Shown: piece after piece, positions 1 through 64,000 of the stretch | Position numbering within the stretch: position 1 is the first letter of the stretch | How the letters are laid out: the number at the start of each line of letters is the position of its first letter | Source: Candidatus Thorarchaeota archaeon | GTDB lineage: Archaea > Asgardarchaeota > Thorarchaeia > Thorarchaeales > Thorarchaeaceae | NCBI GenBank assembly: GCA_963726195.1 | Contig: CAVSBO010000008.1 | Location: 96,001-160,000 of the forward strand | Length of the DNA stretch: 64,000 nt | Reading direction: 5' to 3' | Notes under the pieces: generated by a model | Seen by the model: only the letters and a program-made list of their open reading frames with translations | Database searches by the model: none | What the model was told of the DNA's origin: nothing | Made by a program: the position numbers and the translations under genes

Positions 1-1698
1 CTTGCCAACCGTACTGTTATCTTCGTACTTGACGGGCTGCGAGCAGACACATTCTATAGCACTCCCAAGCCTCATATTGAATCGCTTGGCAACTGGGCCA
101 ACTACACATCTATTCACTGCTCGACTCTTCTCAGCGTAAGCAGAACTGGCTATGCTGTGATCTCCTCGGGAGTGAATTCCACCGAAAGCGGGGTTATTGA
201 CAACGATGTGCATGGGGTCTTCCCGGGCGACTCTCTTTGGAATACGACCGTTGCTAACTCAGGAACCACTGCTGTAATAGGCAGCGACGCTTGGTACGAC
301 ATGTTCGGACCTTGGCTTAACTACTCTCTCACTTTTACCGACACGGAGCCGGGAAGCGACTCGATTCTCATCAACGCCACCACAGGTGCCGTGCTCAGCA
401 GGACGTCGGTGCCAACGTATTATGACAGTCTTGTCTCCTCATATGCAAGGCTCCTTTTCGAAGAGCATCAGCCTACCCTAATGGTGGTCCACTTCTGCGG
501 AACGGACGAGGCTGGTCATGCGAATGGAACATCCAGCGCGTCTTATGTGAACGCACTGAAGAACGACGATTCCTACATAGGCGAAGTCCTTGGTGCATAC
601 GAGACGGCCGGATTGCTGAATTCAACGCTTGTAATAGTCACTGCAGACCACGGGCAAATAGACATTCGACCAGGTCATGCGGAACATGGTGGAACGGAGG
701 AGGTCGTCCTTCACGTTCCTCTGATAATGAGAGGACCAGGAGTGAAACTTGGGACCTATGGAGCACCAGCACATCAGAATTCTATTGCTCCGACGATAGC
801 CGCTGCCATGGGTTGGGCCATACCCTCTGATTGCTCAGGGACAATTCTATTTGATTGCCTCAATCTCTCTTCACAGCAAGTCGCCATTCACAGAATCAAT
901 TTGGCGGAGGTGCGTGCGGCTCAGGCCGGGAAGACAGTCAGCAAGATGGGATACCTTTCAATCTACGAACCAGAGCTCACGGACTGCGCATTGCACCTTG
1001 TGTATTCCCAAGGCAACTTCACCGCTGGGAATTGGACTGCCGCTTCGCAAGATGCCCTCTTCACACAGACAATCGCTGAGACGGTTTTGCGGGAGTCTTG
1101 GTCAGCGAAGGCTGCCGAAGAGCGCACATTAAGGCTGGAAATCGTTGTGGCGGTTGCAGTTGGTGCCATCCTTCTCGCGGCTGTTATCATACGAGGGCCC
1201 GTTGCCAGAGCAAAGAGTGCGGATTCTGAAAAGCTCCGGATGCTTCTTGTGGCTATTACAGTACTTGCATACTTCGGCTTCCTGTACATTGGGCTGTCAC
1301 TGTTTGGTTGGAAGTTCTCTGCTAGCTATTTCTTCACTAGTGTCGGGGAGTTTGTGGTTATGACCTTTGGTCCCACCTTCTTCGCAATAGTGCTCGGCAG
1401 CATTCTTCTTTTCTTGCTCCTCAAGGCAGCTGACCACGTGTACTCCGCGAAGTCTAACCTGACCACATGGGCCACCGCCTTCGTTTTCTTTGTGGCGGTC
1501 GTGTTTCTGCTGATCACGGCATATTTCATCGTTGACGCGGGTCCGGGACTATTTTGGTTTGCCCGAGATGCAGATAGGCCGATAATGTACTTCTCTATGG
1601 TTCTTTCATACTTGGCCTTCGCGCTCTTCGCATTCCTCGGTCTGCTCGGTAGCAAAATCGTCTCTCGGATATCGCAGAGAGGGTCCCACAGTGGTTAG
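1..1698 (+). CDS. Alkaline phosphatase-superfamily (NPP/PIG-N-like) membrane protein, 5'-truncated by window edge
   Basis: Frame open from base 1 (LANRTVIFVLDGLRAD); metal motifs HFCGTDEAGH and TADHG..HGG; about 5 C-terminal TM helices. Confidence 0.8.
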   Translation, partial: LANRTVIFVLDGLRADTFYSTPKPHIESLGNWANYTSIHCSTLLSVSRTGYAVISSGVNSTESGVIDNDVHGVFPGDSLWNTTVANSGTTAVIGSDAWYDMFGPWLNYSLTFTDTEPGSDSILINATTGAVLSRTSVPTYYDSLVSSYARLLFEEHQPTLMVVHFCGTDEAGHANGTSSASYVNALKNDDSYIGEVLGAYETAGLLNSTLVIVTADHGQIDIRPGHAEHGGTEEVVLHVPLIMRGPGVKLGTYGAPAHQNSIAPTIAAAMGWAIPSDCSGTILFDCLNLSSQQVAIHRINLAEVRAAQAGKTVSKMGYLSIYEPELTDCALHLVYSQGNFTAGNWTAASQDALFTQTIAETVLRESWSAKAAEERTLRLEIVVAVAVGAILLAAVIIRGPVARAKSADSEKLRMLLVAITVLAYFGFLYIGLSLFGWKFSASYFFTSVGEFVVMTFGPTFFAIVLGSILLFLLLKAADHVYSAKSNLTTWATAFVFFVAVVFLLITAYFIVDAGPGLFWFARDADRPIMYFSMVLSYLAFALFAFLGLLGSKIVSRISQRGSHSG

Positions 1699-1701
1699 AT
1701 T

Positions 1702-1931
1702 GTCAACTACCCGCGACTAAAGTCGCAGGCTTGCCACTGCGATCCGTGGTAGGAACTCTACCTCGTCATTTCGCGCGACGTTTGGGCGGTTGACTTTCGC
1801 CCTCCCGACCACAGCATTGCCACGGTCGGACACGATCCTTCACTTTTCAAGCTCACATTTAAACTCGTATATCCCGCGGCGTCGTTTTCTCCCCCGACTG
1901 AAGTCGGGCGGTCTCCTCGCCGCGTTTCTAT
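1702..1931 (-). mobile_element. Non-autonomous IS200/IS605 miniature element, copy 1 (LE + promoter + omegaRNA-like scaffold + RE)
   Basis: Near-identical to 31012-31240 and 62436-62666; subterminal hairpins (CGACTTCAGTCG, CGACTTTAGTCG); ends GTTGAC; preceded by TTCAT on the minus strand. Confidence 0.85.
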
Positions 1932-1955
1932 ATGAATGAGTGTCCCATCATGATG

Positions 1956-3032
1956 CTAATTGGAGACTTGCTTTCTGTCACGAGGCCATGACTTGATTCT
2001 GATATTGTGGCCACATCTACTGCATCTGCCGTGCGCATCGGTGCCAGTGTTTGTAGAGTGCAACCCGTATCTGCTGTAGCACAGGTTGCCGCATTCTGGG
2101 CAGACGGTATTCTCAAGGCCTTGCTGTGGAGCATTACCTATGTACACGTAATGTAGGCCCGATTGTCGCCCGATTTCTCTTGCCTTCAGAAGTGTTTCAA
2201 TTGGTGTCTTAGGTCTCTTGTATCGATAGGAAGGAAAGTATCGATTCACGTGCCAAGGTGTGTCGGGACCCATATCCGAGACTATGCGCGACGCGATTTG
2301 TTGGAGGCAGTCTTCACCGTCGCTGAGTCCGGGGACCACGAGCGTTGTAAGTTCTACATCAATTCCTCTCTTCATCATGTGGATGGCGCTTTCCCAGACA
2401 TATTCAACGCGAAGGCCGCAGATTCTCTGAACTCCTTCTGCACAGCCCTTAATATCAACATTCGCAGCATCAAGACCTGCATCCGCCATCAGGTCAATCG
2501 CAGCATTTGTCATGTACCCGTTTGTTACTATGGTGTTGTATAGTCCCTTCTCATGGGCTAGTCTGAATACCTCTATGTTCCACTCTAGCATCAACGTAGC
2601 CGCTTCGTTGAAAGAAATCGAAGTCCCCTCACTGCCTTCGATAAGCGCTCTATCGACAAACTCGTTCGGACTCATATAGTGGGAGATTTCGGGACTCGGG
2701 TTCCTCTTCGAGATTTCGTAGTTCTGACAGAAGAGGCAAGTAGCATTACAACCCCAGCTGCCTACGGTGAGAGCCATTGTGCTTGGAGCGAAATGAAAGA
2801 ATGGTTTCTTCTCAATCGGGTTGTTGTTGATTGAAGAGATGTTCCCGTAGCAGAGAGTCATGACTCTGCCGTTGATACCTATTCTTGTGCCGCAGAACCC
2901 CTTCTTGCCGTCTGGAAGCAAGCAGCGATGGTTGCAGGTAAGGCATCTTGTGCCATCATCATCCTTGCTCTGTAGGAGGCCATCGTGAACTACCCTAGGA
3001 TCAAACAGTCCAATTCCTGTATCACTGTTCAA
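1956..3032 (-). CDS. amrS: AmmeMemoRadiSam-type radical SAM enzyme
   Basis: CxxCxxxC N-terminus, NPIEKKPFFHFAP, CNATCLFCQN radical SAM motif, C-terminal CPECG. Confidence 0.85.
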   Translation of the reverse strand: MNSDTGIGLFDPRVVHDGLLQSKDDDGTRCLTCNHRCLLPDGKKGFCGTRIGINGRVMTLCYGNISSINNNPIEKKPFFHFAPSTMALTVGSWGCNATCLFCQNYEISKRNPSPEISHYMSPNEFVDRALIEGSEGTSISFNEAATLMLEWNIEVFRLAHEKGLYNTIVTNGYMTNAAIDLMADAGLDAANVDIKGCAEGVQRICGLRVEYVWESAIHMMKRGIDVELTTLVVPGLSDGEDCLQQIASRIVSDMGPDTPWHVNRYFPSYRYKRPKTPIETLLKAREIGRQSGLHYVYIGNAPQQGLENTVCPECGNLCYSRYGLHSTNTGTDAHGRCSRCGHNIRIKSWPRDRKQVSN

Positions 3033-3227
3033 GTCATCACGTACGTGTAGAGTATTGGGTCTCGCAGTTCTTCTAGATTATGGAGGACTTCAATCCACAT
3101 AATGAGACAATACCACGAGGCCTCTTTGTTGCGGAAAGACAACGACACAGAAGAGACTGTTAATGCATCCAGCTATGTCAATGTGTCCACGCTTGTCTGA
3201 CATCACGCCGCATAGTCTTAATAGAGG

Positions 3228-3995
3228 ATGACTCTTGGTCGAAGAGTGGTGCTGGCACTGAGGAAAGACCGGCTGCACTCTGCTCACATCTGGATCATCA
3301 ACCATGATCAGAGCAGAGCTTTCAACGTGCTCTACATCAGTCTTGCGGTAATCCTCAGTGTTTTCGTGAGCCTATTCTGGCTCGTATTAATTGTTGGTAT
3401 TCATTTCGTACTTGAGGTCATACGCCAGCATTACCATTGTCCAGGATGTACGAAAAAGGTACTTGGAAGGTCCTTCTGGCAATTGAAGCTTGACTTCTCG
3501 TTTGTTGCTTTCTCTTTCGCTGCAGATGCCTACATGGGAATTCTGCTTGGCATGGCCGGGCTCGGCAATATCTCTCGTCTGCGCGGAATCGAACAGACTG
3601 AAATCAGCAGTGGAGCCCGACTCGGAGGGTACGAGAGGGCAGTGCGGGGTGTCGTGCTCTCTTCTGATGACATCGCTCGAACCACATCGACCGCCATTAG
3701 ACATAGGGACAGCATCAGAGATGATGAGCGCAATGGTGCATCGGAAGACGACCGGGCTAAGGAAGATTACGCTCCTACTCCAGCAATGCCTGAGTCAGGC
3801 CAGCCGCTAGTTCGACCGGGGCTGGCCTCCACGGATGCAGACCTGCAGGTGAGGTGGGCTCGCAAGGATTATGGTACTGTCGCCTTTGGAATCACGTGCG
3901 TTGTGCTTCTGTTTCTGACACCATGGCTGATAGGGATGACCTATGGCGAGCTGCTTCAAATAATCATTCAGGACCTTCGGCCATTCCCGACATAG
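3228..3995 (+). CDS. Hypothetical membrane protein
   Basis: 255-aa ORF with several hydrophobic segments. Confidence 0.6.
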   Translation: MTLGRRVVLALRKDRLHSAHIWIINHDQSRAFNVLYISLAVILSVFVSLFWLVLIVGIHFVLEVIRQHYHCPGCTKKVLGRSFWQLKLDFSFVAFSFAADAYMGILLGMAGLGNISRLRGIEQTEISSGARLGGYERAVRGVVLSSDDIARTTSTAIRHRDSIRDDERNGASEDDRAKEDYAPTPAMPESGQPLVRPGLASTDADLQVRWARKDYGTVAFGITCVVLLFLTPWLIGMTYGELLQIIIQDLRPFPT

Positions 3996-4068
3996 TTGGA
4001 AAGGTCTTGTGGCAGCACCCTATACTGGTGCAATCGACAGCACAAGCGACGACTCCCTTCCTCACAAT

Positions 4069-5025
4069 CTACGTGACGAACGACTCGTCAATGCTGACCA
4101 TGACCTGTTCGGTGTTCATGCTCGCCGTCAGCCACATTGGAAACGGGACGTTGGGCGTGTAGTGGCCGAAATCTATCCCGGCGATTACGGGGAAGTCGAA
4201 CTCATCAGCTATTTCTAATGCGGCTGGTTTGACATCGTCTGTCATATCTCTCAGGGCACCTCCTTCCTCTCCTCTTATCTTGCCTATGAGCATCCCACGA
4301 GCCCTATCGAAAAGACCTGCTTCCCTGAAGTGAGACAGCTTCTGGTCGATGTGACTGAGAGGCTGAGTCATTGCCTCCCAGAAGAAGATGGTGTCTTCTT
4401 TCAACTGGGGAATGTAGCGTGTTCCGATCGAGCACTGGATACTATTCATGTTTCCACCAAACAACCTTCCCTTGGCGAATCCGTCTCGCCACACTTCCCA
4501 TTTGGTAAGGGCCGGTAGTGTCCCTATTGGTTCGGCATTCATGGTGACCTTGAAGAACAAGTCACGTTCAAACTTCGCTTCTTCACTATTGATGTCCGCT
4601 CCAAATCCAAAGGTCACATCAGTTTGATGGAGTCCACTGAGACCTGCCCGCGCCAAGAACGCTAAGTGATACGTTGTTATGTCACTCATTCCAGAGAATA
4701 CCTTTGGATTTGCTCTTATCAGATTGAAGTCTAGGTAGCGCAGGGTGCGAATTGCCACCTGTCCTCCGAAAGCACAGACAATCGCCTTCACCTCTCTATC
4801 TGCAAATGCGGCATTGATATCTTCCGCTCTTTGCTCGTCCGTCCCTGCCATGTACTCTCTGTAACTGAGTCTTACAGTCTTGCCCTCTTTCACCCTGAAG
4901 CCGAGTTGTCTCAGATTCTTGATTCCCTGATCATATTTCTCTTGAAACATCATGACAGGATGAGACGGCGCAATCACTCCAATCGTGTCGCCTTCGACAA
5001 GTCTTCTTGGCTTCACTAGCTTCAC
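4069..5025 (-). CDS. S66 family peptidase (LD-carboxypeptidase/MccF-like)
   Basis: GDTIGVIAPS, RAEDIN, GMSDIT catalytic Ser, GRLFGGN, DFGH. Confidence 0.9.
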   Translation of the reverse strand: MKLVKPRRLVEGDTIGVIAPSHPVMMFQEKYDQGIKNLRQLGFRVKEGKTVRLSYREYMAGTDEQRAEDINAAFADREVKAIVCAFGGQVAIRTLRYLDFNLIRANPKVFSGMSDITTYHLAFLARAGLSGLHQTDVTFGFGADINSEEAKFERDLFFKVTMNAEPIGTLPALTKWEVWRDGFAKGRLFGGNMNSIQCSIGTRYIPQLKEDTIFFWEAMTQPLSHIDQKLSHFREAGLFDRARGMLIGKIRGEEGGALRDMTDDVKPAALEIADEFDFPVIAGIDFGHYTPNVPFPMWLTASMNTEQVMVSIDESFVT

Positions 5026-5170
5026 ACAAATCGCACTCCCGAGTCTGCGTTCCTCTCTGGGCGCGCATCTGTACTAAATCCTTTGTTGAACGCCAGATCG
5101 TCAAGATTACGCACGCTATCACTGGATTCCTTGTATGTCGGTGTGCGAAAGAATAACCATTGCCTTCGCT

Positions 5171-5872
5171 TCATCCTATTTCAAAGGCGAAGGACCTCTT
5201 GGGTCTCACAACTACTCCAAACCCCGCTAGATAAGCTGGCCTGTCGTTGGCGCTAGCATAAGTCGTTTGCATGAATCTCCTTGCGGCGACCAGAAACAGG
5301 TCATGGGTTACATGTAGGTGCATCGAGCCATCTGGAGCCGACCTGAGTTTCCGAATCATCTCCCCAACCACTCTCGTCTGGAACTTGCCGTAGGACTCCA
5401 TCTGTTGTTCTGTGAACATACCGTTTTGCCAGTCTTCGACGAACTCTAGAACGCGGATTCCATCCCTTCCAATCTTCTGCCACACCTGCGGATCAATCAC
5501 ACGCGGCCCCACGAGAAGGTCCGAGGCTTCAATCAAATCCACATGTCCGCCTGCGTCATGAATGCCTTCTGCAATGTCCTCGGCCGTCTCCGTGCATCGC
5601 GGCACGTAGCTATGGAATATCCTTGTGTTCTTTCGTAAGGGGAGTCTCCCACCGAATTCCCTTGCCATTCGATGTCCTAGTCCAGTCAGTCCTCTGCCAA
5701 TCATATCATCATAGCTTGCAATTGTCTCTCTGTGAGAGTGTCTGACGACCAGCATGAACGAGGTGTCACTTGCGACCGAGTGCGACCAACGAATCAGCTC
5801 TTTTGCCTCACCAAGCCAATCCTGACTGTTCCACTCTTGTTCGAAGTTGGTTGTGGACTCTTCTGCGCTCAT
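5171..5872 (-). CDS. Histidine phosphatase family protein
   Basis: VRHS, RCTETAE and VTHD motifs. Confidence 0.8.
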   Translation of the reverse strand: MSAEESTTNFEQEWNSQDWLGEAKELIRWSHSVASDTSFMLVVRHSHRETIASYDDMIGRGLTGLGHRMAREFGGRLPLRKNTRIFHSYVPRCTETAEDIAEGIHDAGGHVDLIEASDLLVGPRVIDPQVWQKIGRDGIRVLEFVEDWQNGMFTEQQMESYGKFQTRVVGEMIRKLRSAPDGSMHLHVTHDLFLVAARRFMQTTYASANDRPAYLAGFGVVVRPKRSFAFEIG

Positions 5873-5906
5873 AGTTGGTTTGAGAACTGTTGTAACGACA
5901 TGCTAA

Positions 5907-8096
5907 TTATGCTTCTGCCTCGGACTGCAAAGACGTTCCACTGACCTGATTCTTCCTTATTGTTCCTCCTCGGCGGACATACAGGACTAGAGAGAATATC
6001 AGAACTATGACTGCCAAGTATGCTATAAACTGATAAAACGGCAGAATTGTCAACTGGAAAGGCTCTCCTTCCAAGGCACCTACGAGCATGTTCAGGACAT
6101 CGCCCACTGCAAGTACCGATATGAAAAGCCCGACGAGCTCCATTGCTCTGGCGCTTCTGGCTTCCTGTTCGGCTTCCAGCTTCTCTTGTTCCTTGGCCCT
6201 GCGTTCTACCACCCCCGCTGCGATATCTGAGAAGAGGGTCTCATGATGGGAAAGAATTCCAAGTCTGCGCTCGAGAAACTCAACCATGGGGTTCACATTC
6301 AGAGCATCCATCATCGCTCTCAGGAGCTCTGCGTGGTCGCGGAAATGCGAGGTAAGTGTTCCGCGAATTAGTTCGATGGTCATATGTGCCATCGTGTCAA
6401 AGTGAATTACTGGTAACAGCTCTTTTCGGCCATCTGAGATTCTTTTTTCAGCTACGTCGAGTTCAAGCTTATCAAGCTCATCGGCGAGGTCCTTTGTCTT
6501 CTCTACAAAGGAATTCAAGAGATCTCCGGCAATCTCTATCAGCGTAGAAATCAGACATCGCAAGCGAACAACGGTTTCGACCGTTTCCTGATATTGAACA
6601 ACAATCCAGTGCGGATCGTCCGGAAATGAGAGCACTCCATGGTTCTCTGTGGTTACAAGGAGATCGGTCGTGTGCGAGCGTATGGGGGCGAGATTGCGGG
6701 ACCGAACTGGTTCCCGAGTAATCCAATCATCAAGTGCCGCACGAGCTTCCATTTGTCCTATGAGCAGACCTCTGAAGTCCGGATGTTGAGCCGCCTCTTC
6801 GAGCGTGACTGCTGCTTCCTCGTTGGCATTTCTGAGCGAGATGCCGTGTCGAATCAATGCATATGCGTACCAATTGAGATGTGGAACGAATCTAATGGCA
6901 GCATCGGACTCAATTCTGGTGAAGGACTTCCGCAGTGCGTCGACTACTTCATCGGCGACTTCGGAGAGATACCTGTAGGTCTTGTCCTGCCATTTGATTG
7001 AATACTCTGCAGAGGGGGGACCGTTGAAAGTGAGGTACGTGCGCAAATCAGAGATTGTCATCTCCTCCTCCTCTGCCTTCAGATAGATGGTGCCAATCGC
7101 ATACCTGTACAATCTAACAGAAAGCGTCATCGACACATCCTTGCCTCTGAAGTTCAGCGTGACAGGTTGCAGCGAAATGACCAGATTCGTCATCCTGCTT
7201 GCTCCCAAAACTGTCTCGAACAGGTCACTGAGAGAATCCTCATCAACAGTCTCAATCTTTACACCGGCAGAATTCATCTGCTCCACAAAGCTAGTGCTGT
7301 CTTCCAAGAGTTTGTCCAAGATTCTGTTCAGGCACCTCTCCTCAACCCAGAAGCTAAGCATCCAATTGAGTTCATTGCTCTTCAGAACCAAGTATTCGGG
7401 GTGCTTTGCTGCCATGCTACTGTGACGCTGCAGAAAAGCGTAGTAGCTGGACAGTTCTGTGAAAGAGTCTTCGTCACCGCTTTCTTCGAGGAACTTCAGA
7501 CTTGAGATGATGGTTTTTTCTGCTTCTGCGTAGACCTTCTTGAACTGAGGGGTCCTTATTGCAGACATTGCTCTGGCATAGGCAGCCACTCCTTCTCCAT
7601 AGTATTTCCAGACCATCAGCTGCGAGCGAAGCCAGCCGACGAAATCGCCTTCTCGCTCCTCGAGGCCACCCAGGTATTCAAGCCCGCTTGCAGCCAAGTT
7701 TCCAAGTCTATTGGCGAACTCAAACATGGACTTCGGGTCCGTTGAGATGAGGGCATTCTCAAGATCAATTGCAGAACTTACGATTCCGTTTAGGGTTTTC
7801 AGCGAACGCAATCCCTTCTGCTCAAGCTTGGGACATGATTCTATGCTTTGATCAATGACTTCATCCGCTTTACGGAGGAGGTCCCTGGCCATTGCATAAT
7901 CGTATGAGGATTCCCACCTAGAATACCCCTCCATGTGCAGCATCAATACCTGAAGGACTATCGACAGTGTCCTGTCCTTGGAATCGGATAACTCTTTCTT
8001 GGCCATGATGGACGCGTCTTCATACTCGCATTCATCATAGAGGTCGAGTATTGGTTTGAGAATGGGCAGGAAGTCACGGAACGGCATAAGGTTCAC
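5907..8096 (-). CDS. Hypothetical protein: helical (TPR-like) N-terminus, coiled coil and two C-terminal TM helices (CorA/RMD1-like architecture)
   Basis: 729-aa ORF overlapping the upstream GNAT stop (GTGA). Confidence 0.6.
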   Translation of the reverse strand: MNLMPFRDFLPILKPILDLYDECEYEDASIMAKKELSDSKDRTLSIVLQVLMLHMEGYSRWESSYDYAMARDLLRKADEVIDQSIESCPKLEQKGLRSLKTLNGIVSSAIDLENALISTDPKSMFEFANRLGNLAASGLEYLGGLEEREGDFVGWLRSQLMVWKYYGEGVAAYARAMSAIRTPQFKKVYAEAEKTIISSLKFLEESGDEDSFTELSSYYAFLQRHSSMAAKHPEYLVLKSNELNWMLSFWVEERCLNRILDKLLEDSTSFVEQMNSAGVKIETVDEDSLSDLFETVLGASRMTNLVISLQPVTLNFRGKDVSMTLSVRLYRYAIGTIYLKAEEEEMTISDLRTYLTFNGPPSAEYSIKWQDKTYRYLSEVADEVVDALRKSFTRIESDAAIRFVPHLNWYAYALIRHGISLRNANEEAAVTLEEAAQHPDFRGLLIGQMEARAALDDWITREPVRSRNLAPIRSHTTDLLVTTENHGVLSFPDDPHWIVVQYQETVETVVRLRCLISTLIEIAGDLLNSFVEKTKDLADELDKLELDVAEKRISDGRKELLPVIHFDTMAHMTIELIRGTLTSHFRDHAELLRAMMDALNVNPMVEFLERRLGILSHHETLFSDIAAGVVERRAKEQEKLEAEQEARSARAMELVGLFISVLAVGDVLNMLVGALEGEPFQLTILPFYQFIAYLAVIVLIFSLVLYVRRGGTIRKNQVSGTSLQSEAEA

Positions 8097-8962
8097 CTCG
8101 TCTTCCCGCCAATGGGCTTCCTCATGAGGTATTCAGAGTCGACCCGCTTGAGGCCTCTTCCGTATGCATATTCCATGAGATCCTGGTGGCTATCTTGTAA
8201 CCAAACATCGACTTGTCTTGTTTTCACGAGGGTCACTGCTGTGTCCAGCACGGCCTTGCCGAACCCCGGCTTAATCCAGAGCGCAAGCTCTGTCGAACTG
8301 CTCTCTTTCTTTACTTCGGGCAAGCTCACAGTGCCCACTATCTTCTGGTCTTCGCGTGTCATCAAAACATGGCAGTTCCCCTCCGAGATACGTCTCTTCC
8401 AGCTGTTCACGTCGCTGGCATCCCAGTAGGCATCAGGAACAAGGCGTGACAGTTTCACAGCATCTCTGGTCTCAGCGTCACGAACTGCGAGTTGTTGGGC
8501 AGGATTAGTTTGCCAGGTGCTGGTTCTCAAACGAACTACTAAGAAACGCATATCGTATCCCAGTTTCTCATAGAGGGAGATGGCTCGAGAGTTATGAGTC
8601 TTCACGCCGATAGCAAGATCGGTAATCTCTGTCCCGCTCTTTGACAATAGTTGTTCCGACTCGGCGATGAGCTTGGTGCCTATGCCCTTGTCACGCTGCT
8701 CGGGGACCACGGCCAGTTCCCAGACCATGCCCCATTTCAGAGACTCAATGACGGAATTGATCACAACTCCCACAATCTCATTGTCTAGAACGGCCACTCG
8801 CCATAGTTTTCCGAGATTGCCGTTCTCCCGGTTTGTGTCCCACGACTTCGAGAACCGTTCATAGGTTGTCTCGTCAACATTCGGTAGACCCGTGTTGTAG
8901 ACGTCATAGAATCGCTTCTTTTCTTCAGGCAATGGAGTTCGAATACTCAATTTCACGGACAA
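8093..8962 (-). CDS. GNAT family acetyltransferase (tandem domain)
   Basis: LAVVPEQRDKGIGTKL, NSRAISLYEKLGY. Confidence 0.85.
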   Translation of the reverse strand: MSVKLSIRTPLPEEKKRFYDVYNTGLPNVDETTYERFSKSWDTNRENGNLGKLWRVAVLDNEIVGVVINSVIESLKWGMVWELAVVPEQRDKGIGTKLIAESEQLLSKSGTEITDLAIGVKTHNSRAISLYEKLGYDMRFLVVRLRTSTWQTNPAQQLAVRDAETRDAVKLSRLVPDAYWDASDVNSWKRRISEGNCHVLMTREDQKIVGTVSLPEVKKESSSTELALWIKPGFGKAVLDTAVTLVKTRQVDVWLQDSHQDLMEYAYGRGLKRVDSEYLMRKPIGGKTR

Positions 8963-9111
8963 CTCAGCATTCCTCGTGGATTGGCTTACCCAGCCACCTT
9001 ATCGTCGCACTTGAGAATCGGTAACTGTTGTTCTACAAAAAAAGAGGATTGTATCTGTCTATTTCGGTTTTGCTCCTAATCGGAATCACCGTGCAGTTCA
9101 TTTTGCATTCG

Positions 9112-9855
9112 CTACGGAAAGACCTCCAATAGGTCAATAATGTTCCTTACAACTGTGACATCTGGTGGAGCATGCTCGCCATCCTTTGGATTATAGGATG
9201 TCAGCAGAAACGGTGTCATCCCTGCTCTCCTTGCTCCTTCAATGTCGATACTGACGAAGTCTCCAATACAGGCACATCTGATGGGATTGACACCCAAGCG
9301 AGTCGCGGCTTGTATCAACATGAAAGGTGAGGGCTTCGCATAGCCGGGCACTCGTGAGTACTCCACTGCTTCGAAGAGATTGAGTATTGAATCCCTCTCG
9401 AGGAGGGGTGTTGGGTCCCCCCAGCGGTTTGTCACTAGCCCGAGCTTGTAACCCCTTGAGTGCAGCTCCTTTACGACCGACTTCGACCCGTCGGGCAAGC
9501 GGGACCGCATGTCTACACCGTAGCCTTCCCACTTAGAAATCATGTCTGCGGCTAGAACGTCAAGCCTCTCCTTGATTCCGAGCGAAGTGAGCAGCCTGTG
9601 TCCGTATTCAACCCACAAATCATGTGATGGTCTCCAGTGTTGGTCGGCATCAAAAGCTAGCATATGCTCGTTCAACCAACGGTCTGGGCCCCGTGTGAAT
9701 GCACCCTGAAGCCTTTCGTCTGAAAACCTACTTTGCTTTTCGAGACCTATTTCCTTGAGAAGCCTGCGAGCAATATCAAGCATCCTTGCGTCTGACGTAT
9801 ACAGAGTGTCATCAAGATCGAATATGAGAGCGATTTTCTTAATTGGAGACAGCAA
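9112..9855 (-). CDS. HAD-superfamily hydrolase
   Basis: FDLDDTL, VTN, KPSP and IGD..DIEGA motifs. Confidence 0.9.
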   Translation of the reverse strand: MLSPIKKIALIFDLDDTLYTSDARMLDIARRLLKEIGLEKQSRFSDERLQGAFTRGPDRWLNEHMLAFDADQHWRPSHDLWVEYGHRLLTSLGIKERLDVLAADMISKWEGYGVDMRSRLPDGSKSVVKELHSRGYKLGLVTNRWGDPTPLLERDSILNLFEAVEYSRVPGYAKPSPFMLIQAATRLGVNPIRCACIGDFVSIDIEGARRAGMTPFLLTSYNPKDGEHAPPDVTVVRNIIDLLEVFP

Positions 9856-10135
9856 AGAAGTGTCCTCGAGTCACGACTGTAATGATGATTGACTGAATGT
9901 CACCTTCTATCTATGGTTTGCGGCGATTGTGCATTAACTGTCTGAGTCTCGAGTTTGACTGACTACCACGGCGTGACCATGAACGAGCCTGTGGCTAGGC
10001 TGTCAGGCGGCGACTTTCGTTCGGACGGCTCCAAAATGACAGGTGTATCGCAATCACGGTGAGTGCGAAGAATGCTCTCGCCACGTTGGAGAATGATGAT
10101 GTCGAAATGCCTCCCTGCCGGATCAAGAGGTCCGC

Positions 10136-10586
10136 CTAGGAATCCCATGTGATTCCAAGCATTCTCTCGGCCGTTTCCCACAACCTTCGTTGCAGGTCCA
10201 AATCATAGGACAGCTCGGACGAGCGGCTCTCTTCCTTCTTTGAGAAATACTTGCCGCTGACACCCTCGATGTCTGGCGACGATGCAAGAAGAACAGAAGT
10301 CTCTGCCCCCTTCTCTGGAGGGATTTGCATTGGACGTACCATCTTGAACATGACACTGCTTCGGGTTCCTGCGTTGCCTCCCAGATTGGTTGCAACGAAA
10401 CCCGGATGAACGACGTTGGCAGTTACACCAGTGTTCTCCAGACGGCGAGCTAGTTCGTAAGTGAACATGAGAACCATTAGCTTGGCATTCTGATACGCTG
10501 TCATTCCTTTGTAGTGCTTCGTGCTCTGAAGATTGTCGAAGTCGATCACTCCATTCTTGTGAAGTCCTGAGGTTATGTTGATAACC
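10136..10586 (-). pseudogene. SDR oxidoreductase (retinol dehydrogenase-like), C-terminal half, interrupted by insertion
   Basis: VINITSGLH...AYQNAK (YxxxK)...VHPGFVATNL; joins the N-terminal half in frame as PSR-VIN. Confidence 0.9.
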
Positions 10587-10588
10587 GT

Positions 10589-12627
10589 TCATTGTAAGTT
10601 GGACAAAGTTGGACATATTTCCTTTGTCCTCCCAGGAACGGCACTGGGACTCTGGACATGAATTATGTTTCGTGCAGCATTGATGTCCGCATGAATGTGT
10701 GAGTCGCAGTTTGGACAGTAGAAGTACTCTCCACCTTTCTGTTCCACCTTTGACCTGCAACTATCGACACGTATGCCTTTCTGCCTGCACACATGGCAGG
10801 TCTGGCTGGTGTAGGCGGGGTTCACTGTCCACACACTGTACGGGCTATGACCCAGTGACTCGCGCATGTACCGGACAGTGTCGATAACCTCTCCCCACAG
10901 GTTGGTGGAGAGTCTCCACGACAGGGCTCCCTGACCAGCCGGGGTCTGGTAGTTCCTCAAGTCTTCGAAGTAAACGGTCTTCACACTGTGCTCTTCGCAG
11001 AACCAAACAGTGTGCGAAGCAACCAACCGGGAAACTTCACGGTCGAGACGACGCACCTTCTGCCACACAGCATCCTGATGTCTCTCTTTTTTTAGCAAGA
11101 ACACAGGATGCGACAGCCCCGGCCGTTTCTTGTCCCAGTTGTTCCTTCTCCTGTCCACTTCGGATCTGAGCAGCGAGGCCTGTTCTCTAAGCCTCTCCCT
11201 TTTCTCCAACAGATACTCCACTCTAAGCAGCTCGTCCAGGTAATCACCATCCTCTTGAACTGAAAGGGCAACGGGGACTCTCACACCCCTATCGACACCG
11301 GCTAGTGCAGTGTACTCCTTTTCTCCTAAGACCTGCAGCAGAGTCTTTCTGTCAGGGGAAAGAAAGGGGATTTGGAGTGTGACGCGATGACCTCTCATGA
11401 GCAGGCGAGGTGGGGCACTCCTCCTCAAGGACTTCAAACTCTTCATATCGGCCTCGAGCCTCGCCACCTCTTCGGGGTCGGATTCTCTCTTCTGTCTGAG
11501 GCATGAGAGCGCGTAGGCCAAGTGCTGGACTTGAATGGTGTTCATGAGCTGTTGGTGTTGGTCCTCAAGCTTCGCTGCCCTGAACCTCAGCCTGTGTTGC
11601 ACGAGCAACTCTTCCCTCCTGCTCGACTGCCTCGGCTCTGTTACGGCCGTCTCCCGCAGCACGAGGCAGCCAGTTCAGAAATCTGAAGGTCAGAGTCTGA
11701 GTACCATATGGAGAACCGTCGCTGGGTGTGCCATCGAGTCCCGGGAGGGAGCTTGATGTGGAGGAGAACCTCATTCTCCCTATCGTTGTCGAGTGTGAAC
11801 CAGTAACCCTGTCCCACACTGTTCTCTGTCGATGCCGAGTAGTCAAGGCTCCACTTTCTGAGCTGAGGGACTGTAAAGGGATACCCCTCCTTGTGCCAGC
11901 ATTGTATCCGCTCAGCTACGAGCGAGGTCACTTCCCCGAACTCGGGCGAGTTGGCCTGCAGGTGGTCACCGACCCGCTTCCTCTGCGCAGACCTCGACCC
12001 AAGGGGCTGAGCAAGTGAGGAGAGAATGTACTCGTCAAGAGCCCTCCTGATCTGTTTCAGAGCACCCAAGGCATAGTGATATCCTGTACCGTTGTCCTTT
12101 GCACGCTCACAGGAGTCTCTCACCTTTCGTATCAGGTCAGCTGGAATGTATCTGTTCCTGAGCAAACGGAGTTGGTCGGCAAGGGAAGCATCCAGAAGAG
12201 AAACTGCAGATTCCACAAGCCTTCTTCGAGTGTGGTCAGCATGAACCGTCCTGGCAGCCTGTTCCAGTACGTCCCTATGAAGCCTTTCGAACACAAGCTG
12301 TCTGAACTCTTCGTTATGCTGGTAACAGAGGTCACGCTCCTTCCTGAGGAGCGTGTAGCCATAACCCCTGTACTTCGTCAGCTCTTCGCCCAACCTCTTT
12401 GCTCTTGCAGGGTGAGAATAGACTCGCTCAAGTGCGAGGTTGACCGCCTTCACATACCTGTCCAAGTAAGTACCTATGGTAGCCAGCCCAAGATCCCCGA
12501 CCTTTGTGCCAAAGGTCCTGCATAATGTATGCAGTCTTTCTTGGGATGATATGGATGCGTTTGAGGGGAAGGTTCTCCTACTGAAGGCCGGGTCTGGCTG
12601 CTTTCCAAGACCTTTGTGCGAGGGCAT
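10589..12627 (-). CDS. tnpB: Large TnpB/Cas12-like RNA-guided endonuclease (~680 aa; 1-2 frameshifts near 11590-11745)
   Basis: RuvC-I LAGVDRG, RuvC-II VYFEDL, VNPAYTSQTCHVC, FYCPNC..HADINAARNI; N-terminal part in ORF 11641-12750; start chosen at the ATG downstream of a TATA-like tract. Confidence 0.85.
10596..10615 (+). repeat. Subterminal tandem repeat AAGTTGGACA x2 (TnpB-proximal end)
   Basis: Perfect 10-bp tandem, 9 bp inside the CC core. Confidence 0.85.
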
Positions 12628-12680
12628 GTAATCTTGGGAACACAGGGTGAAGGACTCGACAAGATATCTCACGTGACCAC

Positions 12681-12914
12681 AATTATATATGCCGCCCATT
12701 GTTGTATGCATGCTCTGCGTCCGGGGGTGGCGCTGGACGGGTCGTTTCACGGCAGTTCCTCAACATCTCTGTGTATTGCGGTCCTCTTAAGCGCCACCAA
12801 TTATATATATCATGGAAGTTTCCCAACTGAGAACTTATGCATACTATATTTGCCACTTTTGACTGTCATATCGCTTGTATAATTAGCCATATTGTCACAG
12901 CATCCTTATAAATA
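12681..12914. promoter_or_regulatory. Divergent AT-rich promoter region with three TATA-like boxes
   Basis: AATTATATAT 12681-12690, AATTATATATAT 12799-12810, TTATAAATA 12906-12914 (about 20 nt before ATG 12934). Confidence 0.55.
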
Positions 12915-12933
12915 GCTGAGGTCCACCAGTACC

Positions 12934-15900
12934 ATGCTCAAGGGCGAGACCGATGTCAGACCAAGTGAGGTTTTGAGAGATTCATTGTCAATAGGCCTGG
13001 CCGCCATAGCCAGACTGACAAGGTGTCGCTCCAATTCCACTGTCAGGAAGTACGTCGACTCGATAGCCCAGTGCTGGTCCGATGCATCTGCCAAGCTGGA
13101 AAACGTCCTTGCCACGACACAGTACGGAGCATCTGCGATCGTGTCATCAATCGCAGCCATAGAGCACAGTCTTCGGCACTCCATCTCAAGTTCCTCTGGC
13201 AGAGCACGAAACGCTACGGAAACCGCGAATTCAAACGGGTTTACGATTGGAGACAGGGCTCTGTTGGTCCGCTTAACGGGTTTCTGAACTACCTTGGAGC
13301 AAGGCTCAGAGACCTTGCCGTTACCCGCTATTCATTTCCAACACCCCAGCACTATCAGGTGAGAGAGTACCCTGACGGCTCCAAGAAGGTTCTCGCAGCG
13401 TCCGTTGCATCCAAGTTACCCATTGACGGCTCAGTAAAGAGATACTGGAAGGCAGGATACCCAGGGACATCGAGAGCCCCGCGGGTGCTGCTAGCACACC
13501 CAACTCTTCCGGAAATGGACTTCGTGGACATGCTCCGGGGGCATCTGGTCGAGCTCTCTCGTCAGCTGTTTATCTACAACGTGCCCCGTGATGATGCCCA
13601 TAGATACATCCGACTCTTGGTTGCTCGGTTAACGCCATTCCTCGACTGGGTCTACACAGGAGGAAAGGCAGGTCGCAAGAACTTCTGTCCTGATGGTGAC
13701 AGAGAACTCAGGCACCTTGTCCTCGAAATACGGTCCACTTACGGCAGAAGAGCTGGACAGGGTCGTAGGACATCTGAGATGGCTCAGCAAGAGGGAACTC
13801 CGAGTGTCAGTATCGCTACGCTCACAGAGAAAGCCATTGGACTACTCCAGAGCACCCAAGATCCTGAGATTCGGAAGGCATGCGAGCGCATACTTGACAG
13901 TATAAACCAAGAGGTTCTCACCGAGAATGACGTGATGCGGCTCAGGGAGCACATAGTCGCTCTAATTCAACAGGAGGGCAATGACTGGCACAGGGTGCTT
14001 CTATCAGACCTGCATCACTGTTCTCTCATCGATGCTGTTCTGAGCGGCGACTCGATGCTTGAGACTGTCTCCGATAGACAGTTCTTAGCCGAGGTTCTCA
14101 ATGAAAGGTTCTGAAGACCAAGGGCAGGCTGATATTGTCCTCTTTCTGAGGAGAAAAGCGGGACTACGAGTAGTCTGGACTCCCGTGATGGTTCTGGAGA
14201 TAAAGACGAGAAGCTCCTTCGATTTTGCGCTCTACGGCCTAAGACCACGAACCAAGATTATGAACGCGTTTGTGCCAGCCCTTTGCCCTTGGAAAGTGTT
14301 CTCTTTCAGAGAAAGAGTGGGAGAGCATCGTTTCGTCAGAACCGCCGCAGAGCAACCTGCGACAGTTGGAGCTCTATGAACGAGGACTGATAGAGGAGTA
14401 CCGACGACTGGTTCCTGAGGATCACACGCTGCCGTCTCTCTGTGGAAAGGTGTCGTAGTGGTCGACAGCTTACAGACATACAAAGAGACCTTCGAAGCCT
14501 TCTCTGCTCTCACTCAGAACCTGATGCAGCTTCGTCACTTGCCATCAGGAAAAGGAAGATGGTCTTCGCTGAGCATGAAAGACCTCTTTGACAGGAGTCC
14601 GAGAGTCGCATTGCTGATGTCACCTTCCGAGGGGCCATCCCACTTGCTCAGTCGGACCACATTTCCAGACTCCATCTTGATAGAGAACCCGTTCAAGGAC
14701 AGTACCGAACACCAGCGGAATCTGACGCTCTACATACCTGTCGCATCAGTCAACATCTGGAGGAAGAGCCGCTGCATGGCACTCCAAGAACTGGCATTTG
14801 CTCAACCATATCCAAGAACTGCGCGAAAGAGACCGGGATGTTGGAGGTGTGGTCTGGCTGGATTTAACCAGCTCTCTTCCTGAAGGGTTTCGCAGACGTG
14901 CTTTCAGGCTGGAGAACACCAGGAGGAAGAAAGGGCGGCTTCTGGAACACTTGCAGCGATTCTGGATGAAGTCGATTTTCATGACATGGGGAATATGGTG
15001 CGAGAATACCTTGCAGGCAGGGCTGATGCAGACATAGCACGGGAGCTGACTGGTATCAGGCAATCACGGCAGCCCGGCTCCCGATTCATCGTCGTCATTG
15101 ATGGATGGAGCGAACTCCGCCAAATGGTCCATGGCTCTGAAAGGCAGAGACTCAGAGCCCTTGAACAGCTTCTCGTCGAGAAGATTGTCGCAAAAGAGAA
15201 CGAGGTCATATGGGTTGACAGTGGAATCCAGCACACGAAGATGAACTTGATTTACCAGAGACCATGCGTACGTCCGCTGGAGGCAGATTCGCCTCGCAGA
15301 CTTCGTCTCGGGGAGATATTATGGAACATGCCTTTGCCGCCAAAGGGATTCGGATGGCAGGCACCATGGTTTGACGATAAGAGGGTGATTATTCAGGACA
15401 CTGCCACTTCAGCACCTCTCTGGTCAACGGTAATTGATGTGCCGATGTTAAGACATTGGCCGAGGAAGTTCAGAGGTCTATCGAACAGGGAAGTGACAAT
15501 CCAGGAATATGAAGTCAGGTCCAGTCTTCTGACAGACGAAGACATGTACGGTCGGTCTGTCCGGCTTTCTTCTATCCAAGCCGATATGCAGCAGCTTTCT
15601 GAAGAGACAATCATGGACATTCAAGAGAAAGCGATGAGTCTCGCTCCGAGCCTACTCAGATCAAGAAACAGGGAAGAACAACAAGTCATACCAGACACCG
15701 AACAGTCGTCGATGACCCTGCTTTCCGTTATGGTTACATGTGCCTCGCCTCCGACCCTTAGTGATAGACTGCATCTCCAGCCCTGTCATCCTCCTCCTGA
15801 GCCCGGGCGGTCCAAGCTGAGATATGTGGACCCGGAGCGGATAACACGTGAGTGGCAGAACAGAATCCTAAAGAAGGACGAGGAAGATAGCAAGAGAAGT

Positions 15901-18058
15901 CGCATGACCCGGCGGCCTCCGCTCTATGCTGTGACCATGTCTCAGAGAATCGACTCCGACACAACTCGAAGACGTGAAGTCAGACGACTAATGCATGCGG
16001 CCGACTATCTCAAGCACCGACTCGACCCCGGCGAAGATCTGGAAGTTCTGTTCGAAGACATAGTTGCTTGCTGTCGTTCCACGCTTGAAGGCCCAAGAAA
16101 TGGCCAGTTGTATCTGAAGACTTTGTTGGAAGTCCATGACATGATTCTTGAGAACACGAGACGGCGAGGTGCATGGCTTTTGATAGAGCAAGAGAGGAAC
16201 ACCCTCGGAGATGTTCTGAGCCTTGAGAACCGTGCCGCGCTTCAACAAGCGATGTCTCGCAACCCCGAGCTGCTGACGCTATATGGCAACAATCTGTTCC
16301 TTGCTGTAATCGTTGCCATCACGAGAATCATGGATGACCCCGTTGATCTGGGGATACTCCCACTATGGAGAGCAGTTGCAGAATGGGAGCTCTATCAGAT
16401 GGGTTTCAAGCCCGCAGAGAGGCCGCCATACATGGCTCGTTCCAGATACGACTTCGCGTCAATCTATGGCAACCTGCTGTTCCGGACAAGGAACCTCGTA
16501 TCTCAGAAACAGAAATCACAGGCCGCACCGAAGAGGCCTCAGGCATATCAGTATAGAGAGGGGATACTTGTCGGTAAAGAGGGGTCGTCCTGCTGGCTCC
16601 TGTTCAAAGCGGATGATGGAAGGGTTGTATGCGGGTTGCTAGAGGACCCCGGTGGCAGGCTGGGCATAGGTTGGTATCGATGTTCTACCAATCCTGCGCA
16701 GATGTCTGAGGCTGCTGAGGACACTCTTCACGGGAGCAACGACGACATTCAGATGCACTTGGCCGTGACCACCGTGGGCAAATCCGAGATACTCTGGCAG
16801 CGGCACGAAGAAGGCACCGGTGGCTGGATGCTTCTGGGACGACTTGAGTATCAGATTAACGAACGAGAGGGAGTCGCAACCATACCGTGGCTGAAGACAT
16901 CAGAACCGGATTTGAAGACCTCGCTAGGCCTATCTGAGAGCATGCCCGTAGGTGTACCATCCTCAGAGTCAACGTCGCGGCTACTAACCCCTCTCAAGAA
17001 AATAGCAGAGTGGAATGTCGAAGTCAAGAGTGTGAAGTGTGAGGTCTCATTGGACACTAGGAAAAGAGCGTATGTCATTACATTTCGCAATCCTGAACTG
17101 CCCAGCCAGTGAAGTCTACGAGAGTTTTGAGAGCGCAGACACCCTTGAAATCGTGTCCGTACTGAGGTCGCCCGTGACAGGAAAACAACAGGTGATCACA
17201 AAGGAAGGAGCAGTCCTCACTTGGGACCATCTGAAGGATATCGACTATGGGGTCGCAACAGTTCCAACTCGAGATGGTGAGGCAGATATCAGCCTGTCAT
17301 TCCTCAGACCTCTTGTCCATCGCAGTCGGTTCTTTGCCGGAGATTATGTGGTTCCATACAATGCGACTCAGCTGTTCACTCTTAGAGAGGGACCGCCTGT
17401 GACGATCAGAGTCCTCCCGTGGGACAGAAAACAAAGTGACTATGACCTCAGACGACTCAGGGTCACCATTGATGGACTCAACGAGGACTCTGGCTTGAAG
17501 GGTCTCGAGGATAGAATGATGAAAGTCCGGGATGTCGCTCTGCTGACGGACTGCGAGCACTCATCGATGTCAGGTCAGGTCTGGTACATCCCGTACGAGT
17601 TAACGTCAGAAAGGTGGTCGGGCTTAAGTCTCCTGAGGACATATCAGATTCCCGACTTGTGGAGCTGACTTTCGGAGTTGGAGGAGGAGAGCCATGATTC
17701 AGATGAGGAGTCAGAGTCTTACTCAGACGAGAAGCAAGAGAAGAGTTCCAAAGCGGAACAACGTCAAATGGTCTTCGTGTCAGCCAATGTAATCGTTGGC
17801 AGGCGAATGACTGTCATAGAGTATCATGTAGACGTGACGTTGGCTCCGGTCGATGATACAAAAAGCGTGGAGGTGGGAGAACTCATGACAGTGAGGTGGG
17901 AGAAAGGCCGTACTGCAGCCAACTATGAGGGCTTAGCAGAAGAGATTAGTGCGAATCTCAGGAAACAGGGCGTGGTGGAAGGCGACCATGGGGAAGCCAC
18001 CCGAGACATTATGGCTCTGCTGGAGAAGGCGGGCCTGCCGGTTCTGGAGGATGAGTAA
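12934..18058 (+). CDS. Giant (~1,700 aa) hypothetical protein with PD-(D/E)XK/RecB-like nuclease motifs and a degenerate P-loop-like region, split into about 8 ORFs by frameshifts
   Basis: Abutting or overlapping + strand ORFs from 12934 to 18058; motifs GQADIVL..VLEIKT..QLELYE; Walker-B-like FIVVIDG. Confidence 0.6.
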
Positions 18059-18187
18059 GAGGAAATGGTTGCAGTGCCAGATACTGTGAACCCAAGGCTG
18101 GCAGCCGCGGTTCCTCGATCACGACTTAGCCTATCCGACATTGTTACAACACGCTGCAGCATTCATCCGCCTTGGATGTGTCCTCCA

Positions 18188-18207
18188 TGTCCAAGATTGT
18201 CCAACTT
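18188..18207 (-). repeat. Subterminal tandem repeat AAGTTGGACA-ATCTTGGACA (distal end, inverted relative to the other end)
   Basis: TGTCCAAGAT TGTCCAACTT on the + strand. Confidence 0.85.
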
Positions 18208-18221
18208 CTAGGCAGTGGATA

Positions 18222-18629
18222 CCCTTGAAGGGGCGCTCGATTTCAAGATCGGCAGCAGTTCGTGTGTCAGGAGAAAAGGAGCAAGGTAGTTCACTGCCAA
18301 TGATCGTCGAAACCATCGACAGTTACCTCTCGCTTGTTGAAGACAGCGCCAGCATTGTTGTCTAGAACGTCAAGTCGCTCATGACTATTCTGAAACTCTT
18401 CTGCAAAACGACGTATCTCTTGCACAGAGGAGAGGTCACAAATCATGAGTTCGAGCGCATTGTTGCCGGTTGTCTTAGCGATTTCCGCACGCGCTTGTTC
18501 GCCTCGCTCTCTGTTTCTAACAACCATAACTACATTGGCATCCATCCGAGCCAATGCTCTGGCCGTCTCTTTTCCTATCCCTGAGTTGCTGCCGGTGACT
18601 ACGCAGACCTTGTTTGTCATGAGTCCCAT
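18222..18629 (-). pseudogene. SDR oxidoreductase N-terminal half (plus a 1-bp frameshift near 18310)
   Basis: VTGSNSGIG, CDLSS, LDVLDNNAG, AVNYLAPFLLT, ending at SSAPSR at the insertion junction. Confidence 0.9.
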
Positions 18630-18794
18630 TCTCTCTGCTCCCAGTACACTACTCGTGTTCTGTTGGTGCTTCATGAAACCAATAACACGGATTATCAGAA
18701 TCGCAACGGATTTCCTATGATTCCGTTATTGTAGTATCGATAGGGCCTTTTCCGTGCGTCGAGAGGTTGCACTCATAATTGTCACTCTAATCCA

Positions 18795-21002
<2,208 letters not shown>

Positions 21003-21009
21003 TTCAGAG

Positions 21010-22422
21010 ATGAGGACCAGCGTAGACGTATCAAAGCATATCGATGAGATGAGTTCACGACTGGACGCAGGACACTATCTCTCGGTTGGATATCGCAATG
21101 TTGGCTGTCCGCTGTCAGCCACTGCTTCTGAGTCGATTCAGGCAATAGAATCCTTCCCCGAACACACCCAGTTGAGCGAAGTCGTGAGGGGAATTGACAT
21201 ACTCCGAGATTCTCCAGAGTGTACGTTGATGAACAAAAGGGGGCCCCATTCCTTTCTGGCACAGATATTACGAGAACATACAGTCCGCGAATAAAATACC
21301 TGTCCTTGGAGGCCCACAGGAATTTGTTACCTCGGCTGACAATCCGGAAGGGAATGATTCTCGTATCATTGGCTCAGTAACTTTATAAGCCGGACAGCCT
21401 TGGTTGGCGAATACTGGAATGGTTGGACTGCAAGTCAGCATGTCCTTAGAATAAGAGTCGACGATGATTGTTTGAACGCGGGGTATCTATATGCATTCTT
21501 GTGTACCGAGTATGCACAGTCCCAGATTAGTAGAGAGATTCACGGGTCAGTTGTTGACGAAATCAATGAGGTTCAAATGGGAAATGTTCTGCTACCGATT
21601 CCTGACAAGCGGATTCAGGCCTCAATTGCAAAGCTGGCATGCGACGGAGTCGCTAGGTTGGATTATTTTCGGTCCACGACCCAGAAAGCTACTCAGACAA
21701 TATCAGCAGAAACTGGCGTGGATATGCATCTGGCTGATAGCAAATGGCACGTACTAGAGTCCAATGCGGTACGCGACCGACTTGATGCGACACACTACAT
21801 GCGAGCAGCCTTAGAGATTGAAAGGATGATGGCCAGTCAATCGTCTGAAAAGGTAGGAAGACTCGCAAGTGTCTTTCTGGCACCCAGATTCAGGCGCTTC
21901 TACGTGGATTATAGCAATGGAATTCCATTCCTCTCCGGAAAGAGCATATTGCAGGTATTTCCGACGCCACTGCAGTACCTTTCACGTGACTTGCATGCTG
22001 ACCTCATTCCTCTTCTAGAAGTCAAAAAGGGAACCATTCTGGTCACATGTTCTGGGACAGTCGGGAATATCGGAATGGTATGGAATCAATGGAATGGATG
22101 GGCTGCCTCTCAGCACATTCTGCGGGTAACACCCTCATCCGAACATATCCATCCCGGATTCCTCTATGCATTTCTGATGAGTCCGTGTGCCCAGCTGCAG
22201 ATAGCGAAGCAAGTTCACGGCTCGGTCATCGATGAGATTACAGACTACCAGCTGGGCGAGCTTCTTGTGCCCCTGATTCAGTGGGAGAAACAGAAGGAGA
22301 TTGGGGAAAAAATACATCTGGCGCTGGATGCGCTCGACGAGGCGCGTTCTCTGATTTCCGCAGCAGTGGATGGCGCCGCCTCGGGGATTATGGAGGCCGT
22401 TCGGCCTCTCCAATCATTATGA
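21010..22422 (+). CDS. hsdS: Restriction-modification specificity subunit (HsdS-like, two TRDs), frameshifted at the 5' end
   Basis: RLDA.HY twice, GIPFLSG, GTILVTCSGTVG, YLYAFL, HGSV.DEI repeated. Confidence 0.8.
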
Positions 22423-22707
22423 TGGTATGATGATTTCGGCTTCACAAGAATCAGGTTGCAACCAGAGGCCGATCGAAGATGACGGTCTCATGAGGGGGCC
22501 CCTGAGATGTGTTAGGCATGGCGAGAAGAAATCTCGTTACATCGACTTCTGCTTTGACTCTTCTCACTAATGGTAAGACGTGCAAATCCAAGGATGGCCC
22601 TTGCCGAAGGCACATACCTTATAAACGAATTGTGCCCAACGTTGGGCGGATGTCAAACGTTCAACATAACCGGTGCGTTTGACAACTGTTGTTTAGAGGC
22701 TAAGTCA

Positions 22708-23615
22708 ATGTCCACAAATTACGGTACAGTCTTCGACGACCTGAAGTCAAGCTTCGGGCTGGCAAAGCACAACATACTGAGTTACCTTCTCGCCAACTTG
22801 GGAATGGCAATAGTCTTGATTGTTCTGCTTGTACTGGTCATGATTCCAGTTGCCATCATCGCTATGACCGCCTACGGCGTCATGGGTCCCGGCTTTGGTC
22901 CTATGATGGTTACCTGGGCAGTGCAGAATCCCCTAGTAATTGGCGGGACTGCAATCTTAGTCGTAATCCCTATCGTATCCATCTTTCTGGTGGTTGTCGG
23001 TTCAATCTATGGGATGACTAATGATCTTGTCACTACTGGAGAAACCAAAGCAGAGAACGCTTTCTCCCATCTTCGGGCCAAGTTCATCTCGTTCATCAGC
23101 GCTGGTGCCATGCTGACCATAGTAATCGTTGTCCCGCAGTTGGTAGTGTGGGGCTTGGCATCAAACATGTTTGCATACACTATGGTTGGTCTACCACAAT
23201 ACATTCTGGCTGCCTTTTCGTTTGTGTGGACCTTCATCACAGTAGGCCTGACATCGATGGTTTTTCCGGCGGTTGTTAGCGGAAAGGGCGTGCAGGAAGC
23301 CTTCCATGAGTCATTCAAGCTTGCTACGCAGCGCTTCGACCGTGTCTTCGGCCTGCTGACATCAATCGTGGTGCTAGCCGCCGCGACGCTTGCCCCAATG
23401 ATGATCTGGGGGTTGCAAGCGGATGGACCATGAATCCGTTTAGTCCAGTGCAGTTAGGAATGGTGGCAATCGTCGGAGTCTGGACTCTGTTCGTCCTTCT
23501 CATGTGGGCTCTGGTTCTCTATCCGATGGTAATCATCGCATTCGTAAGAGTCTACCACGAACTCACCGACGGACAGGTTGCGCCTGCTCGCCAAGCCGAA
23601 ATACCAATCGCATGA
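22708..23615 (+). CDS. Multi-pass membrane protein (frameshift near 23420)
   Basis: Hydrophobic ORFs 22570-23433 and 23430-23615; paralog of the next gene. Confidence 0.7.
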
Positions 23616-23628
23616 ACAGAAGAGAAAC

Positions 23629-23655
23629 GAGAGTGCCAACCATCACGGCACTCTC
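23629..23655 (+). terminator. Intergenic hairpin
   Basis: GAGAGTGCC / GGCACTCTC 9-bp stem. Confidence 0.4.
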
Positions 23656-23682
23656 AAACCATTCAATGTAGGTGATTAAGAA

Positions 23683-24610
23683 ATGAAGGAGTCAAGTTTC
23701 GGAGTTCTAAAGGATGACTTGGGCATTAGTTTCAGATTTGCAGCTGAGGAACATCATTTCGTTTGTCTTGGGAATGCTGGGCGTTCTGGTTGTGGCTTTT
23801 ACTCTCATGATGGTGTTAGCGATGATTATATTCGTTCCCATCGTATTGGGCCTAATCTCAGGATTGGGAATGGAGGGAATGATTCAGTTCTTCACATCTT
23901 TCGCGACGACTTGGTCCACTCCCCAAGGGGCCCTGATGTTTGGTGCGTTCATGCTACTTGCAATGTTCATTCTTGGTCCTTTCTTTGTTGCCTTTGGCGC
24001 ACTCTTCGGTATGGCTCGGGAAATAGTCGAAAGCGAGGGAACAACTGCCGGGGGCGTTTTTGCGTGGTACAGAAAGAGGTTCTTCTCTCTTGCAGGAGGC
24101 GGAATCATTCTTTTCACCATTGTCTTGGGGCCGATGATACCGTTGTTCATATGGGTCCCTGGCTTCGCTACCGGCTCATTCGTTGGGCCTACTGCTGCTA
24201 TACTCACAGCTGCTTTCACCCTCTGGGTCATTGTAAGCGCCGGAATGCTGTCGCTGCTATTCCCTGGGATAATCGATGGGCTTTCTGCGCTGGGTGCAGC
24301 GAAGCAATCTCTCAGATTGAGTTGGCGATACTTCGACCGGGTCTTCAGCACGTGGTTGTCTTTCGTCGGGATTCTCCTAGTTACGTTTGTTCCGGCTATA
24401 GTTGTGCCCATGTTTCTAGGGTACAGTGGTCCTTGGGTTGCTGCCTTAGGCACGTTTTCGGGTATCATGGCCATAGTAGACGTGGTTCTGGTTGTGCCAG
24501 CAATGGCAATCGCGCTGAGCAGAGTGTACTTGATTCTCACAGACAACGTTGGAGGAGCCGATACTGTTTCCTCGGAGCGACCTGACTTCAGACTTGTTGG
24601 TGGTGTCTAA
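23683..24610 (+). CDS. Multi-pass membrane protein, paralog of the preceding gene (frameshift near 23740)
   Basis: Shared motifs DDL..SF, G.T.A...F, FP....G, FDRVF. Confidence 0.7.
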
Positions 24611-24612
24611 GA

Positions 24613-25257
24613 GTGGAGCAACCACAGCGAGTAGAGCCGATGAAGGACCTTGAGGTCATAACCGACCCCAGCGTCTTCAAGGTTCTGCTTGAGCCAGTAA
24701 GAGCTGACATTGTGTTCAAGTTCTTGGTCAATGGCGCGATGACTGTCAAGCAGCTGGCAGATGCGCTCGGCAAGAACCCCGGGACTATACTGCATCATAT
24801 AGATGCGCTGAAGAAAGCAGGGTTAGTTGTCCAAGAACGAACACAACTCACGCCAACAGGAATAGTTCAACGTTACTATCGTGCTACCGCAAGAGAGTAC
24901 CGCATGGGTCTTGGTGAGATGATGCAGGCGGATGATGGAGTAGCACGTTTCGCAAAGGAACGTCTCAAGTCTACGGTCTCGTGTCTCTCGGCTTATGGCA
25001 TTGAGATACCAGAGTCTCAGAGTGAACGGGCCATAGACATGCTCGGTCGACTGATCGAACGAGAGAACGTGGTAACTTCGAATATTCCTATCTTGGATGA
25101 GAAGGCGTACCGCAAGCTCCCTTCTTCAGTCAGGAGTGACGCATCGCGAATCATGCGTCGGTTTGCATTGGAAGAGGATTCGCAATATCGAGACCTGAGA
25201 AAGAAGTGGCACAGCTTCCTTCGGTCAAATCAAAAAGGTGGTATGAAGAATGAGTGA
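24613..25257 (+). CDS. ArsR-like winged-helix transcriptional regulator
   Basis: MTVKQLADALGKNPGTILHHIDALKKAGLV, RYYRATA. Confidence 0.85.
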   Translation: MEQPQRVEPMKDLEVITDPSVFKVLLEPVRADIVFKFLVNGAMTVKQLADALGKNPGTILHHIDALKKAGLVVQERTQLTPTGIVQRYYRATAREYRMGLGEMMQADDGVARFAKERLKSTVSCLSAYGIEIPESQSERAIDMLGRLIERENVVTSNIPILDEKAYRKLPSSVRSDASRIMRRFALEEDSQYRDLRKKWHSFLRSNQKGGMKNE

Positions 25258-26008
25258 ATATCATAGGAATACGGGAATGGTTGTATGTATAATCGCAGTA
25301 CTTGCGGTCGGAGCAATCACCGTGGGTGGTCTGACATACTTAGGCTCGACTGGATGGTGGGGAAACTTCAATCCAGCGAAAACTACCTTCACATTCCATG
25401 CTGACGTGGGCAACACCACGGGGGCAGTGCTTCTCGACGTGAAGCTGGCGGCCGGAGGTCTCACCCTGCAATTCGTTGACAATTCTTCACTTCTGTACAG
25501 GATGTCAGTCGTAGTGCAGAACAGCACTCTACAACAATACGGTCCTCCGGCAGTCACCTTCGCTGGAAACAAGATTGCTCTTGACTACACAGCCGCGGGT
25601 GTAAACGTCACCCTAGGTACTGGTGTGAGGTATGCCATTCATGGAAACGTGACCGCAGGTGGCATCTCAGCCACTCTGAATCATGGAGCACGCCTAGCCA
25701 ATATGTCATTGACCTCATCGGCCGGAGGTATCACAGTTGTGACGACCAATCAGATTGTGGTCACAGGAAACGTTCCGGTTGACCTACACACGACTGCTGG
25801 CGGCATTTCCGTTAACGTTGGTCTTCCCACCGGCGTAGGGGGTAGCTTCGACGCCACAGTCACCGCGGGAGGCATCAGCGTGAACGCCCCAAGCTGGACT
25901 CACGTGACACAGAATCACTATGAAACAGCCAACTACAACTCAGCATCAGACAAAGTGACTATAACAGCTGCCACAAACTCCGGCGGAATATCCGCGAATC
26001 TAAGCTAA
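25250..26008 (+). CDS. Membrane-anchored beta-rich protein (DUF4097/LiaG-like)
   Basis: N-terminal TM helix, repeated TAGGI beta motifs. Confidence 0.65.
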   Translation: MSEYHRNTGMVVCIIAVLAVGAITVGGLTYLGSTGWWGNFNPAKTTFTFHADVGNTTGAVLLDVKLAAGGLTLQFVDNSSLLYRMSVVVQNSTLQQYGPPAVTFAGNKIALDYTAAGVNVTLGTGVRYAIHGNVTAGGISATLNHGARLANMSLTSSAGGITVVTTNQIVVTGNVPVDLHTTAGGISVNVGLPTGVGGSFDATVTAGGISVNAPSWTHVTQNHYETANYNSASDKVTITAATNSGGISANLS

Positions 26009-26074
26009 CCGTTGTTTGGAAGGGGAGGCTTTGGCTATGCCTCCTCACATTTTTCTTGTTTGGTTTCTGGCCAA

Positions 26075-27097
26075 CTAGGTGAGCTGACTGCGAACCATTT
26101 TGCTGGCAATGGCCTGCGCCTTGATTGCGTCTTCTGTCCCGAATGATGGTATCTTCCCGTGGAGTACGCAGTCGACGAAGTAGGAGTCAATCTGATAATG
26201 ACCCCACACTTTGGTTCCTTTTTCCTCGAACGTCCATTCTTCTTTCTCAAGGTTTTCCCCTATCAACGTCAATGAATTGTTCGACTTTGCTTGCAGTGTC
26301 TTGCCGTTGCTCCCATAGACCTCCAGAATACTCATCCCCATTCCCGGTGCGACAGTCGAACCATAATGCAATGTCCCAACAGCACCATCTGCCAGCTCGA
26401 TGATACCCACTGTCTGATACCCCTTAAAGCTCTCAAGCCCATCTACCGGAGCATAGTTAGCCGCCCAATGAGCGTTCCTGATTTCGGTACCAAGAAGCCA
26501 TCTGACAAGGTCAATGGACCACACTGAGAGGGTAAAATCGGGAAAGCCGCCGCTCTTCTTCGCGTCCCAAGCCCACGACGTCGACGGCCATTGGTCTGCG
26601 AGATCCTTGGCCGCGATGAATTCCGTGAATGAGACCGCGATTGGTTTTCCGATGGCTCCTCGATCGATGAGGTCCTTCGCCATCACGAAGTTAGGTGTGA
26701 ATCGGAAGTTGAGTACTGGCATCAATAGTACTCCCTTCTTCTCAGCCAGCAATCCCATTTTTCTCGCCTGAGGGATCGTGGTTGCCAGAGGCATCTCGCA
26801 GAGAACGTGCTTGCCCCTTGAGATAGCTTGGGATGCCATCTCAAAATGCTCTGGTGTCGGTACTGCGAGCACGACCGCATGAATCCTAGGGTCGTCCAGA
26901 GCCTCTGCGTAGTCAAGGTAGCAACAGAATCCGTGCTTCTCAGCGAGTTCCTTCGCCGCCTGCTCGCTCCTATGGCCGGGTCGACCAACTATGCCAACAA
27001 CCTCTGCGCCTGGTATCTTTCTGAACGAAGGGACATGAGCACGTTCTCCCACGAAACCTAGTCCTGCAATAGCCACCCCGATTTTCTTCTCTGACAT
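26075..27097 (-). CDS. Gfo/Idh/MocA family oxidoreductase
   Basis: GLGFVG, PTPEH, GKHVLCEMP. Confidence 0.9.
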   Translation of the reverse strand: MSEKKIGVAIAGLGFVGERAHVPSFRKIPGAEVVGIVGRPGHRSEQAAKELAEKHGFCCYLDYAEALDDPRIHAVVLAVPTPEHFEMASQAISRGKHVLCEMPLATTIPQARKMGLLAEKKGVLLMPVLNFRFTPNFVMAKDLIDRGAIGKPIAVSFTEFIAAKDLADQWPSTSWAWDAKKSGGFPDFTLSVWSIDLVRWLLGTEIRNAHWAANYAPVDGLESFKGYQTVGIIELADGAVGTLHYGSTVAPGMGMSILEVYGSNGKTLQAKSNNSLTLIGENLEKEEWTFEEKGTKVWGHYQIDSYFVDCVLHGKIPSFGTEDAIKAQAIASKMVRSQLT

Positions 27098-27211
27098 CCG
27101 TCCATCACTTCTTTCTTGAAATCCCTCAATAGACTAGGTAGCTCAATCTTCCTCTACACCTCAACGAAACATTGCAGGAGCCGGGTACATCCATTCAAGC
27201 CTCAAGAAGGG

Positions 27212-27796
27212 TCATGCCAGATGCACGGCGAACTTGCACTCCTTAGCCCCTGACACCACTGACTCTATGACCTCGACTTTTGGCTTCTTGCCAAGATATG
27301 CCTGCCATATCTCCTCGACAAACCCTCTCGAGCATTGACAGTAGGTTCGCGATACTGTCTGGTCATTGGGAAGCCCCTTGAGCAGACCGCAGAAGCATCG
27401 CACTCCTTGGCCGAAGGAACTTGGCGTGAAGTAGTGGTAGACCATGTTACCTTTTCTTTCAATTCTGGAAGCCTTCCCGGCTGTCTTCTCCTCAGCTGCT
27501 AGGAAATCGTCCAGAGACTTGTACTTCTGTCGCTTCTTTCGGGCATTCTCTATGGTGCTTTTGTGTGCTTGCGCACAGTCATGACCACACCTAACCATGA
27601 TTTCGTTTCTGGTCTCAGGTTTCACGAGACTGTCAAGTCTGTTGATCGCACCTTTTACCCAGAGTGCCACATCCTCGCTGGAGGCCTTTTCAATCGTATC
27701 GCTACCTACCATGAACTTCTTTCGGACATCCTCTCCGGCCAGCAGAGAGATGTTCTTGGCTATCTCTTCAACCATTCCCAGTTCACGTTTCGTCAT
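27212..27796 (-). CDS. Cys-containing DUF6144/V4R-like protein
   Basis: CGHDC, CFC, YCQCSRGF, ESVVSGAKECKF. Confidence 0.65.
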   Translation of the reverse strand: MTKRELGMVEEIAKNISLLAGEDVRKKFMVGSDTIEKASSEDVALWVKGAINRLDSLVKPETRNEIMVRCGHDCAQAHKSTIENARKKRQKYKSLDDFLAAEEKTAGKASRIERKGNMVYHYFTPSSFGQGVRCFCGLLKGLPNDQTVSRTYCQCSRGFVEEIWQAYLGKKPKVEVIESVVSGAKECKFAVHLA

Positions 27797-27939
27797 ATGG
27801 GCACCACCAGAGGCTCTTCGTGGAAGGTCGGCCATTCCCCTTTTTTGCTTATTCCCGACTCGAGCATTGTGCCATATGCATATGCTTATAACTAATGCAC
27901 AATAGTTAACCACAGTGGATTGGAATCCACGGATGTGAA

Positions 27940-28347
27940 ATGATGAAGAACATAGTTGAGACAGTGACCGCAGCTGGAAGCTTCAAGACACTGCTGAAGG
28001 CTGCTCAGGCCGCAGGACTAGTGGACACTCTTACCAAGGGTGGACCTTTCACAGTCTTTGCACCAAGTGACGAAGCATTTGCAAAGCTGCCTGCTGGCAC
28101 AATCGATGGATTGCTTAAGGACAAGAAGAAGCTGACTGCAGTACTGACCTATCACGTCGTACCCGGCAAGATCATGGCAAAGGATGTCATGAAACTGAGA
28201 AAGGCGAAGACTGTTCAAGGTCAGGAGATAACAATCGACACAAAGGCTGGCGTTAAGGTGGACAATGCCAAGGTCGTCAAGACAGATATTGAGGCAACCA
28301 ACGGCGTCATCCACGTCATTGACACAGTCATCATGCCGAAATTGTGA
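27940..28347 (+). CDS. Fasciclin (FAS1) domain protein
   Basis: [27 protein letters not shown]. Confidence 0.95.
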
Positions 28348-28367
28348 TAGCAGAGCTTTGAGAGATT

Positions 28368-28409
28368 CAGGGTTTCGTGAACCCTGGATCATCACTCTAT
28401 TTTTTCTGT
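28368..28409 (+). terminator. Hairpin plus T-rich tract after the fasciclin gene
   Basis: CAGGGTT/AACCCTG stem followed by TATTTTTTCT. Confidence 0.5.
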
Positions 28410-28574
28410 TATAATCGGAGTGTCTCTTCTTAGGTCTGTCACATCAAGAGAATGGATGGATTGACTCATACGAATACCGTTCATTCGAATGATTCGTCAG
28501 ACTGAGCGTTTATTAGATGGCTACTCACATCTGTCACTCACTGGTTGATTCATTCCAGCGCGTGGTGAACAGAT

Positions 28575-29210
28575 ATGATGTATTCATGGAAGAGGATTGG
28601 AGCACTCTGTGGAATACTTGGCGGGATTCTGTTCGTCATAATCACGTTCTTGATTATGCTCATCTATCCCGGCGGGTACTCCTTTTTGGGCAACTACTTC
28701 AGCGAGTTGGGTTTGACCGTGACGAATGGTCAGCCATCAATGGCGGATTACTACCTGTTTTCTATTGCATGCACATCAGCTGCAGTGTGCATTGTGTTAT
28801 TCATGTTGTCCATGCGAACTGTTTTCGTTGAAACACCTTTGCTGAAGTACCTCAGTTGGCTGGGCACGATGCTGGGCATTGTAGCCGCACCCTTCCTATC
28901 TTCATTGGCACTCTTCGCAGGCAATGTGTTTCCATATCAGCATGGTTGGTCGACCATCTTGTTTTTCGTGTTGTACTCGATAGCGATTGTGGTGTACTCG
29001 ATTGCCATTCTGTTCAACAAGAGTTACAACAGACTCTATTCGCTTGTCGGCTTCATTGTGGCAGCCATTTGCCTGTTGTACATCTTCTGGCTCGGGTCTG
29101 CTTGGATGCAGAAGCTGGCAGTCTATGCTCTCGTGCTGTGGTCAGCATTCCAAGGCTATAGGTTATTGCAGCTGTTCGGTCAAACCAAGGCGCCGTCTTC
29201 TGCAAGCTGA
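28575..29210 (+). CDS. DUF998-like membrane protein
   Basis: YPGGYSFLGNYFSELG, about 6 TM helices. Confidence 0.7.
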   Translation: MMYSWKRIGALCGILGGILFVIITFLIMLIYPGGYSFLGNYFSELGLTVTNGQPSMADYYLFSIACTSAAVCIVLFMLSMRTVFVETPLLKYLSWLGTMLGIVAAPFLSSLALFAGNVFPYQHGWSTILFFVLYSIAIVVYSIAILFNKSYNRLYSLVGFIVAAICLLYIFWLGSAWMQKLAVYALVLWSAFQGYRLLQLFGQTKAPSSAS

Positions 29211-29320
29211 CAGCCTGAAGCGCTGTTCCGAAAAGGAAAGGCCGATTGGCGGAGTCTTCCGTGTCAACGGGAAATCGCTCTGCTATCGGTCCCTTCCCTT
29301 GAGATGTTTACCAGGGTCTT

Positions 29321-30685
29321 CTAGCCTTGTTGGTATTTGACAATGGCATTGGCTCTCATCGAATCGCGAGCAGTGGTGTACTCTGTGTTCAGTGTGCCAT
29401 CCATCAACGAGGCATAAGCTGTCATGTCGAAGTGGCCGTGCCCTGAGAGATTGAAGAGAATCACTGTCTTCTCGCTTTTCTCCTTTGCTTCAAGAGCTAG
29501 GTCGAATACTGCTTTTATGGCATGAGATGATTCGGGAGCAGGCACGATACCTTCTGTCCTTGCGAAACTGGCTCCTGCGTTCAAGGCATCGACTTGATCG
29601 TAAGCTCTAGGTGTGACCCTGCCTTCCTGTATGAGCGCACTCAGCGTTGGAGCTGACCCGTGATATCGCAAGCCGCCGGCATGTATCTTCGGCGGAATGA
29701 AGTTTGCACCGAGAGTGTACATCTTCAACTTGGGTGTCAAGCCAGCAGTGTCTCCAAAGTCGTAGCGGTATTCGCCTTCAGTGAGCTTAGGGCAAGCCTG
29801 AGCTTCGGCGGCAATGAACTCTGTGTCCTTGAATTTGGGGTCGGCGATAAACGGATATGACAAACCCGCAAAGTTACTGCCACCACCAACGCAGCCGACT
29901 ACATAGTCTGGTTTTGTGTCAATCAGCTCCAGCTGCTTCTTGGCTTCTTGCCCAATGACTGTCTGATGGAGTAGTACGTGGTTAAGGACCGATCCAAGAG
30001 TGTATTTCGTATTCTCGCTGCCAAGCGCATCTTCAAGCGCTTCACTGATTGCGATCCCCAGTGACCCGGGGTGTCCTGGCTGTTCTCGGTTGAGTTTTCT
30101 TCCAAACTCGGTCCTTTCAGAGGGGCTAGGTACAACTTCTGCTCCGTAGAGTCTCATCAGAGTTCCGCGGTATGCTTTCTGCTCGTAGCTAATCCTTACC
30201 ATGTAGATCATTGCCTTGAGACCGAAATGCGAACAGGCAAGGGCGACGGCACTGCCCCATTGACCTGCACCTGTCTCGGTTGTGTATCGTTCCACTCCCT
30301 CTTTCATGGCGTAGTAGCATTGCGCCAACGCGGTATTCGTCTTGTGACTCCCAGTCGGAGAAACGTCCTCCCTCTTGTAGTAGATTCTGGCCGGGGTCTT
30401 CAGCATAGCTTCAAGTCCGTATGCTCTCTGAAGTGGGGTCGGCCTTCCGAAACGGATCATTGCTTCCCTCACTTCGTCAGGGATAGGTATGGTCTTTTGT
30501 TGGGAGACCTCCTGTCGCACGCACTCTCTTGCGAATATCCTCATCAGTGCCTCGGGGTTGACGGGCTCTTCCGTCCTCGGATCTATCGGAGGTGGAAGGG
30601 GGTTCTGCAAATAGGGAACTATGTTCACGAAGCTCTTTGGTGTGTCATCTGGATCCAGCATGATCCTGACTTGCTGTTTTGTCAT
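29321..30685 (-). CDS. trpB2: Tryptophan synthase beta chain type 2 (TrpB2)
   Basis: RPTPL, GSHKTN (PLP lysine), [28 protein letters not shown]. Confidence 0.95.
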
Positions 30686-30827
30686 CAATGATTCCTCACA
30701 TTTGTGCTTCCCAAGGACGGCATCCCGTCTGGCCGCTCATGATGGCAATGGCATTCGTTTGGCCGACCATCGAACTGACTAGCCACGGAAGAAAGGAAGC
30801 CGCCAAGAATCACCGCGTGAGCAGTAT

Positions 30828-30890
30828 CTACAAAACGAGCTGAATGGGTCGCTTCAGACCCCTTCCCCATTGGTAGGGACGCACGCTCAT
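30828..30890 (-). CDS. Putative 20-aa leader peptide MSVRPYQWGRGLKRPIQLVL upstream of trpB2
   Basis: GAGGTGA SD-like site before the ATG; one Trp codon; embedded in nested stems. Confidence 0.45.
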   Translation of the reverse strand: MSVRPYQWGRGLKRPIQLVL

Positions 30891-30937
30891 CGCGGTTTTT
30901 CACCTCAGGACTAGGTTCAGTGGTCCACGATGGTCGT

Positions 30938-30984
30938 CTTATAAGCATTGTGCATAATCGTACATTAATGTACATATGTGTGCA
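30938..30984 (-). promoter_or_regulatory. trpB2 TATA box plus array of four TRP-box-like hexamers
   Basis: CTTATAAG; TGTGCA-n4-CGTACA-n4-TGTACA-n4-TGTGCA. Confidence 0.6.
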
Positions 30985-31011
30985 TCAACCGAACTGCCAC
31001 ACTTCTTTCAT

Positions 31012-31240
31012 AAAGAAGCGCCGCGAGAAGACCCCCAACTTCAGTCGGGGGAGGAAACGCCGCCACGGGATATACGAGTTTAAATGTGAGCTTGAGAAGT
31101 GAAATATCGTATCCGACCGTGGCAATGCTGTGGTCGGGAGGGCGCATGTCAACCGCCCGAATGTCGCGCGAAATGACGAGGTAGAGTTCCTACCGCGGAT
31201 CGCAGTGGCAAGCCTACGACTTTGGTCGCGGGTAGTTGGC
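31012..31240 (+). mobile_element. Non-autonomous IS200/IS605 miniature element, copy 2
   Basis: Follows TTCAT; same sequence family as copies 1 and 3; ends GTTGGC. Confidence 0.85.
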
Positions 31241-31283
31241 CTTTCCACAATGCTCAAGCCAATAGAATCTCAAAACGGTTCAC

Positions 31284-32177
31284 GTGCCATCGACTGATCA
31301 AGGCCCTGTTCGCTATGCGGTTCGGGGAGCCAGTGGGGAGTTTGAGCCCCCTTTTCCCATGAGTCCTGAGCAATTAACAAACGGAACGCGCAAGACCGTA
31401 TGCAAGACAGTTGATAAGACCCCGCTCAGGAAGTACACCAGCTTCTACGCTGTTGGCGTCTACGGAGGCATAGCCACTGCCTATTCGGTCGGATGCAACT
31501 TTCGATGTGTGTTCTGCTGGGTGGACTGGTCACGTGACTGGCCCGAAAGATACGGTGGATTCTATTCACCTCAAGAAGTCTACACGAGATTAAGACAAGT
31601 GATGAAGGAGCGGCGTTTCAGAAGGGCAAGAGTGAGCGGCGCAGAACCCACACTATGCCCTGACCATATCTGTTCAATACTGGACTTGGTTCATCAGGAC
31701 TCAAGCGAGTTCGATTTGTTTGTCATTGAGACAAATGGGGTAGTTCTCGGAATGGAACCCGATCTTGCTCCTCGCTTGGCTCGTTATGCCTCAAGAGACC
31801 CGTCGGACGGGACTGTGGGACATGTTCGGCTGTCGATTAGAGGCGGACTTCCTCAGCCTTTCGAGGAGAAGACAGGTTGCAGTCGTGAGTTCCTTGACCT
31901 GCCATTCGTAGCTGCAGAACGACTATGGGATGCTGGAGTCTCATTCCATGTGGCCGTTGTCGTCGACCCCCGATTCACTTCGCAGAGGGAGAAGGATACT
32001 ATCTACGGCCGGCTCGCTAAGATAGATCCGTCAATCAGAAAGAACATCGAGGAGGAGTACCTCGACCCGTATCCTCATGCTCTTGTGAGACTAAGAGCTG
32101 TCGGCAGAGTGGACGTGACTGGTGAGAAGGTGTCCGAAAAGGAGCGGGAGGCTTTGCGAGGAAGACCGCACGATTAG
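31284..32177 (+). CDS. Archaeal radical SAM protein
   Basis: YGGIATA..GCNFRCVFCW, RVSGAEPT, IETNG. Confidence 0.85.
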   Translation: MPSTDQGPVRYAVRGASGEFEPPFPMSPEQLTNGTRKTVCKTVDKTPLRKYTSFYAVGVYGGIATAYSVGCNFRCVFCWVDWSRDWPERYGGFYSPQEVYTRLRQVMKERRFRRARVSGAEPTLCPDHICSILDLVHQDSSEFDLFVIETNGVVLGMEPDLAPRLARYASRDPSDGTVGHVRLSIRGGLPQPFEEKTGCSREFLDLPFVAAERLWDAGVSFHVAVVVDPRFTSQREKDTIYGRLAKIDPSIRKNIEEEYLDPYPHALVRLRAVGRVDVTGEKVSEKEREALRGRPHD

Positions 32178-32248
32178 CATAACCCTAGGTATGCAAATGA
32201 TAATAGGAACGAAACTCCCTCCCGGCGTAGAACTCCAAAGGTGGTTCT

Positions 32249-33706
32249 ATGTTGGGAGTACAAACTCTTCTTTCTCGTGATGATATCGAAGGAATCCATT
32301 CAGGGTCACTCCAACTCCTGGAGAAGACAGGCGTACTCGTGAAGAATGACCGCGCGCTAGAGATTCTCCGGAGTGCAGGATGTGACGTCGAATCCAACAG
32401 GGTGAGGATTCCTTCCGACCTTGTTGAGGCGTCAATCAAGAAAGCTCCGTCGACATTTAACCTGTACTCCCGTGAGCGTACTGTCAGCCTCGCTGTGGGG
32501 GGAGATAACACAATCTTTAATCCGGGTTCGTCGGGCACGGAGTTCCTCGATTCGCGAACCGGAGAGATACGCCCAGCACTGGCAAATGACCTTGTCCAGC
32601 TTGTGAGGATTGCAGATGCCCTCGAGTACATAGATGCCCAGAGCACGTCTGTTGTTCCGTCAGATGTGCCAGTGTCGATGTCGGATTTGTTCCGTCTCTA
32701 TATCGTTCTGAGAAACTCGGACAAGCCAATAATTACAGGCGCATTCACGAAGCAAGGTCTCATCGACATGATGCACATGCTGGAAGCAGTCGCGGGCGGC
32801 AAGGGCGAACTCGCTCAAGCTCCTCGTGCCATTTTCGACTGTTGCCCGACATCGCCCCTTAGCTGGGGTGACGTGGCCTGTCAGAATCTGATTGACTGTG
32901 CAACTAACTCGATTCCTGCGGAGATAATTCCTGCACCAATGATGGGCGCGACCAGTCCAGTCAGTATCTTTGGGACGCTTGTGCAATCGAACGCTGAGAT
33001 TCTAAGTGGCATTGTGATCACGCAGGCCATCAGACCGCGAGCTCCCATTGTCTACGGGGGATCGCTTGCGCTTTTTGACATGAAACGGGCTATGATATGC
33101 CTGGGCGCAATAGAGACCGCGATGGCCGCCTGCGCATCTGCGCAGATTGGAAAGTACCATGGGCTTCCGACCCACGCCTACCTTGGCTTAAGTGAATCGA
33201 AGGTCATCGATGCACAAAGCGGGTTTGAGTCAGGAATCGGTCTCATACTTGCCGCCTTGTCTCGAATCAATGTCGTGTCCGGACCGGGGATGATGGCATT
33301 TGAGAACTGCCTGTCACTTGAGAAGCTCGCGATTGACAACGAGATCTGCGGCATGTCTAGAAGGATAGTACGTGGCATCGAGACCGAGGGCATGGCGACG
33401 ATTCTCGACCTGATGAATGAAGTGGGGCCCGGAGGCGACTTTCTCTCTGCCGATCACACGTTGACGAAACTGCGTCAGGAGCAATTCATGCCCTCTGATG
33501 TGATTTGTAGGCGACCAGTCAACTCATGGAAGGAACACGGGTCAAAGGACAGCCGTGTCAGAGCAAAGGAGAGGGTGGAGAAGATTCTAGCGACTCACAA
33601 TCCTAAACCAATGCCCCGAGAATCCAATGAGCTGCTGGAGAAAACCATGAAAGAGATCCTACGAAGGTACGGAATTCCCGCCAGCGCATTGCCCCGTTAT
33701 GTCTGA
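32249..33706 (+). CDS. Trimethylamine methyltransferase (MttB) superfamily protein, non-pyrrolysine
   Basis: SPL, GATSPVS..G.LVQSNAE.L.G, SKVIDAQSGFES; no in-frame TAG. Confidence 0.9.
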   Translation: MLGVQTLLSRDDIEGIHSGSLQLLEKTGVLVKNDRALEILRSAGCDVESNRVRIPSDLVEASIKKAPSTFNLYSRERTVSLAVGGDNTIFNPGSSGTEFLDSRTGEIRPALANDLVQLVRIADALEYIDAQSTSVVPSDVPVSMSDLFRLYIVLRNSDKPIITGAFTKQGLIDMMHMLEAVAGGKGELAQAPRAIFDCCPTSPLSWGDVACQNLIDCATNSIPAEIIPAPMMGATSPVSIFGTLVQSNAEILSGIVITQAIRPRAPIVYGGSLALFDMKRAMICLGAIETAMAACASAQIGKYHGLPTHAYLGLSESKVIDAQSGFESGIGLILAALSRINVVSGPGMMAFENCLSLEKLAIDNEICGMSRRIVRGIETEGMATILDLMNEVGPGGDFLSADHTLTKLRQEQFMPSDVICRRPVNSWKEHGSKDSRVRAKERVEKILATHNPKPMPRESNELLEKTMKEILRRYGIPASALPRYV

Positions 33707-33864
33707 GATGCGGGACCGATTACCAGGGTCGAAAGCCCGAGATTGCTCTTCCTGCGTACTGAGTAAGCTTTATATATGAATGTTGCACTGTGCTGTGTAA
33801 CGCACAGTAACAGGTGTAGCAAAATGATGTGCAAAGCAGTATACAAGGAGGCGAGTACTGAGCC

Positions 33865-34239
33865 GTGAGCGGTGGATCCGGTCCCGCACAAGAGGAATTC
33901 GAGAGATGGTCCACTGAGGTTAAGAAAGGTGCCGCAGCCCTCGCAATCCTCGCAGTGCTGGAGGAAGGTCGTGCCTATGGTTACGACATCGTGAAGCGTC
34001 TTGGTGAGAAAGTCACATTTCTCCAGCTAGAGCAGGGTACTGTCTATCCTCTGCTTCGGCGTCTTGAGAAGGAGAGGAAACTGTTGGACAGCGAGTGGGA
34101 TTATGCAGACCCGACAAAGCCGAAGAAGTACTACCGCCTTACAGACGAGGGCAAGCGAGCTCTCAAGATGATGGCCGAAACTTGGTCTGTGCTATCGAAT
34201 GAAATGAAACAGATACTCGGGAGTGTTGATGCGCGATGA
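33865..34239 (+). CDS. PadR family regulator
   Basis: YGYDIV, GTVYPLLRRLE, KYYRLTDEG. Confidence 0.9.
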   Translation: MSGGSGPAQEEFERWSTEVKKGAAALAILAVLEEGRAYGYDIVKRLGEKVTFLQLEQGTVYPLLRRLEKERKLLDSEWDYADPTKPKKYYRLTDEGKRALKMMAETWSVLSNEMKQILGSVDAR

Positions 34240-35303
34240 GCGAAGAACCAATGGAAATGATTGAGAAGTACTTGGAACGGGTTAGAATATACCTGCCCAT
34301 TGACAGTGAGGACACTCTGACAGAGATGAGGACTCACCTGATTCAAGAAGCGGAATCTATAGGCCAAGGTAAGCTTACCCGCGGTTCCGCAATGATGGCT
34401 ATTGAACGATTTGGCGATCCGAAGGATGCAGCGAACGAATATGCAGGCACGGGCAAGAAGGTAGGTCCGATACCTGCAGAGTACGTGCTTCCAACGGGCC
34501 GGATTCTGATGGGTCTCATGGCGCTTGCCATTGCATTTGGCATAGGTGCCTACTTCGTTGGGATTTCTCTATCCCGGTGGGGGCTTCCTATATTCGCCAA
34601 CTGGCCATTTAGTATCCCGTTGATGGTCGCATTGTGGGTTGGCGTTGCGGCAGTCGTCATTGGAGTGCTGACATTCTTCGACAGGTTCAAGGCGCCCACT
34701 GAGAAGACAACTCTTGAAGGAGTCTTGGGGGTAGGCACAGGCATATTCACCCCAAGGACACGCTTGGAAGCGATCGTCGAGTTCGTATTTGGACTGGTCT
34801 TTGCATTTGTCCTACTGCTGCCACAGGTTCGGGTATGTTTCGACCCTGCATATCTACCGGTTCTGAACGCGATTGTGATTCTGGTGGTACTTGGTGCTAT
34901 GAAGGGGCTTCTCTTCTCAAGATTCGGAGAGAACAACGTGAACCTCTTGTTAGAGGCCGTCCTCGCCGCAGCTACAATCGCATTGTGCATGGTGCTAGCG
35001 ACCACAGGATGGCCCATTGTTCAAGTCTGGGTAAACACCGGAGGGTGGTGGCATTTCTACTATCTATCAGATCTCTACAGTGAAATCAACTTCCTCGAAG
35101 CCATGTTCAACGGCATCTGGGCCTTCATAGTGTTCATCATAGCGGTTACAAGCTCTTGGCGGCTTGTGATTTCAGGAGCCAAGATCTCGATGTACATGAA
35201 GGCTGGAAAGGGTTGGTGGTGGAAAGGTACTTGGGGATCAAGACGCCATCCGACCTGGTCCAAGTGGTCGAGAAGACTCTTCGGCGGTCATTCAGATAGT
35301 TGA
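34236..35303 (+). CDS. PadR-associated membrane protein (HAAS-like N-terminus)
   Basis: IEKYL..E.R.HL..FGDPKDAA; several TM helices; ATGA overlap with padR. Confidence 0.7.
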   Translation: MSEEPMEMIEKYLERVRIYLPIDSEDTLTEMRTHLIQEAESIGQGKLTRGSAMMAIERFGDPKDAANEYAGTGKKVGPIPAEYVLPTGRILMGLMALAIAFGIGAYFVGISLSRWGLPIFANWPFSIPLMVALWVGVAAVVIGVLTFFDRFKAPTEKTTLEGVLGVGTGIFTPRTRLEAIVEFVFGLVFAFVLLLPQVRVCFDPAYLPVLNAIVILVVLGAMKGLLFSRFGENNVNLLLEAVLAAATIALCMVLATTGWPIVQVWVNTGGWWHFYYLSDLYSEINFLEAMFNGIWAFIVFIIAVTSSWRLVISGAKISMYMKAGKGWWWKGTWGSRRHPTWSKWSRRLFGGHSDS

Positions 35304-35473
35304 GCCACAAGACAGTCAGAGTGAGAGCCCATAGTTCACAGGACAATCGGGAAGAGCGCTTGGAGGGCGGTCTTCCCGTTTTCATTCTCTTGCGTCCGCT
35401 CGTAGCTTCAATTGTATACAGGAAACGCGCCGCAGGTTGGGTCCCGTTGTCCGTATCTGAGCTCCATCACAAT

Positions 35474-36124
35474 TCAAGGATACCTGCTCCGTATGTAGAG
35501 GCTGCATATTATCACTACGCCCCATAGCGAAAGAACTGCACCGACTGCATTGGTCCAGCCTTCGGGTCTGAAGATTGCAGGTATGACTGTGATTGGAATC
35601 ATGAAGAGAGCGCCGTCTGTGCCGCCCCATGAGTTTGGCTTGGTGAGACTGTGGTTGAAAAGGGCGTACTCGATGCCCATTCCCAAGCAGACATTCTCCC
35701 ACCCAGCTACAATTATCGGGACTATTTCGATCGTGCCCTGAATCATGACGTGCGAAGCATTCGCAACCTCAAGGTAAGGTATAGATGAGTACAGGCCCGT
35801 TACGCTAACCTCACTATCCGGGTCGTTGGCCGGCGTAAATGTAGCCTCGATTCGGTTGATGGCTAAATCCATCGGCGTGTGACCCAGAACGTGAAGGGAG
35901 ATGTTGAAGAAAATGTACGTGGGCACAGATTCGTACATTGCTGGATATGTCCCGATGGTAATGTTCCCGACCAATGGATCGTTTATGTACTGCAAGTCCT
36001 GAGTACTGGAGACTTCTCCTCTTTGAGTCGTGTAGTATATCTGGTTTGTCCAAGCTGACATAGCTAGGAGCACGACAGTCAATATGACTAGGGCTGTGAA
36101 GACTCCGTAGAGCATCTTTCGCAA
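35474..36124 (-). CDS. Hypothetical membrane-anchored protein
   Basis: N- and C-terminal hydrophobic helices. Confidence 0.6.
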   Translation of the reverse strand: MRKMLYGVFTALVILTVVLLAMSAWTNQIYYTTQRGEVSSTQDLQYINDPLVGNITIGTYPAMYESVPTYIFFNISLHVLGHTPMDLAINRIEATFTPANDPDSEVSVTGLYSSIPYLEVANASHVMIQGTIEIVPIIVAGWENVCLGMGIEYALFNHSLTKPNSWGGTDGALFMIPITVIPAIFRPEGWTNAVGAVLSLWGVVIICSLYIRSRYP

Positions 36125-36352
36125 TTCTCCCTATCCCCAGATGACTGATGCCCCTGCCAAGTATTAAGAGTTGTGCGCCATTCAAGCTGGGCAGGTACTG
36201 TACTAGCAGAGCCATTACAGTATTCGGACCAGAGTTACTCGGACTTGCACATCAATGGGCAGTTTTATTGCTTGGAATGAGAACAGCAATACCCTAGTTC
36301 TCACAGCTTCCTCATTGCTGTTCAGGAACGAAGATGATAGGACAAGAGACAA

Positions 36353-37273
36353 ATGTCAAGCAGAAAGACACCATCTTACGAAATCAAGACCTTCGAAGAG
36401 AAGTTCATTGATGAACAGGCCCGAATCGGAATCGATGCAACCAAGAATTGGACCGCATACCGTCAGACTCCTGCCGAAGAACTGAAGAAGACCTATTCGG
36501 GACCTGATTTCGATCCCAACACAAGGTTCTACGCTTTGTTGAACGGAGAACTGGTTGGCTTTCTGACGTCTTCCATTGTCGGGGGAATCGGGGAGAAGAC
36601 AGCAATCATGAGGCTCCCACTTGTCAAGAAAGGACATGAACCGGCAGAAAAGGTGCTCATGGACTATGCACTCAAGGCTCTAGGGGGGAAGCACGTACTG
36701 CTTCTCACGACTGAGGTCGCGAAGGGATGGCATACTTGGGAAGCACTCCTCAAGAAGTACAGGTTCGAAGATGTCGGAATCTCCTCCTACATCGTGGACA
36801 AGACTATCTCATCATTGAATTTGTCCAGTCTGCCAGTTCCTACTGGTGTGGGAGAGTACGAACGTGAATGGGACCGCGAAACTTTCTGTACCATGCTGAC
36901 TGGTACCGGAATGCCCGCAGAACGGACAAAGGCGCTTGTTGACCAATATGAGTCAGGCGCGAAGGGATCGTACTTTAGGAAAATCGTAGTGGTCCGGAAG
37001 GAAAACAAAACAGTAGCAGCCTCGGCTTTGACAGTCCCCGACAATGAACCTGAAGTGGCACGTGTCATGAGAATCATGACGCTCCCGGGCGTCGACCTGT
37101 CTGATGTCGGCGGGAGAATCATCAGGAAGCTGATTGAATCCGCTGCGAAGGACGGTCTGAAACGATTCCGCATTTCATTGATTCCTGACGATGTCAAAGC
37201 GTACGATGGGATACTGTCCCACTTGAGAGTGGAGGCTGTGCCCTTCATACATTCTTACAGAAAGCGGCTCTAG
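36353..37273 (+). CDS. Divergent tandem GNAT-fold protein
   Basis: 306-aa ORF, RFYALLNGELVGF, two GNAT-like halves. Confidence 0.55.
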   Translation: MSSRKTPSYEIKTFEEKFIDEQARIGIDATKNWTAYRQTPAEELKKTYSGPDFDPNTRFYALLNGELVGFLTSSIVGGIGEKTAIMRLPLVKKGHEPAEKVLMDYALKALGGKHVLLLTTEVAKGWHTWEALLKKYRFEDVGISSYIVDKTISSLNLSSLPVPTGVGEYEREWDRETFCTMLTGTGMPAERTKALVDQYESGAKGSYFRKIVVVRKENKTVAASALTVPDNEPEVARVMRIMTLPGVDLSDVGGRIIRKLIESAAKDGLKRFRISLIPDDVKAYDGILSHLRVEAVPFIHSYRKRL

Positions 37274-37307
37274 GTACGGAGCAGGCGTGATTGGACAAAG
37301 TGACAAG

Positions 37308-37571
37308 TCAGACTTGGACGGCTGTCCCCTCTTTCGTCCAGTCAAGCTGCCATTGGATGGCCATCCTCTTTGTCATCCTATTGCACTGCCAATAAAACGC
37401 ATAACAAATCGCAATGAAGCAAACTGCCAAGAAGAGAAACAACACAGTCTTGCAGGTCAACGGCCAGAGAGTGATGACCAATACCGCAATTGAGAGTGCC
37501 AAGAATAGTACAGCGACTTCCAGCCGATTGACCCGTTTGGCAAGATTCTCGATGCTGTCCTCCTTGGCCAC
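37308..37571 (-). CDS. Small membrane protein
   Basis: 87 aa, two TM helices, GGAGG SD-like site. Confidence 0.55.
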   Translation of the reverse strand: MAKEDSIENLAKRVNRLEVAVLFLALSIAVLVITLWPLTCKTVLFLFLAVCFIAICYAFYWQCNRMTKRMAIQWQLDWTKEGTAVQV

Positions 37572-37716
37572 ATGAAATCCTCCCGCTCACGCATGTGTCA
37601 ATAGTGGACCCCACAAGGTGTGCAGGTATTTGAACGTTTTCGCCAGAGGAGAGGATGAGATCAGTGGTCAGGCCAATCAGAAACAAGTGCGGAGCTAACT
37701 GTTAAGTGAGAGTCGA

Positions 37717-38514
37717 ATGAAAGCCTCACCCATGAATGAGACCCTGAAGGTAATCGATGATCGAAAATCCTTGAGAGGGTATGACCCCCGACCCATCAGT
37801 AAGGAGCACAAGGACTGGATTATCCACAGCGCTATCCGTGCACCCACTGCGGGTGACATGATGCACTATTCGATTATCGAGGTGGCAGACCAAGAGAAGA
37901 AGAACCAGTTAGTCAAGACATGCGACAACCAGCCCTTCATCGCAAAGGCCCCTCTTGTACTGCTGTTTCTTGCGGACTTGCAGAGATGGTATGACTTCTT
38001 CGAGTGGTCACGCGTACCAGAGATGTGCGAAGCTCGCCATATCGAATACTCGACCCCTCAGGAATCTGACTTATTACTTGCCTGTTGTGATGCATTGATC
38101 GCTGCAGAGAATGCTGTGATTGCAGCCGAGTCGTTAGGGATAGGCTCATGCTACATTGGTGATATAATGGAAAACATAGAGATCCATAGACAGATGTTTG
38201 ATCTGCCGAGGTGGGTCTTCCCGATTGCGCTCCTCTGTTTCGGTTATCCGACGAAACATGAGACCAGCCGCAAGAAGACGCCTCGTTTCCCTGAGAGCTT
38301 TGTTTACTTCAAGGACAAATACTCCCGCGTGGATTGCCGGCCGTTCGACAATATGCTGTTGGAGCACTTTGGAAAGTCGGACAGCTCCTATGGAGATGCT
38401 CAGAACACAGGACAGGGTGTGTACCTGCGAAAGACAGGCTCGACGTTTGCTGCAGAAATGCGCCGTTCTGTCAAGGTCGCGTTGAAGGATTGGACTGAAA
38501 AGCCGTTCCATTGA
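37717..38514 (+). CDS. Nitroreductase/NADPH-flavin reductase (NfrA-like)
   Basis: RKSLRGY, RAPTAG, DALIAAEN..AAESLGIGSCYIG. Confidence 0.9.
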   Translation: MKASPMNETLKVIDDRKSLRGYDPRPISKEHKDWIIHSAIRAPTAGDMMHYSIIEVADQEKKNQLVKTCDNQPFIAKAPLVLLFLADLQRWYDFFEWSRVPEMCEARHIEYSTPQESDLLLACCDALIAAENAVIAAESLGIGSCYIGDIMENIEIHRQMFDLPRWVFPIALLCFGYPTKHETSRKKTPRFPESFVYFKDKYSRVDCRPFDNMLLEHFGKSDSSYGDAQNTGQGVYLRKTGSTFAAEMRRSVKVALKDWTEKPFH

Positions 38515-38634
38515 TGGTCCACAGGCTGAGCATTCGGTAACTAAAAATGGCACGCATCATACGGACCAACGCCGTTGGACTTCAAGAATCCACTATGCTT
38601 GAAGCGCCTAGGCAGTTCAGGAAACTCGAACCCC

Positions 38635-40422
38635 ATGAAAGGAATGCACAACAAGCTGCTGTCAATTGACCTATCAACTGAATCATCTGAGGAAACCAAC
38701 ATAGATGACAGCATACTTGCCGACTATCTTGGAGGTCGAGGACTCGGAGTCCAGTTGTTCACATCCGTCGTAGATGCTAAGACTGATCCGCTATCCGCTG
38801 ACAACCGTCTCGTTTTCGCAACCGGCCCTCTGACCGGGTCGATTGTCCCTACAAGTGGCCGCTTCTCGCTTGTCACGAAATCTCCACTGACTGGGCTGAT
38901 TCTTTACTCTAACACAGGAGGCAATGTCGGGCCTGCTCTGAAGAGCACGGGCTATGATGGTCTAGTCATAACCGGACGACTCGCAGAACCCAGCTACCTG
39001 CTGATCTCAGAGACCGGAGAATCGCTGTTTGTGCCTTGTGAGGACCTTTGGGGTCTCGATACTCAGGAAACTCAGAGCAGACTCGTATCGGCAATCAGTG
39101 GCCGGTTCCATACATTAATGGTTGGTCCGGCTGGAGAGAACGGGGTTCTGTTCGCTTCCATTATGAATGACGGCAATCATCGCGCCTTTGGTCGGGGTGG
39201 GTCAGGAGCTGTCATGGGCGCCAAGAACCTGAAGGCCATCGTAATCAAAATGGGCAAGGCAAGACCCGAGATCGACAAACCGGAATTGCTCTCGACTTAC
39301 GTGAAGTCCGCCCGAGACAAGATGAAGGTCGCTCCAATCACGAACTCATCTCTCCCCACGTTCGGAACGGCGGGTCTGGTGAATATAATCAATGAACTCG
39401 GCATGCTAGGAATCCGGAACTTCCAAGTTGGGTATTCAGAAGAAGCAGAGAAACTCAGCGGTGAAGCAATTCGAGATGAGATATTCCAGAAAGAGGAAGG
39501 ATGCCATGCCTGTCCAATTCGTTGTGGCAGGATGACGAAGACAAGAACAATGAACGGCAAAGGTCCCGAGTTCGAATCCACCTTGCTTGGGATGCTCACA
39601 TGCATATTCGATCTTGAAACGGTTGCTGAGGCGAACTACTACTGCAACCTCCTCGGTCTGGACACAATCTCGACCGCTGGAACCATCAGCTGCGCGATGG
39701 AGCTACAAGAAAAGGGTGCTCTTGCCGATGACAGGATTCAGTTCGGAAACAAGGAACTTCTGATTCCTTTGGTGCAGGACATCGCATACAAACGTGGAAT
39801 CGGAGAGGAACTGGCTTCCGGGTCTGCCCGGCTAGCAGCAAAACATGGTATGCCCGATGTGGCGATGCATGTCAAGTCGATGGAACTTCCCGCTTACGAT
39901 CCCCGCGGAGCTCTTGGTCATGCGTTAGGATATGCTACGTCGAACAGAGGTGGGTGTCACTTAACAGGGTACTTGGCCGCAATGGAAGTGTTCGCGGCGC
40001 CGAAGAAAATTCCACGAGCCAGCGCGGGCAGTAAGGCCGACTTGTTAGTACTGAAGCAACATCAGAGTGCTGTCGAAGACAGTCTCGTTGTCTGCAAATT
40101 CGCGGGCTTTGCCCTTGGGTTTGATTTCTATTCTAGGTTCGTAACTGCTGCAACTGGCGAAGACTTCAACATCACTCGCCTGATGAGAATAGGCGAACGA
40201 ATCTACAATCTCGAGAGGCTATTCAACGTGAAGGCGGGGCTCACAAGGAAGGACGATACCCTACCAAAGCGATTTTTGACAGAGCCCCTCAGCGAAGGGC
40301 TATCGAAGGAAAGAACTGTGCCGCTGGAATCAATGCTTGAAGACTACTACAGACTCAGGGGTTGGGGCAAAACAGGTATTCCTTCAAAATCAAAGCTGGA
40401 CGAGCTCGGAATCACATCGTAG
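38635..40422 (+). CDS. Tungsten aldehyde:ferredoxin oxidoreductase family protein
   Basis: YLGGRGLG, GPAGE, GRGG.GAVMGAKNLKA, CHACPIRC, RGGCH, DTLPKRF. Confidence 0.95.
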   Translation: MKGMHNKLLSIDLSTESSEETNIDDSILADYLGGRGLGVQLFTSVVDAKTDPLSADNRLVFATGPLTGSIVPTSGRFSLVTKSPLTGLILYSNTGGNVGPALKSTGYDGLVITGRLAEPSYLLISETGESLFVPCEDLWGLDTQETQSRLVSAISGRFHTLMVGPAGENGVLFASIMNDGNHRAFGRGGSGAVMGAKNLKAIVIKMGKARPEIDKPELLSTYVKSARDKMKVAPITNSSLPTFGTAGLVNIINELGMLGIRNFQVGYSEEAEKLSGEAIRDEIFQKEEGCHACPIRCGRMTKTRTMNGKGPEFESTLLGMLTCIFDLETVAEANYYCNLLGLDTISTAGTISCAMELQEKGALADDRIQFGNKELLIPLVQDIAYKRGIGEELASGSARLAAKHGMPDVAMHVKSMELPAYDPRGALGHALGYATSNRGGCHLTGYLAAMEVFAAPKKIPRASAGSKADLLVLKQHQSAVEDSLVVCKFAGFALGFDFYSRFVTAATGEDFNITRLMRIGERIYNLERLFNVKAGLTRKDDTLPKRFLTEPLSEGLSKERTVPLESMLEDYYRLRGWGKTGIPSKSKLDELGITS

Positions 40423-40434
40423 GAGTGGAATGAA

Positions 40435-41050
40435 ATGACGATAGACGAAGAGACCTTTCATATCTTCCAGAAGGTGGGAAAGGAAATCCTCATTCGAAAT
40501 CTGGGATCGAGTCATTCAGGGAACATCTCAATCCGGTCTGGCGGTAAGATCATCATAAAGAAGCGAGCGGCCATGCTCGGATGGCTCGAACCCGAAGACC
40601 TGATTGAGTGTGGCCTGGAGAAAGATGACTCGTCATCACTGCTTGCAAGCACGGAGCTAGGTGTTCACCGTGCCATCTACCTACAGACCGACGCAATGGC
40701 CGTTGTCCACACACACTCTCCCTACAGTGTGGTCCTCAGTATGATTGAGGACGAAATCACCTGCATCGATGCAGAAGGAGTATTCCTGTACAAGAAGGTA
40801 CCAGTCGTGGAACTCAATGTTCCTTCAGGATCTTCTGAAGCGGGCAGAGAAGGTGCCTCCTTTGTTGAAGAACTACCCTGCATGCATCGTCAGGAGTCAT
40901 GGCATATTTGCGAAGGGAATCACACTGGAAGATGCTCTTCAGAATGCAACCGGGGTCGAATTCTCGGCACAGGTTCGATATCTTACAATGCTGACGGGCC
41001 GGCCCCTGAAAAGAGACTACAGCAAGGAGAAAGACTTCGGGAGCTGGTAA
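40435..41050 (+). CDS. Class II aldolase (FucA-like), frameshift near 40830
   Basis: SGNISIR, ASTELGVH, VHTHS, then IVRSHGIFA in the shifted frame. Confidence 0.85.
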
Positions 41051-41082
41051 CCAAGACGACGGAGAGCCGACAGTGATAGTAC

Positions 41083-41529
41083 CTAACGCTTGTCTCTCCA
41101 GCACGGAAGGTTACTGCGTGCTACCACGAAACGAGCAGGTGGCCTGTTTGTGCAGAAGCAGTACCATACTGTGTTCAGAACTCGGGTACTAGTGGCAAAA
41201 TAGCACTTGCGACAGTTCTTGATGGGCTCAATACGACTCTCTCTGAGGCCTGCCTTCTCTTCTAGTTTCACTAAGCCTTCTTCAATCTCTTCGTTAAGAT
41301 AATACAACCCCGGTACCAAGTACTCAGCATCAGAGTCGCATCTTGGCTCTGGATCACTTCTGTGAGCCTCAATCTTGAGCCTGAGGTTCCTCTTTGTTAT
41401 CTGGTCAAGATACTCTTGGTCTTCCTCCGTCCACCTGTAGATTGGATTGGGAGGAGGCGGCTCTTCTGGTTCTTTGAAACGCTTGATGTATCTGTCCAAG
41501 AGACGCATCTCTTTGCGCGGAACTCTCAC
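41083..41529 (-). CDS. Hypothetical protein with Cys cluster
   Basis: CRKC..CFC..C; 148 aa. Confidence 0.55.
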   Translation of the reverse strand: MRVPRKEMRLLDRYIKRFKEPEEPPPPNPIYRWTEEDQEYLDQITKRNLRLKIEAHRSDPEPRCDSDAEYLVPGLYYLNEEIEEGLVKLEEKAGLRESRIEPIKNCRKCYFATSTRVLNTVWYCFCTNRPPARFVVARSNLPCWRDKR

Positions 41530-41859
41530 AATTACCCCTGCCTATCTTTCAACAATCGCTCTTTATTGGGACGGACAGTCGTTGGACTCGCACTCTCATA
41601 GACTGATGTCCTTCAGATTGGAGACTGCCCCAACCTCACAGTCGTCCCGTGAGACCATCCTTCCTTCCTAGTTATGGGTTTTTCGCTTGAGTGTTCAAGC
41701 CTGCAGTCTGCTTACTAGATGACCCGACTATTCGAATCATTGTGCGACCAAGCTGTCAACACTGCCACATGAACTTCGCACGGTCCCCGCAAGTAAGGTG
41801 ATGGAGGTCGCTTTATATCAATAAGGTTGGCCCAAACCGGCTAGGGGCAAGCAGTACTG

Positions 41860-42801
41860 ATGACGAGACCTGTGACATACTACCTGCTACTAACAATGAC
41901 CATGGCCATTTGGGGCGGAGGATGGGTAGCCAAGAAAATCATGGTCTCGATTGTGACCCCATTCATGGCAGGTTTCTTGCGATTTGGTATTGGAGGCCTG
42001 CTTCTTTCCATGCTCTTACTAGACAAACATGAGCTTCCCAAGAGACCGATCAATCGGTCGTTCGTCGGATTGGTTCTCGCGATTGGAGTGCTTGGCATCT
42101 TCGTCTATGCAACGTTTGAATTCGTCGGGGTAGGTTTGTCCACAGCGGCTCAAGGCTCCATCATAGACGGTTTGTGCCCGACAAGTATCACCATATTCGC
42201 CTTCTTGATTCACAGAGAGACCTTCGGCAACAAATGGCGATATCTGGGAATTCCATTGAGCTTCCTAGGGGTTGTGTTCGTGGTTGGAGTCCAAGCCCTC
42301 ATCAAGTTCAGCCCTGAGTACTTCCTAGGCGATATGGTTCTCATAGCCGGGGCATTTCTATGGGGCTTCTATTCTTCTCTCGTGAAACAGGGACTGAAGT
42401 ATACGACTCCGTTGAAGCTTACGACTGGAGCGGTTCTCGTGGGTGCCACGCTTTTCGGGCTGTCGTCTTTCCTCGAAGAGTCGCTGAACATGTTGATGTC
42501 AGTTCCTGCAATCGTATGGTTCTGTGCCTTGTATCTCGGAGCAGGATCAACCTTCGTGGGATTCGTAATCTATTACTGGGGAATTAAGAATCTGGGCGCA
42601 ACAAGGACTGGTATCTTCCTGAACCTCGTTCCGGTCTTTGGGACTGTGTTTTCGGTACTGGTCTTGGGCGAAGACATATACTGGACATTTCTGCTCGGGC
42701 TCCTCCTTGTAGTGGTTGGGGTCATTATGATTAACTTCCCCGAGAGGAAAGCCGAACCTGCTGGCGGCGTCTGGCCTATTGAGAACCTGTCTCAAGGATG
42801 A
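41860..42801 (+). CDS. DMT/EamA family transporter
   Basis: IWGG, FLRF, about 10 TM helices, NLVPVFG. Confidence 0.9.
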   Translation: MTRPVTYYLLLTMTMAIWGGGWVAKKIMVSIVTPFMAGFLRFGIGGLLLSMLLLDKHELPKRPINRSFVGLVLAIGVLGIFVYATFEFVGVGLSTAAQGSIIDGLCPTSITIFAFLIHRETFGNKWRYLGIPLSFLGVVFVVGVQALIKFSPEYFLGDMVLIAGAFLWGFYSSLVKQGLKYTTPLKLTTGAVLVGATLFGLSSFLEESLNMLMSVPAIVWFCALYLGAGSTFVGFVIYYWGIKNLGATRTGIFLNLVPVFGTVFSVLVLGEDIYWTFLLGLLLVVVGVIMINFPERKAEPAGGVWPIENLSQG

Positions 42802-42881
42802 CGGCTCTTGATTGTGTTGCTGAACGCCCGCGCTGGCTCAGATGATCGCTGCGTGAGTAGGCACATTCATTTCTCAGCTGG

Positions 42882-43838
42882 ATGTTTTTGGCGTCGGCGT
42901 TGTTTGGCATGAATCCCACTGGCGACCAGCTTTTTAGACCACTGAGAGAGCGCGGCTACAGACTGAGGATGGTATCTGCGGAGCACATCTCCTCGTTGAA
43001 ACAGGAAATTGAGGCGCGCAGCAAACAGGGTGAACTGGATCAAGAGTTCTACACCCAGCGTCTTGCTTGGTTCAAATTCGAGTTGCCCGAGCAGCTGAAA
43101 GACGCGCAGTCAATCATTGTCGTTGCAGTTCCTCGACCACAGACCCAAGCAACTTTCACTTGGAAGGGACGAAGGAGATCACTCGTACTTCCACCTACAT
43201 ATACAGCCTATGACAAGATCACTCAGCAGATTGAAGCTCTATTGGGCGAACTCCTTGGAAAGAAGGGTTATCGAATAGTTAGGACCGGTCTGCCGCTGAA
43301 GCTCTTGGCAGCGCGTAGCGGTCTGGTCCAATATGGCCGGAACAACATTACCTACGTGCATAAGATGGGAAGCTTCCTTCAGCTTGTTGCAGTCTACTCC
43401 GACATGCCCTGTGTTCAGGACTCATGGCAAGAGCCTGAAATGATGGCTGCCTGCGAATCATGCGAGCTGTGTCGCAAAGCATGTCCGACGGGTGCCATTC
43501 CGTCTGACAGGTTTCTCTTGCATGCAGAACGTTGTATCGTCTTTCACAACGAGCGGCCGGGCAATATACCATTTCCAACTTGGATGAATCCATCATGGCA
43601 CAACTGCATCGAGGGCTGCCTGCACTGCCAAAGAGCTTGCCCGCTCGACCGGAAATTCATGAAGTGGATTGAGGATGAAGAGGAATTCTCAGAGGAAGAG
43701 ACAACCATGATCCTGAACGGAGTCGACCGTGAGGAACTGCCAGACGAGACAGTGAAAAAACTGGAGCATCTTTCGATTCTTGAGGACCTTAACTTACTGC
43801 CGCGTAACTTGGGCGTCTTCTTCTGGGAGCACACTTAG
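42882..43838 (+). CDS. QueG-like 4Fe-4S double-cluster protein
   Basis: PLKLLAARSGL..YGRNN, CESCELCRKACPTGAI, GCLHCQRACP. Confidence 0.8.
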   Translation: MFLASALFGMNPTGDQLFRPLRERGYRLRMVSAEHISSLKQEIEARSKQGELDQEFYTQRLAWFKFELPEQLKDAQSIIVVAVPRPQTQATFTWKGRRRSLVLPPTYTAYDKITQQIEALLGELLGKKGYRIVRTGLPLKLLAARSGLVQYGRNNITYVHKMGSFLQLVAVYSDMPCVQDSWQEPEMMAACESCELCRKACPTGAIPSDRFLLHAERCIVFHNERPGNIPFPTWMNPSWHNCIEGCLHCQRACPLDRKFMKWIEDEEEFSEEETTMILNGVDREELPDETVKKLEHLSILEDLNLLPRNLGVFFWEHT

Positions 43839-44085
43839 GCGGGTTTTCAATGATGCGCAACGCTTGAACAAGAAGGAACTATTCGGAGATTCAAAGTTGG
43901 GCGAAATAACGCGGTGCATCTGATGTACTGAATCATCTTGTTTCTGATGGTTCACACATCTCTCTATCTAGTGAGATACCTCAGGGACGAGAAGATTAAA
44001 CTGCGCTCTAAGTGGCCCGGCCAGACCAGTGTGGCAAGATTCATCAGGGCAGCGTGTTCATACGACAACATCGACGGTGGTTCTC

Positions 44086-44310
44086 TTGACATGCTACTTC
44101 AGGATCATGAAAGGTCTCTTTGACGAGATTGGAGTGGAAATCACGCCCCAGAATAAGCATGAAATCGATTTGCGGATACACAAGCTTGTAGGCGTGGACT
44201 ACAAGGACTGCCCCTCCACTGGGAGAGAAGTGAAGAGGCGAATGACAGAGGACAGGGCGGCCTTTGCCGCGAGTCTTCGGGCGGCCTTGTCTGGTCTGAC
44301 TCGCGGATGA
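44086..44310 (+). CDS. Small hypothetical protein
   Basis: TCYFR..D..IH..VGV.YKDCP; TTG start assumed. Confidence 0.55.
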   Translation: MTCYFRIMKGLFDEIGVEITPQNKHEIDLRIHKLVGVDYKDCPSTGREVKRRMTEDRAAFAASLRAALSGLTRG

Positions 44311-44404
44311 ATTCACTAGATAATAGCAGAATGGTGCGGGAGGACGATTCGACTATACGATACGTCCACTGTGCTTTTTTATTCTTAGAAGTTGATTGTT
44401 TACT

Positions 44405-45747
44405 ATGCACGCTTGCAGATATAGCGTAGCTTCAGTCCTGCTTCTCGCTGTACTGTTAGTGCCGATTAATGCTGCAACATCCGTCGCGGCGTATACGACC
44501 GGACAAGAGGCGGGCAGTCTTTGGCCACACATTCAGCGAGGACTACTGGACGAATAGCTCGATTCCAATCAAGACGGCAGATGCGAACGCCACTCTCACT
44601 ACATCCTTCGTGCATGTAGGAGAGTTTCAGGCGTTTCTCATAGCCTTCAATGAAATCAACGTAACCGGCGGCCAGACAATCGTATTGCCGTATCAGCTCT
44701 TCGGGATGCATTACAAGACTCCTGAGAACAAGGAAGTTTTCATCGGTGCCGTATTCGCATTCCTGCTTGTTCACAACGAGACTTACGGCTCAAACAATCT
44801 CCCTGATATCGGTCACGAAGCCGCCTGGTACATCGTTCCCATAACCTCGAACAGTCCGTGGAACGTGACAGCAAAGGTCGAACCCATCCCGGCAACCCTC
44901 GTCGAACCTAACCACTATCGCTTCGGCATGCGCTACATCAACATGACCGCAAGAGTGGTGAGTGCGACTGGCGGCTTTTGGGCGTCGCTTCTTCTTCCAA
45001 TCGTGACTGTGCTGTTCAGCGAGATTACCATCCAGTATGACATCACAATTTCGTCAAATGGTACTGTGAAGGCACAGACTCTGTATACCCTTGGACAGGT
45101 AACTCATGCTCGTATCTTGGGCTTTGAGGTACCCCCTTCAAGCATAATTCAACCCACAATGGAGATCAGCGCTGTTCACTACCTTGCAGTCTTCACCAGC
45201 AAGTACAACGTTACAAGAAGCACTGACGGCACCAAGTTGGTTCCGCCCACTGCGACGACTCCATTGACTGGAAACATCTCAATCAGGGTGGGTAATGACA
45301 GTGAACGTGCCTTTCACATAGGTCTTGGAGAGACCTACGCACTCTACAACGAGAACCACAAACCCATGGACTCTAGTGGGCGCAAACTATCAGGCTCTCA
45401 ACTGTCTTCTTGGAGCAAGGGGAAGCGACTTCCTCCTGATTGCATGGCAGGCTCCTCTCTCAGCATTTCTGTTCGCACACATGGCATATGGTCTCTCCAC
45501 TCAGCTGAGGGCGACCTACTCTAGCGTTCAAGACATGGCCAACCATGTCGGGACTGCCTTCCACAACGGTCAGTGGTGGTACGCTGTCACATTCCCCACA
45601 TGGCATGGACTGCGCGTACAACAGGATCCAACCTATGTTGCATACACCAACCTTGGAAACAGCCAGACTGGCGGTTCAGGGATTATTGTCGTGGCAGTCA
45701 TTGTGATTGCTGTTGTTGCCTTGGTTGTGTTTGCGAGAAGACGCTGA
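44405..45747 (+). CDS. Secreted cell-surface protein with C-terminal TM anchor (two frameshifts)
   Basis: Signal peptide from 44405, ORFs 44469-45524 and 45325-45747, ends QDPTY..TM..RRR. Confidence 0.65.
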
Positions 45748-45762
45748 AGTCTTCCTAGATGA

Positions 45763-45806
45763 CAGCAGGAGAGGGCTCGTGAGGCCTTCTCTCCTCTTTC
45801 TTTTTC
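45763..45806. terminator. Hairpin and T-tract between convergent genes
   Basis: AGGAGAGGGC...GCCTTCTCTCCT then TTTCTTTTT. Confidence 0.5.
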
Positions 45807-47678
45807 TTATTGTCTGAGACCCGCTGACTTTAGCTTTGAATCCACGCTATGCAGACCTAGAGCGCTGAGTGTCTTAGAAGTCGGTACACCATTCTCGTCC
45901 CAACCCACGGCATGATAGTAGTTTGCTCGTGTTTTCTCGAAAGCCGCTCTGTCCACACTCTTGCCTGCATAGGGCCCCGAAGGAAGAGGTTCCCAGAATC
46001 GAGGTGGATTGTCATCATCTATTCTCGGTCTCCAAGTGACATCAGGGCCACCAAGAAGCAGCATTGTTCTCTGTAGCTGAAGTATCCTCAAGGCCTTCTT
46101 CTTGTACCATTCATCGGATGTCTGTTCCCACCCTGTGATGGCTGTATAGAACCGAAATATCTCATCATTGTCAACGCTCTTGGCGAAGAAACAATAGACG
46201 CCAGAATCGTTTAGAATCGCGGATAGTTCTCCATGGCCTCCCTCTGTGGGGAAGTGAGCTGCGGAGCCATGGTCACCGCCCTGCACTGAACACGCAAATC
46301 CAATGGGGCTCGATATGAAGTCCTTTCCACTCCTGATGCCGTGGCCGCCGATTTCCATGCCTTTCTCCTGAACAGCATAGTCCGTGAGGTCCACTCCCTT
46401 CATCTTTCCAATCATCTTCGCGGCCCGATAGACTCCCTGGGCCAAGATATCGCCAATTCCCTCTCGCCTGACCACCAAATCCAGCAGCCTTTCGAAGGCC
46501 TCCACATTCCCCCACTCAAGCTCGATTCCCTGAAGGTCATCCTTTGTGAGGATGCCTCTTTGATAGAGCTCTCCTGCAAGACCGAGGACTCCTCCGCCTT
46601 GAATTCCACACAGACCGACCTCGTTGATCATGGAGGCGAAGTGGATGTTGGTCTCGGGATCGAATATGCCGAGATTGGTTCCTCCAAAAGATTGCAGTTC
46701 GTAGTCCGGATTGTCACAGATGGTTCCCTCGTACTTCCCACTTCTCAATACAGCAAGCTTGAGACAGGTTACAGGACAACCGAAATCTCCCCAGTACTTC
46801 TTGACCCAGAACTTGTCAAACTCGTCTCCGCTGTATGCCTCATTGTCATGCCATTCCTCTTGCCAATTCCTTATGGGCTCTGAACTGGTCCCCGAGCCAA
46901 AGTAGTATCCACCACCCCCCGTACCGTATCGTCTGAAATCCTCTCTTTCGTAGCCCTTGGCAGACATGCTCTTGTACATCTCCGCCATGGACTCCGGGTC
47001 GTGTATCTCTGGAAGAGGTCCGAAGCCCTTAGCGACGACAGCCTTGAGATTCTTGGAGCCCATTACACCACCATATCCACCATAGCCAGCCGCGTGGGCA
47101 TACTTGGCCAGCACCACTGCCACCCTCGTCGCATTCTCTCCCGCAGGACCAATGTAGAGTATTGATGGCTCCTTGACCTCTCCATATCCCGGTCGTTTCT
47201 TTTTGATCTCCTCAATGGACCTCTTGTTCAGATAACGCAGTGTCTCTTTGCCTCGTTTGCCCCAGATGGCTGATGCGTCCTTGATCTCGACTTGGTCTTC
47301 AAAGACAGTAATGTAACATGGTTTCTCAGCCCGTCCTGTGATTATGAGCCCGTCAATGCCTGCACATTTGAGGTCGACACCGAACTCGCCCGCGACGGTT
47401 GAGCCTACGACACCATTGCATTGAGGCGACTTGCCCGAAACACAAATCTTCGTGCCAGGAAAATACCCTGTAAGAGGACCCGTGAGCATCAGCAGGATAT
47501 TCTCTGGACCGAGCGGGTCCACCTCCTCCCATCTTCTACCCAGTCTGTTCCAAAGAATCCTTGCGGCCAACCCTCGGCCCCCGACATAGTCCCTTAGCAT
47601 ACGGTCCGGGAAGTTCCTCTCCTTGATTTCACGAGATGAGAGGTCGATGTCTAGGAATTTGCCAGCATATCCCCTCAT
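45807..47678 (-). CDS. Tungsten aldehyde:ferredoxin oxidoreductase family protein
   Basis: YVGGRGLA, GPAGE, GGVMGSKNLKA, GCPVTC, GWDENGVP. Confidence 0.9.
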   Translation of the reverse strand: MRGYAGKFLDIDLSSREIKERNFPDRMLRDYVGGRGLAARILWNRLGRRWEEVDPLGPENILLMLTGPLTGYFPGTKICVSGKSPQCNGVVGSTVAGEFGVDLKCAGIDGLIITGRAEKPCYITVFEDQVEIKDASAIWGKRGKETLRYLNKRSIEEIKKKRPGYGEVKEPSILYIGPAGENATRVAVVLAKYAHAAGYGGYGGVMGSKNLKAVVAKGFGPLPEIHDPESMAEMYKSMSAKGYEREDFRRYGTGGGGYYFGSGTSSEPIRNWQEEWHDNEAYSGDEFDKFWVKKYWGDFGCPVTCLKLAVLRSGKYEGTICDNPDYELQSFGGTNLGIFDPETNIHFASMINEVGLCGIQGGGVLGLAGELYQRGILTKDDLQGIELEWGNVEAFERLLDLVVRREGIGDILAQGVYRAAKMIGKMKGVDLTDYAVQEKGMEIGGHGIRSGKDFISSPIGFACSVQGGDHGSAAHFPTEGGHGELSAILNDSGVYCFFAKSVDNDEIFRFYTAITGWEQTSDEWYKKKALRILQLQRTMLLLGGPDVTWRPRIDDDNPPRFWEPLPSGPYAGKSVDRAAFEKTRANYYHAVGWDENGVPTSKTLSALGLHSVDSKLKSAGLRQ

Positions 47679-48211
47679 TCTTCCCAGACCTCCTTCAGTG
47701 TTTTTTCTCCGAGGATGGTTGTGCCAGTCTCGCGCGTCAGCTGCTGAGGCGTCTCCGGTTGCTGCTTGGCTTGTCCTTGCTTGCCTTGCCACGATAACGT
47801 TAGTGCATTCCACTTTCCTTCTGTGCATGTTCTTACGCACTCTGGGTCTCCACCGCACAAATCGCATATCACTACGCGACTCCCATCAGGGTGCAGATGT
47901 GGAACGCGGCCCGGGCAAGCATCAATACAATTACCGCAGGTAGTGCAGAGGGAGTCGTCCACATTGATTGCTCCGGTCTGTTCGTTGACCGACAAGGCTC
48001 CCTCGGGACATGCTTCAACACACTTTGGATCATCACACTGAAAACAAAGATGCGGTATCTCAATGCCAGGAACAAACATGAACACGCGGACCCTTGACGC
48101 TTCTGGCCAAATCCGCTCCTCATGGGACAGCGAACATGCAATCTCGCATCTTCTGCATCCACTACACAGCAGGTAGTCTCGATTGACCCACACTTGTCTC
48201 GGTCGAGTCAT
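47675..48211 (-). CDS. 4Fe-4S polyferredoxin subunit of the AOR
   Basis: CSGCRRCEIAC, CFQCDDPKCVEACP, CTTCGNCIDACP, CDLCGGDPECV. Confidence 0.9.
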   Translation of the reverse strand: MTRPRQVWVNRDYLLCSGCRRCEIACSLSHEERIWPEASRVRVFMFVPGIEIPHLCFQCDDPKCVEACPEGALSVNEQTGAINVDDSLCTTCGNCIDACPGRVPHLHPDGSRVVICDLCGGDPECVRTCTEGKWNALTLSWQGKQGQAKQQPETPQQLTRETGTTILGEKTLKEVWEE

Positions 48212-48337
48212 GAATATCCCTCGTGTGCAAGCAGCGTGAAGTCAGTACGAGCAGCGTTCCTATTCAGCTTTCCTCATTGTCGAAGGAGACGCGTGAGAAG
48301 AAAGGTATTTGAACCCCGTTCTGTCAAGGTATTCAGT

Positions 48338-49072
48338 ATGGACATGTCCGAGATGAAGCAGTACGCTTGGGTTCTCTACGGCATTGTGAGCATACTCATC
48401 ATATTCGGGGTTGCGATGCTTTACACTCCTGTTGCAGCCCTGTCGGCTGCTCTCCATCCAATACCTGCCCAACTCGCGACGCCAGTTGACCTCGCAATTC
48501 CCGTGGTTCCTGCGGCGATTATCGTCTATTGGTATGTCTTCTACTCATTCATATTCTTCAGCTACTTTTACTTCGCATTCGTTCAGCGCGAGTATCGGAA
48601 TGCGCTTGTCATAGCCTATGTCCTAATCAACGCTGTCGCATACTTGGTCTATTTGGTGTTTCCAGTAATTGGACCCACTCGCATTGTCCCCGGCACTGAC
48701 TTCTTCTCGCTCCAGTTAGCATCATTGTATCTAAACGACACCCCGCTCAACTGTTTCCCGAGCCTTCATGGATCAATGTCACTTCTGGCCGCGTATTCAT
48801 TGTGGAGAGCAAAGAAGGAGTACGGATACATCTCATGGCCGATAGCCATTGCTGTAATGATTTCAACGCTCTTCGTTCACCAACACTGGATTGCAGATCA
48901 GATATTCGCTACGATTGTCACGCTCTCCATCTGCTATTTTGTCTTTAACTGGCTCAAGTACACGAGAGTCCTGAAGTCCACTACACAGGTCCACCTATGG
49001 CAACTACTTGTGTCAGCTGTGTTTGCGGTCCTATTCATGATGCTCTACGTGTGGGCATTCTACATCGCTTAG
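48338..49072 (+). CDS. PAP2/Aur1-like membrane phosphoesterase
   Basis: NCFPSLH, STLFVHQHWIAD. Confidence 0.85.
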   Translation: MDMSEMKQYAWVLYGIVSILIIFGVAMLYTPVAALSAALHPIPAQLATPVDLAIPVVPAAIIVYWYVFYSFIFFSYFYFAFVQREYRNALVIAYVLINAVAYLVYLVFPVIGPTRIVPGTDFFSLQLASLYLNDTPLNCFPSLHGSMSLLAAYSLWRAKKEYGYISWPIAIAVMISTLFVHQHWIADQIFATIVTLSICYFVFNWLKYTRVLKSTTQVHLWQLLVSAVFAVLFMMLYVWAFYIA

Positions 49073-49231
49073 CGGGCAAGAGAAATGATGCATTCGAGGC
49101 CGCTCTGGACAGTCTCTCGTCGCGTGGCTCCTGAAATCAAGGCCTAATCACACCTAGGTCGATCACGAAGCACAAGTTTGAGGAATCGCAACTCTCATGT
49201 ACGCAGACATGCCCAGTTTGCAAGAGACGAT

Positions 49232-49540
49232 ATGGGCAAAATCCTATCTGTTAGGCTGGACAAGGACCTTGAAACCAGACTGACTTACCTTATGAAACGG
49301 AGAAGGATTGTGGACAAGTCTGCATATATCAGACAGCTCATAGACAGGTCTCTTTTCCAAGACCTTCTTGACTACCTATCTGAAGAGGTATCGGCCAAGC
49401 GAATCAGTGCGTGGAAAGCGGCATCTGATGCTGGCATCTCTTTGAGAGCAATGATGGCAGAGCTGGCCCGACGGAACGTGCCTTCCTATGATGAGGTGTC
49501 ACTCAGAGAGGACTTGATGAGTGAACGGCTATACTCGTAA
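49232..49540 (+). CDS. UPF0175-like RHH/HTH putative antitoxin
   Basis: LSVRLD, DKSAYIRQLI, ISAWKAA..AGISL, YDEVSLREDL. Confidence 0.7.
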   Translation: MGKILSVRLDKDLETRLTYLMKRRRIVDKSAYIRQLIDRSLFQDLLDYLSEEVSAKRISAWKAASDAGISLRAMMAELARRNVPSYDEVSLREDLMSERLYS

Positions 49541-49737
49541 GTCAAGTCCGAATTTTCATAGCACTCTCCCGTTGAGGGATGCCAAGTTCTGCCGAGTTTG
49601 TCCAATCTCAATGCATCTGCCGGCAATTCTAAGAACTTGAGCCACACGAAGAATCTGAATGGACACCGACTGCAGTCACGATAACTCAGGAGTTCCTCTT
49701 TCCAATCATTGAATAGTGCTCGCGGGCGAGTCGAAGT

Positions 49738-50304
49738 ATGGAACTTGCTACCTTCGGTGCAGGCTGCTTCTGGTGCACAGAGGCTGCATATCAACAGCTG
49801 AAAGGCGTCGCCTCAGTGGTTTCGGGATATTCTGGCGGAAATGTCGAGAATCCCACATACGAGCAGGTGAGCACAGGCCGGACAGGTCATGCCGAGGTCT
49901 CTCAGATTGAGTATGACCCCGAACAGATTACTTACGACGAACTGCTCGAGGTGTTCTTCGCGATCCATGACCCAACCACTCTGAACCGTCAAGGCAATGA
50001 TGTCGGCACGCAGTATCGCTCTGTCATATTCTACCATGATGAAAATCAGAAGAAAGCTGCTGAGGCCGCGGTCGTCAGAGTCAATGCTAGTCGTGTTTGG
50101 AGGAAACCAATCGTAACAGAAATCAAGCCATTCAAGAAGTTCTTCCCGGCAGAAGACTATCACCAGAACTACTATCGTAGTAACCCGAATCAGGCCTACT
50201 GCCGTCTAGTGATTCAGCCCAAGCTCGACAAGTTCGAACATGTATTCAAGCTGAAGCTCTTGGACGAAAATGTGGGGGATTTTGTTCGAGGTTCGAGACA
50301 CTGA
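49738..50304 (+). CDS. msrA: Peptide methionine sulfoxide reductase A
   Basis: GCFWC, GHAEV, HDPT, QGND.GTQYRS, AEDYHQNY. Confidence 0.95.
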   Translation: MELATFGAGCFWCTEAAYQQLKGVASVVSGYSGGNVENPTYEQVSTGRTGHAEVSQIEYDPEQITYDELLEVFFAIHDPTTLNRQGNDVGTQYRSVIFYHDENQKKAAEAAVVRVNASRVWRKPIVTEIKPFKKFFPAEDYHQNYYRSNPNQAYCRLVIQPKLDKFEHVFKLKLLDENVGDFVRGSRH

Positions 50305-50429
50305 TTCTCCAAATGCAAATGAGCGCTTTCAAAAAGGGCTGAGAGGAACAGGCCTCAATCTTCGATACTCGGCCCCTTCGAACAGGGATGCGACCCATCG
50401 TAAGTGGGGTGGTGTATGATGGTCCTAAT

Positions 50430-52700
50430 TCATGGCGTTTCAGCCGCAGGAAGCGCAAAGACGAACGTTATCATTTCCAGTTCCTCTGAGTGCTCTTGGG
50501 TTTCGATATGGACCCGACCAAGGAATAGTCGAGTGAGTTCTCTTACGAGGGTGAAGTCCAATCCCTCGGACGTGTCTGTTTCGAGATAATGCTCGAATAG
50601 GTCACGGGTTCTCTTGGCCTCTGTCTTAGCAGCTAGCATAGTCATCCGGATCTCCCACATAGGCGGAGTTTCTTCCGAGAGAACAGTCATTGTCGCGGTG
50701 ACAGATACGATATCTTTCGCTCTCCTGACCAGTCCTCTTAGCAGACTGAAGAACAAATCGGCTAGAAGGCCGTTTGCACTGACGAAGCACTCCCCGATTT
50801 CATGATTTGTCTTGATCTCAATCTTCTTCTCGGGCATAGCCTTGGACACTCTAGTCGCCGCCCATTTGACACAGTCGACAACATCTGTTGGTTCAAGGTC
50901 CTTCGGAGAGTATGGTTCTCCACCCACAAGTCCTCCCATCGCTTTGGTCAAATCATTGGCATGTGAGATTCTCATCATTGCCCCTGAAAGCGACTTCCGA
51001 CCGGGGTCACTCATGTGCGTTTCTTGGCTCATTCCGCTGAGCAGACTGAGTGTTTCTGTCTGATGGTCAACTATGTCACTTTCCACTACATCCGAACAGA
51101 CTCTCGCCCGACTCTTGAACTCCCGTATCTCCTTGTTCTTGTCGAGATACAGGTACGTCATGGTCACGTAGAGCATGATTCCCGCAGTCAGCAGGATTCC
51201 CTCTGCAGCCCACCAGCCCGCACTCCAGTACGTGAAGTTGGCTTTCAGGATCATTGATATGATCCAGAGTGCCTGAGACAATACTGCTACGCTCTCGACA
51301 GAGTACTGCCCGCCCGTTTCAGCAGCCATCAGCATAACAAAACTCACGAGCGCAAAGGTCGAAATAAACGCTGTACCGAGCATGATTGTTTCGGCCACAT
51401 TTGCTCCGAACAGGTCAGGATACATCTGGAAAAGCTGTGACCTTATGATCTCTCCAAGAATGAGTATGACCACTACCAACACGTAACCCGCTAGATGAAG
51501 CCTGACTGAGAGCCTCGGTCTCTCTTCGCGGGAAGGCGCAAGTATTCTTCGCATCGCGACAAATAGAGTCACTACAGAGATGAGCCCTCCACATACGTAT
51601 GCCACAAATGGCTCGAATTGGGCCCCGTACACAGGGGAGAAGCGCGAAACCCCAATATCCACCTCCAGAATAGTCCACGAGAACATCAGGAACACTATAG
51701 GGGAATGATACCATGACGTTCCGCTTCTCGACCTGAAATAGAGCACAGTGCCTACTACGCCTGTGAAGATTGCTGCATTTCCGTGAATCAAGAACGTCGC
51801 CCCTATGTCGACATAAGACACGAACGAAGACACAGCCTCGATTAACTGGGTTGCGATGAAGGGGATTACCACGGAAAGTGAGATGGCCACGACAATGGTG
51901 TACGCAAGCGACCGTTTCACGCCGACATCGACAAGGAACGGATAGCCAGTTCCGCCGACTATGAAAATGAGACCCGCTGCCTGAAACAAGATGGCCGCGA
52001 CCCACAATTGGGATGGTTCAGCCAGAACAAACAGGAGTATGACGGTCGACATGCCGTATGATGCGCTTGATATCATTAGACGCACGGGGTCATGTGTTGA
52101 CCAGTCGGCTCTCTGTCTGCTTAGTCTAAGGATCAACAGGGCATATACTGCTAGGCCTGCGGCACCTGTGGCATAACCCGCACCTATGACCGCGACACTT
52201 GAGGGTATTGCCTGAGTGACGTAGTATGCAAGTCCATAGAATGCAAGTGCAGTTAGGAGGAGTAGCAGTGTAGCAGTGCGTTTCCTCCAAATAGAGACTC
52301 TCTTTCAAATCCTCGCCCTGCACATGATATGCTAGGAGCAAGAGCACCGCCAATGTCGTAGTTTCGATGAGGCCCAGAAGGATTCCTGCCGGGGCACGCT
52401 GGAATACTGGCGTGTTGATACGGTAGAAGTGATCCATTGTGGCACCTACCTGAATGGTCGAAATGTAGGCCAGCGCGACGACAATGATTTTGTGCTTTGG
52501 CGAGGGGTCGATTCTAGTGCGGCTTGAGGCAGCAGACTGTTGCAACGACTGCTAGGAACGCAAGAACAGAATGAATGGCGACCGCCGAACTCTGTGTGTC
52601 CCACGGAGGATTGCTCAGCAAGAACACATACGAAAACACCGCCACTAATACCAAGATTACTGCTGTCCTTACGGCGTCATAGAGCCTCGTGTATGGAGTC
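50430..52700 (-). CDS. Multi-TM sensor with degenerate histidine-kinase-like C-terminus (frameshifted at the 5' end)
   Basis: Many TM helices; HATPase-like tail (V.ANGLL.DLF, GL.F.LVREL...GRV.IE); 5' end approximate. Confidence 0.6.
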
Positions 52701-52979
52701 CCTCATGACATGGCGGCTCTCAAAATGAGAAAAGGGTATTCCCGTTATATATAGAGGATTACTTTCTTCCCACTCGTCATAGATAACTCTCAGCAACAAC
52801 TCCTTCCACATTCAGACAGCGATTAATTGCTTTGCAGGCGAACGTCCACTCGAGTCGCAGGTTCCCGCTTGTGAAAAGACGTACCGGGTCATAACTTGAT
52901 TGCCCGCAACTGGGTCAAGGGTTTCTGAAGAATGCGGCCGACCGGCCATCATTCATCGACAAGATATAATGTCGAAGGT

Positions 52980-53919
52980 CTATCGGTCTATTGTAGCACT
53001 GCAGAATGGGCAACTTGCACTCTTCCCACTCTTCAGGCAATCGACTGTGGCTTGTGGAAGTACACCACCGCATCTTGGACAGAGCCATGCGCTCAGCTTC
53101 TCAGGAGAAGCCGCTGGCGTAGCGGCCGACGGGGATTGCATCTGATAGAACCGGTTCGGTTGCTGGGCAAGCGACATGATCGCTTCTGGAACCAGGTACG
53201 CATCACGAAGTGACAGTGACATAATTTCATACGGGGCTGGATAAATCTCGCAGTCCTCACCTATCCTCAGGTCAAGGAGGGATTTGCAGGCGAAAAGAGG
53301 CGAAATATCAACACTCTTGATACGATTGTCTTGAAGCATGAGTCGGACAAGCTGACCGCAGCGAGCTAGTGGGCGAAGGTCAATACTCTCTATCTGATTG
53401 CTTTCCAAGCATAGTTCTCGAAGTCGGTCACATTTTAGCAGCGGCTTCAGGTCGATGGCACGAAGCTTGATTGCGCGAAACATCTAGGTGTCCGATGCTA
53501 GAGTACGTCGAAAGGGAACTGAGATTGATGCTCTCGAGCCGATTTTCAAAAAGGAGTATTGTTTCCAGCTTGGAGCATTTTTGGAGCGGGCTGAGGTCAC
53601 ACGCACCAAGCTGATTGTGGAATAGCATGAGCTTTCTAAGATTGGTGCACCCTGACAGTGGTTCTAAGTCAATGACTTGGAGCTCGTTTTCGGAAAGCCA
53701 CAGCTCTCTGAGTTCCACGCAGTTAGCCAATGGCGTCAAGTCGATCTGCTTCAGATGGTTCTTGGACAAATCCAGTTTTTTGAGCCAAAGGCTTCCAGAC
53801 AGAGGACCAAGGTCAATGCGCAGAATGTCTTTTTCCGGGAGACTGAGTGACCCATTCCAGTTCTTGTACTGTTTTCTGATTGTCTCCCCGGTGACCGTAG
53901 CATACTCCAGCTCAACCAT
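52980..53919 (-). CDS. Leucine-rich repeat protein with C-terminal zinc ribbon (frameshift near 53480)
   Basis: Repeated LxxLxLxxNxLxxIDLxPL; CPRC..CPFC. Confidence 0.85.
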
Positions 53920-54369
53920 GACCCCGCACCCGGTTTGAGGTAATCGGGAAGCACGCCTTTGAGCTTTTCCTAGCCACTGAACCGTCGATACTCTCGGATT
54001 TGGACGCATTGCATGAAACCTCGAAGCATTCCCACGAACCCGCATCAACGGCGGCACGCCTTCTCGTCTTTCCACTCCGAAGTCTCATTCTGAAGCACAT
54101 GCTCCTGCTGGTGCGGAGACTCATGCGGAAACATAACTTGATGACCGTACCAGCGATTCAGGAGCCCACATCTGCTTCTCTTGTCTGTGGGCAGATAGTC
54201 GGCCCCAAGAACCTCTCTGCCCATGACGACAAGTCGACCTGAGCTGTGGTTTCAGCGGCCTTCTAGAAGCGATGTAATGCTCTTTGGGAGCCTCAGATAC
54301 CGTTGAAGTGTTAAGCTCTGTGTTAACAGAGCATATCAGTGTATACGCACGTAGCAGAGATGATAGGCG

Positions 54370-54585
54370 TTGGGAAAAAACATTCTCATCAGTAACGAGG
54401 TCTATGAGAGGCTGAAGTCATTGAAGCGGGACACCGAGTCTTTCACGGAGGTCATCATGCGACTGCTTGGTCACAGAAGCAGAAGTGTTCTTGATTTGGC
54501 AGGGACCTGGCCGTATTCAGAAGAGGAAACTAGAAGCATGGAGCATCTGTTGGAGGAGAGTTGGGCTGAGGGATGGAATAAATGA
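54370..54585 (+). CDS. VapB-type antitoxin (DUF217-like)
   Basis: KNILISNEVYERLKSLK..ESFTEVIMRL. Confidence 0.85.
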   Translation: MGKNILISNEVYERLKSLKRDTESFTEVIMRLLGHRSRSVLDLAGTWPYSEEETRSMEHLLEESWAEGWNK

Positions 54586-54755
54586 CGCTACATGCTGCAG
54601 ACATCCAACGTACCAGCTTTTCGAAAGGTAGGCCGCTCAGCGTCAGAGATCTGTTCATAGCCGCCACGGCACTCACAAACGGTTGTGGAACGGTTATTAC
54701 CAGAAACGAACGGGATTTCTCGGCCATCGAAGGATTGAAAGTCGAAACTTACTGA
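54582..54755 (+). pseudogene. VapC PIN toxin remnant (C-terminal half only)
   Basis: RDLFIAATAL..VITRNERDF..IEGL.VETY; N-terminal DT motif absent. Confidence 0.75.
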
Positions 54756-54902
54756 ATTGCGGCCGCGGCCAATCCGCGTTTAATCCGTCCATGGCATCAA
54801 GAGAATGATCCAAAGATTCCGCCCTGCTTGGCTCGCGAGTCTAGGCTTGCACGAGGCGCATGGAGCACATATTTAACAGCTCCATGATTCGCGTCGGTTA
54901 CT

Positions 54903-55139
54903 ATGAACACAGAAACCGACAGTGCCGGGACACGCCGCGAGAACATCCACCCGGGTCTCGTGGTCGATGTGATTCTCAAGAAGGACCAGTCCACAGGCAA
55001 GTTGACCCGGGGCGTAGTCAAGGATATTCTCACCAACTCCCCCATTCATCCTCGCGGCATAAAAGTCCGGCTGAACAACGGGCTGGTCGGTCGGGTAAAG
55101 GTCATCGTCAATGAGCAGTCCGGGAAGTCGGGAAGGTGA
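54903..55139 (+). CDS. YwbE (DUF2196) family protein
   Basis: KKDQ.TGKLTRG.V..ILT.S..HP.GIKVRL..G.VGRV. Confidence 0.9.
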   Translation: MNTETDSAGTRRENIHPGLVVDVILKKDQSTGKLTRGVVKDILTNSPIHPRGIKVRLNNGLVGRVKVIVNEQSGKSGR

Positions 55140-55178
55140 GGTCTTCTCTAGTTCCACATGTGAGGTCGTGAGAGCGTC

Positions 55179-55943
55179 ATGCCCGGACGAAGTACGAATC
55201 ATGTCTTTGGGCGTTCGCGGCGAGGGTATGCTGTTGCTGCGCTGGTGGGATTGGATAACAACCGCGCAGCCCTTTGGGTTGTGTACAGTGAATCCATCAG
55301 ACAACACGGCTTCATCGACCGCCCGGCAGATCCCGATAGCCGCAAGGAGGCTGCTCTCTACAACTTCTACAATACCATCATTGCTGAGGTGAAGAAGGTT
55401 CTTTCGACTGGTCTCGCCAGCCTTGTTGTGGCCAGCACAGGGGTCGACGCTTCGCTTGCCGAGAGCTTCATCGCCCACATACGCAAGCATCACGCATACC
55501 TCGTACGAGCTATCCGCATGGAAAGTATCGCCGGCGATGCGATGACAGTCAACGCCGCTAGGGAACTAGTCAAGACAGATGCCTTTCAGTCGGTCACCAA
55601 CGATGTCACCAATCAGGAATCGGATGCTCTCGTTGAAGTGCTTGATGCTAGGCTCTCTGATAGTACGGGACGGGTGACTGTGCTTTTCTCGCTTGAGGAG
55701 ATTGACCGGTACTTCAGGAGTCTCTCTAAGGCTGGCGAAGCCGCTGTCGAATACCCGGAGTATGTGCTCATGACCGATGCATTTTGGGCTGCACGAAAGA
55801 ACGATTCTCGCCTCCAGCGAGTGATGGATGTTGCTAAGAACGCCTCGGTGAAGACCCGTGTCCTGCGCAGTGACGGGGAGGCCGGGACACGCGTCGCTCA
55901 GCTTGGCGGCCTCGTCTGTTTCACTGCACCGAGGGCTCGTTAG
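55179..55943 (+). CDS. Pelota/eRF1 domain 2-3-like protein
   Basis: C-terminal GEAGTRVAQLGGLVCF resembles the pelota/aRF1 domain 3 end. Confidence 0.55.
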   Translation: MPGRSTNHVFGRSRRGYAVAALVGLDNNRAALWVVYSESIRQHGFIDRPADPDSRKEAALYNFYNTIIAEVKKVLSTGLASLVVASTGVDASLAESFIAHIRKHHAYLVRAIRMESIAGDAMTVNAARELVKTDAFQSVTNDVTNQESDALVEVLDARLSDSTGRVTVLFSLEEIDRYFRSLSKAGEAAVEYPEYVLMTDAFWAARKNDSRLQRVMDVAKNASVKTRVLRSDGEAGTRVAQLGGLVCFTAPRAR

Positions 55944-56081
55944 TTCCAAGAACCGTTTCTTCCGGCACAGTATGTACAACACAAGAGGTTCGCTGAACAC
56001 ATTGGCGCTTGGTTTATCCTGTCACCTGTCACGCACTTTTTAGGACCGAAATGTTCTCAGCAGCATTGGCTGTGGAATAGC

Positions 56082-56915
56082 ATGAACCTGCAGGTTTCAG
56101 AACTGAGGCGCGATTTCGTCGGGAGTCACCGCGAAGTCACGACTTCAGATGGCATTACTCTATTCCTTAGAGCTTGGGAGCCTTCACCGAAAGATGCTAG
56201 GAATACCGCTATCCTGATCTTTCACGGAATCACTGCTCATAGTGGACCCTACGAATTCATTGGAATACCCCTTTCTAAGATAGGCTTCCCCACATTTGGT
56301 ATGGATATGCGCGGCCATGGACTATCCGATGGAAACAGAGGAGACTGTCCGAGCAAGAAGCGATTCGCTCTAGACCTCTGCGAAACTCTGTCTTTCCTGA
56401 AGGAAACATATCCAAGAGTCGTCACGATAGGTCATAGCCTTGGAGTATTGTCATCGTGGATAGTGATGGACACATGTCCAGAGAAGATTGATGGAGCAGT
56501 CCTCCTCTCGGGGGCCCGCACCATTAGACCCGGAATCATGCCCAAATTGGGTTCCTCAACAAAGCTAAAGATCGCGCTCAGCTCAATCATCTCTCCTAGC
56601 AGGCCCGTCGTTAAGTATCGTCGCGAAGGAATGACAGGTCTTGATGACCCGCTCTTTACATTCAGCTACACGTTGCGTTTCATGAGATTGCTGAACTTCG
56701 CTGGAATCAAATTCGTCCATAGTCTCGACATCCCAGTGTTCGTCGGTGTCGGAGATCAGGACGAGTTGTTCTCAGTAGAGTCAGTCAGAGAACTATATGA
56801 TGAAATTCCTTCCAAGGACAAGGAGTTCTACGTGCAACCGGGAGCCAAGCATGCTGTGTTTCCTAAGGGCAGCTGGACACCGATGATAAACTGGCTAAAG
56901 GAACGGTTCACTTAG
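56082..56915 (+). CDS. Alpha/beta hydrolase (lysophospholipase-like)
   Basis: HGI..HS, DMRGHGLS, GHSLG, catalytic Asp and His. Confidence 0.9.
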   Translation: MNLQVSELRRDFVGSHREVTTSDGITLFLRAWEPSPKDARNTAILIFHGITAHSGPYEFIGIPLSKIGFPTFGMDMRGHGLSDGNRGDCPSKKRFALDLCETLSFLKETYPRVVTIGHSLGVLSSWIVMDTCPEKIDGAVLLSGARTIRPGIMPKLGSSTKLKIALSSIISPSRPVVKYRREGMTGLDDPLFTFSYTLRFMRLLNFAGIKFVHSLDIPVFVGVGDQDELFSVESVRELYDEIPSKDKEFYVQPGAKHAVFPKGSWTPMINWLKERFT

Positions 56916-57060
56916 TCACTCTTACCCGACGTCCTGAGTCCCATGGAACTCTGAAGTCTGAGCCCTTCGTCATAGCCATTCCGCCAACCAGAGACAAAAT
57001 CTCTGTGAGCGTCTAATCTGGATTGGAACTGGAGACAAGCATCCATGAGACAACCTTCTT

Positions 57061-57807
57061 GTGACTCACCTCTGCGGTCAAGCTGGAGAACTGCACTCAG
57101 TGAGGACATCCGACGCGCTACTGCTGCTGAGCATGGCATTAATCGCAGCCTACGGAATTGTCACGATATTCATTCCTGAGTCCACAGGATTGTTACTCTT
57201 GGTCTACGACTGGTTGCTGCAGATATCCATCGCCTTGGGATATCCCGGCGATTTCTTTGTCCCTTTGGTCGGCAATGCCATCATCATCGTACCCTTCCCT
57301 TACGAGGGTATTCCATTCATTTTGGGGGGCATAAGAAACTCTGTCACATACGACTTCGTCTTCGACCCGACACTCGTAGGTCTGATTGCTGGCGCCGGCG
57401 CGGCAATCGGAGAGATGGTATGCTATCTTGTTGGTCGGCTTGGTGGCAGACTGGTTGCTGAGAACCAAACGAGTGGTTTCTCAGCCTTTGTGAAACGTCA
57501 TTCCATAGCCGCTCCATTAGCAGTCTTTATCGTGGCCGCGACACCTATTCCGGATGATGCGGTAATAATACCACTCGGGGCGGTCAAGTATCCGTGGTGG
57601 AAGGTTGTGCCACCCCTACTTGCGGGCAAGACTGTGGAGTTGACTGCAATTGCTTGGGCAGGCCGCCTGAGTCTCGATTGGATAGCGCGCTGGTTGGGGG
57701 CAATAGAGTCTGCAGGAATACCCGGAACGATGACAGAGGTGGCCGCAATGACTCTGGTGGTGCTTTGCCTTTATCTCGTAGCGCGGATCGACTGGACTCG
57801 ATTCTAG
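57061..57807 (+). CDS. DedA/VTT (YqaA-like) membrane protein
   Basis: GAAIGE...Y..G, AATPIPDD, GK. Confidence 0.8.
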   Translation: MTHLCGQAGELHSVRTSDALLLLSMALIAAYGIVTIFIPESTGLLLLVYDWLLQISIALGYPGDFFVPLVGNAIIIVPFPYEGIPFILGGIRNSVTYDFVFDPTLVGLIAGAGAAIGEMVCYLVGRLGGRLVAENQTSGFSAFVKRHSIAAPLAVFIVAATPIPDDAVIIPLGAVKYPWWKVVPPLLAGKTVELTAIAWAGRLSLDWIARWLGAIESAGIPGTMTEVAAMTLVVLCLYLVARIDWTRF

Positions 57808-57949
57808 ACAGGCTCCTACGTGATTCTTCATTTTCTCTCCGGCGGGGCAAACAGAGAACAAGAAGGGTTCTGCTCTAAAGGTCAATCCAGAATGATTCTC
57901 AGAAGAAAAATAAGGAACGGAATCAATGCTTTTTTCCCCGGGTTGAACT

Positions 57950-59659
57950 ATGAAAGCACTACAACTTATCAGGTCCAGTAGAAAAGCAAAGGCACTGCTT
58001 GTCAATGTCATTATTCTAATACTTGGCGTCGTTTCGGTTTTCTCTTTGACATACTATGCGGATGCTGAACATCCCTATACAATCGTGCATCATACACTTG
58101 AGTCCGGTGATGGGACTCTCATCCAAGGACTAGTATACACGCCGGTTGACACTTCGGGAAAATGTCCGGGTGTTGTAGTTGGACATGGGTTCTGTGAAAA
58201 CAAGGAATACATGCAACCATTGTCAATCGAGCTTGTAAAACGAGGCCTCGTGGTTGTAAACATTGACTTTCGTGGTCATGGATCTTCGGAAGGTTATCTG
58301 AGTGATTTTGAACGAAGCAATGGACTTGTCCTAGATATGCTGGCAGGAGTGAGATACCTAGAAGACCTGGGATTTGTAGATAGAATCGGACTAGCAGGGC
58401 ACTCAATGGGTGGCGGCACTTCGATGCTCACTGCACTGCAAAATCCGACGAAGATTAATGCAACGGTTGCTATTGGAGCACTTTCAACGTTCTCTTCAAG
58501 TGGAAATATCTCTAAAGTGCCAAACCTTCTTGCTGTATTTGCTTCGCATGACCAAGGGATAACTCGGGATGAAGGGCTAAGTTTCCTGAGGTCATACACA
58601 GGACGTGAAGATGTTGAGATTGGTACCCTGTATGGGAATTTCGCAGCTGGGAATGCGACAAAGGTTTCTATAAGCCCATACTCCGAGCATCTCATGGAGC
58701 CAATTGATTCTTCGATTATTTATGAAGCAGTTCAATGGTTTGAGTACGCTTTCAATGGAGCACCAGGAACAGATGTCCGGATAACTGCACAATACCTCAT
58801 CGTATCGCTCGTCGTCTCACTCACTGGATTGCTTCTAGTTCTGTTCACATTCGTATCATACTTAGGAAGTTACATCTTCAAAGGAAGACAGGTACATCCT
58901 CGAGCATTGGACGAAAGTGGAAAATTCCCGCTCAGGCCCATCTTGGGATACTTGCTTGCAGCATTCATGGCCTTTGTTCTCTTGATCCCAGTCTCTGCCT
59001 TCTTCATGGATGTCGCGCCTATTACTATGTTCAACTCTGTCTTTGCGGGTCAGGCCGTCGGACTTGCCTTTGGAATTGTAGTGGTATCAATCCTTCTCTC
59101 ATACAAAGGTGGTAAATTACAACTGCAGAGGATACTAACAAGAAGTAAGGAGATGACGTCGACTTCACCCTACTTATCATTGGTGTATGGAGTCATCACT
59201 GGAATAGTGAGCATAAGTGCATTAATAGCTGTATTTGACTGGAGTATCGTAGCCTCGATGCCAACCACAAGAGAAGTCGGAGTCATCTTCTCACTCGTAT
59301 TTCTGCTGTTCCCATTTTTCTTCCTGAAGGAGTTCTATCTACGTGGTTTCATTCAAGAACGCTTGAAATATGCCAGTAGAATCAGAGAGTACTTCACAAT
59401 GCTGGTCACTGCGATAGTTATTGATACCCTAGTATTCATTCCTGTCATGATGATTGGCTGGCAATCAGTATCTCTCTCCTTCGTTGCTCTGGCTCTGACA
59501 GCTGTGACTCTGTTCATAATATTCCAACAGGTACTAACCACATGGGTCTACATGAATTCAGGTCGGAATATCCTTGGATCGACTGTCTTCTACTGCATCC
59601 TTTTCGCGTGGATGATAATTTGCTTCTATCCATTTGGTCAACCAATGATGCTTCTGTAG
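57950..59659 (+). CDS. Alpha/beta hydrolase with C-terminal multi-TM domain
   Basis: GHGF, DFRGHGSS, GHSMGG; about 8 TM helices. Confidence 0.85.
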   Translation: MKALQLIRSSRKAKALLVNVIILILGVVSVFSLTYYADAEHPYTIVHHTLESGDGTLIQGLVYTPVDTSGKCPGVVVGHGFCENKEYMQPLSIELVKRGLVVVNIDFRGHGSSEGYLSDFERSNGLVLDMLAGVRYLEDLGFVDRIGLAGHSMGGGTSMLTALQNPTKINATVAIGALSTFSSSGNISKVPNLLAVFASHDQGITRDEGLSFLRSYTGREDVEIGTLYGNFAAGNATKVSISPYSEHLMEPIDSSIIYEAVQWFEYAFNGAPGTDVRITAQYLIVSLVVSLTGLLLVLFTFVSYLGSYIFKGRQVHPRALDESGKFPLRPILGYLLAAFMAFVLLIPVSAFFMDVAPITMFNSVFAGQAVGLAFGIVVVSILLSYKGGKLQLQRILTRSKEMTSTSPYLSLVYGVITGIVSISALIAVFDWSIVASMPTTREVGVIFSLVFLLFPFFFLKEFYLRGFIQERLKYASRIREYFTMLVTAIVIDTLVFIPVMMIGWQSVSLSFVALALTAVTLFIIFQQVLTTWVYMNSGRNILGSTVFYCILFAWMIICFYPFGQPMMLL

Positions 59660-59784
59660 ACGGATGTGTTCGTATACAAATCACAGGAGTCCCGAGATCG
59701 CGGGCTCTCATATGGAGCGATAACTCGGTTGCTATACAAGCGATTCGGAAGATCCTGGGATATCAGCTCAGTGGAGCATTCCAA

Positions 59785-60870
59785 TCATACGGATTTCACG
59801 CCTTTGCGGCCCTTCGCCGCGGAGATCCTCTTGATCCGCGTGTCCAGAACGGGGTGATCGAGCAAGAATTCGACTCTCTTACTAATGCTGCCGTGTACTA
59901 GACTGTTCTCCGCCAGCTTGACCAATGCCGAGGCCATAGCATCAGGGCTCACGAGAATCGAGGCATACATATCAGCATCTGTTTCCCACCGCCTCGAAAT
60001 CCAAGGCAATATGAGCACCGGAAAACCGATGACAACGAAAGCCAACGATATCAGTGATAGGATTTGGATGCCTTCCGAAAGGAGGCCAGCAGCATTCAAA
60101 ACCGTGAGAAGAGCAACCACATTTATGGCGACTAACGCTGGTACGAAGAAGGCTAGTACCTTCTTGACATAGTGTCGTCCCGCGACATGTCCCAGCTCGT
60201 GGGCCACGACGGCTGCTGTCTCTTCCTCGCTCAGAATCTTCTCAAGGTAGCTTGAAAGTGCAATGACGGAGTTTCTTCCGCCTCCAAACTGGAATGCGTT
60301 CGCCACCTTGAGGCGGCTAAGTTCCAAGTATCCAACCATACTCACATTGATGTTCGATTTCGCTATTGCATCCCAGATGAGAGGATGTTCGTCACGGCTA
60401 AGCGGTCTGAGCTTCTTTTGTAGTCCTTGGCTTCTCATTGGGATGAATATCGATGCTGCCATTAGGGAAATCAGAATCCCGTCCATACTGATGTAGAAAA
60501 CAATGGAATCCTGAGGGAAGACTGGCCTAAGCACTGTCAGAATTATCACAGTGGCAAAGATGATGTCATAGAATACGGGCTCAATAACGTTGAACCGAAA
60601 GTACTCTCCAAAGCTCGCCTCGATATGTCTATGTCTTGCTTCTAGTCGATACTTCGCGCGCATGATGGTGAGCTGCACGAGCGTGACGGTGAACAACGCG
60701 ACCAAGGCATAAACGGGCTGCCAGGTGGACAGGTAGCCCAATGTAAGTGGAATCAGGATGGCCCCCGAGAGCATCGACAGTCCCGACAAGATTACGAACC
60801 GACTTCCAAGCCCGCGTGAATCGGTTCCGGTTTCGTCACCCATTGTCTTCCACCCATTCCTAGCTTTCAT
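59785..60870 (-). CDS. M48 family (HtpX/Ste24-like) zinc metalloprotease
   Basis: NAF, AHELGH, SRRWETDAD, HP...RI. Confidence 0.9.
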   Translation of the reverse strand: MKARNGWKTMGDETGTDSRGLGSRFVILSGLSMLSGAILIPLTLGYLSTWQPVYALVALFTVTLVQLTIMRAKYRLEARHRHIEASFGEYFRFNVIEPVFYDIIFATVIILTVLRPVFPQDSIVFYISMDGILISLMAASIFIPMRSQGLQKKLRPLSRDEHPLIWDAIAKSNINVSMVGYLELSRLKVANAFQFGGGRNSVIALSSYLEKILSEEETAAVVAHELGHVAGRHYVKKVLAFFVPALVAINVVALLTVLNAAGLLSEGIQILSLISLAFVVIGFPVLILPWISRRWETDADMYASILVSPDAMASALVKLAENSLVHGSISKRVEFLLDHPVLDTRIKRISAAKGRKGVKSV

Positions 60871-60979
60871 AGGAAGCGAAGTCTAACCCCCATCTCTGCC
60901 CTGTGCCACTATCATAGCACTTGCAAAGTGGGTTCCAATTCCTGCCGCAGCTTCCAGTCGGGTATGCGCCTTTCTCATG

Positions 60980-62266
60980 TCAGCTGTCTTGGCCGCTCGC
61001 TAGTTCACCCATCTTACTCTCCCATTCGCGTGCTTGGCGTACCTTTACGTTCCTGTAAATCTGCCAGCCAAGGTACCCAATAACGGCAAACGAAGTGACC
61101 GCCGCAATCTCACCCACATTGGCGGTTGCACTCCCGAAAGGCTCTCCCTGCTCGACATGAACAATGACCGAATCGGATGCTGGCCTGCTAAACAGATCAT
61201 ACACGACCAAAGTCACATTGTAGATGCCGGTGCTCAGCCCATCTAGGTCATAGGTGATAGAACCACCGGTCCACTTCCCGTTCTCATTGACTGCGCCATT
61301 CATGTATATCTCATATACACTAGGGGCCGTGGACTGAGGCGTCCAGACGATCTGATGAGCTCCAGATCCCGCTGTAAACGACACATCACTCGGAGAGTCG
61401 ATTGTAGGAGCTGTTGTCTCAGAGGCTACTATTCTGTATGCCAGCCTTAGATCATGAAATCTGAGTGTCTCGCAAAGGGGGTCAGTGCCATATCCACTGA
61501 ACTGGATTGAAATGTACTTGACGAGGCGGCTTCCCTCTGGTTGCTCGGAGAGAAGATAGTCTTCGCCGCTAGGACATGTCATCCAAAGTCCGGATGGATA
61601 GAGGACAAGTCGGAGTGTGTCATGAAAAGGCATGGCATATGAGCTCTGATCAGTTTCGGTCGTTGTACCGTTGCTGTACCTGTAGACCGAGTTGACACAG
61701 ACCCCGCTTGTATCTGTCCAAGGATCGGCAACCTGTATCACTGCAATAGTTGCACCGTCGGCCGCGTGTAGGCCGAGCCTAATCCAGCCCCGTCTATCAG
61801 CCGCGCTTGCATTCATTTCGAACTCAGCAAAAAGCTGTTCGAAGTCGTGAAGCTCGAATGGTTGCTCAAGCGTACAATAGTACAGAGGTCCGTGATTGCC
61901 TGTACCAGTTCCAACATCATCAGAGTAGAAATAGGTCCCAGAGCAATTGATTGAACCGAAAGTCACATTGACTGATGAATCATGCGTCCAAGTGTTGTTT
62001 CCTCGGCCGTCGAATGCAGTCAAGTTCGAGCAGTCGTGATGCCAAGTGAACCTAATGACTGGGGTATCGACATCCGCGACATTCACAGTGTCTCTGGCAG
62101 CATTGCCAGCGGAATCTTTGACCACAATGATATGGTTGTGTATGCCAGCTGTATCGAGTCCTTCGGCCATTGGCTTCGGCAAGTTGTATGACGCGAAGAG
62201 AATGCTCAACGTCAGAAGGCAGAAGACTGACAATGCTACCAGCCTCTGCCTGCTGCGATGAAGCAT
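60980..62266 (-). CDS. Secreted/surface protein with Ig-like repeat and C-terminal TM helix
   Basis: Signal anchor; APTIDSPSD..W..Y..NG..G.W.G..I...DGL..G.YN.TL.V.D repeat. Confidence 0.7.
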   Translation of the reverse strand: MLHRSRQRLVALSVFCLLTLSILFASYNLPKPMAEGLDTAGIHNHIIVVKDSAGNAARDTVNVADVDTPVIRFTWHHDCSNLTAFDGRGNNTWTHDSSVNVTFGSINCSGTYFYSDDVGTGTGNHGPLYYCTLEQPFELHDFEQLFAEFEMNASAADRRGWIRLGLHAADGATIAVIQVADPWTDTSGVCVNSVYRYSNGTTTETDQSSYAMPFHDTLRLVLYPSGLWMTCPSGEDYLLSEQPEGSRLVKYISIQFSGYGTDPLCETLRFHDLRLAYRIVASETTAPTIDSPSDVSFTAGSGAHQIVWTPQSTAPSVYEIYMNGAVNENGKWTGGSITYDLDGLSTGIYNVTLVVYDLFSRPASDSVIVHVEQGEPFGSATANVGEIAAVTSFAVIGYLGWQIYRNVKVRQAREWESKMGELASGQDS

Positions 62267-62435
62267 TCGGTCTTCTATGATAGATGCGCCTCCATAGCCC
62301 AGTACAGCAAATCAAGTACAAGGAGCAAAGATCGTATTTACGCGTTATGTCCGCTGAACCTGTGAGATAGGGGTTCGCAATAGCAATCGATCCGAATCTG
62401 GCATAGGTACCACACATACTAGGTAGGGGACTCAT

Positions 62436-62666
62436 AGAGAAACGCGGCGAGGAGTCCCCCAAATTCAGTCTGGGGAGGAATCGCCGCCGCGGGGGACTTA
62501 TGAGTTTAAATGTGACCCTGAAAAGTGAAGGATTGTATCCGACCGTGGCAATGCTGTGGTCGGGAGGGCGAAAGTCAACCGCCCGAATGTCGCACGAAAT
62601 GACGAGGTAGAGTTCCTACCGCGGATCGCAGTGGCAAGCCTACGACTTTAGTCGCGGGTAGTTGAC
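62436..62666 (+). mobile_element. Non-autonomous IS200/IS605 miniature element, copy 3
   Basis: Follows CTCAT; ends GTTGAC; overlaps the 3' end of the GNAT gene. Confidence 0.85.
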
Positions 62667-63145
62667 CTATGTTTCAGTCTGAACGCGTAGACAATCTGGT
62701 CGTTGTGCCAGCTTAGGTAGTGTGAGACGCGACCTCCCACCTCAAACCCGCACGACTCGTAGAACCGCTGCGCATAGTCCATGAAGTCCCCCGTGTCCAC
62801 GCGTAGCACATCTGCACTGCGGTGTTCAGCACCCAGCCTCTTGATGTGCTCGACCAGCTCCCTGCCAATTCCTTTCCGCAGGTAGTCGTGATGAACCACT
62901 ATCGACTCTATGACCAGTGCTCTCCACCCATATTGGACTGCCGCGAATCCGACCACATCATGGCTAGCAGGGTCCTCTGCCACGAGCACTGTACCGAACT
63001 CCGGGTTCTGAGCGAAGAGGCCGATTCTCAGTTTCTCATGCGATAAGAACTGGGGACCGAAGTTCTCAGCGTTCAGAATGATGTCTTGCAGAACAGGCCA
63101 GTCCTCAGGTCTGTAGTTTCTGATGATTGCCGCCATTTGGGTCAT
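62648..63145 (-). CDS. GNAT acetyltransferase (last codons and stop supplied by the mini-element)
   Basis: VHHDYLRKGIGREL, AQRFYESCGF. Confidence 0.9.
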   Translation of the reverse strand: MTQMAAIIRNYRPEDWPVLQDIILNAENFGPQFLSHEKLRIGLFAQNPEFGTVLVAEDPASHDVVGFAAVQYGWRALVIESIVVHHDYLRKGIGRELVEHIKRLGAEHRSADVLRVDTGDFMDYAQRFYESCGFEVGGRVSHYLSWHNDQIVYAFRLKHRSTTRD

Positions 63146-63290
63146 CTCCGGGGACTTGCTCGCACCAAGAAAAGGAGAGCGGACGAGCTCCTCTCAGCTC
63201 TGGAATCTGACTAGGTCCGTTTCTCCCGTTGATAGTGCAGGAACTCAGGACCGAGTTGCGCTCCGTGCGTGACCAACTATCAATCCATCG

Positions 63291-64000
63291 TCACACCACA
63301 GGACGGACAAAACGCGCTCCTAGTGTGTTCATCTGAAAATGCTGAATAACGGGGCCATGCTTTCGTCTGCTTCGTGCTCTTCTGACTACGAGAACAAGGA
63401 CGCCTGCGGCCGGAAAGGCAGCAATAACCAAAATGACTTGGAAGGGCGAAACAGTCCCCGGGAATGCCATTGGATATCTGTCAATACTGCCTGCTTCTCC
63501 CGGAATCGCATAGACACCAATTCCAAAGTAGCTGGCCCAGTAGTTGCCTGCATTCGCTGAATTGTCCCATGTATTATTCCCGCCTCTGTCACGAGCGTCT
63601 CCTGCGGTATTCCATCCGATTCTGTTTCCATAGAAAGTGTTGGAGATCCCCTCGACGTCTATTCCGTAGCTCGCGCCATGAATGACGGTATTGTTCGCTA
63701 TCAGGCAAGAGTTACCGTACATATAGATTCCAGGGCTTCCGCTGCCCGAAATGTCATTGTTGGCAATCACGCAGAGGTCCATCCTGCTGAGCATGAGTCC
63801 ACGGCCCCTGCTTTGAGTTACGACATTTGTCACAATCTGACTGTGCGAGCATTCATCCATTGCGATTCCGTTCTGACCGCTCAGGTCAATCGTGTTGCTG
63901 GAGACAAGTAAGTGGGATGTGCCCCAAAGCTCAATTCCGTCCCCCCCACAGCCCGTAATCAAACACGAATCTATCACGCAGTCAGAAGAACCCGTCATCC
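63291..64000 (-). CDS. Right-handed beta-helix (NosD-like) surface protein, 5'-truncated by window edge
   Basis: Repeated GI.L...NN motifs, N.WD....GNYW, D.YP, C-terminal TM helix. Confidence 0.8.
   Translation of the reverse strand, partial: MTGSSDCVIDSCLITGCGGDGIELWGTSHLLVSSNTIDLSGQNGIAMDECSHSQIVTNVVTQSRGRGLMLSRMDLCVIANNDISGSGSPGIYMYGNSCLIANNTVIHGASYGIDVEGISNTFYGNRIGWNTAGDARDRGGNNTWDNSANAGNYWASYFGIGVYAIPGEAGSIDRYPMAFPGTVSPFQVILVIAAFPAAGVLVLVVRRARSRRKHGPVIQHFQMNTLGARFVRPVV

Follow-up and report, generated by a model that had tools for sequence, protein, structure and literature searches.

The window analysed here, a stretch of 64,000 nucleotides from a Thorarchaeota archaeon, contains a 7,635-bp element lodged in a host dehydrogenase (SDR) gene. 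Only two genes fill the element: tnpB, and a giant gene of the aCas1 type that faces away from it. The main features, each with its basis, are as follows.

10587 to 18221, minus strand: the whole element, 7,635 bp, left end 18221 and right end 10587 as read along the tnpB strand (empty allele in three runs; sister copies)
18222 to 18629, minus strand: N-terminal half of the interrupted host SDR gene (sequence; empty-allele contigs)
10136 to 10584, minus strand: C-terminal half of the interrupted host SDR gene (Pfam adh_short; homologues)
18222 to 18225, minus strand: target-side motif AGGG with the GG crossover core at 18223-18222, the predicted TAM of TnpB (sequence; 38-junction consensus)
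10585 to 10586, minus strand: GG core of the right junction; the right end is ACGG and differs from AGGG at -3 (sequence; junction comparison)
18187 to 18207, minus strand: left-end tandem 10-bp repeats of the TTGGACA type, predicted TnpA binding sites (inverted-repeat scan; siblings)
10596 to 10616, plus strand: tandem 10-bp repeats of the right end, in reverse orientation to those of the left end (inverted-repeat scan; siblings)
10589 to 12750, minus strand: tnpB of the long (~710-720 aa) Thorarchaeota lineage (PF07282, E 1e-14)
12934 to 18058, plus strand: giant aCas1-type gene, ~1,700 aa when read through (comparison with the C16 copy)
12906 to 12913, plus strand: TATA-like box ~21 nt before the ATG of the giant gene, in a divergent promoter region at 12751-12933 (sequence only)

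Read on the minus strand, the junctions of the element are TCAAG-GG-tatcc and gaac-GG-TTATC. A previous sequence-only reading of this DNA held that the element splits an SDR gene at a GG core, and both halves of that gene proved real: they belong to adh_short, and in relatives a PSRVIN-like sequence runs across the insertion site. The empty allele itself was recovered in contigs from three public runs of two studies (X1, X2, and X4), which join 10583 to 18221 and thereby skip 7,637 nt of the window, with a joint ambiguity of 3 nt. This joint fixes the boundary at 7,635 bp plus one GG, leaves no target site duplication, and rejects the symmetric boundary (10585-18218) that had been offered as an alternative. 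Over ~900-1,150 nt, the X1 and X2 flanks match those of the window save for one substitution and one gap; given this near-identity, the element interrupted the dehydrogenase gene recently. In the N-terminal SDR half one nucleotide is missing near 18310, which is probably a fault of the assembly. No right-end/left-end circle joint was present among the public-run contigs compared with the locus, and what looked like a guide variant at the same site in run X4 was discarded, as it is a consensus built from two distinct contigs.

The 21-nt inverted arms at 10596-10616 and 18187-18207 form the top inverted repeat of the region, in agreement with the inverted tandem end repeats described earlier, except that the left-end repeats are imperfect in the window copy; here the distance from core to first repeat is also 4 nt shorter than in the siblings. 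Comparison of ends, a search that the sequence-only reading had proposed, identified other insertions: a sibling at G000:C3 in the same genome, and ~16 gene-less minis of 183-188 bp. The C3 sibling shares the ends of the window copy and encodes an IS607 serine transposase, TnpA (NF033518, 174 bits; cut-off, 110), and its removal restores an open reading frame there too. The left-end repeat motif lies upstream of tnpA in ~27 relatives. From 38 further junctions we derived the target consensus AGGG|T (A in 28/38, G in 37/38, GG in all 38), and right-end junctions carry G in 59 of 63. As had been noted, no serine recombinase is encoded inside the window element. Since tnpA is missing from this copy and is instead carried by a sibling whose ends are the same, the window copy is non-autonomous, and the first of the two interpretations previously put forward is well supported. 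Viral matches of the end motif were rejected as chance.

The right end also bears on the action of TnpB. Two further features are predicted there.

10585 to 10650, minus strand: 3' part of the predicted omega-RNA scaffold, overlapping the tnpB stop, with hairpins at 10631-10648 and 10611-10629 (alignment and fold)
10565 to 10584, minus strand: predicted guide, equal to the host SDR flank and matching the empty allele (drawn from IS607 biology)

The coding sequence of tnpB is spread over three frames by two indels (+1, near 11591 and near 11740), and its RuvC D/E/D residues and zinc finger are intact; the triad is invariant (D475, E584, and D677 in the numbering of the sister protein). In the sister copy on contig C16 of the same genome, tnpB is intact at 708 aa. 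Across a 35-sequence alignment, 93.9% of cells in the omega-RNA hairpins are paired, with two-sided changes at 6 of 10 pairs (0/500 shuffles) and a fold z of -2.6 for the region; Rfam returned no match to the predicted RNA. By analogy with CboIStron, AGGG is the predicted TAM of TnpB, and the junction consensus agrees with the earlier prediction that the target is the empty allele behind a TAM ending in AGGG. The assembly holds no TAM-plus-guide target elsewhere. No CRISPR array was seen and Cas12 models scored far below cut-off, so the locus does not qualify as a type V CRISPR-Cas system. About a third of long TnpBs were found without aCas1, indicating that TnpB does not need it.

The giant protein gave no match in sequence searches (Pfam, NCBIfam, PADLOC, PDB sequences, and ESM Atlas features) and was identifiable by folding alone. 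Its structure model (pLDDT 87.6, pTM 0.89) resolves the following domains.

~12991 to 13705, plus strand: catalytic domain of Cas1 (alpha-helical), lacking the N-terminal beta domain (VIA; invariant residues)
~13760 to 14630, plus strand: Cas4/RecB-like PD-(D/E)XK nuclease domain (VIA; invariant E368, D381, E403, K405, and QLxxY)
~14705 to 15620, plus strand: RecA/RadA/KaiC-fold domain, a pseudo-ATPase (Foldseek and VIA)
~15910 to 16470, plus strand: probable second, degenerate Cas1-like helical domain, tentatively assigned (VIA)

The first domain resembles the Cas1 of A. fulgidus (4n06; VIA Z 12.9, rmsd 3.8, 180 aligned) and casposase (6opm; VIA Z 10.8), and its residues E58, H170, D177, D180, and R183 are present in 94-96 of 96 homologues. 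The nuclease domain resembles Cas4 (8d3l; VIA Z 8.3, rmsd 3.8, 134 aligned), and the RecA-fold domain resembles RAD51 paralogues (Foldseek E 5e-5), reaches VIA Z 10-11, and has no Walker A lysine (no GK[ST]). The earlier description of the protein as nuclease/ATPase-like had overlooked the Cas1 domain and the frameshifts. For the degenerate domain, 8 of the top 9 VIA matches are Cas1 or casposase, but with Z of just 5.3-6.5, and it shares no profile similarity with the first domain; residues ~1190-1689 have no clear fold match. On the strength of the modelled fold, the giant is very probably an Asgard Cas1 (aCas1) fusion. It is the kind of protein published as aCas1 beside TnpB; the name is reportedly from Makarova et al. 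2020 in CRISPR J.

All named matches of the giant come from Thorarchaeota, and aCas1 occurs in 28 of 43 genomes of the host family versus 1 of 157 genomes of the other families of the phylum. In the proposed check on co-occurrence, every one of the 59 readable loci places aCas1 head-to-head with a TnpB, and a supported tree shows at least 7 switches of aCas1 between TnpB lineages. Because the giant is tied to TnpB throughout the family, the earlier term "cargo" is too weak. An aCas1 sequence adjoins 18 of the 24 readable IS607 tnpA loci of the element family. Together, these results support well the assignment of the element, which lacks TnpA, to an IS607 family of Thorarchaeota with the layout left end - tnpA> <aCas1 tnpB> - right end. 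The autonomous form has three genes, and this, together with a giant of the published aCas1 kind, leaves the second earlier interpretation, a new two-gene system, unsupported. Our literature search found no paper on Thorarchaeota together with IS607.

We propose, with a probability of roughly 0.7, that the locus is a TnpA-less copy of a three-gene IS607 transposon that homes by means of TnpB and whose aCas1 works with TnpB. In the first step, a serine transposase acting in trans, most likely TnpA of the C3 sibling, would have recombined the element into AGGG|T of the SDR gene across the shared GG, leaving no duplication. The product of this step is observed at the locus, and a trans-supplied serine transposase is very probably the enzyme behind it. 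In the second, TnpB carrying an omega RNA that extends past the right end into neighbouring SDR sequence would cut the empty allele (the AGGG TAM plus flank) and spare the element, whose right end is ACGG; excision would thus be undone and the element would home into empty chromosomes. IS607 biochemistry makes such cutting probable. In the third, aCas1 would partner TnpB rather than TnpA and most likely process and join DNA where TnpB has cut: the Cas4/RecB-like nuclease would trim ends, strand transfer would fall to the Cas1 domain, and the RecA-fold part would act as a scaffold. It would then help to copy the element into cut targets and allow TnpA-less lineages to move. Domain content and linkage suggest this role, to which we give not quite even odds.

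One rival holds that aCas1 combines Cas1, Cas4, and pseudo-Cas1 in a single-protein adaptation module for proto-CRISPR writing of new guides behind the omega-RNA scaffold, and that it has yet to act at this locus. Cas1 with Cas4 is the known pairing in spacer acquisition, a second Cas1-like domain might reproduce the dimeric form of Cas1, the linkage to TnpB is strict, and a hypervariable region has been noted (PMC10691335). Some short-TnpB loci further contain 2-4 short repeated units that match 16S rRNA or tRNA genes, although these could be leftover junctions. At the window locus, however, the guide is simply the flank, neither an array nor cas2 was seen in the long-TnpB lineage, and guide-to-neighbour matches beat shuffles in only 1 of 18 long and 5 of 34 short loci. 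We consider guide writing of this kind unlikely. With shuffles beaten at just 6 of 52 loci in all, CAST-like homing beside tRNA or rRNA genes is unsupported, and several loci are accounted for by insertion into GGG at the 5' end of an old tRNA. Many family members adjoin tRNA genes.

The window copy could also be a decaying pseudo-element whose two genes are genuinely frameshifted, with the ends alone still functional. In this assembly, 11 single-base indels break the two genes, nine of them in the giant, so neither is the open frame that the sequence-only reading had described. Both are intact in the C16 sister copy, which is 87.6% identical to the window copy (giant, 1,689 aa, 87% identical) and itself has no recognisable left end, a non-GG right junction, and a flank without a match in the metagenome scan. 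The indel rate in the element exceeds that of host genes ~5x (1 per 0.7 kb versus 1 per 3.6 kb), and the left end is shortened, as decay would predict. Against decay, not one nonsense codon occurs in 2,397 codons of the window element compared with C16, dN/dS against that sister is uniformly low (0.26 and 0.18; tnpB, 0.18), and flanks nearly identical to the empty allele mark a recent insertion. Host genes of the assembly are frameshifted as well (18/71, RNA polymerase included), and at least 5 of the element indels are absent in related contigs. Moreover, AGCT is the site of 5 of the 11 and a 1.5-kb poly-T run lies 580 nt away, which points to poor local sequence quality. We conclude that the frameshifts are probably sequencing or assembly errors and that a pseudo-element is improbable.

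Altae-Tran et al. (2023; PMC10691335) proposed that aCas1 is the transposase of aCas1-TnpB loci; here it would be a casposase-like enzyme of the element's own that made this insertion. The intact Cas1 triad, the structural match to casposase, and the absence of tnpA from the window copy fit this proposal, as does the absence of tnpA from all 35 short-TnpB loci, several of which have end motifs in common at unrelated sites. Casposase makes a 15-bp target site duplication (Beguin et al. 2016; PMC5137440), whereas this insertion left none and crossed over at GG, and gene-less minis and tnpA-bearing copies share the same ends. For the window insertion, then, aCas1 is very unlikely to have been the transposase. 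The proposal may still hold for the short-TnpB lineage, whose elements showed no target site duplication, their boundaries not being fixed. Equally remote is an unrelated defence or toxic nuclease cargo that helps or addicts the host: the PD-(D/E)XK site looks active by its residues and the giant multi-domain build is under purifying selection, but aCas1 is never apart from a TnpB in the 59 loci, has an integrase-type Cas1 site, and matches no PADLOC family.

Loci of aCas1 with TnpB were already catalogued, with aCas1 as transposase the standing guess. The present locus contributes a recent insertion, mapped along with the empty allele, that shows IS607 rather than casposase chemistry, from which it follows that an intact, selected Cas1 fusion must do something else in this lineage, always next to a TnpB. 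One genome holds intact aCas1 and TnpB (C16), TnpA (C3), minis, ends, target motif, and guide, and we found no description of an IS607 element with a 5-kb third gene in the literature searched. Coupling of Cas1 to RNA-guided nucleases bears on the origin of type V CRISPR systems. A bolder reading, doubtful at present, casts aCas1 as a Cas1/Cas4/pseudo-Cas1 machine in one chain that is tied to TnpB and serves either RNA-specified element integration or guide writing behind the omega RNA. If true, the family would be a natural RNA-guided, Cas1-based integration system or, alternatively, a living link between TnpB transposons and CRISPR adaptation, in this case carried on IS607 ends.

Among the closest known systems are the IS607-family transposons IS607, IS1535, and ISC1926 (Chen et al. 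2018; PMC6188088) and CboIStron (bioRxiv 10.1101/2023.11.20.567912). The family is defined by short repeated subterminal motifs and an imperfect inverted repeat near the ends (PMC6188088), and in CboIStron TCGG versus TGGG distinguishes the right end from the target, self from non-self (bioRxiv 10.1101/2023.11.20.567912). Our element shares the GG core, the lack of a target site duplication, the short subterminal repeats, a tnpB overlapping the right end, a G-rich target motif whose -3 position separates target from right end, and an HTH-serine-recombinase TnpA, though here in trans. It differs in the 5-kb third gene that separates tnpA from tnpB and runs opposite to them, in a TnpB of ~710 aa, in a target of AGGG versus TGGG, in having no intron, and in lacking its own tnpA.

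The Asgard aCas1-associated TnpB loci (groups Cas1H-Asgard-1/-2; PMC10691335) likewise have an Asgard host, a diverged Cas1 homologue with catalytic E/H/D beside TnpB, two TnpB groups, and the GTTCACTCA motif, which we found behind the short-TnpB partners of homologous giants. The long TnpB lineage of the window lacks GTTCACTCA, and the ends, junction, and helper of the element are those of IS607 rather than of an aCas1 transposase. Like casposons (6opm), the element has a Cas1-fold integrase domain and no CRISPR array, and members of its family often neighbour tRNA genes; unlike them, it has no target site duplication, no family B DNA polymerase (PolB) gene, and no Cas1 beta domain, and its Cas1 domain is fused to nuclease and RecA-fold parts. 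As in the CRISPR adaptation module Cas4-Cas1(-Cas2) (7mi4, 8d3l), Cas1 and a Cas4-like nuclease occur together, here in one chain; the order is Cas1 and then Cas4-like, with added RecA-fold and C-terminal domains and with no Cas2, leader, or array in the element.

The window (G000:C8:96001-160000) belongs to a Thorarchaeota genome, as indicated by the names carried by all labelled homologues. In contigs from three public runs of two studies, window position 10583 is joined directly to 18221, skipping 7,637 nt with a 3-nt ambiguity, and the host flanks in these contigs are almost the same as those of the window. The resulting allele of the SDR (dehydrogenase) gene reads in frame (...SRVIN...) with no target duplication. 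Given this joint in three runs and the near-identical flanks, the element-less allele without duplication is real, and the insertion is recent. The sequence-only reading described junctions and end repeats correctly, and the empty allele confirms its GG-core boundary without duplication; its symmetric alternative boundary was wrong, being ruled out by the 7,637-nt skip.

Boundaries of the element and layout of its tnpA-bearing copy
10587-18221 (window): element, with GG common to element and target, delimited by empty-allele contigs
Contig C3 of the host assembly: 8.1-kb copy reading left end, tnpA (rightward), giant gene (leftward), tnpB (rightward), right end

The same ends occur at least 21 times in the host assembly (G000), in gene-less minis, truncated derivatives, and the C3 copy. 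The C3 TnpA scored 174 bits with the IS607 transposase model (cut-off, 110), and the search of the assembly turned up no other resolvase-family gene; deletion of this copy with one GG kept restores a 301-codon frame. Across junctions from other genomes, the target consensus is AGGG|T (A in 28/38; G in 37/38, with GG partly fixed by the search itself), and 59 of 63 right ends are followed by G. Because the GG junction, shared ends, tnpA, and target consensus are defining marks of the IS607 family (PMC6188088), we assign the element to it. The right end (ACGG) differs from the target (AGGG) at position -3, as is likewise the case in CboIStron, another IS607-family element. Giant-gene sequence lies beside tnpA in 18 of 24 readable tnpA loci across the family; the remainder run into tnpB, mostly via visibly truncated genes, and from their sequence look like deletion derivatives. 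The giant is also found upstream of about two thirds of long TnpBs. We conclude that the element is a real and well-mapped copy, itself without tnpA, of a three-gene IS607 variant with aCas1, and the earlier proposal of a new two-gene system was not borne out. We put the probability that the element was moved by TnpA acting in trans at roughly 0.9.

Several relatives depart from this layout. Approximately 16 minis (L132-L147; 183 to 188 bp) retain both ends together with a TATA-like box and the hairpins of the omega RNA (the predicted TnpB guide RNA), and could possibly be stand-alone guide cassettes. Between its left and right ends, one derivative (L026, G000:C8:55320-59492) holds a giant 3′ stub and a tnpB 3′ stub with two unrelated genes separating them; thus, family ends can bracket other cargo. 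At two loci (L158 and L169), the start of the giant directly follows tnpA and both genes point the same way, in contrast to the usual convergent layout.

Contrary to the first description, neither gene of the element is open in the window assembly, where tnpB is split over three frames and the giant gene carries nine single-base indels. The sister copy on contig C16 (87.6% identical over 7.6 kb) encodes an intact giant (1,689 aa) and TnpB (708 aa). Compared with that copy, the window genes contain no nonsense codons, have kept the giant's catalytic codons that were tested, and are under selection (dN/dS = 0.26 for the giant, 0.23 to 0.32 in every domain; 0.18 for TnpB). Of 71 host genes tested in G000, 18 are also frameshifted, including an RNA polymerase subunit, and at least 5 of the 11 element indels are absent from related contigs. 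These indels are probably assembly errors, though denser than the genome-wide rate. Five of the 11 fall at AGCT, a preference that might stem from long-read errors at a methylated motif. At 18800-20377, 580 nt from the element, ~1.5 kb of uninterrupted T leads into 47 C; this run is almost certainly an assembly artefact marking poor local sequence quality. The sister copy (L022:2100-9700) has lost its left-end repeats and carries GA in place of GG at the right junction; it may be immobilised, yet with both genes still under selection.

RuvC D/E/D and zinc finger residues are invariant in 32 long TnpBs. Two short right-end hairpins are conserved, and 6 of their 10 pairs show changes on both sides (counts from related kin, which give support rather than a probability). 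The SDR flank is predicted to serve as the guide; elsewhere in the G000 assembly, no target combining TAM and guide was found. By analogy with CboIStron, TnpB would be expected to cut the empty allele, and homing against that allele is likely on the same grounds.

Sequence-library searches with the giant returned no match. The model of residues 1-900 (pLDDT 87.6, pTM 0.89) contains three domains, resembling the Cas1 catalytic domain (1-238; Z 12.9, rmsd 3.8, 180 aligned to 4n06; eight further Cas1 or casposase chains at Z 9.7 to 12.5), Cas4 (258-546; Z 8.3), and the RecA/RadA/KaiC fold (573-876), the last with a Walker A without lysine. For the C-terminal model, structure comparison gives weak but consistent signs of a second Cas1-like helical domain, located at ~975-1160 (8 of 9 top matches, Z 5.3 to 6.5). 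The Cas1-type residues E58, H170, D177, D180, and R183 and the nuclease residues E368, D381, E/D403, K405, Q458, and Y462 are kept in 94 to 96 of 96 homologues. The family is small (194 representatives) and nearly restricted to a single Asgard family, occurring in 28 of its 43 genomes versus 1 of 157 others.

Among 63 loci picked by the giant alone, 59 were readable, and TnpB lies head-to-head with the giant in all 59. The partner is either long (~720 aa, with IS607 ends and often tnpA) or short (~570 aa, with a GTTCACTC motif and tnpA in 0/35 loci), and the giant's tree shows seven or more switches between the two types over supported branches. Together, these results indicate that the giant follows the TnpB class rather than TnpA or one TnpB lineage.

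A third giant in G000 (L025, G000:C16:216400-223400) has a short-lineage partner and sits beside RNA polymerase genes. Five long-TnpB elements (L031, L032, L060, L061, and L079) adjoin tRNA-Lys, with a post-right-end segment resembling the 5′ end of a tRNA-Lys; the L031 segment agrees with alleles from other genomes at 14 to 17 of 18 positions, and with its own allele at 11 of 18. Five short-TnpB elements (L057, L059, L077, L078, and L081) lie mostly just downstream of the 16S rRNA gene, and 2 to 4 short units behind tnpB, with a 7- to 9-nt repeat between, match the 16S 3′ region. At L058, L063, L080, and L083, the segment that follows the motif matches, in antisense, a conserved hydrogenase-delta (mvhD-like) gene; in two of these loci the gene lies ~150 nt off. 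Six further short-TnpB elements (L041, L052, L054, L069, L074, and L082), which occupy unrelated sites and lack a nearby tnpA, have a second end-motif family (TGTAAG repeats) in common.

Two Asgard groups of aCas1-associated TnpBs, with a GTTCACTCA motif, were reported by Altae-Tran et al. 2023 (PMC10691335); our literature search found no paper linking Thorarchaeota with IS607. Since host, Cas1 domain, and motif all match, the giant belongs with high probability to the published aCas1 family. For its role, we tentatively favor, at slightly under even odds, a TnpB-coupled helper for end processing and joining. Guide acquisition by aCas1 is unlikely, and carriage of the giant as defence cargo is very doubtful. 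The suggestion of Altae-Tran et al. that aCas1 is the transposase fails for this insertion, whose product is an IS607 GG crossover without the 15-bp duplication made by casposase (PMC5137440), and a stand-alone transposase is highly improbable; the suggestion may hold for the short-TnpB lineage, which lacks tnpA and has a separate set of end motifs. This locus makes the published aCas1-TnpB family directly testable.

Follow-up and report, generated by a model that had tools for sequence, protein, structure and literature searches.

We conclude that the expanded tnpB gene examined here lies at the right end of a transposon that has inserted into a dehydrogenase gene. In the reading we favor, which we consider likely, the transposon is a Thorarchaeota-specific member of the IS607 family that is moved by the recombinase TnpA and whose TnpB would both cut the empty site and repress its own gene. 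An earlier note on the stretch of DNA analyzed (the window, 64,000 nucleotides in full) had considered tnpB alone, and had missed a 7.6-kb element with a divergent giant gene. The element and its flanks are as follows.

10584..18223, minus strand: whole IS607-type transposon of 7,637 bp, to which a duplicated GGT crossover core of 3 bp is added; no tnpA, non-autonomous
10584..10648, minus strand: right end and predicted 3' omega-RNA scaffold, with a hairpin, TnpA-type repeats and a pseudoknot closing on the GGT core
18150..18223, minus strand: left end, in inverse orientation to the right end and lacking 3 nt present in sister ends; TTGGACA repeats at 10-bp spacing
10136..10583, minus strand: 3' half of the short-chain dehydrogenase gene (Pfam adh_short), frame restored on excision
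18221..18629, minus strand: 5' half of the short-chain dehydrogenase gene, with an extra 1-bp deletion near 18307

The empty site is present in three public runs (X1, X2 and X3, from two studies), in which 10583 is joined to 18221 with 7,637 bp skipped and a 3-base ambiguity at the joint. The flanks of the empty site differ by 1 substitution and 1 gap over about 1,150 bp, and removal of the element rejoins the dehydrogenase halves in frame. The insertion is polymorphic among close strains. A related copy on contig C16 of the same genome matches the window element at 87.6% across 7.6 kb. The TTGGACA repeats occur at 10-bp spacing in both ends, and these ends are common to many other sites. The crossover core varies (GGT, GGC or GAT) and is accompanied by no longer target duplication. 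A G precedes the left end in about 20 of 22 true ends, giving a target consensus of AG-GG-T/C; the true left ends were chosen by eye, the left-end regular expression being too loose. The guide positions that follow the core have no sequence bias. IS607 elements likewise have GG ends and no target duplication (PMC13565253).

A sister copy on contig C3 has ends of the identical type together with an IS607 TnpA, which scored 173.8 against an NCBIfam cut-off of 110 and is the sole resolvase-family match in the window's assembly. The full form of the element is ordered left end, tnpA (encoding a serine recombinase), a convergent giant gene of the aCas1 type, a shared promoter region, the enlarged tnpB and the right end. 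Among the nine loci of sufficient length, tnpA lies beyond the giant gene in five (C3, L045, L051, L053 and L128) and is missing from four, the window copy included; the order left end, tnpA, giant, tnpB, right end also occurs in four other assemblies. At least 15 mini-elements of ~200 bp in the genome have retained the two ends, along with a TATA-like box and a structured RNA, and copies of the transposon without the giant gene carry these ends as well. The copies lacking the giant gene nest at 4-5 points of the tree, and several adjoin a truncated tnpA. Because of this nesting, and because the giant gene is divergent upstream of tnpB in most loci (33 of 44 informative ones), giant-less copies are best read as deletion derivatives. 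Based on the type of junction, the IS607 TnpA in full copies and the mobility of giant-less copies, TnpA, and not aCas1, probably moves the transposon. The link to IS607 drawn in the earlier note is thus upheld by the shared ends, the empty site and the TnpA of sister copies.

The element resembles IS607-family transposons such as IS607 and IS1535 (PMC13565253) in its serine recombinase TnpA, GG ends, G-rich target, short repeats in both ends and right-end RNA with a pseudoknot. In contrast to them, the window's kind is about 8 kb rather than about 2 kb, has a 5-kb accessory gene between tnpA and tnpB, encodes a TnpB of about 715 aa and has a second scaffold at the 5' end of tnpB. Some other readings of the element were rejected. 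It is not an IStron: there is no group I intron at the left end, no significant Rfam match was found in 9500-18800, and only about 165 bp separate the stop codon of the giant gene from the end. Nor is it a casposon, since there is only a 3-bp core with no long target duplication and the 7.6-kb element has neither room for nor any trace of PolB. A type V CRISPR (Cas12) effector was rejected because no linked array was found. A simple repeat scan of the 89%-complete assembly found no CRISPR array, extending the earlier note's report of none nearby, and the fully delimited element contains none.

Several copies have been rearranged. At L002 (9600-12230), a giant-less copy with a truncated tnpA splits tldD, and its self-target (see below) has been lost with a rearranged promoter. 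L006 (G000:C8:55321-59495) has the same ends, and within them 3' remnants of the giant gene and of tnpB flank two unrelated open reading frames of 609 and 426 codons that resemble surface or membrane proteins, which suggests cargo capture. The paralogue at L004 (G000:C16, about 21540-21560) has both open reading frames intact and a left end that lacks its outer ~35 bp; it is probably immobile. Two mini-elements at G000:C8:162250-162760 form a tandem pair separated by 270 bp, and each has a flank guide of its own.

The earlier note had placed a TnpB of ~680 aa at 10589-12627. The expanded protein is real, but its gene begins farther upstream.

10589..12750, minus strand: expanded tnpB, starting from the GTG at 12750; 719 aa when read through two +1 frameshifts (~11742 and ~11592)
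10685..11293, minus strand: D-E-D triad of RuvC, with the C4 zinc finger; both unchanged in all 96 aligned homologues
11434..11670 (approximate), minus strand: WED-inserted helical hairpin of ~80 aa before the last two WED strands (AlphaFold, paralogue residues 364-442, pLDDT about 80-95)

We moved the start upstream of 12627 because the first conserved strand, YLVESF at 12657, lies 5' of the ATG used before. The GTG at 12750 agrees with the conserved start of homologues and places ~485 aa ahead of RuvC-I. The coding sequence is spread over three reading frames of the minus strand. The RuvC-I D is codon 11293-11291 (in GVDRG), the RuvC-II E is codon 10966-10964 (in FEDL), the zinc finger consists of two CxxC pairs at 10798-10706, and the RuvC-III D is codon 10687-10685. 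All seven residues (D489, E598, D691 and the four cysteines), the triad and zinc finger that had been noticed before, are invariant in the 96 aligned homologues, and PF07282 scored above its Pfam cut-off. The protein is encoded by one gene, as previously supposed: more than 100 homologues of 575-760 aa are single open reading frames, and these, with an intact paralogue, rule out a separate gene for the N-terminal part.

This paralogue, in the same genome (G000:C16:26999-29167), is 722 aa in one open frame and 87% identical to the window's TnpB. Compared with it, the window has single extra bases at ~11742 and ~11592, where the earlier note had put frameshifts (near 11745 and 11590) and had wondered about sequencing errors. 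Error in long reads is indeed the likelier origin of the frameshifts, and the family is intact whether they are errors or real. No contig assembled from the public runs spans the frameshifts in the window's own copy. Along its whole length the window copy has 11 net single-base indels relative to the C16 copy and no new stop in 689 changed codons. There are 119 synonymous and 98 nonsynonymous codon differences in tnpB, and 235 and 237 in the giant gene. The synonymous share is far above neutral, a pattern of purifying selection acting between the paralogues on both genes. A tenable if less probable account of the frameshifts is that the window copy has truly decayed and is mobilized in trans as a dead passenger. 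Several of the indels are not homopolymer slips, the host genes at 5.9-9.9 kb are intact and the left end is short by 3 nt, as might be expected of decay; however, 11 single-base indels have produced zero nonsense codons, the extra 1-bp deletion in the flank (near 18307) is absent from near-identical strains, a 1.5-kb poly-T run lies 600 bp from the element, and 3 of 4 long copies are split within this assembly whereas most copies in other genomes are whole.

The N-terminal half of the protein, used alone as a query, retrieved 111 proteins, 575-760 aa long, of which almost all contain the Pfam domain of the TnpB C-terminus. Homologues of this length number ~110 and belong to Thorarchaeota in every case that carries a name. 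The expanded clade is present in 20 of 36 genomes of the window's own family and in 0 of the 24 genomes of other families that were searched, in agreement with the Asgard host thought probable before. Outside the clade, a search of 1.84 billion representatives found no match to the ~380 N-terminal profile positions. The nearest outsiders are proteins of 500-680 aa that match in the RuvC region only, and the gene of the best one lies after an IS607 tnpA. The clade is separate from the genome's other TnpBs in a RuvC tree, on a stem of 1.16 with an SH-aLRT of 99, which bears out the earlier note's distinct expanded clade; this was a quick tree with an unresolved backbone, made without bootstrap and without Fanzor or named Cas12 sequences. 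The named TnpB/Cas12 models of NCBIfam all scored below their cut-offs (guided_TnpB, 61 against 100; Cas12f2, 48 against 450; IS607_TnpB, 28 against 350).

The AlphaFold model of the intact paralogue (pLDDT 80.6) has, in order, a disordered stretch of 29 residues, WED strand 1, a helical REC lobe of ~200 aa, interrupted WED strands, and a RuvC domain with long inserted helices and a zinc finger. Strands 451-466 come after helices 364-442 in this model, in line with the helical insert that the earlier note had placed before the last WED-like strand. The best fold match is Cas12f1 (AsCas12f1; Z 17.3, rmsd 4.4, 384 aligned), followed by Cas12p, Fanzor2 and TnpB at Z 14-15 (TnpB, 14.2-14.4; Fanzor2 9b0l, 14.6). 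With Z of 14-17 to Cas12f and TnpB over 350-390 residues, the modeled WED-REC-RuvC fold is nearest to Cas12f/TnpB. The protein shares its fold, canonical D-E-D triad and zinc finger with Cas12f1 and ISDra2 TnpB (8dzj, 7wju, 8h1j and 8iaz), and differs from them in about 300 extra residues (a larger REC lobe, the helical WED insert and longer RuvC helices), in an identity of only 11-17% and in having no CRISPR array in the assembly scanned.

The earlier note's suggestion of relevance to the origin of Fanzors does not hold. Fanzor2 and pro-Fanzors share an IS607 association and the TnpB fold with this protein (9b0l being the Fanzor2 matched above). However, their signatures are DPG in RuvC-I and a RuvC-II E six residues before the zinc finger (Yoon et al., 10.1101/2023.08.09.552727), whereas here DRG is invariant and E598 is 56 residues, not 6, from C654. 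Both motifs rule out a Fanzor link, and the expanded TnpB has no bearing on where Fanzors came from. Similarly, a TldR was rejected, as the triad is invariant (96/96) and RuvC is not inactivated.

Divergent from tnpB in the window is the giant gene.

12934..18058, plus strand: giant gene of ~1,700 aa, with a Cas1-fold domain, a PD-(D/E)xK nuclease, a RecA-like domain and a C-terminal half of no assigned fold

The gene is broken in the window by nine net 1-bp frameshifts and is whole at C16. In a model of residues 1-850 (pLDDT 88.9), residues 1-255 resemble the catalytic domain of Cas1 (Z 12.7 and 12.6, the top two of 48,161 chains; for the best, rmsd 3.9 over 176 aligned). Ten Cas1 or casposase chains are among the top 50 fold matches, and residues 590-838 resemble a RecA-like ATPase by comparison of model folds. 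The assignment to Cas1 is at the level of fold only, as no sequence-level match was found for the giant protein. Searches of Pfam, PDB profiles and the Cas1 family assigned it to no sequence family, and a feature search of the Atlas returned only low-score nuclease-NTPase leads for residues 1-900 and nothing for 860-1706, a result that proves neither novelty nor absence. No canonical Cas1 was found by Pfam in the 89%-complete assembly. E75, H187, D194, D197 and R200 are conserved, and so are D398, E420 and K422 of the PD-(D/E)xK motif. The E, H and D would be the Cas1 triad, going by what is known of Cas1 in general. In the tree, the giant gene is ancestral in the tnpB clade. At L050 and L129 it has the same orientation as tnpB, unlike at all other loci.

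TnpBs associated with aCas1 in Asgard archaea were reportedly described by Makarova et al. in 2020 (CRISPR J). Two such groups, Cas1H-Asgard-1 and -2, are tied to aCas1 in the main text of Altae-Tran et al. 2023 (PMC10691335), where aCas1 is suggested to be the transposase. The pairing found here is, judging from the modeled Cas1 fold, very probably of this published kind: the host is an Asgard archaeon, a TnpB is stably paired with a Cas1-fold giant, and there are flanking repeats. In its partner gene the protein matches groups already described, at least as the main text presents them, which largely amounts to the nesting in a described clade that the earlier note said would refute its reading. 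A second, unrelated TnpB in the window's genome is also linked to a giant, which fits the two groups in that account. The GTTCACTCA motif at the end of the published downstream hypervariable region has no exact or positionally conserved copy downstream of the expanded clade and may, as given there, describe the other group; a copy with one mismatch follows the other giant-linked TnpB at C16. The published main text names no IS607 TnpA, GG ends, mini-elements or self-targeting guide for these groups (PMC10691335). The IS607-type mechanism and the internal self-guide probably go beyond the published accounts, so far as their main text extends. The second giant-linked locus (L007; G000:C16:216436-223383) has a frameshifted giant head-to-head with a ~560-aa TnpB and an adjoining tRNA-Asp-like sequence. 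Its TnpB (C16:221677) has no canonical RuvC-II E and no tnpA, and the locus probably represents the other published aCas1 group.

Two candidate guide RNAs, one at the right end and one inside tnpB, are predicted from the following features.

10564..10583, minus strand: predicted guide taken from the flank; it would pair with the empty donor site of the dehydrogenase gene, as deduced from the position of the end and the empty site
12691..12738, minus strand: second, internal omega-RNA-like scaffold, a hairpin and pseudoknot in the first ~20 codons of tnpB
12680..12690, minus strand: guide of 11 nt inside tnpB, with an identical copy in the gene's promoter
12798..12812, minus strand: self-target (12808-12798) and TAM-like motif (TGAT, 12812-12809)

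The right-end hairpin and pseudoknot are conserved and the flank is variable, as in a predicted omega RNA. With the TAM, the right-end guides match no other site in the genome except a probable empty allele on the small contig C9. (This is the flank guide of a mini-element on contig C10, which recurs on C9 after AAGGGT; both contigs are of the same assembly.) In the internal scaffold, as in the right-end RNA, the hairpin loop pairs with the seven bases ahead of the guide-like stretch; the codons of this scaffold correspond to the disordered stretch of the TnpB model. The self-target is followed closely by the putative TATA box of tnpB (about 12792-12784). In 39 of 42 distinct loci, at least 10 of the guide's 12 nt agree with a site located 116-151 nt upstream, compared with 8.7% across loci, and perfect runs of at least 9 nt join 35 of the 42 guides to their own promoters, compared with 3.7% across loci; the loci are related and these counts are not independent. 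There are 38 different guides, and the median perfect match is 12 nt. T-G-D-T precedes the target in 38-39 of 39 loci, at bases outside the search pattern. Full pairing of the pseudoknot occurs in 92% of combinations within a locus and in 40% of those between loci, with changes on both sides at several pairs, and guide and target differ at the same two positions between the window and C16. The pattern search did not detect the motif in 6 of 48 loci, and 3 of 42 loci have no promoter match, two of them with rearranged promoters adjacent to tnpA. The last three bases of the TAM are probably G-D-T: insertion sites have AGGGT, and the promoter has TG[A/G/T]T. Position -4 is mostly G at insertion sites and T at the promoter, and for the two motifs to agree, one TAM relaxed at -4 must be assumed.

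Precedents exist for such an arrangement. With a 10-nt guide, ISDge10 TnpB binds without cutting (PMC13507860), and for Cas9 and Cascade, duplicated repeats turn the nuclease to promoter repression (PMC8730458). The duplicated scaffold, short promoter complementarity and (predicted) repression seen here resemble the long form of tracrRNA, scaRNA, CreA (PMC8730458) and TldR. In contrast to those systems, this is a transposon TnpB with an intact active site, and the RNA lies inside its own coding sequence. Literature searches, of incomplete coverage, turned up no report of a TnpB that represses itself through an internal guide. Taken alone, RNA-guided self-repression of tnpB is, from the covariation of guide and promoter, reasonably probable.

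It is barely credible that an old duplication, chance in AT-rich DNA or constraint on the protein produced the 5' scaffold and the promoter match as a side effect with no regulatory role. Guides and promoters are AT-rich, but matches run at 3.7-8.7% across loci and at 83-93% for own promoters, 38 distinct guides track their own promoters at a fixed spacing of 116-151 nt, the upstream TGDT is conserved, and the pseudoknot changes are compensatory. If the match is regulatory, the self-guide could instead repress the promoter in order to keep a toxic giant nuclease silent, which would make the element addictive in the manner of CreTA. The conserved PD-(D/E)xK residues (D398, E420, K422) of the giant, the ~180-bp intergenic region that it shares with tnpB and the precedent of CreA (PMC8730458) are consistent with this idea, which we nevertheless find very improbable: the target abuts the TATA box of tnpB, about 100 bp from that of the giant, and the match is retained in the giant-less loci L012, L066, L070, L121 and L123.

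The giant could also be the mover. aCas1 might be the transposase or a co-integrase, with tnpA a relic or helper, and in the strongest form TnpB would guide integration by aCas1. This role has been proposed for aCas1-TnpB loci in the main text of PMC10691335 and would fit the Cas1 catalytic-domain fold, the conserved E75, H187, D194/D197 and R200, and a giant gene that is ancestral in the clade and also adjoins the unrelated, tnpA-less TnpB at C16:221677. We consider it unlikely, because the junctions are 3-bp GG(T) with no long target duplication, as in IS607 (PMC13565253), mini-elements and giant-less copies are mobile with identical ends, complete copies have a full IS607 TnpA, and there is no sequence bias at the guide positions past the core. 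Our evidence therefore counts against the published idea, as its main text puts it, of aCas1 as the transposase of this TnpB group. We read the giant as a stably inherited accessory gene, not a transposase. This is the weakest link of our explanation; the giant has kept its apparent Cas1 catalytic residues, which would be unexplained if it were only cargo.

In the model we favor, of an IS607-family transposon moved by TnpA, the recombinase would be supplied in trans from the C3 copy to move the window element. By analogy with other TnpBs, TnpB would load the right-end RNA, with a guide from flanking host DNA, and, once the element has been excised, cut the empty site, whose repair would bring the element back. 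We postulate that the 5' end of the tnpB mRNA is cut to yield a second RNA, which TnpB would load as well. An internal guide of 11-14 nt is probably too short to trigger cutting, and TnpB would then sit beside its own TATA box and repress its own transcription. A few self-matches are 14-16 nt and could permit cutting. In a more ambitious and quite improbable version, internal-guide self-regulation would be combined with recruitment of the Cas1/nuclease/ATPase giant by the ~300 extra residues, for array-less RNA-guided integration or guide acquisition via dispersed mini-elements; the coupling of TnpB to the aCas1 giant is speculation.

The large protein alone is an added member of a catalogued group, and its size is modest news. 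If the model is correct, two guides derived from a single mRNA would switch an active TnpB from cutting to self-repression and back, and RNA-guided autoregulation, known for Cas9 and Cascade, would extend to transposon nucleases. Self-repression would also explain how the host tolerates many guide-bearing copies. The ends, empty site, predicted TAM, RNA scaffold and intact paralogue make the role of the Asgard Cas1 directly testable.

Elsewhere in the window, about 1,530 T followed by about 47 C at 18800-20378 are almost certainly an assembly artefact, and the next gene, which is restriction-modification-like, looks fragmented. Encoded at 5907-8096 on the minus strand is a protein of 729 aa that matches no Pfam family and has two hydrophobic helices at its C terminus. 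Three transposase-less mini-elements of ~238 bp, at 1702-1939, 31003-31242 and 62432-62668, belong to a different TnpB family, and at least 10 copies or fragments of this mini-element are present genome-wide.

Follow-up and report, generated by a model that had tools for sequence, protein, structure and literature searches.

The 64,000-nucleotide stretch of a Candidatus Thorarchaeota genome analyzed here (the window) carries a 7,637-bp mobile element (positions 10584–18220; 10587–18223 fits equally well given a 3-nt ACC ambiguity) that interrupts an SDR gene at ...AAGGGT^TATC... and whose whole coding content is a pair of genes, a tnpB-like gene and a giant gene. The C-terminal part of the SDR gene, including the YxxxK motif region of its translation, lies at 10136–10585 and the N-terminal part, as judged by translation, at 18221–18674 (both on the minus strand), with one further frame break near 18300. 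The empty site is represented by a contig from a peat metagenome (run X1), which joins 10583 to 18221, skipping 7,637 bases; the SDR reading frame runs on across this joint, restoring ...SAPSR-VINITSGLH..., and 3 nt (ACC; GGT on the tnpB strand) fit both junctions. Many different flanks meet the element at 10582–10584 in Logan contigs.

The element end on the tnpB side (RE, 10586–10615, minus strand), where the tnpB strand ends with ...TTTGTCCAACTTACAATGAACG, contains two TGTCCAA repeats, overlaps the last tnpB codons and terminates 3 nt past the tnpB stop codon; an alignment of 6 copies shows this boundary to be sharp and conserved. Genome-wide, there are about 20 RE-like sites, 17 of 20 being followed by G, mostly by GT. 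The opposite end, beyond the giant gene (LE, 18188–18220, plus strand; TGTCCAAGATTGTCCAACTTCTAGGCAGTGGAT), is an imperfect inverted repeat of RE. Each of the 12 copies inspected has GGT in front of LE, extended to GGGT in 11 of these. A search for inverted repeats at the ends of 17 other loci produced chance-level matches, except for one 15-bp pair common to loci L047 and L049.

These ends belong to an IS607-type family that includes a tnpA-bearing sibling and a series of mini-elements in the same genome. The sibling, located on contig C3, has the gene order tnpA (Resolvase and MerR HTH domains), giant, tnpB and shares with the window element a 28-bp identical stretch of LE and the identical terminal 22 bp of RE; at least 9 protein-free mini-elements of about 170–190 bp have the same ends. 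Also in agreement with the IS607 type, TnpB is located at the right end and the insertion core contains GG, the 3 nt shared at the junctions falling within the 0–2 (3) bp repeated in this family. The serine recombinase TnpA is absent from the window element and is encoded by a single copy in the genome (C3:855049–855672), that is, only in the sibling with the same ends, so that the window copy would be non-autonomous. Another giant-TnpB pair, on contig C16, consists of intact genes but has a truncated end. In about 10 further places, tnpA is found at the 3' end of the giant gene.

The tnpB-like gene (10589–12750, minus strand) is disrupted at 11591 and 11740, in each case by a +1 indel, and both extra bases are missing from the contigs of two other metagenomes (runs X1 and X2); the intact paralog (P0011) encodes 722 aa. 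The Pfam family Cas12f1-like_TNB and the NCBIfam family guided_TnpB match the C-terminal half of this gene. The region shared by the two divergent genes (12751–12933) presumably contains their promoters, judging from the layout of the open reading frames alone.

The giant gene (12934–18058, plus strand) is a single gene of 1,708 codons when read through, a damaged copy of the giant "aCas1" protein of Thorarchaeota-type Asgard archaea. The preliminary description had noted eight abutting plus-strand fragments with about 1,700 codons in total; the chain and its length stand, but the number of abutting or overlapping open segments is ten. Each change of frame corresponds to a 1-nt indel compared to the intact 1,708-aa paralog encoded in the same genome (P0010, contig C16), nine indels in all (13179-, 14095+, 14298+, 14434-, 14750+, 14946-, 17108+, 17560-, and 17668+). 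The frame matching the paralog is open throughout every segment and, with X placed at the breaks, there are no in-frame stops in the 1,708 codons. The window element is 87.6% identical to the C16 copy at the nucleotide level (10586–18192, about 7.6 kb), and the two giant proteins are 85.6% identical, with a dN/dS of 0.26. Contigs assembled from two other metagenomes lack those of the window indels that they cover; this check relied on Logan contigs of two DNA runs, X1 and X2 (shares 0.16 and 0.09), distinct from the reads of the window itself; no RNA run was listed as carrying the sequence. The nine frameshifts reflect either very recent decay or assembly errors. That separate ORFs are called in this region under table 11 might suggest a set of independent small genes or non-coding noise, but virtually no room is left for this interpretation, which is refuted by the colinear intact paralog, the open, stop-free frame matching it, the exclusively 1-nt nature of the breaks, the dN/dS value, dozens of intact homologs and the contigs without the covered indels. 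The earlier proposal of one multidomain protein, rather than independent genes, thus holds. In contrast, the Cys/His cluster reported at its N-terminus is an artefact: 13023–13178, which precedes the -1 indel at 13179, had been translated in the wrong frame, and the cluster is absent from the conserved giant protein.

The first ~260 residues of the giant comprise a Cas1-type integrase catalytic domain (12934–13745, plus strand, approximately residues 1–270) without the N-terminal beta domain typical of Cas1. The catalytic Glu, His, and Asp/Asp residues of Cas1 are E141, H208, D218, and D221 in the Escherichia coli numbering. In hhalign comparisons, E77, H189, and D196/D199 of the giant fall opposite the E, LH, and LDLxEE motifs of Cas1 (P values from 7.6e-4 to 2.3e-3), and N115–N119 opposite the NxLLxYG motif; each of these positions is either invariant or conserved in at least 90% of the family, and the window copy retains them all. 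The sequence similarity to Cas1 is weak (hhalign probability of 12–25%). The structural model of the giant shows the all-helical fold of the C-terminal catalytic domain of Cas1, with a beta insertion at residues 139–176, and the casposase structure 6opm_A is among its structure matches. Residue 2 of the model aligns to about positions 81–114 of the Cas1 structure chains, so that the N-terminal beta-sandwich is absent. No member of the giant protein set A3 matches the Pfam family Cas_Cas1 (PF01867) at E≤5, and a six-frame search of 86 genomes with PF01867 detected canonical Cas1 genes of about 340 aa only, none of these in the genome studied here. The Cas1-type domain is the most conserved part of the giant. 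The preliminary description had been unable to assign the giant to a known family; this no longer applies, given the Cas1-type domain in the first ~260 residues and the pairing of the giant with TnpB, which appears to have been catalogued as aCas1-associated TnpB (PMC10691335). A weak second Cas1-like helical domain could be located at residues ~997–1180, mimicking a Cas1 dimer within one chain; hhalign comparisons of the C-terminal helical domain with the N-terminal domain or with Cas1 were negative.

Downstream of the Cas1-type domain, a region with the motifs of RecB-type PD-(D/E)XK nucleases (14010–14470, plus strand, approximately residues 360–511) includes E387, D400, E422xK424, and Q477xxxY481. 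The GQADIVL, VLEIKT, and QLELYE motifs that had prompted the original suggestion of such a nuclease are indeed present, and the key residues (E387, D400, E/D422, K424, Q477, and Y481) show no variation among 29 homologs. The assignment draws on these motifs, on the topology of the predicted model, in which a single hairpin bears D400 and ExK on its paired strands and the helix that follows bears QxxxY, and on an atlas feature search, which can be considered a lead only: all Pfam-bearing rows belong to the PD-(D/E)XK clan (0.82–0.86), the two best rows (0.92 and 0.86) carrying no Pfam family. The lists of structure matches are filled by the Cas1-like and RecA-like domains, such that residues 340–560 are barely covered, with no match there. 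Affinity with Cas4 was not detected: hhalign comparison of the nuclease region with 17 Thorarchaeial Cas4 sequences was negative (probability 0.5%), the Pfam family Cas_Cas4 (PF01930) has no match in the giants, and no Cys column within residues 340–530 is invariant or nearly so, hence no Cas4-type Fe-S Cys set.

The next domain (14704–15630, plus strand, approximately residues 591–899) has the RecA core fold and resembles RecA, KaiC, and RadA. It encompasses the VVWLD, FIVVIDG, and VIWVDSG motifs, with the invariant D643, D723, and D762, and the earlier suggestion of a degenerate P-loop module, based on the lack of a clear GKT in the window copy, is supported in that the P-loop is partly degenerate. 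The Walker A signature GxxxxGK[ST] is replaced by the consensus S-P-T-S-S-G-x-[AST]-A-A-W, in which G610 is invariant among 29 homologs, whereas the position of the Walker A lysine (611) is K/R in 12 of these and N in 9; both the window copy and P0010 have R611-A612. The RecA-like domain is probably a non-hydrolysing scaffold or a DNA-binding module. The C-terminal half (15751–18058, plus strand, residues 940–1708, about 770 residues) consists of a helical domain and several beta-rich domains with no assigned fold. Searches of the Pfam and NCBIfam collections with the fragments and the intact giant identified no family, and hmmsearch of the giant family profile against PDB sequences returned nothing significant.

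Matches to the giant were detected in 57 of 400 Asgard genomes, including 53 of the 85 genomes of the family to which the window belongs; the homologs are 1,550–1,880 aa long and mostly uninterrupted. A profile search of 1.84 billion proteins recovered only 185 giant representatives. Among the 150 matches listed, beyond which there are 35 weaker ones, all are colinear with the profile, and none links the family to canonical Cas1 or nuclease families. The giant is always paired head-to-head with a gene for a TnpB RNA-guided nuclease: in accord with the link to TnpB suggested in the preliminary description, a divergent TnpB-like gene adjoins the giant at each of 20 further loci and wherever the giant occurs in this genome (four places). 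Two classes of TnpB occur beside the giants, the 722-aa class and another one with open frames of 545–631 aa. Units of the larger TnpB subgroup contain just the two genes and are bounded by their two stop codons; such two-gene units without a recombinase are dispersed within genomes. The same tnpA, with the query used here, has no detected homolog in 30 of the 54 giant-bearing genomes of the family.

The best explanation overall, to which we assign a probability of about one half, is that the window contains a broken giant within an IS607-type element that is moved in trans, with the giant being an accessory to TnpB. Under this scenario, the window copy would be mobilized by the serine recombinase, and the giant would not be the transposase but an accessory DNA enzyme that works together with TnpB; its nuclease domain would most likely trim DNA ends and its Cas1 domain would join them, upon excision of the element or upon TnpB cutting of the empty site. 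"Cargo" is a fair word for the giant in the window element. The principal competitor, a plausible but clearly less favored one, is the proposal that the element is transposed by aCas1 itself (Altae-Tran et al. 2023; PMC10691335); in this case, joining of the element ends to the target would fall to the Cas1-like domain and cleavage of the other strand to the PD-(D/E)XK domain, in a TnsA/Tn7-like manner. Purifying selection has preserved the Cas1 fold and the catalytic residues, casposases (6opm_A being among the structure matches) demonstrate that Cas1 homologs can be transposases, and the dispersed two-gene units leave the giant as the only candidate transposase; together with the 30 giant-bearing genomes in which this tnpA has no detectable homolog, these units count against an accessory role. 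Nevertheless, the window junctions share only 3 nt, including the GG core, with no long target duplication, and the coexistence of tnpA and the giant in one element at about 10 places would imply two transposases per element. Moreover, the same ends are found on the serine-recombinase sibling and on at least 9 mini-elements that encode no protein, which makes the transposase proposal doubtful for this lineage. These observations suggest that, in this lineage at least, some enzyme other than the giant moves the element. A further, rather speculative possibility is that the giant is a single-chain Cas1-type integrase-nuclease functionally coupled to TnpB. In this role, it would be either the genuine transposase of those elements that lack tnpA or a machine for integration directed by TnpB, in an RNA-guided or break-coupled manner; if so, the ancestor of the CRISPR adaptation enzyme (Cas1) and that of the type V effector (TnpB) would be found together in one natural element.

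Two other readings of the giant appear improbable. A role in defense or addiction, as a nuclease/ATPase-like effector unrelated to the movement of the element itself, could be suggested by its multidomain nuclease and NTPase-like architecture, which resembles that of many defense proteins, and by the patchy, lineage-restricted distribution of the family. Defense genes, however, usually sit in varied neighborhoods, whereas the giant is found solely beside TnpB (of both size classes), and its most conserved part is an integrase-type domain. Even harder to sustain is the notion that the Cas1-like and Cas4-like domains form a primitive adaptation module that swaps the omega RNA guide, a one-spacer proto-CRISPR. 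The combination of Cas1 with a PD-(D/E)XK nuclease is indeed the composition of CRISPR adaptation modules, and a hypervariable stretch has been described near the GTTCACTCA motif downstream of tnpB (PMC10691335). Yet, in 14 of 18 related loci, GTTCACTCA(C) ends the conserved region downstream of tnpB (a variant is present in the other four), few variable bases precede the motif, and past it, the sequences diverge like ordinary flanks. In the window, 3 nt separate the tnpB stop codon from the end of the element; across the window, there are 13 near-matches to GTTCACTCA compared to 20 expected by chance, and the one near tnpB is SDR coding sequence.

The two halves of type V CRISPR systems are presumed to descend from Cas1 and TnpB. 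To our knowledge, elements with both genes are known from computational catalogues alone, with no experimental test reported. The genome described here provides an unusually complete natural set for probing the function of the giant: an intact pair with a truncated end on C16, the mobile-looking, frame-broken window copy, the sibling on C3, the mini-elements and the empty site of a related population. The question is thereby sharpened to what job a conserved Cas1-nuclease-RecA fusion performs beside TnpB.

Several known systems invite comparison. Casposons, such as that encoding the Methanosarcina mazei casposase (PDB 6opm), carry a family B DNA polymerase and generate target site duplications of about 14–15 bp; the window element has no such polymerase, consisting of the tnpB-like and giant genes alone, and its junctions share 3 nt instead of a duplication of that length. 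The giant is about five times larger than casposases and differs from them by the additional nuclease and RecA-like domains and by the lack of an aligned Cas1 N-terminal beta domain. The D, ExK, and QxxxY motifs together with the upstream invariant E, in one chain with a Cas1 domain, are reminiscent of Cas4/RecB nucleases and Cas4-Cas1 fusions; unlike Cas4, however, the giant has no conserved Fe-S Cys set, no Cas_Cas4 match and no hhalign similarity, and its domain order, Cas1 followed by the nuclease, differs from that of the fusions. From the RecA/RadA/KaiC ATPase cores, the giant differs at the Walker A Lys position, as detailed above. The similarity to IS607 includes TnpB at one end, with the element end overlapping its 3' codons, the G-rich insertion core with a 0–3-nt repeat, a sibling encoding a TnpA of the MerR-HTH/Resolvase type, and mini-elements with the same ends, whereas the window copy lacks tnpA and has a 5.1-kb giant gene in reverse orientation between LE and tnpB. 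We know of no ordinary IS607 element with a giant gene in that position. Asgard variants of Cas1 (aCas1) associated with TnpB are reportedly a subject of Makarova et al. (CRISPR J, 2020). Diverged Cas1 homologs adjoining TnpB in repeat-flanked loci of Asgard archaea have been described as the groups Cas1H-Asgard-1 and Cas1H-Asgard-2 (Altae-Tran et al. 2023; PMC10691335). The pairs analyzed here share with that set the Asgard-only range (across 400 genomes of the phylum), the extremely diverged Cas1 beside TnpB, the two TnpB classes, the repeat-flanked loci and the GTTCACTCA motif downstream of tnpB, here in the larger subgroup. Judging from the published description, with which the comparison was made rather than with accessions, the giant-TnpB pairing appears to be the one already catalogued computationally as aCas1-associated TnpB, to which the window copy would add a new member. 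What sets this member apart is its location within an element of the IS607 type whose relatives in the genome include a sibling that carries tnpA as well as mini-elements, a setting that argues against aCas1 simply replacing the recombinase.

The consecutive open-frame fragments at 12934-18058 (plus strand), which encode a giant aCas1-like protein, lie in frames 1, 0, 1, 2, 1, 2, 1, 2, 1 and 2. Searching the genome to which the window belongs (G000) yielded an uninterrupted paralog of the giant gene on contig C16. Its open frame spans 1,722 codons and, counted from the first start, encodes a protein of 1,708 aa (P0010); the window and C16 loci share 87.6% identity across window positions 10586-18192. 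Pairwise alignment with this paralog revealed nine single-base indels in the window giant (13179-, 14095+, 14298+, 14434-, 14750+, 14946-, 17108+, 17560- and 17668+; plus strand) and one in-frame 3-nt gap, along with two indels in the adjacent tnpB-like gene (11591+ and 11740+; minus strand, aligned with the C16 locus); none of the indels falls within a homopolymer run. With X placed at the breaks, the read-through is colinear with P0010 (85.6% identity), contains no in-frame stop over 1,708 codons and evolves with dN/dS = 0.26 over the full length. Therefore, as the preliminary description had it, the fragments form one protein-coding gene, which evolved under selection up to very recent time. 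The N-terminal Cys/His cluster reported there is an artefact of reading 13023-13178, upstream of the first indel, in the wrong frame, and is missing from the real protein.

AlphaFold2 yielded confident models from a 29-sequence alignment (pLDDT 81 and pTM 0.81 for residues 1-905; pLDDT 81 and pTM 0.49 for residues 940-1708). The structure-match lists were filled by the Cas1-like and RecA-like domains, with no match for the putative nuclease region between these domains, and Cas4 profiles produced no match to this region either. The RecB-type PD-(D/E)XK motif set recognized originally holds up: E387, D400, E/D422, K424, Q477 and Y481 are invariant, and the model places them as a RecB-type site would have them, consistent with a putative PD-(D/E)XK nuclease. 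In a language-model feature search with this region, the rows with a Pfam family all belonged to the PD-(D/E)XK clan, which we treat as a lead only. Residues 591-899 match the cores of RecA, RadA, KaiC and DnaB; the P-loop, previously described as degenerate, is so at the Walker A lysine position (K or R in just 12 of the 29 members; R-A in the window copy) but retains G610, which is invariant across all 29.

Pfam and NCBIfam searches with the giant produced no family match. Homologs, often several per genome, were detected in 57 of the 400 genomes of the phylum; the window's own family contributes 53 of its 85 genomes, one other family contributes 3 of 12, and none come from elsewhere in the phylum. 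The homologs are 1,550-1,880 aa long and mostly free of stops. When 1.84 billion representative proteins were searched with the family profile, only 185 matched, and the 150 matches listed are all colinear with the profile. The proximity to TnpB noted initially is general: all loci examined have a divergent TnpB-like gene upstream of the giant. In G000 these are the window, C3 and two loci on C16 (the intact paralog and a fourth copy); the others are 8 additional loci whose TnpB is long (about 720 aa) and 20 of the 20 loci with TnpB frames of 545-631 aa, which a family-derived HMM identified. In two other genomes, the homology between paralogous units runs precisely from the tnpB stop codon to that of the giant. 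This pairing is already on record: Altae-Tran et al. 2023, referring to Makarova et al. 2020, reported two Asgard groups of 'aCas1-associated TnpBs' and suggested that aCas1 is the transposase (PMC10691335). The identity and architecture of the giant are well supported, and the window copy is a damaged member of a family known from computation.

The window element (10584..18220) splits a short-chain dehydrogenase (SDR) gene on the minus strand. A peat metagenome contig is the empty site and direct evidence of insertion: it joins 10583 to 18221, omitting 7,637 bases and restoring the SDR reading frame, with three letters (ACC) fitting either side of the joint. Many unrelated flanks abut 10582-10584 in the same metagenome runs. 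The ends beyond the 3' end of the giant (LE) and on the tnpB side (RE) are imperfect inverted repeats with two TGTCCAA units each; GGT precedes LE in 12 of the 12 copies inspected (GGGT in 11), and G follows RE in 17 of 20 sites. At four loci of the larger TnpB subgroup (L043, L045, L051 and L058), the flank directly past GTTCACTCAC at the tnpB end resembles a reverse-complemented tRNA 3' end (...GGATTCGAACCC...), which suggests that these elements may have inserted beside tRNA genes.

A sibling element on C3 (855049-863111; L008:3050-11088), identical to the window element over a 28-bp LE stretch and the terminal 22 bp of RE, carries tnpA, the giant (reverse) and tnpB. This tnpA (208 aa; MerR HTH and Resolvase), located between LE and the 3' end of the giant, is the only such gene found in a search of G000; in related genomes, homologs adjoin the giant's 3' end at roughly ten more places. 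Both the giant (1,223 aa and a 312-aa ORF) and tnpB (506 and 185 aa) of the sibling are split. The same LE and RE also bound protein-free mini-elements of about 170-190 bp in G000, of which there are at least nine (C3:337548-337715, C4:111650-111817, C16:77293-77460, C18:4288-4458 and at least five more). These keep the segment matching the tnpB 3' end and may be stand-alone cassettes for guide RNA. A solo end of the same type lies on C15. The window's contig also carries, upstream of the window, a locus (C8:55334-59492; L104:3335-7493) in which C-terminal remnants of the giant, with LE, and of tnpB, with RE, in the correct orientation, bracket 3.2 kb encompassing an alpha/beta-hydrolase/TSP3-repeat gene and a BNR-repeat gene; this locus is either a composite element with other cargo or two decayed ends. 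In the C16 unit (21557-29170; L006:7693-15165), both genes are open, and LE, which abuts an apparent deacetylase-like gene (called by eye from the DNA), is truncated and devoid of TGTCCAA repeats; this intact copy therefore appears immobilised, whereas the window copy looks mobile yet is frame-broken.

Assembly error and genuine decay are about equally good accounts of the window indels. Each of the eleven frame breaks involves exactly one nucleotide, with zero nonsense substitutions, and 580 bp from the element end lies a 1.5-kb run (18802-20378) of about 1,530 unbroken T followed by about 48 C, for which a natural origin is very unlikely; it resembles an artefact of assembly or gap filling and hence lowers trust in the nearby sequence, 1-nt indels included. 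Decay is favored by the LE tip of the window element, whose length falls 4 nt short of that in other copies, and by a frame break in the split SDR gene itself (1 nt within 18290-18320, minus strand, in the N-terminal fragment, with TVDGFD and LAVNYLAPFLL in different frames). Contigs from two metagenomes, peat and sediment (90-99% alike), lack the indels at 11591, 11740, 13178, 14300, 14748 and 14945; as they come from samples other than the window's, all they establish is that intact copies are the norm.

As to function, we favor, with a probability of roughly 0.5, an accessory role for the giant in an element moved by a serine recombinase, which would act on the window copy in trans. The giant would work alongside TnpB on DNA ends, its nuclease domain trimming and its Cas1 domain joining them, and its RecA-like domain would provide a scaffold that binds DNA or oligomerises. 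Defence cargo is a minor alternative, and so is guide acquisition, given that, in the loci aligned, the GTTCACTCA motif of the literature just marks where conservation stops downstream of tnpB. The published proposal that the giant itself is the transposase is the main rival, less probable than the accessory role but still credible because most family members have no recombinase inside the unit; the C3 tnpA query found no homolog in 30 of the 54 giant-bearing genomes. Cas1-type integration leaves long duplications, and the ends and junctions of the window element do not follow this pattern; instead, its short-core junctions and GGT/G flanks are hallmarks of an IS607-type element.
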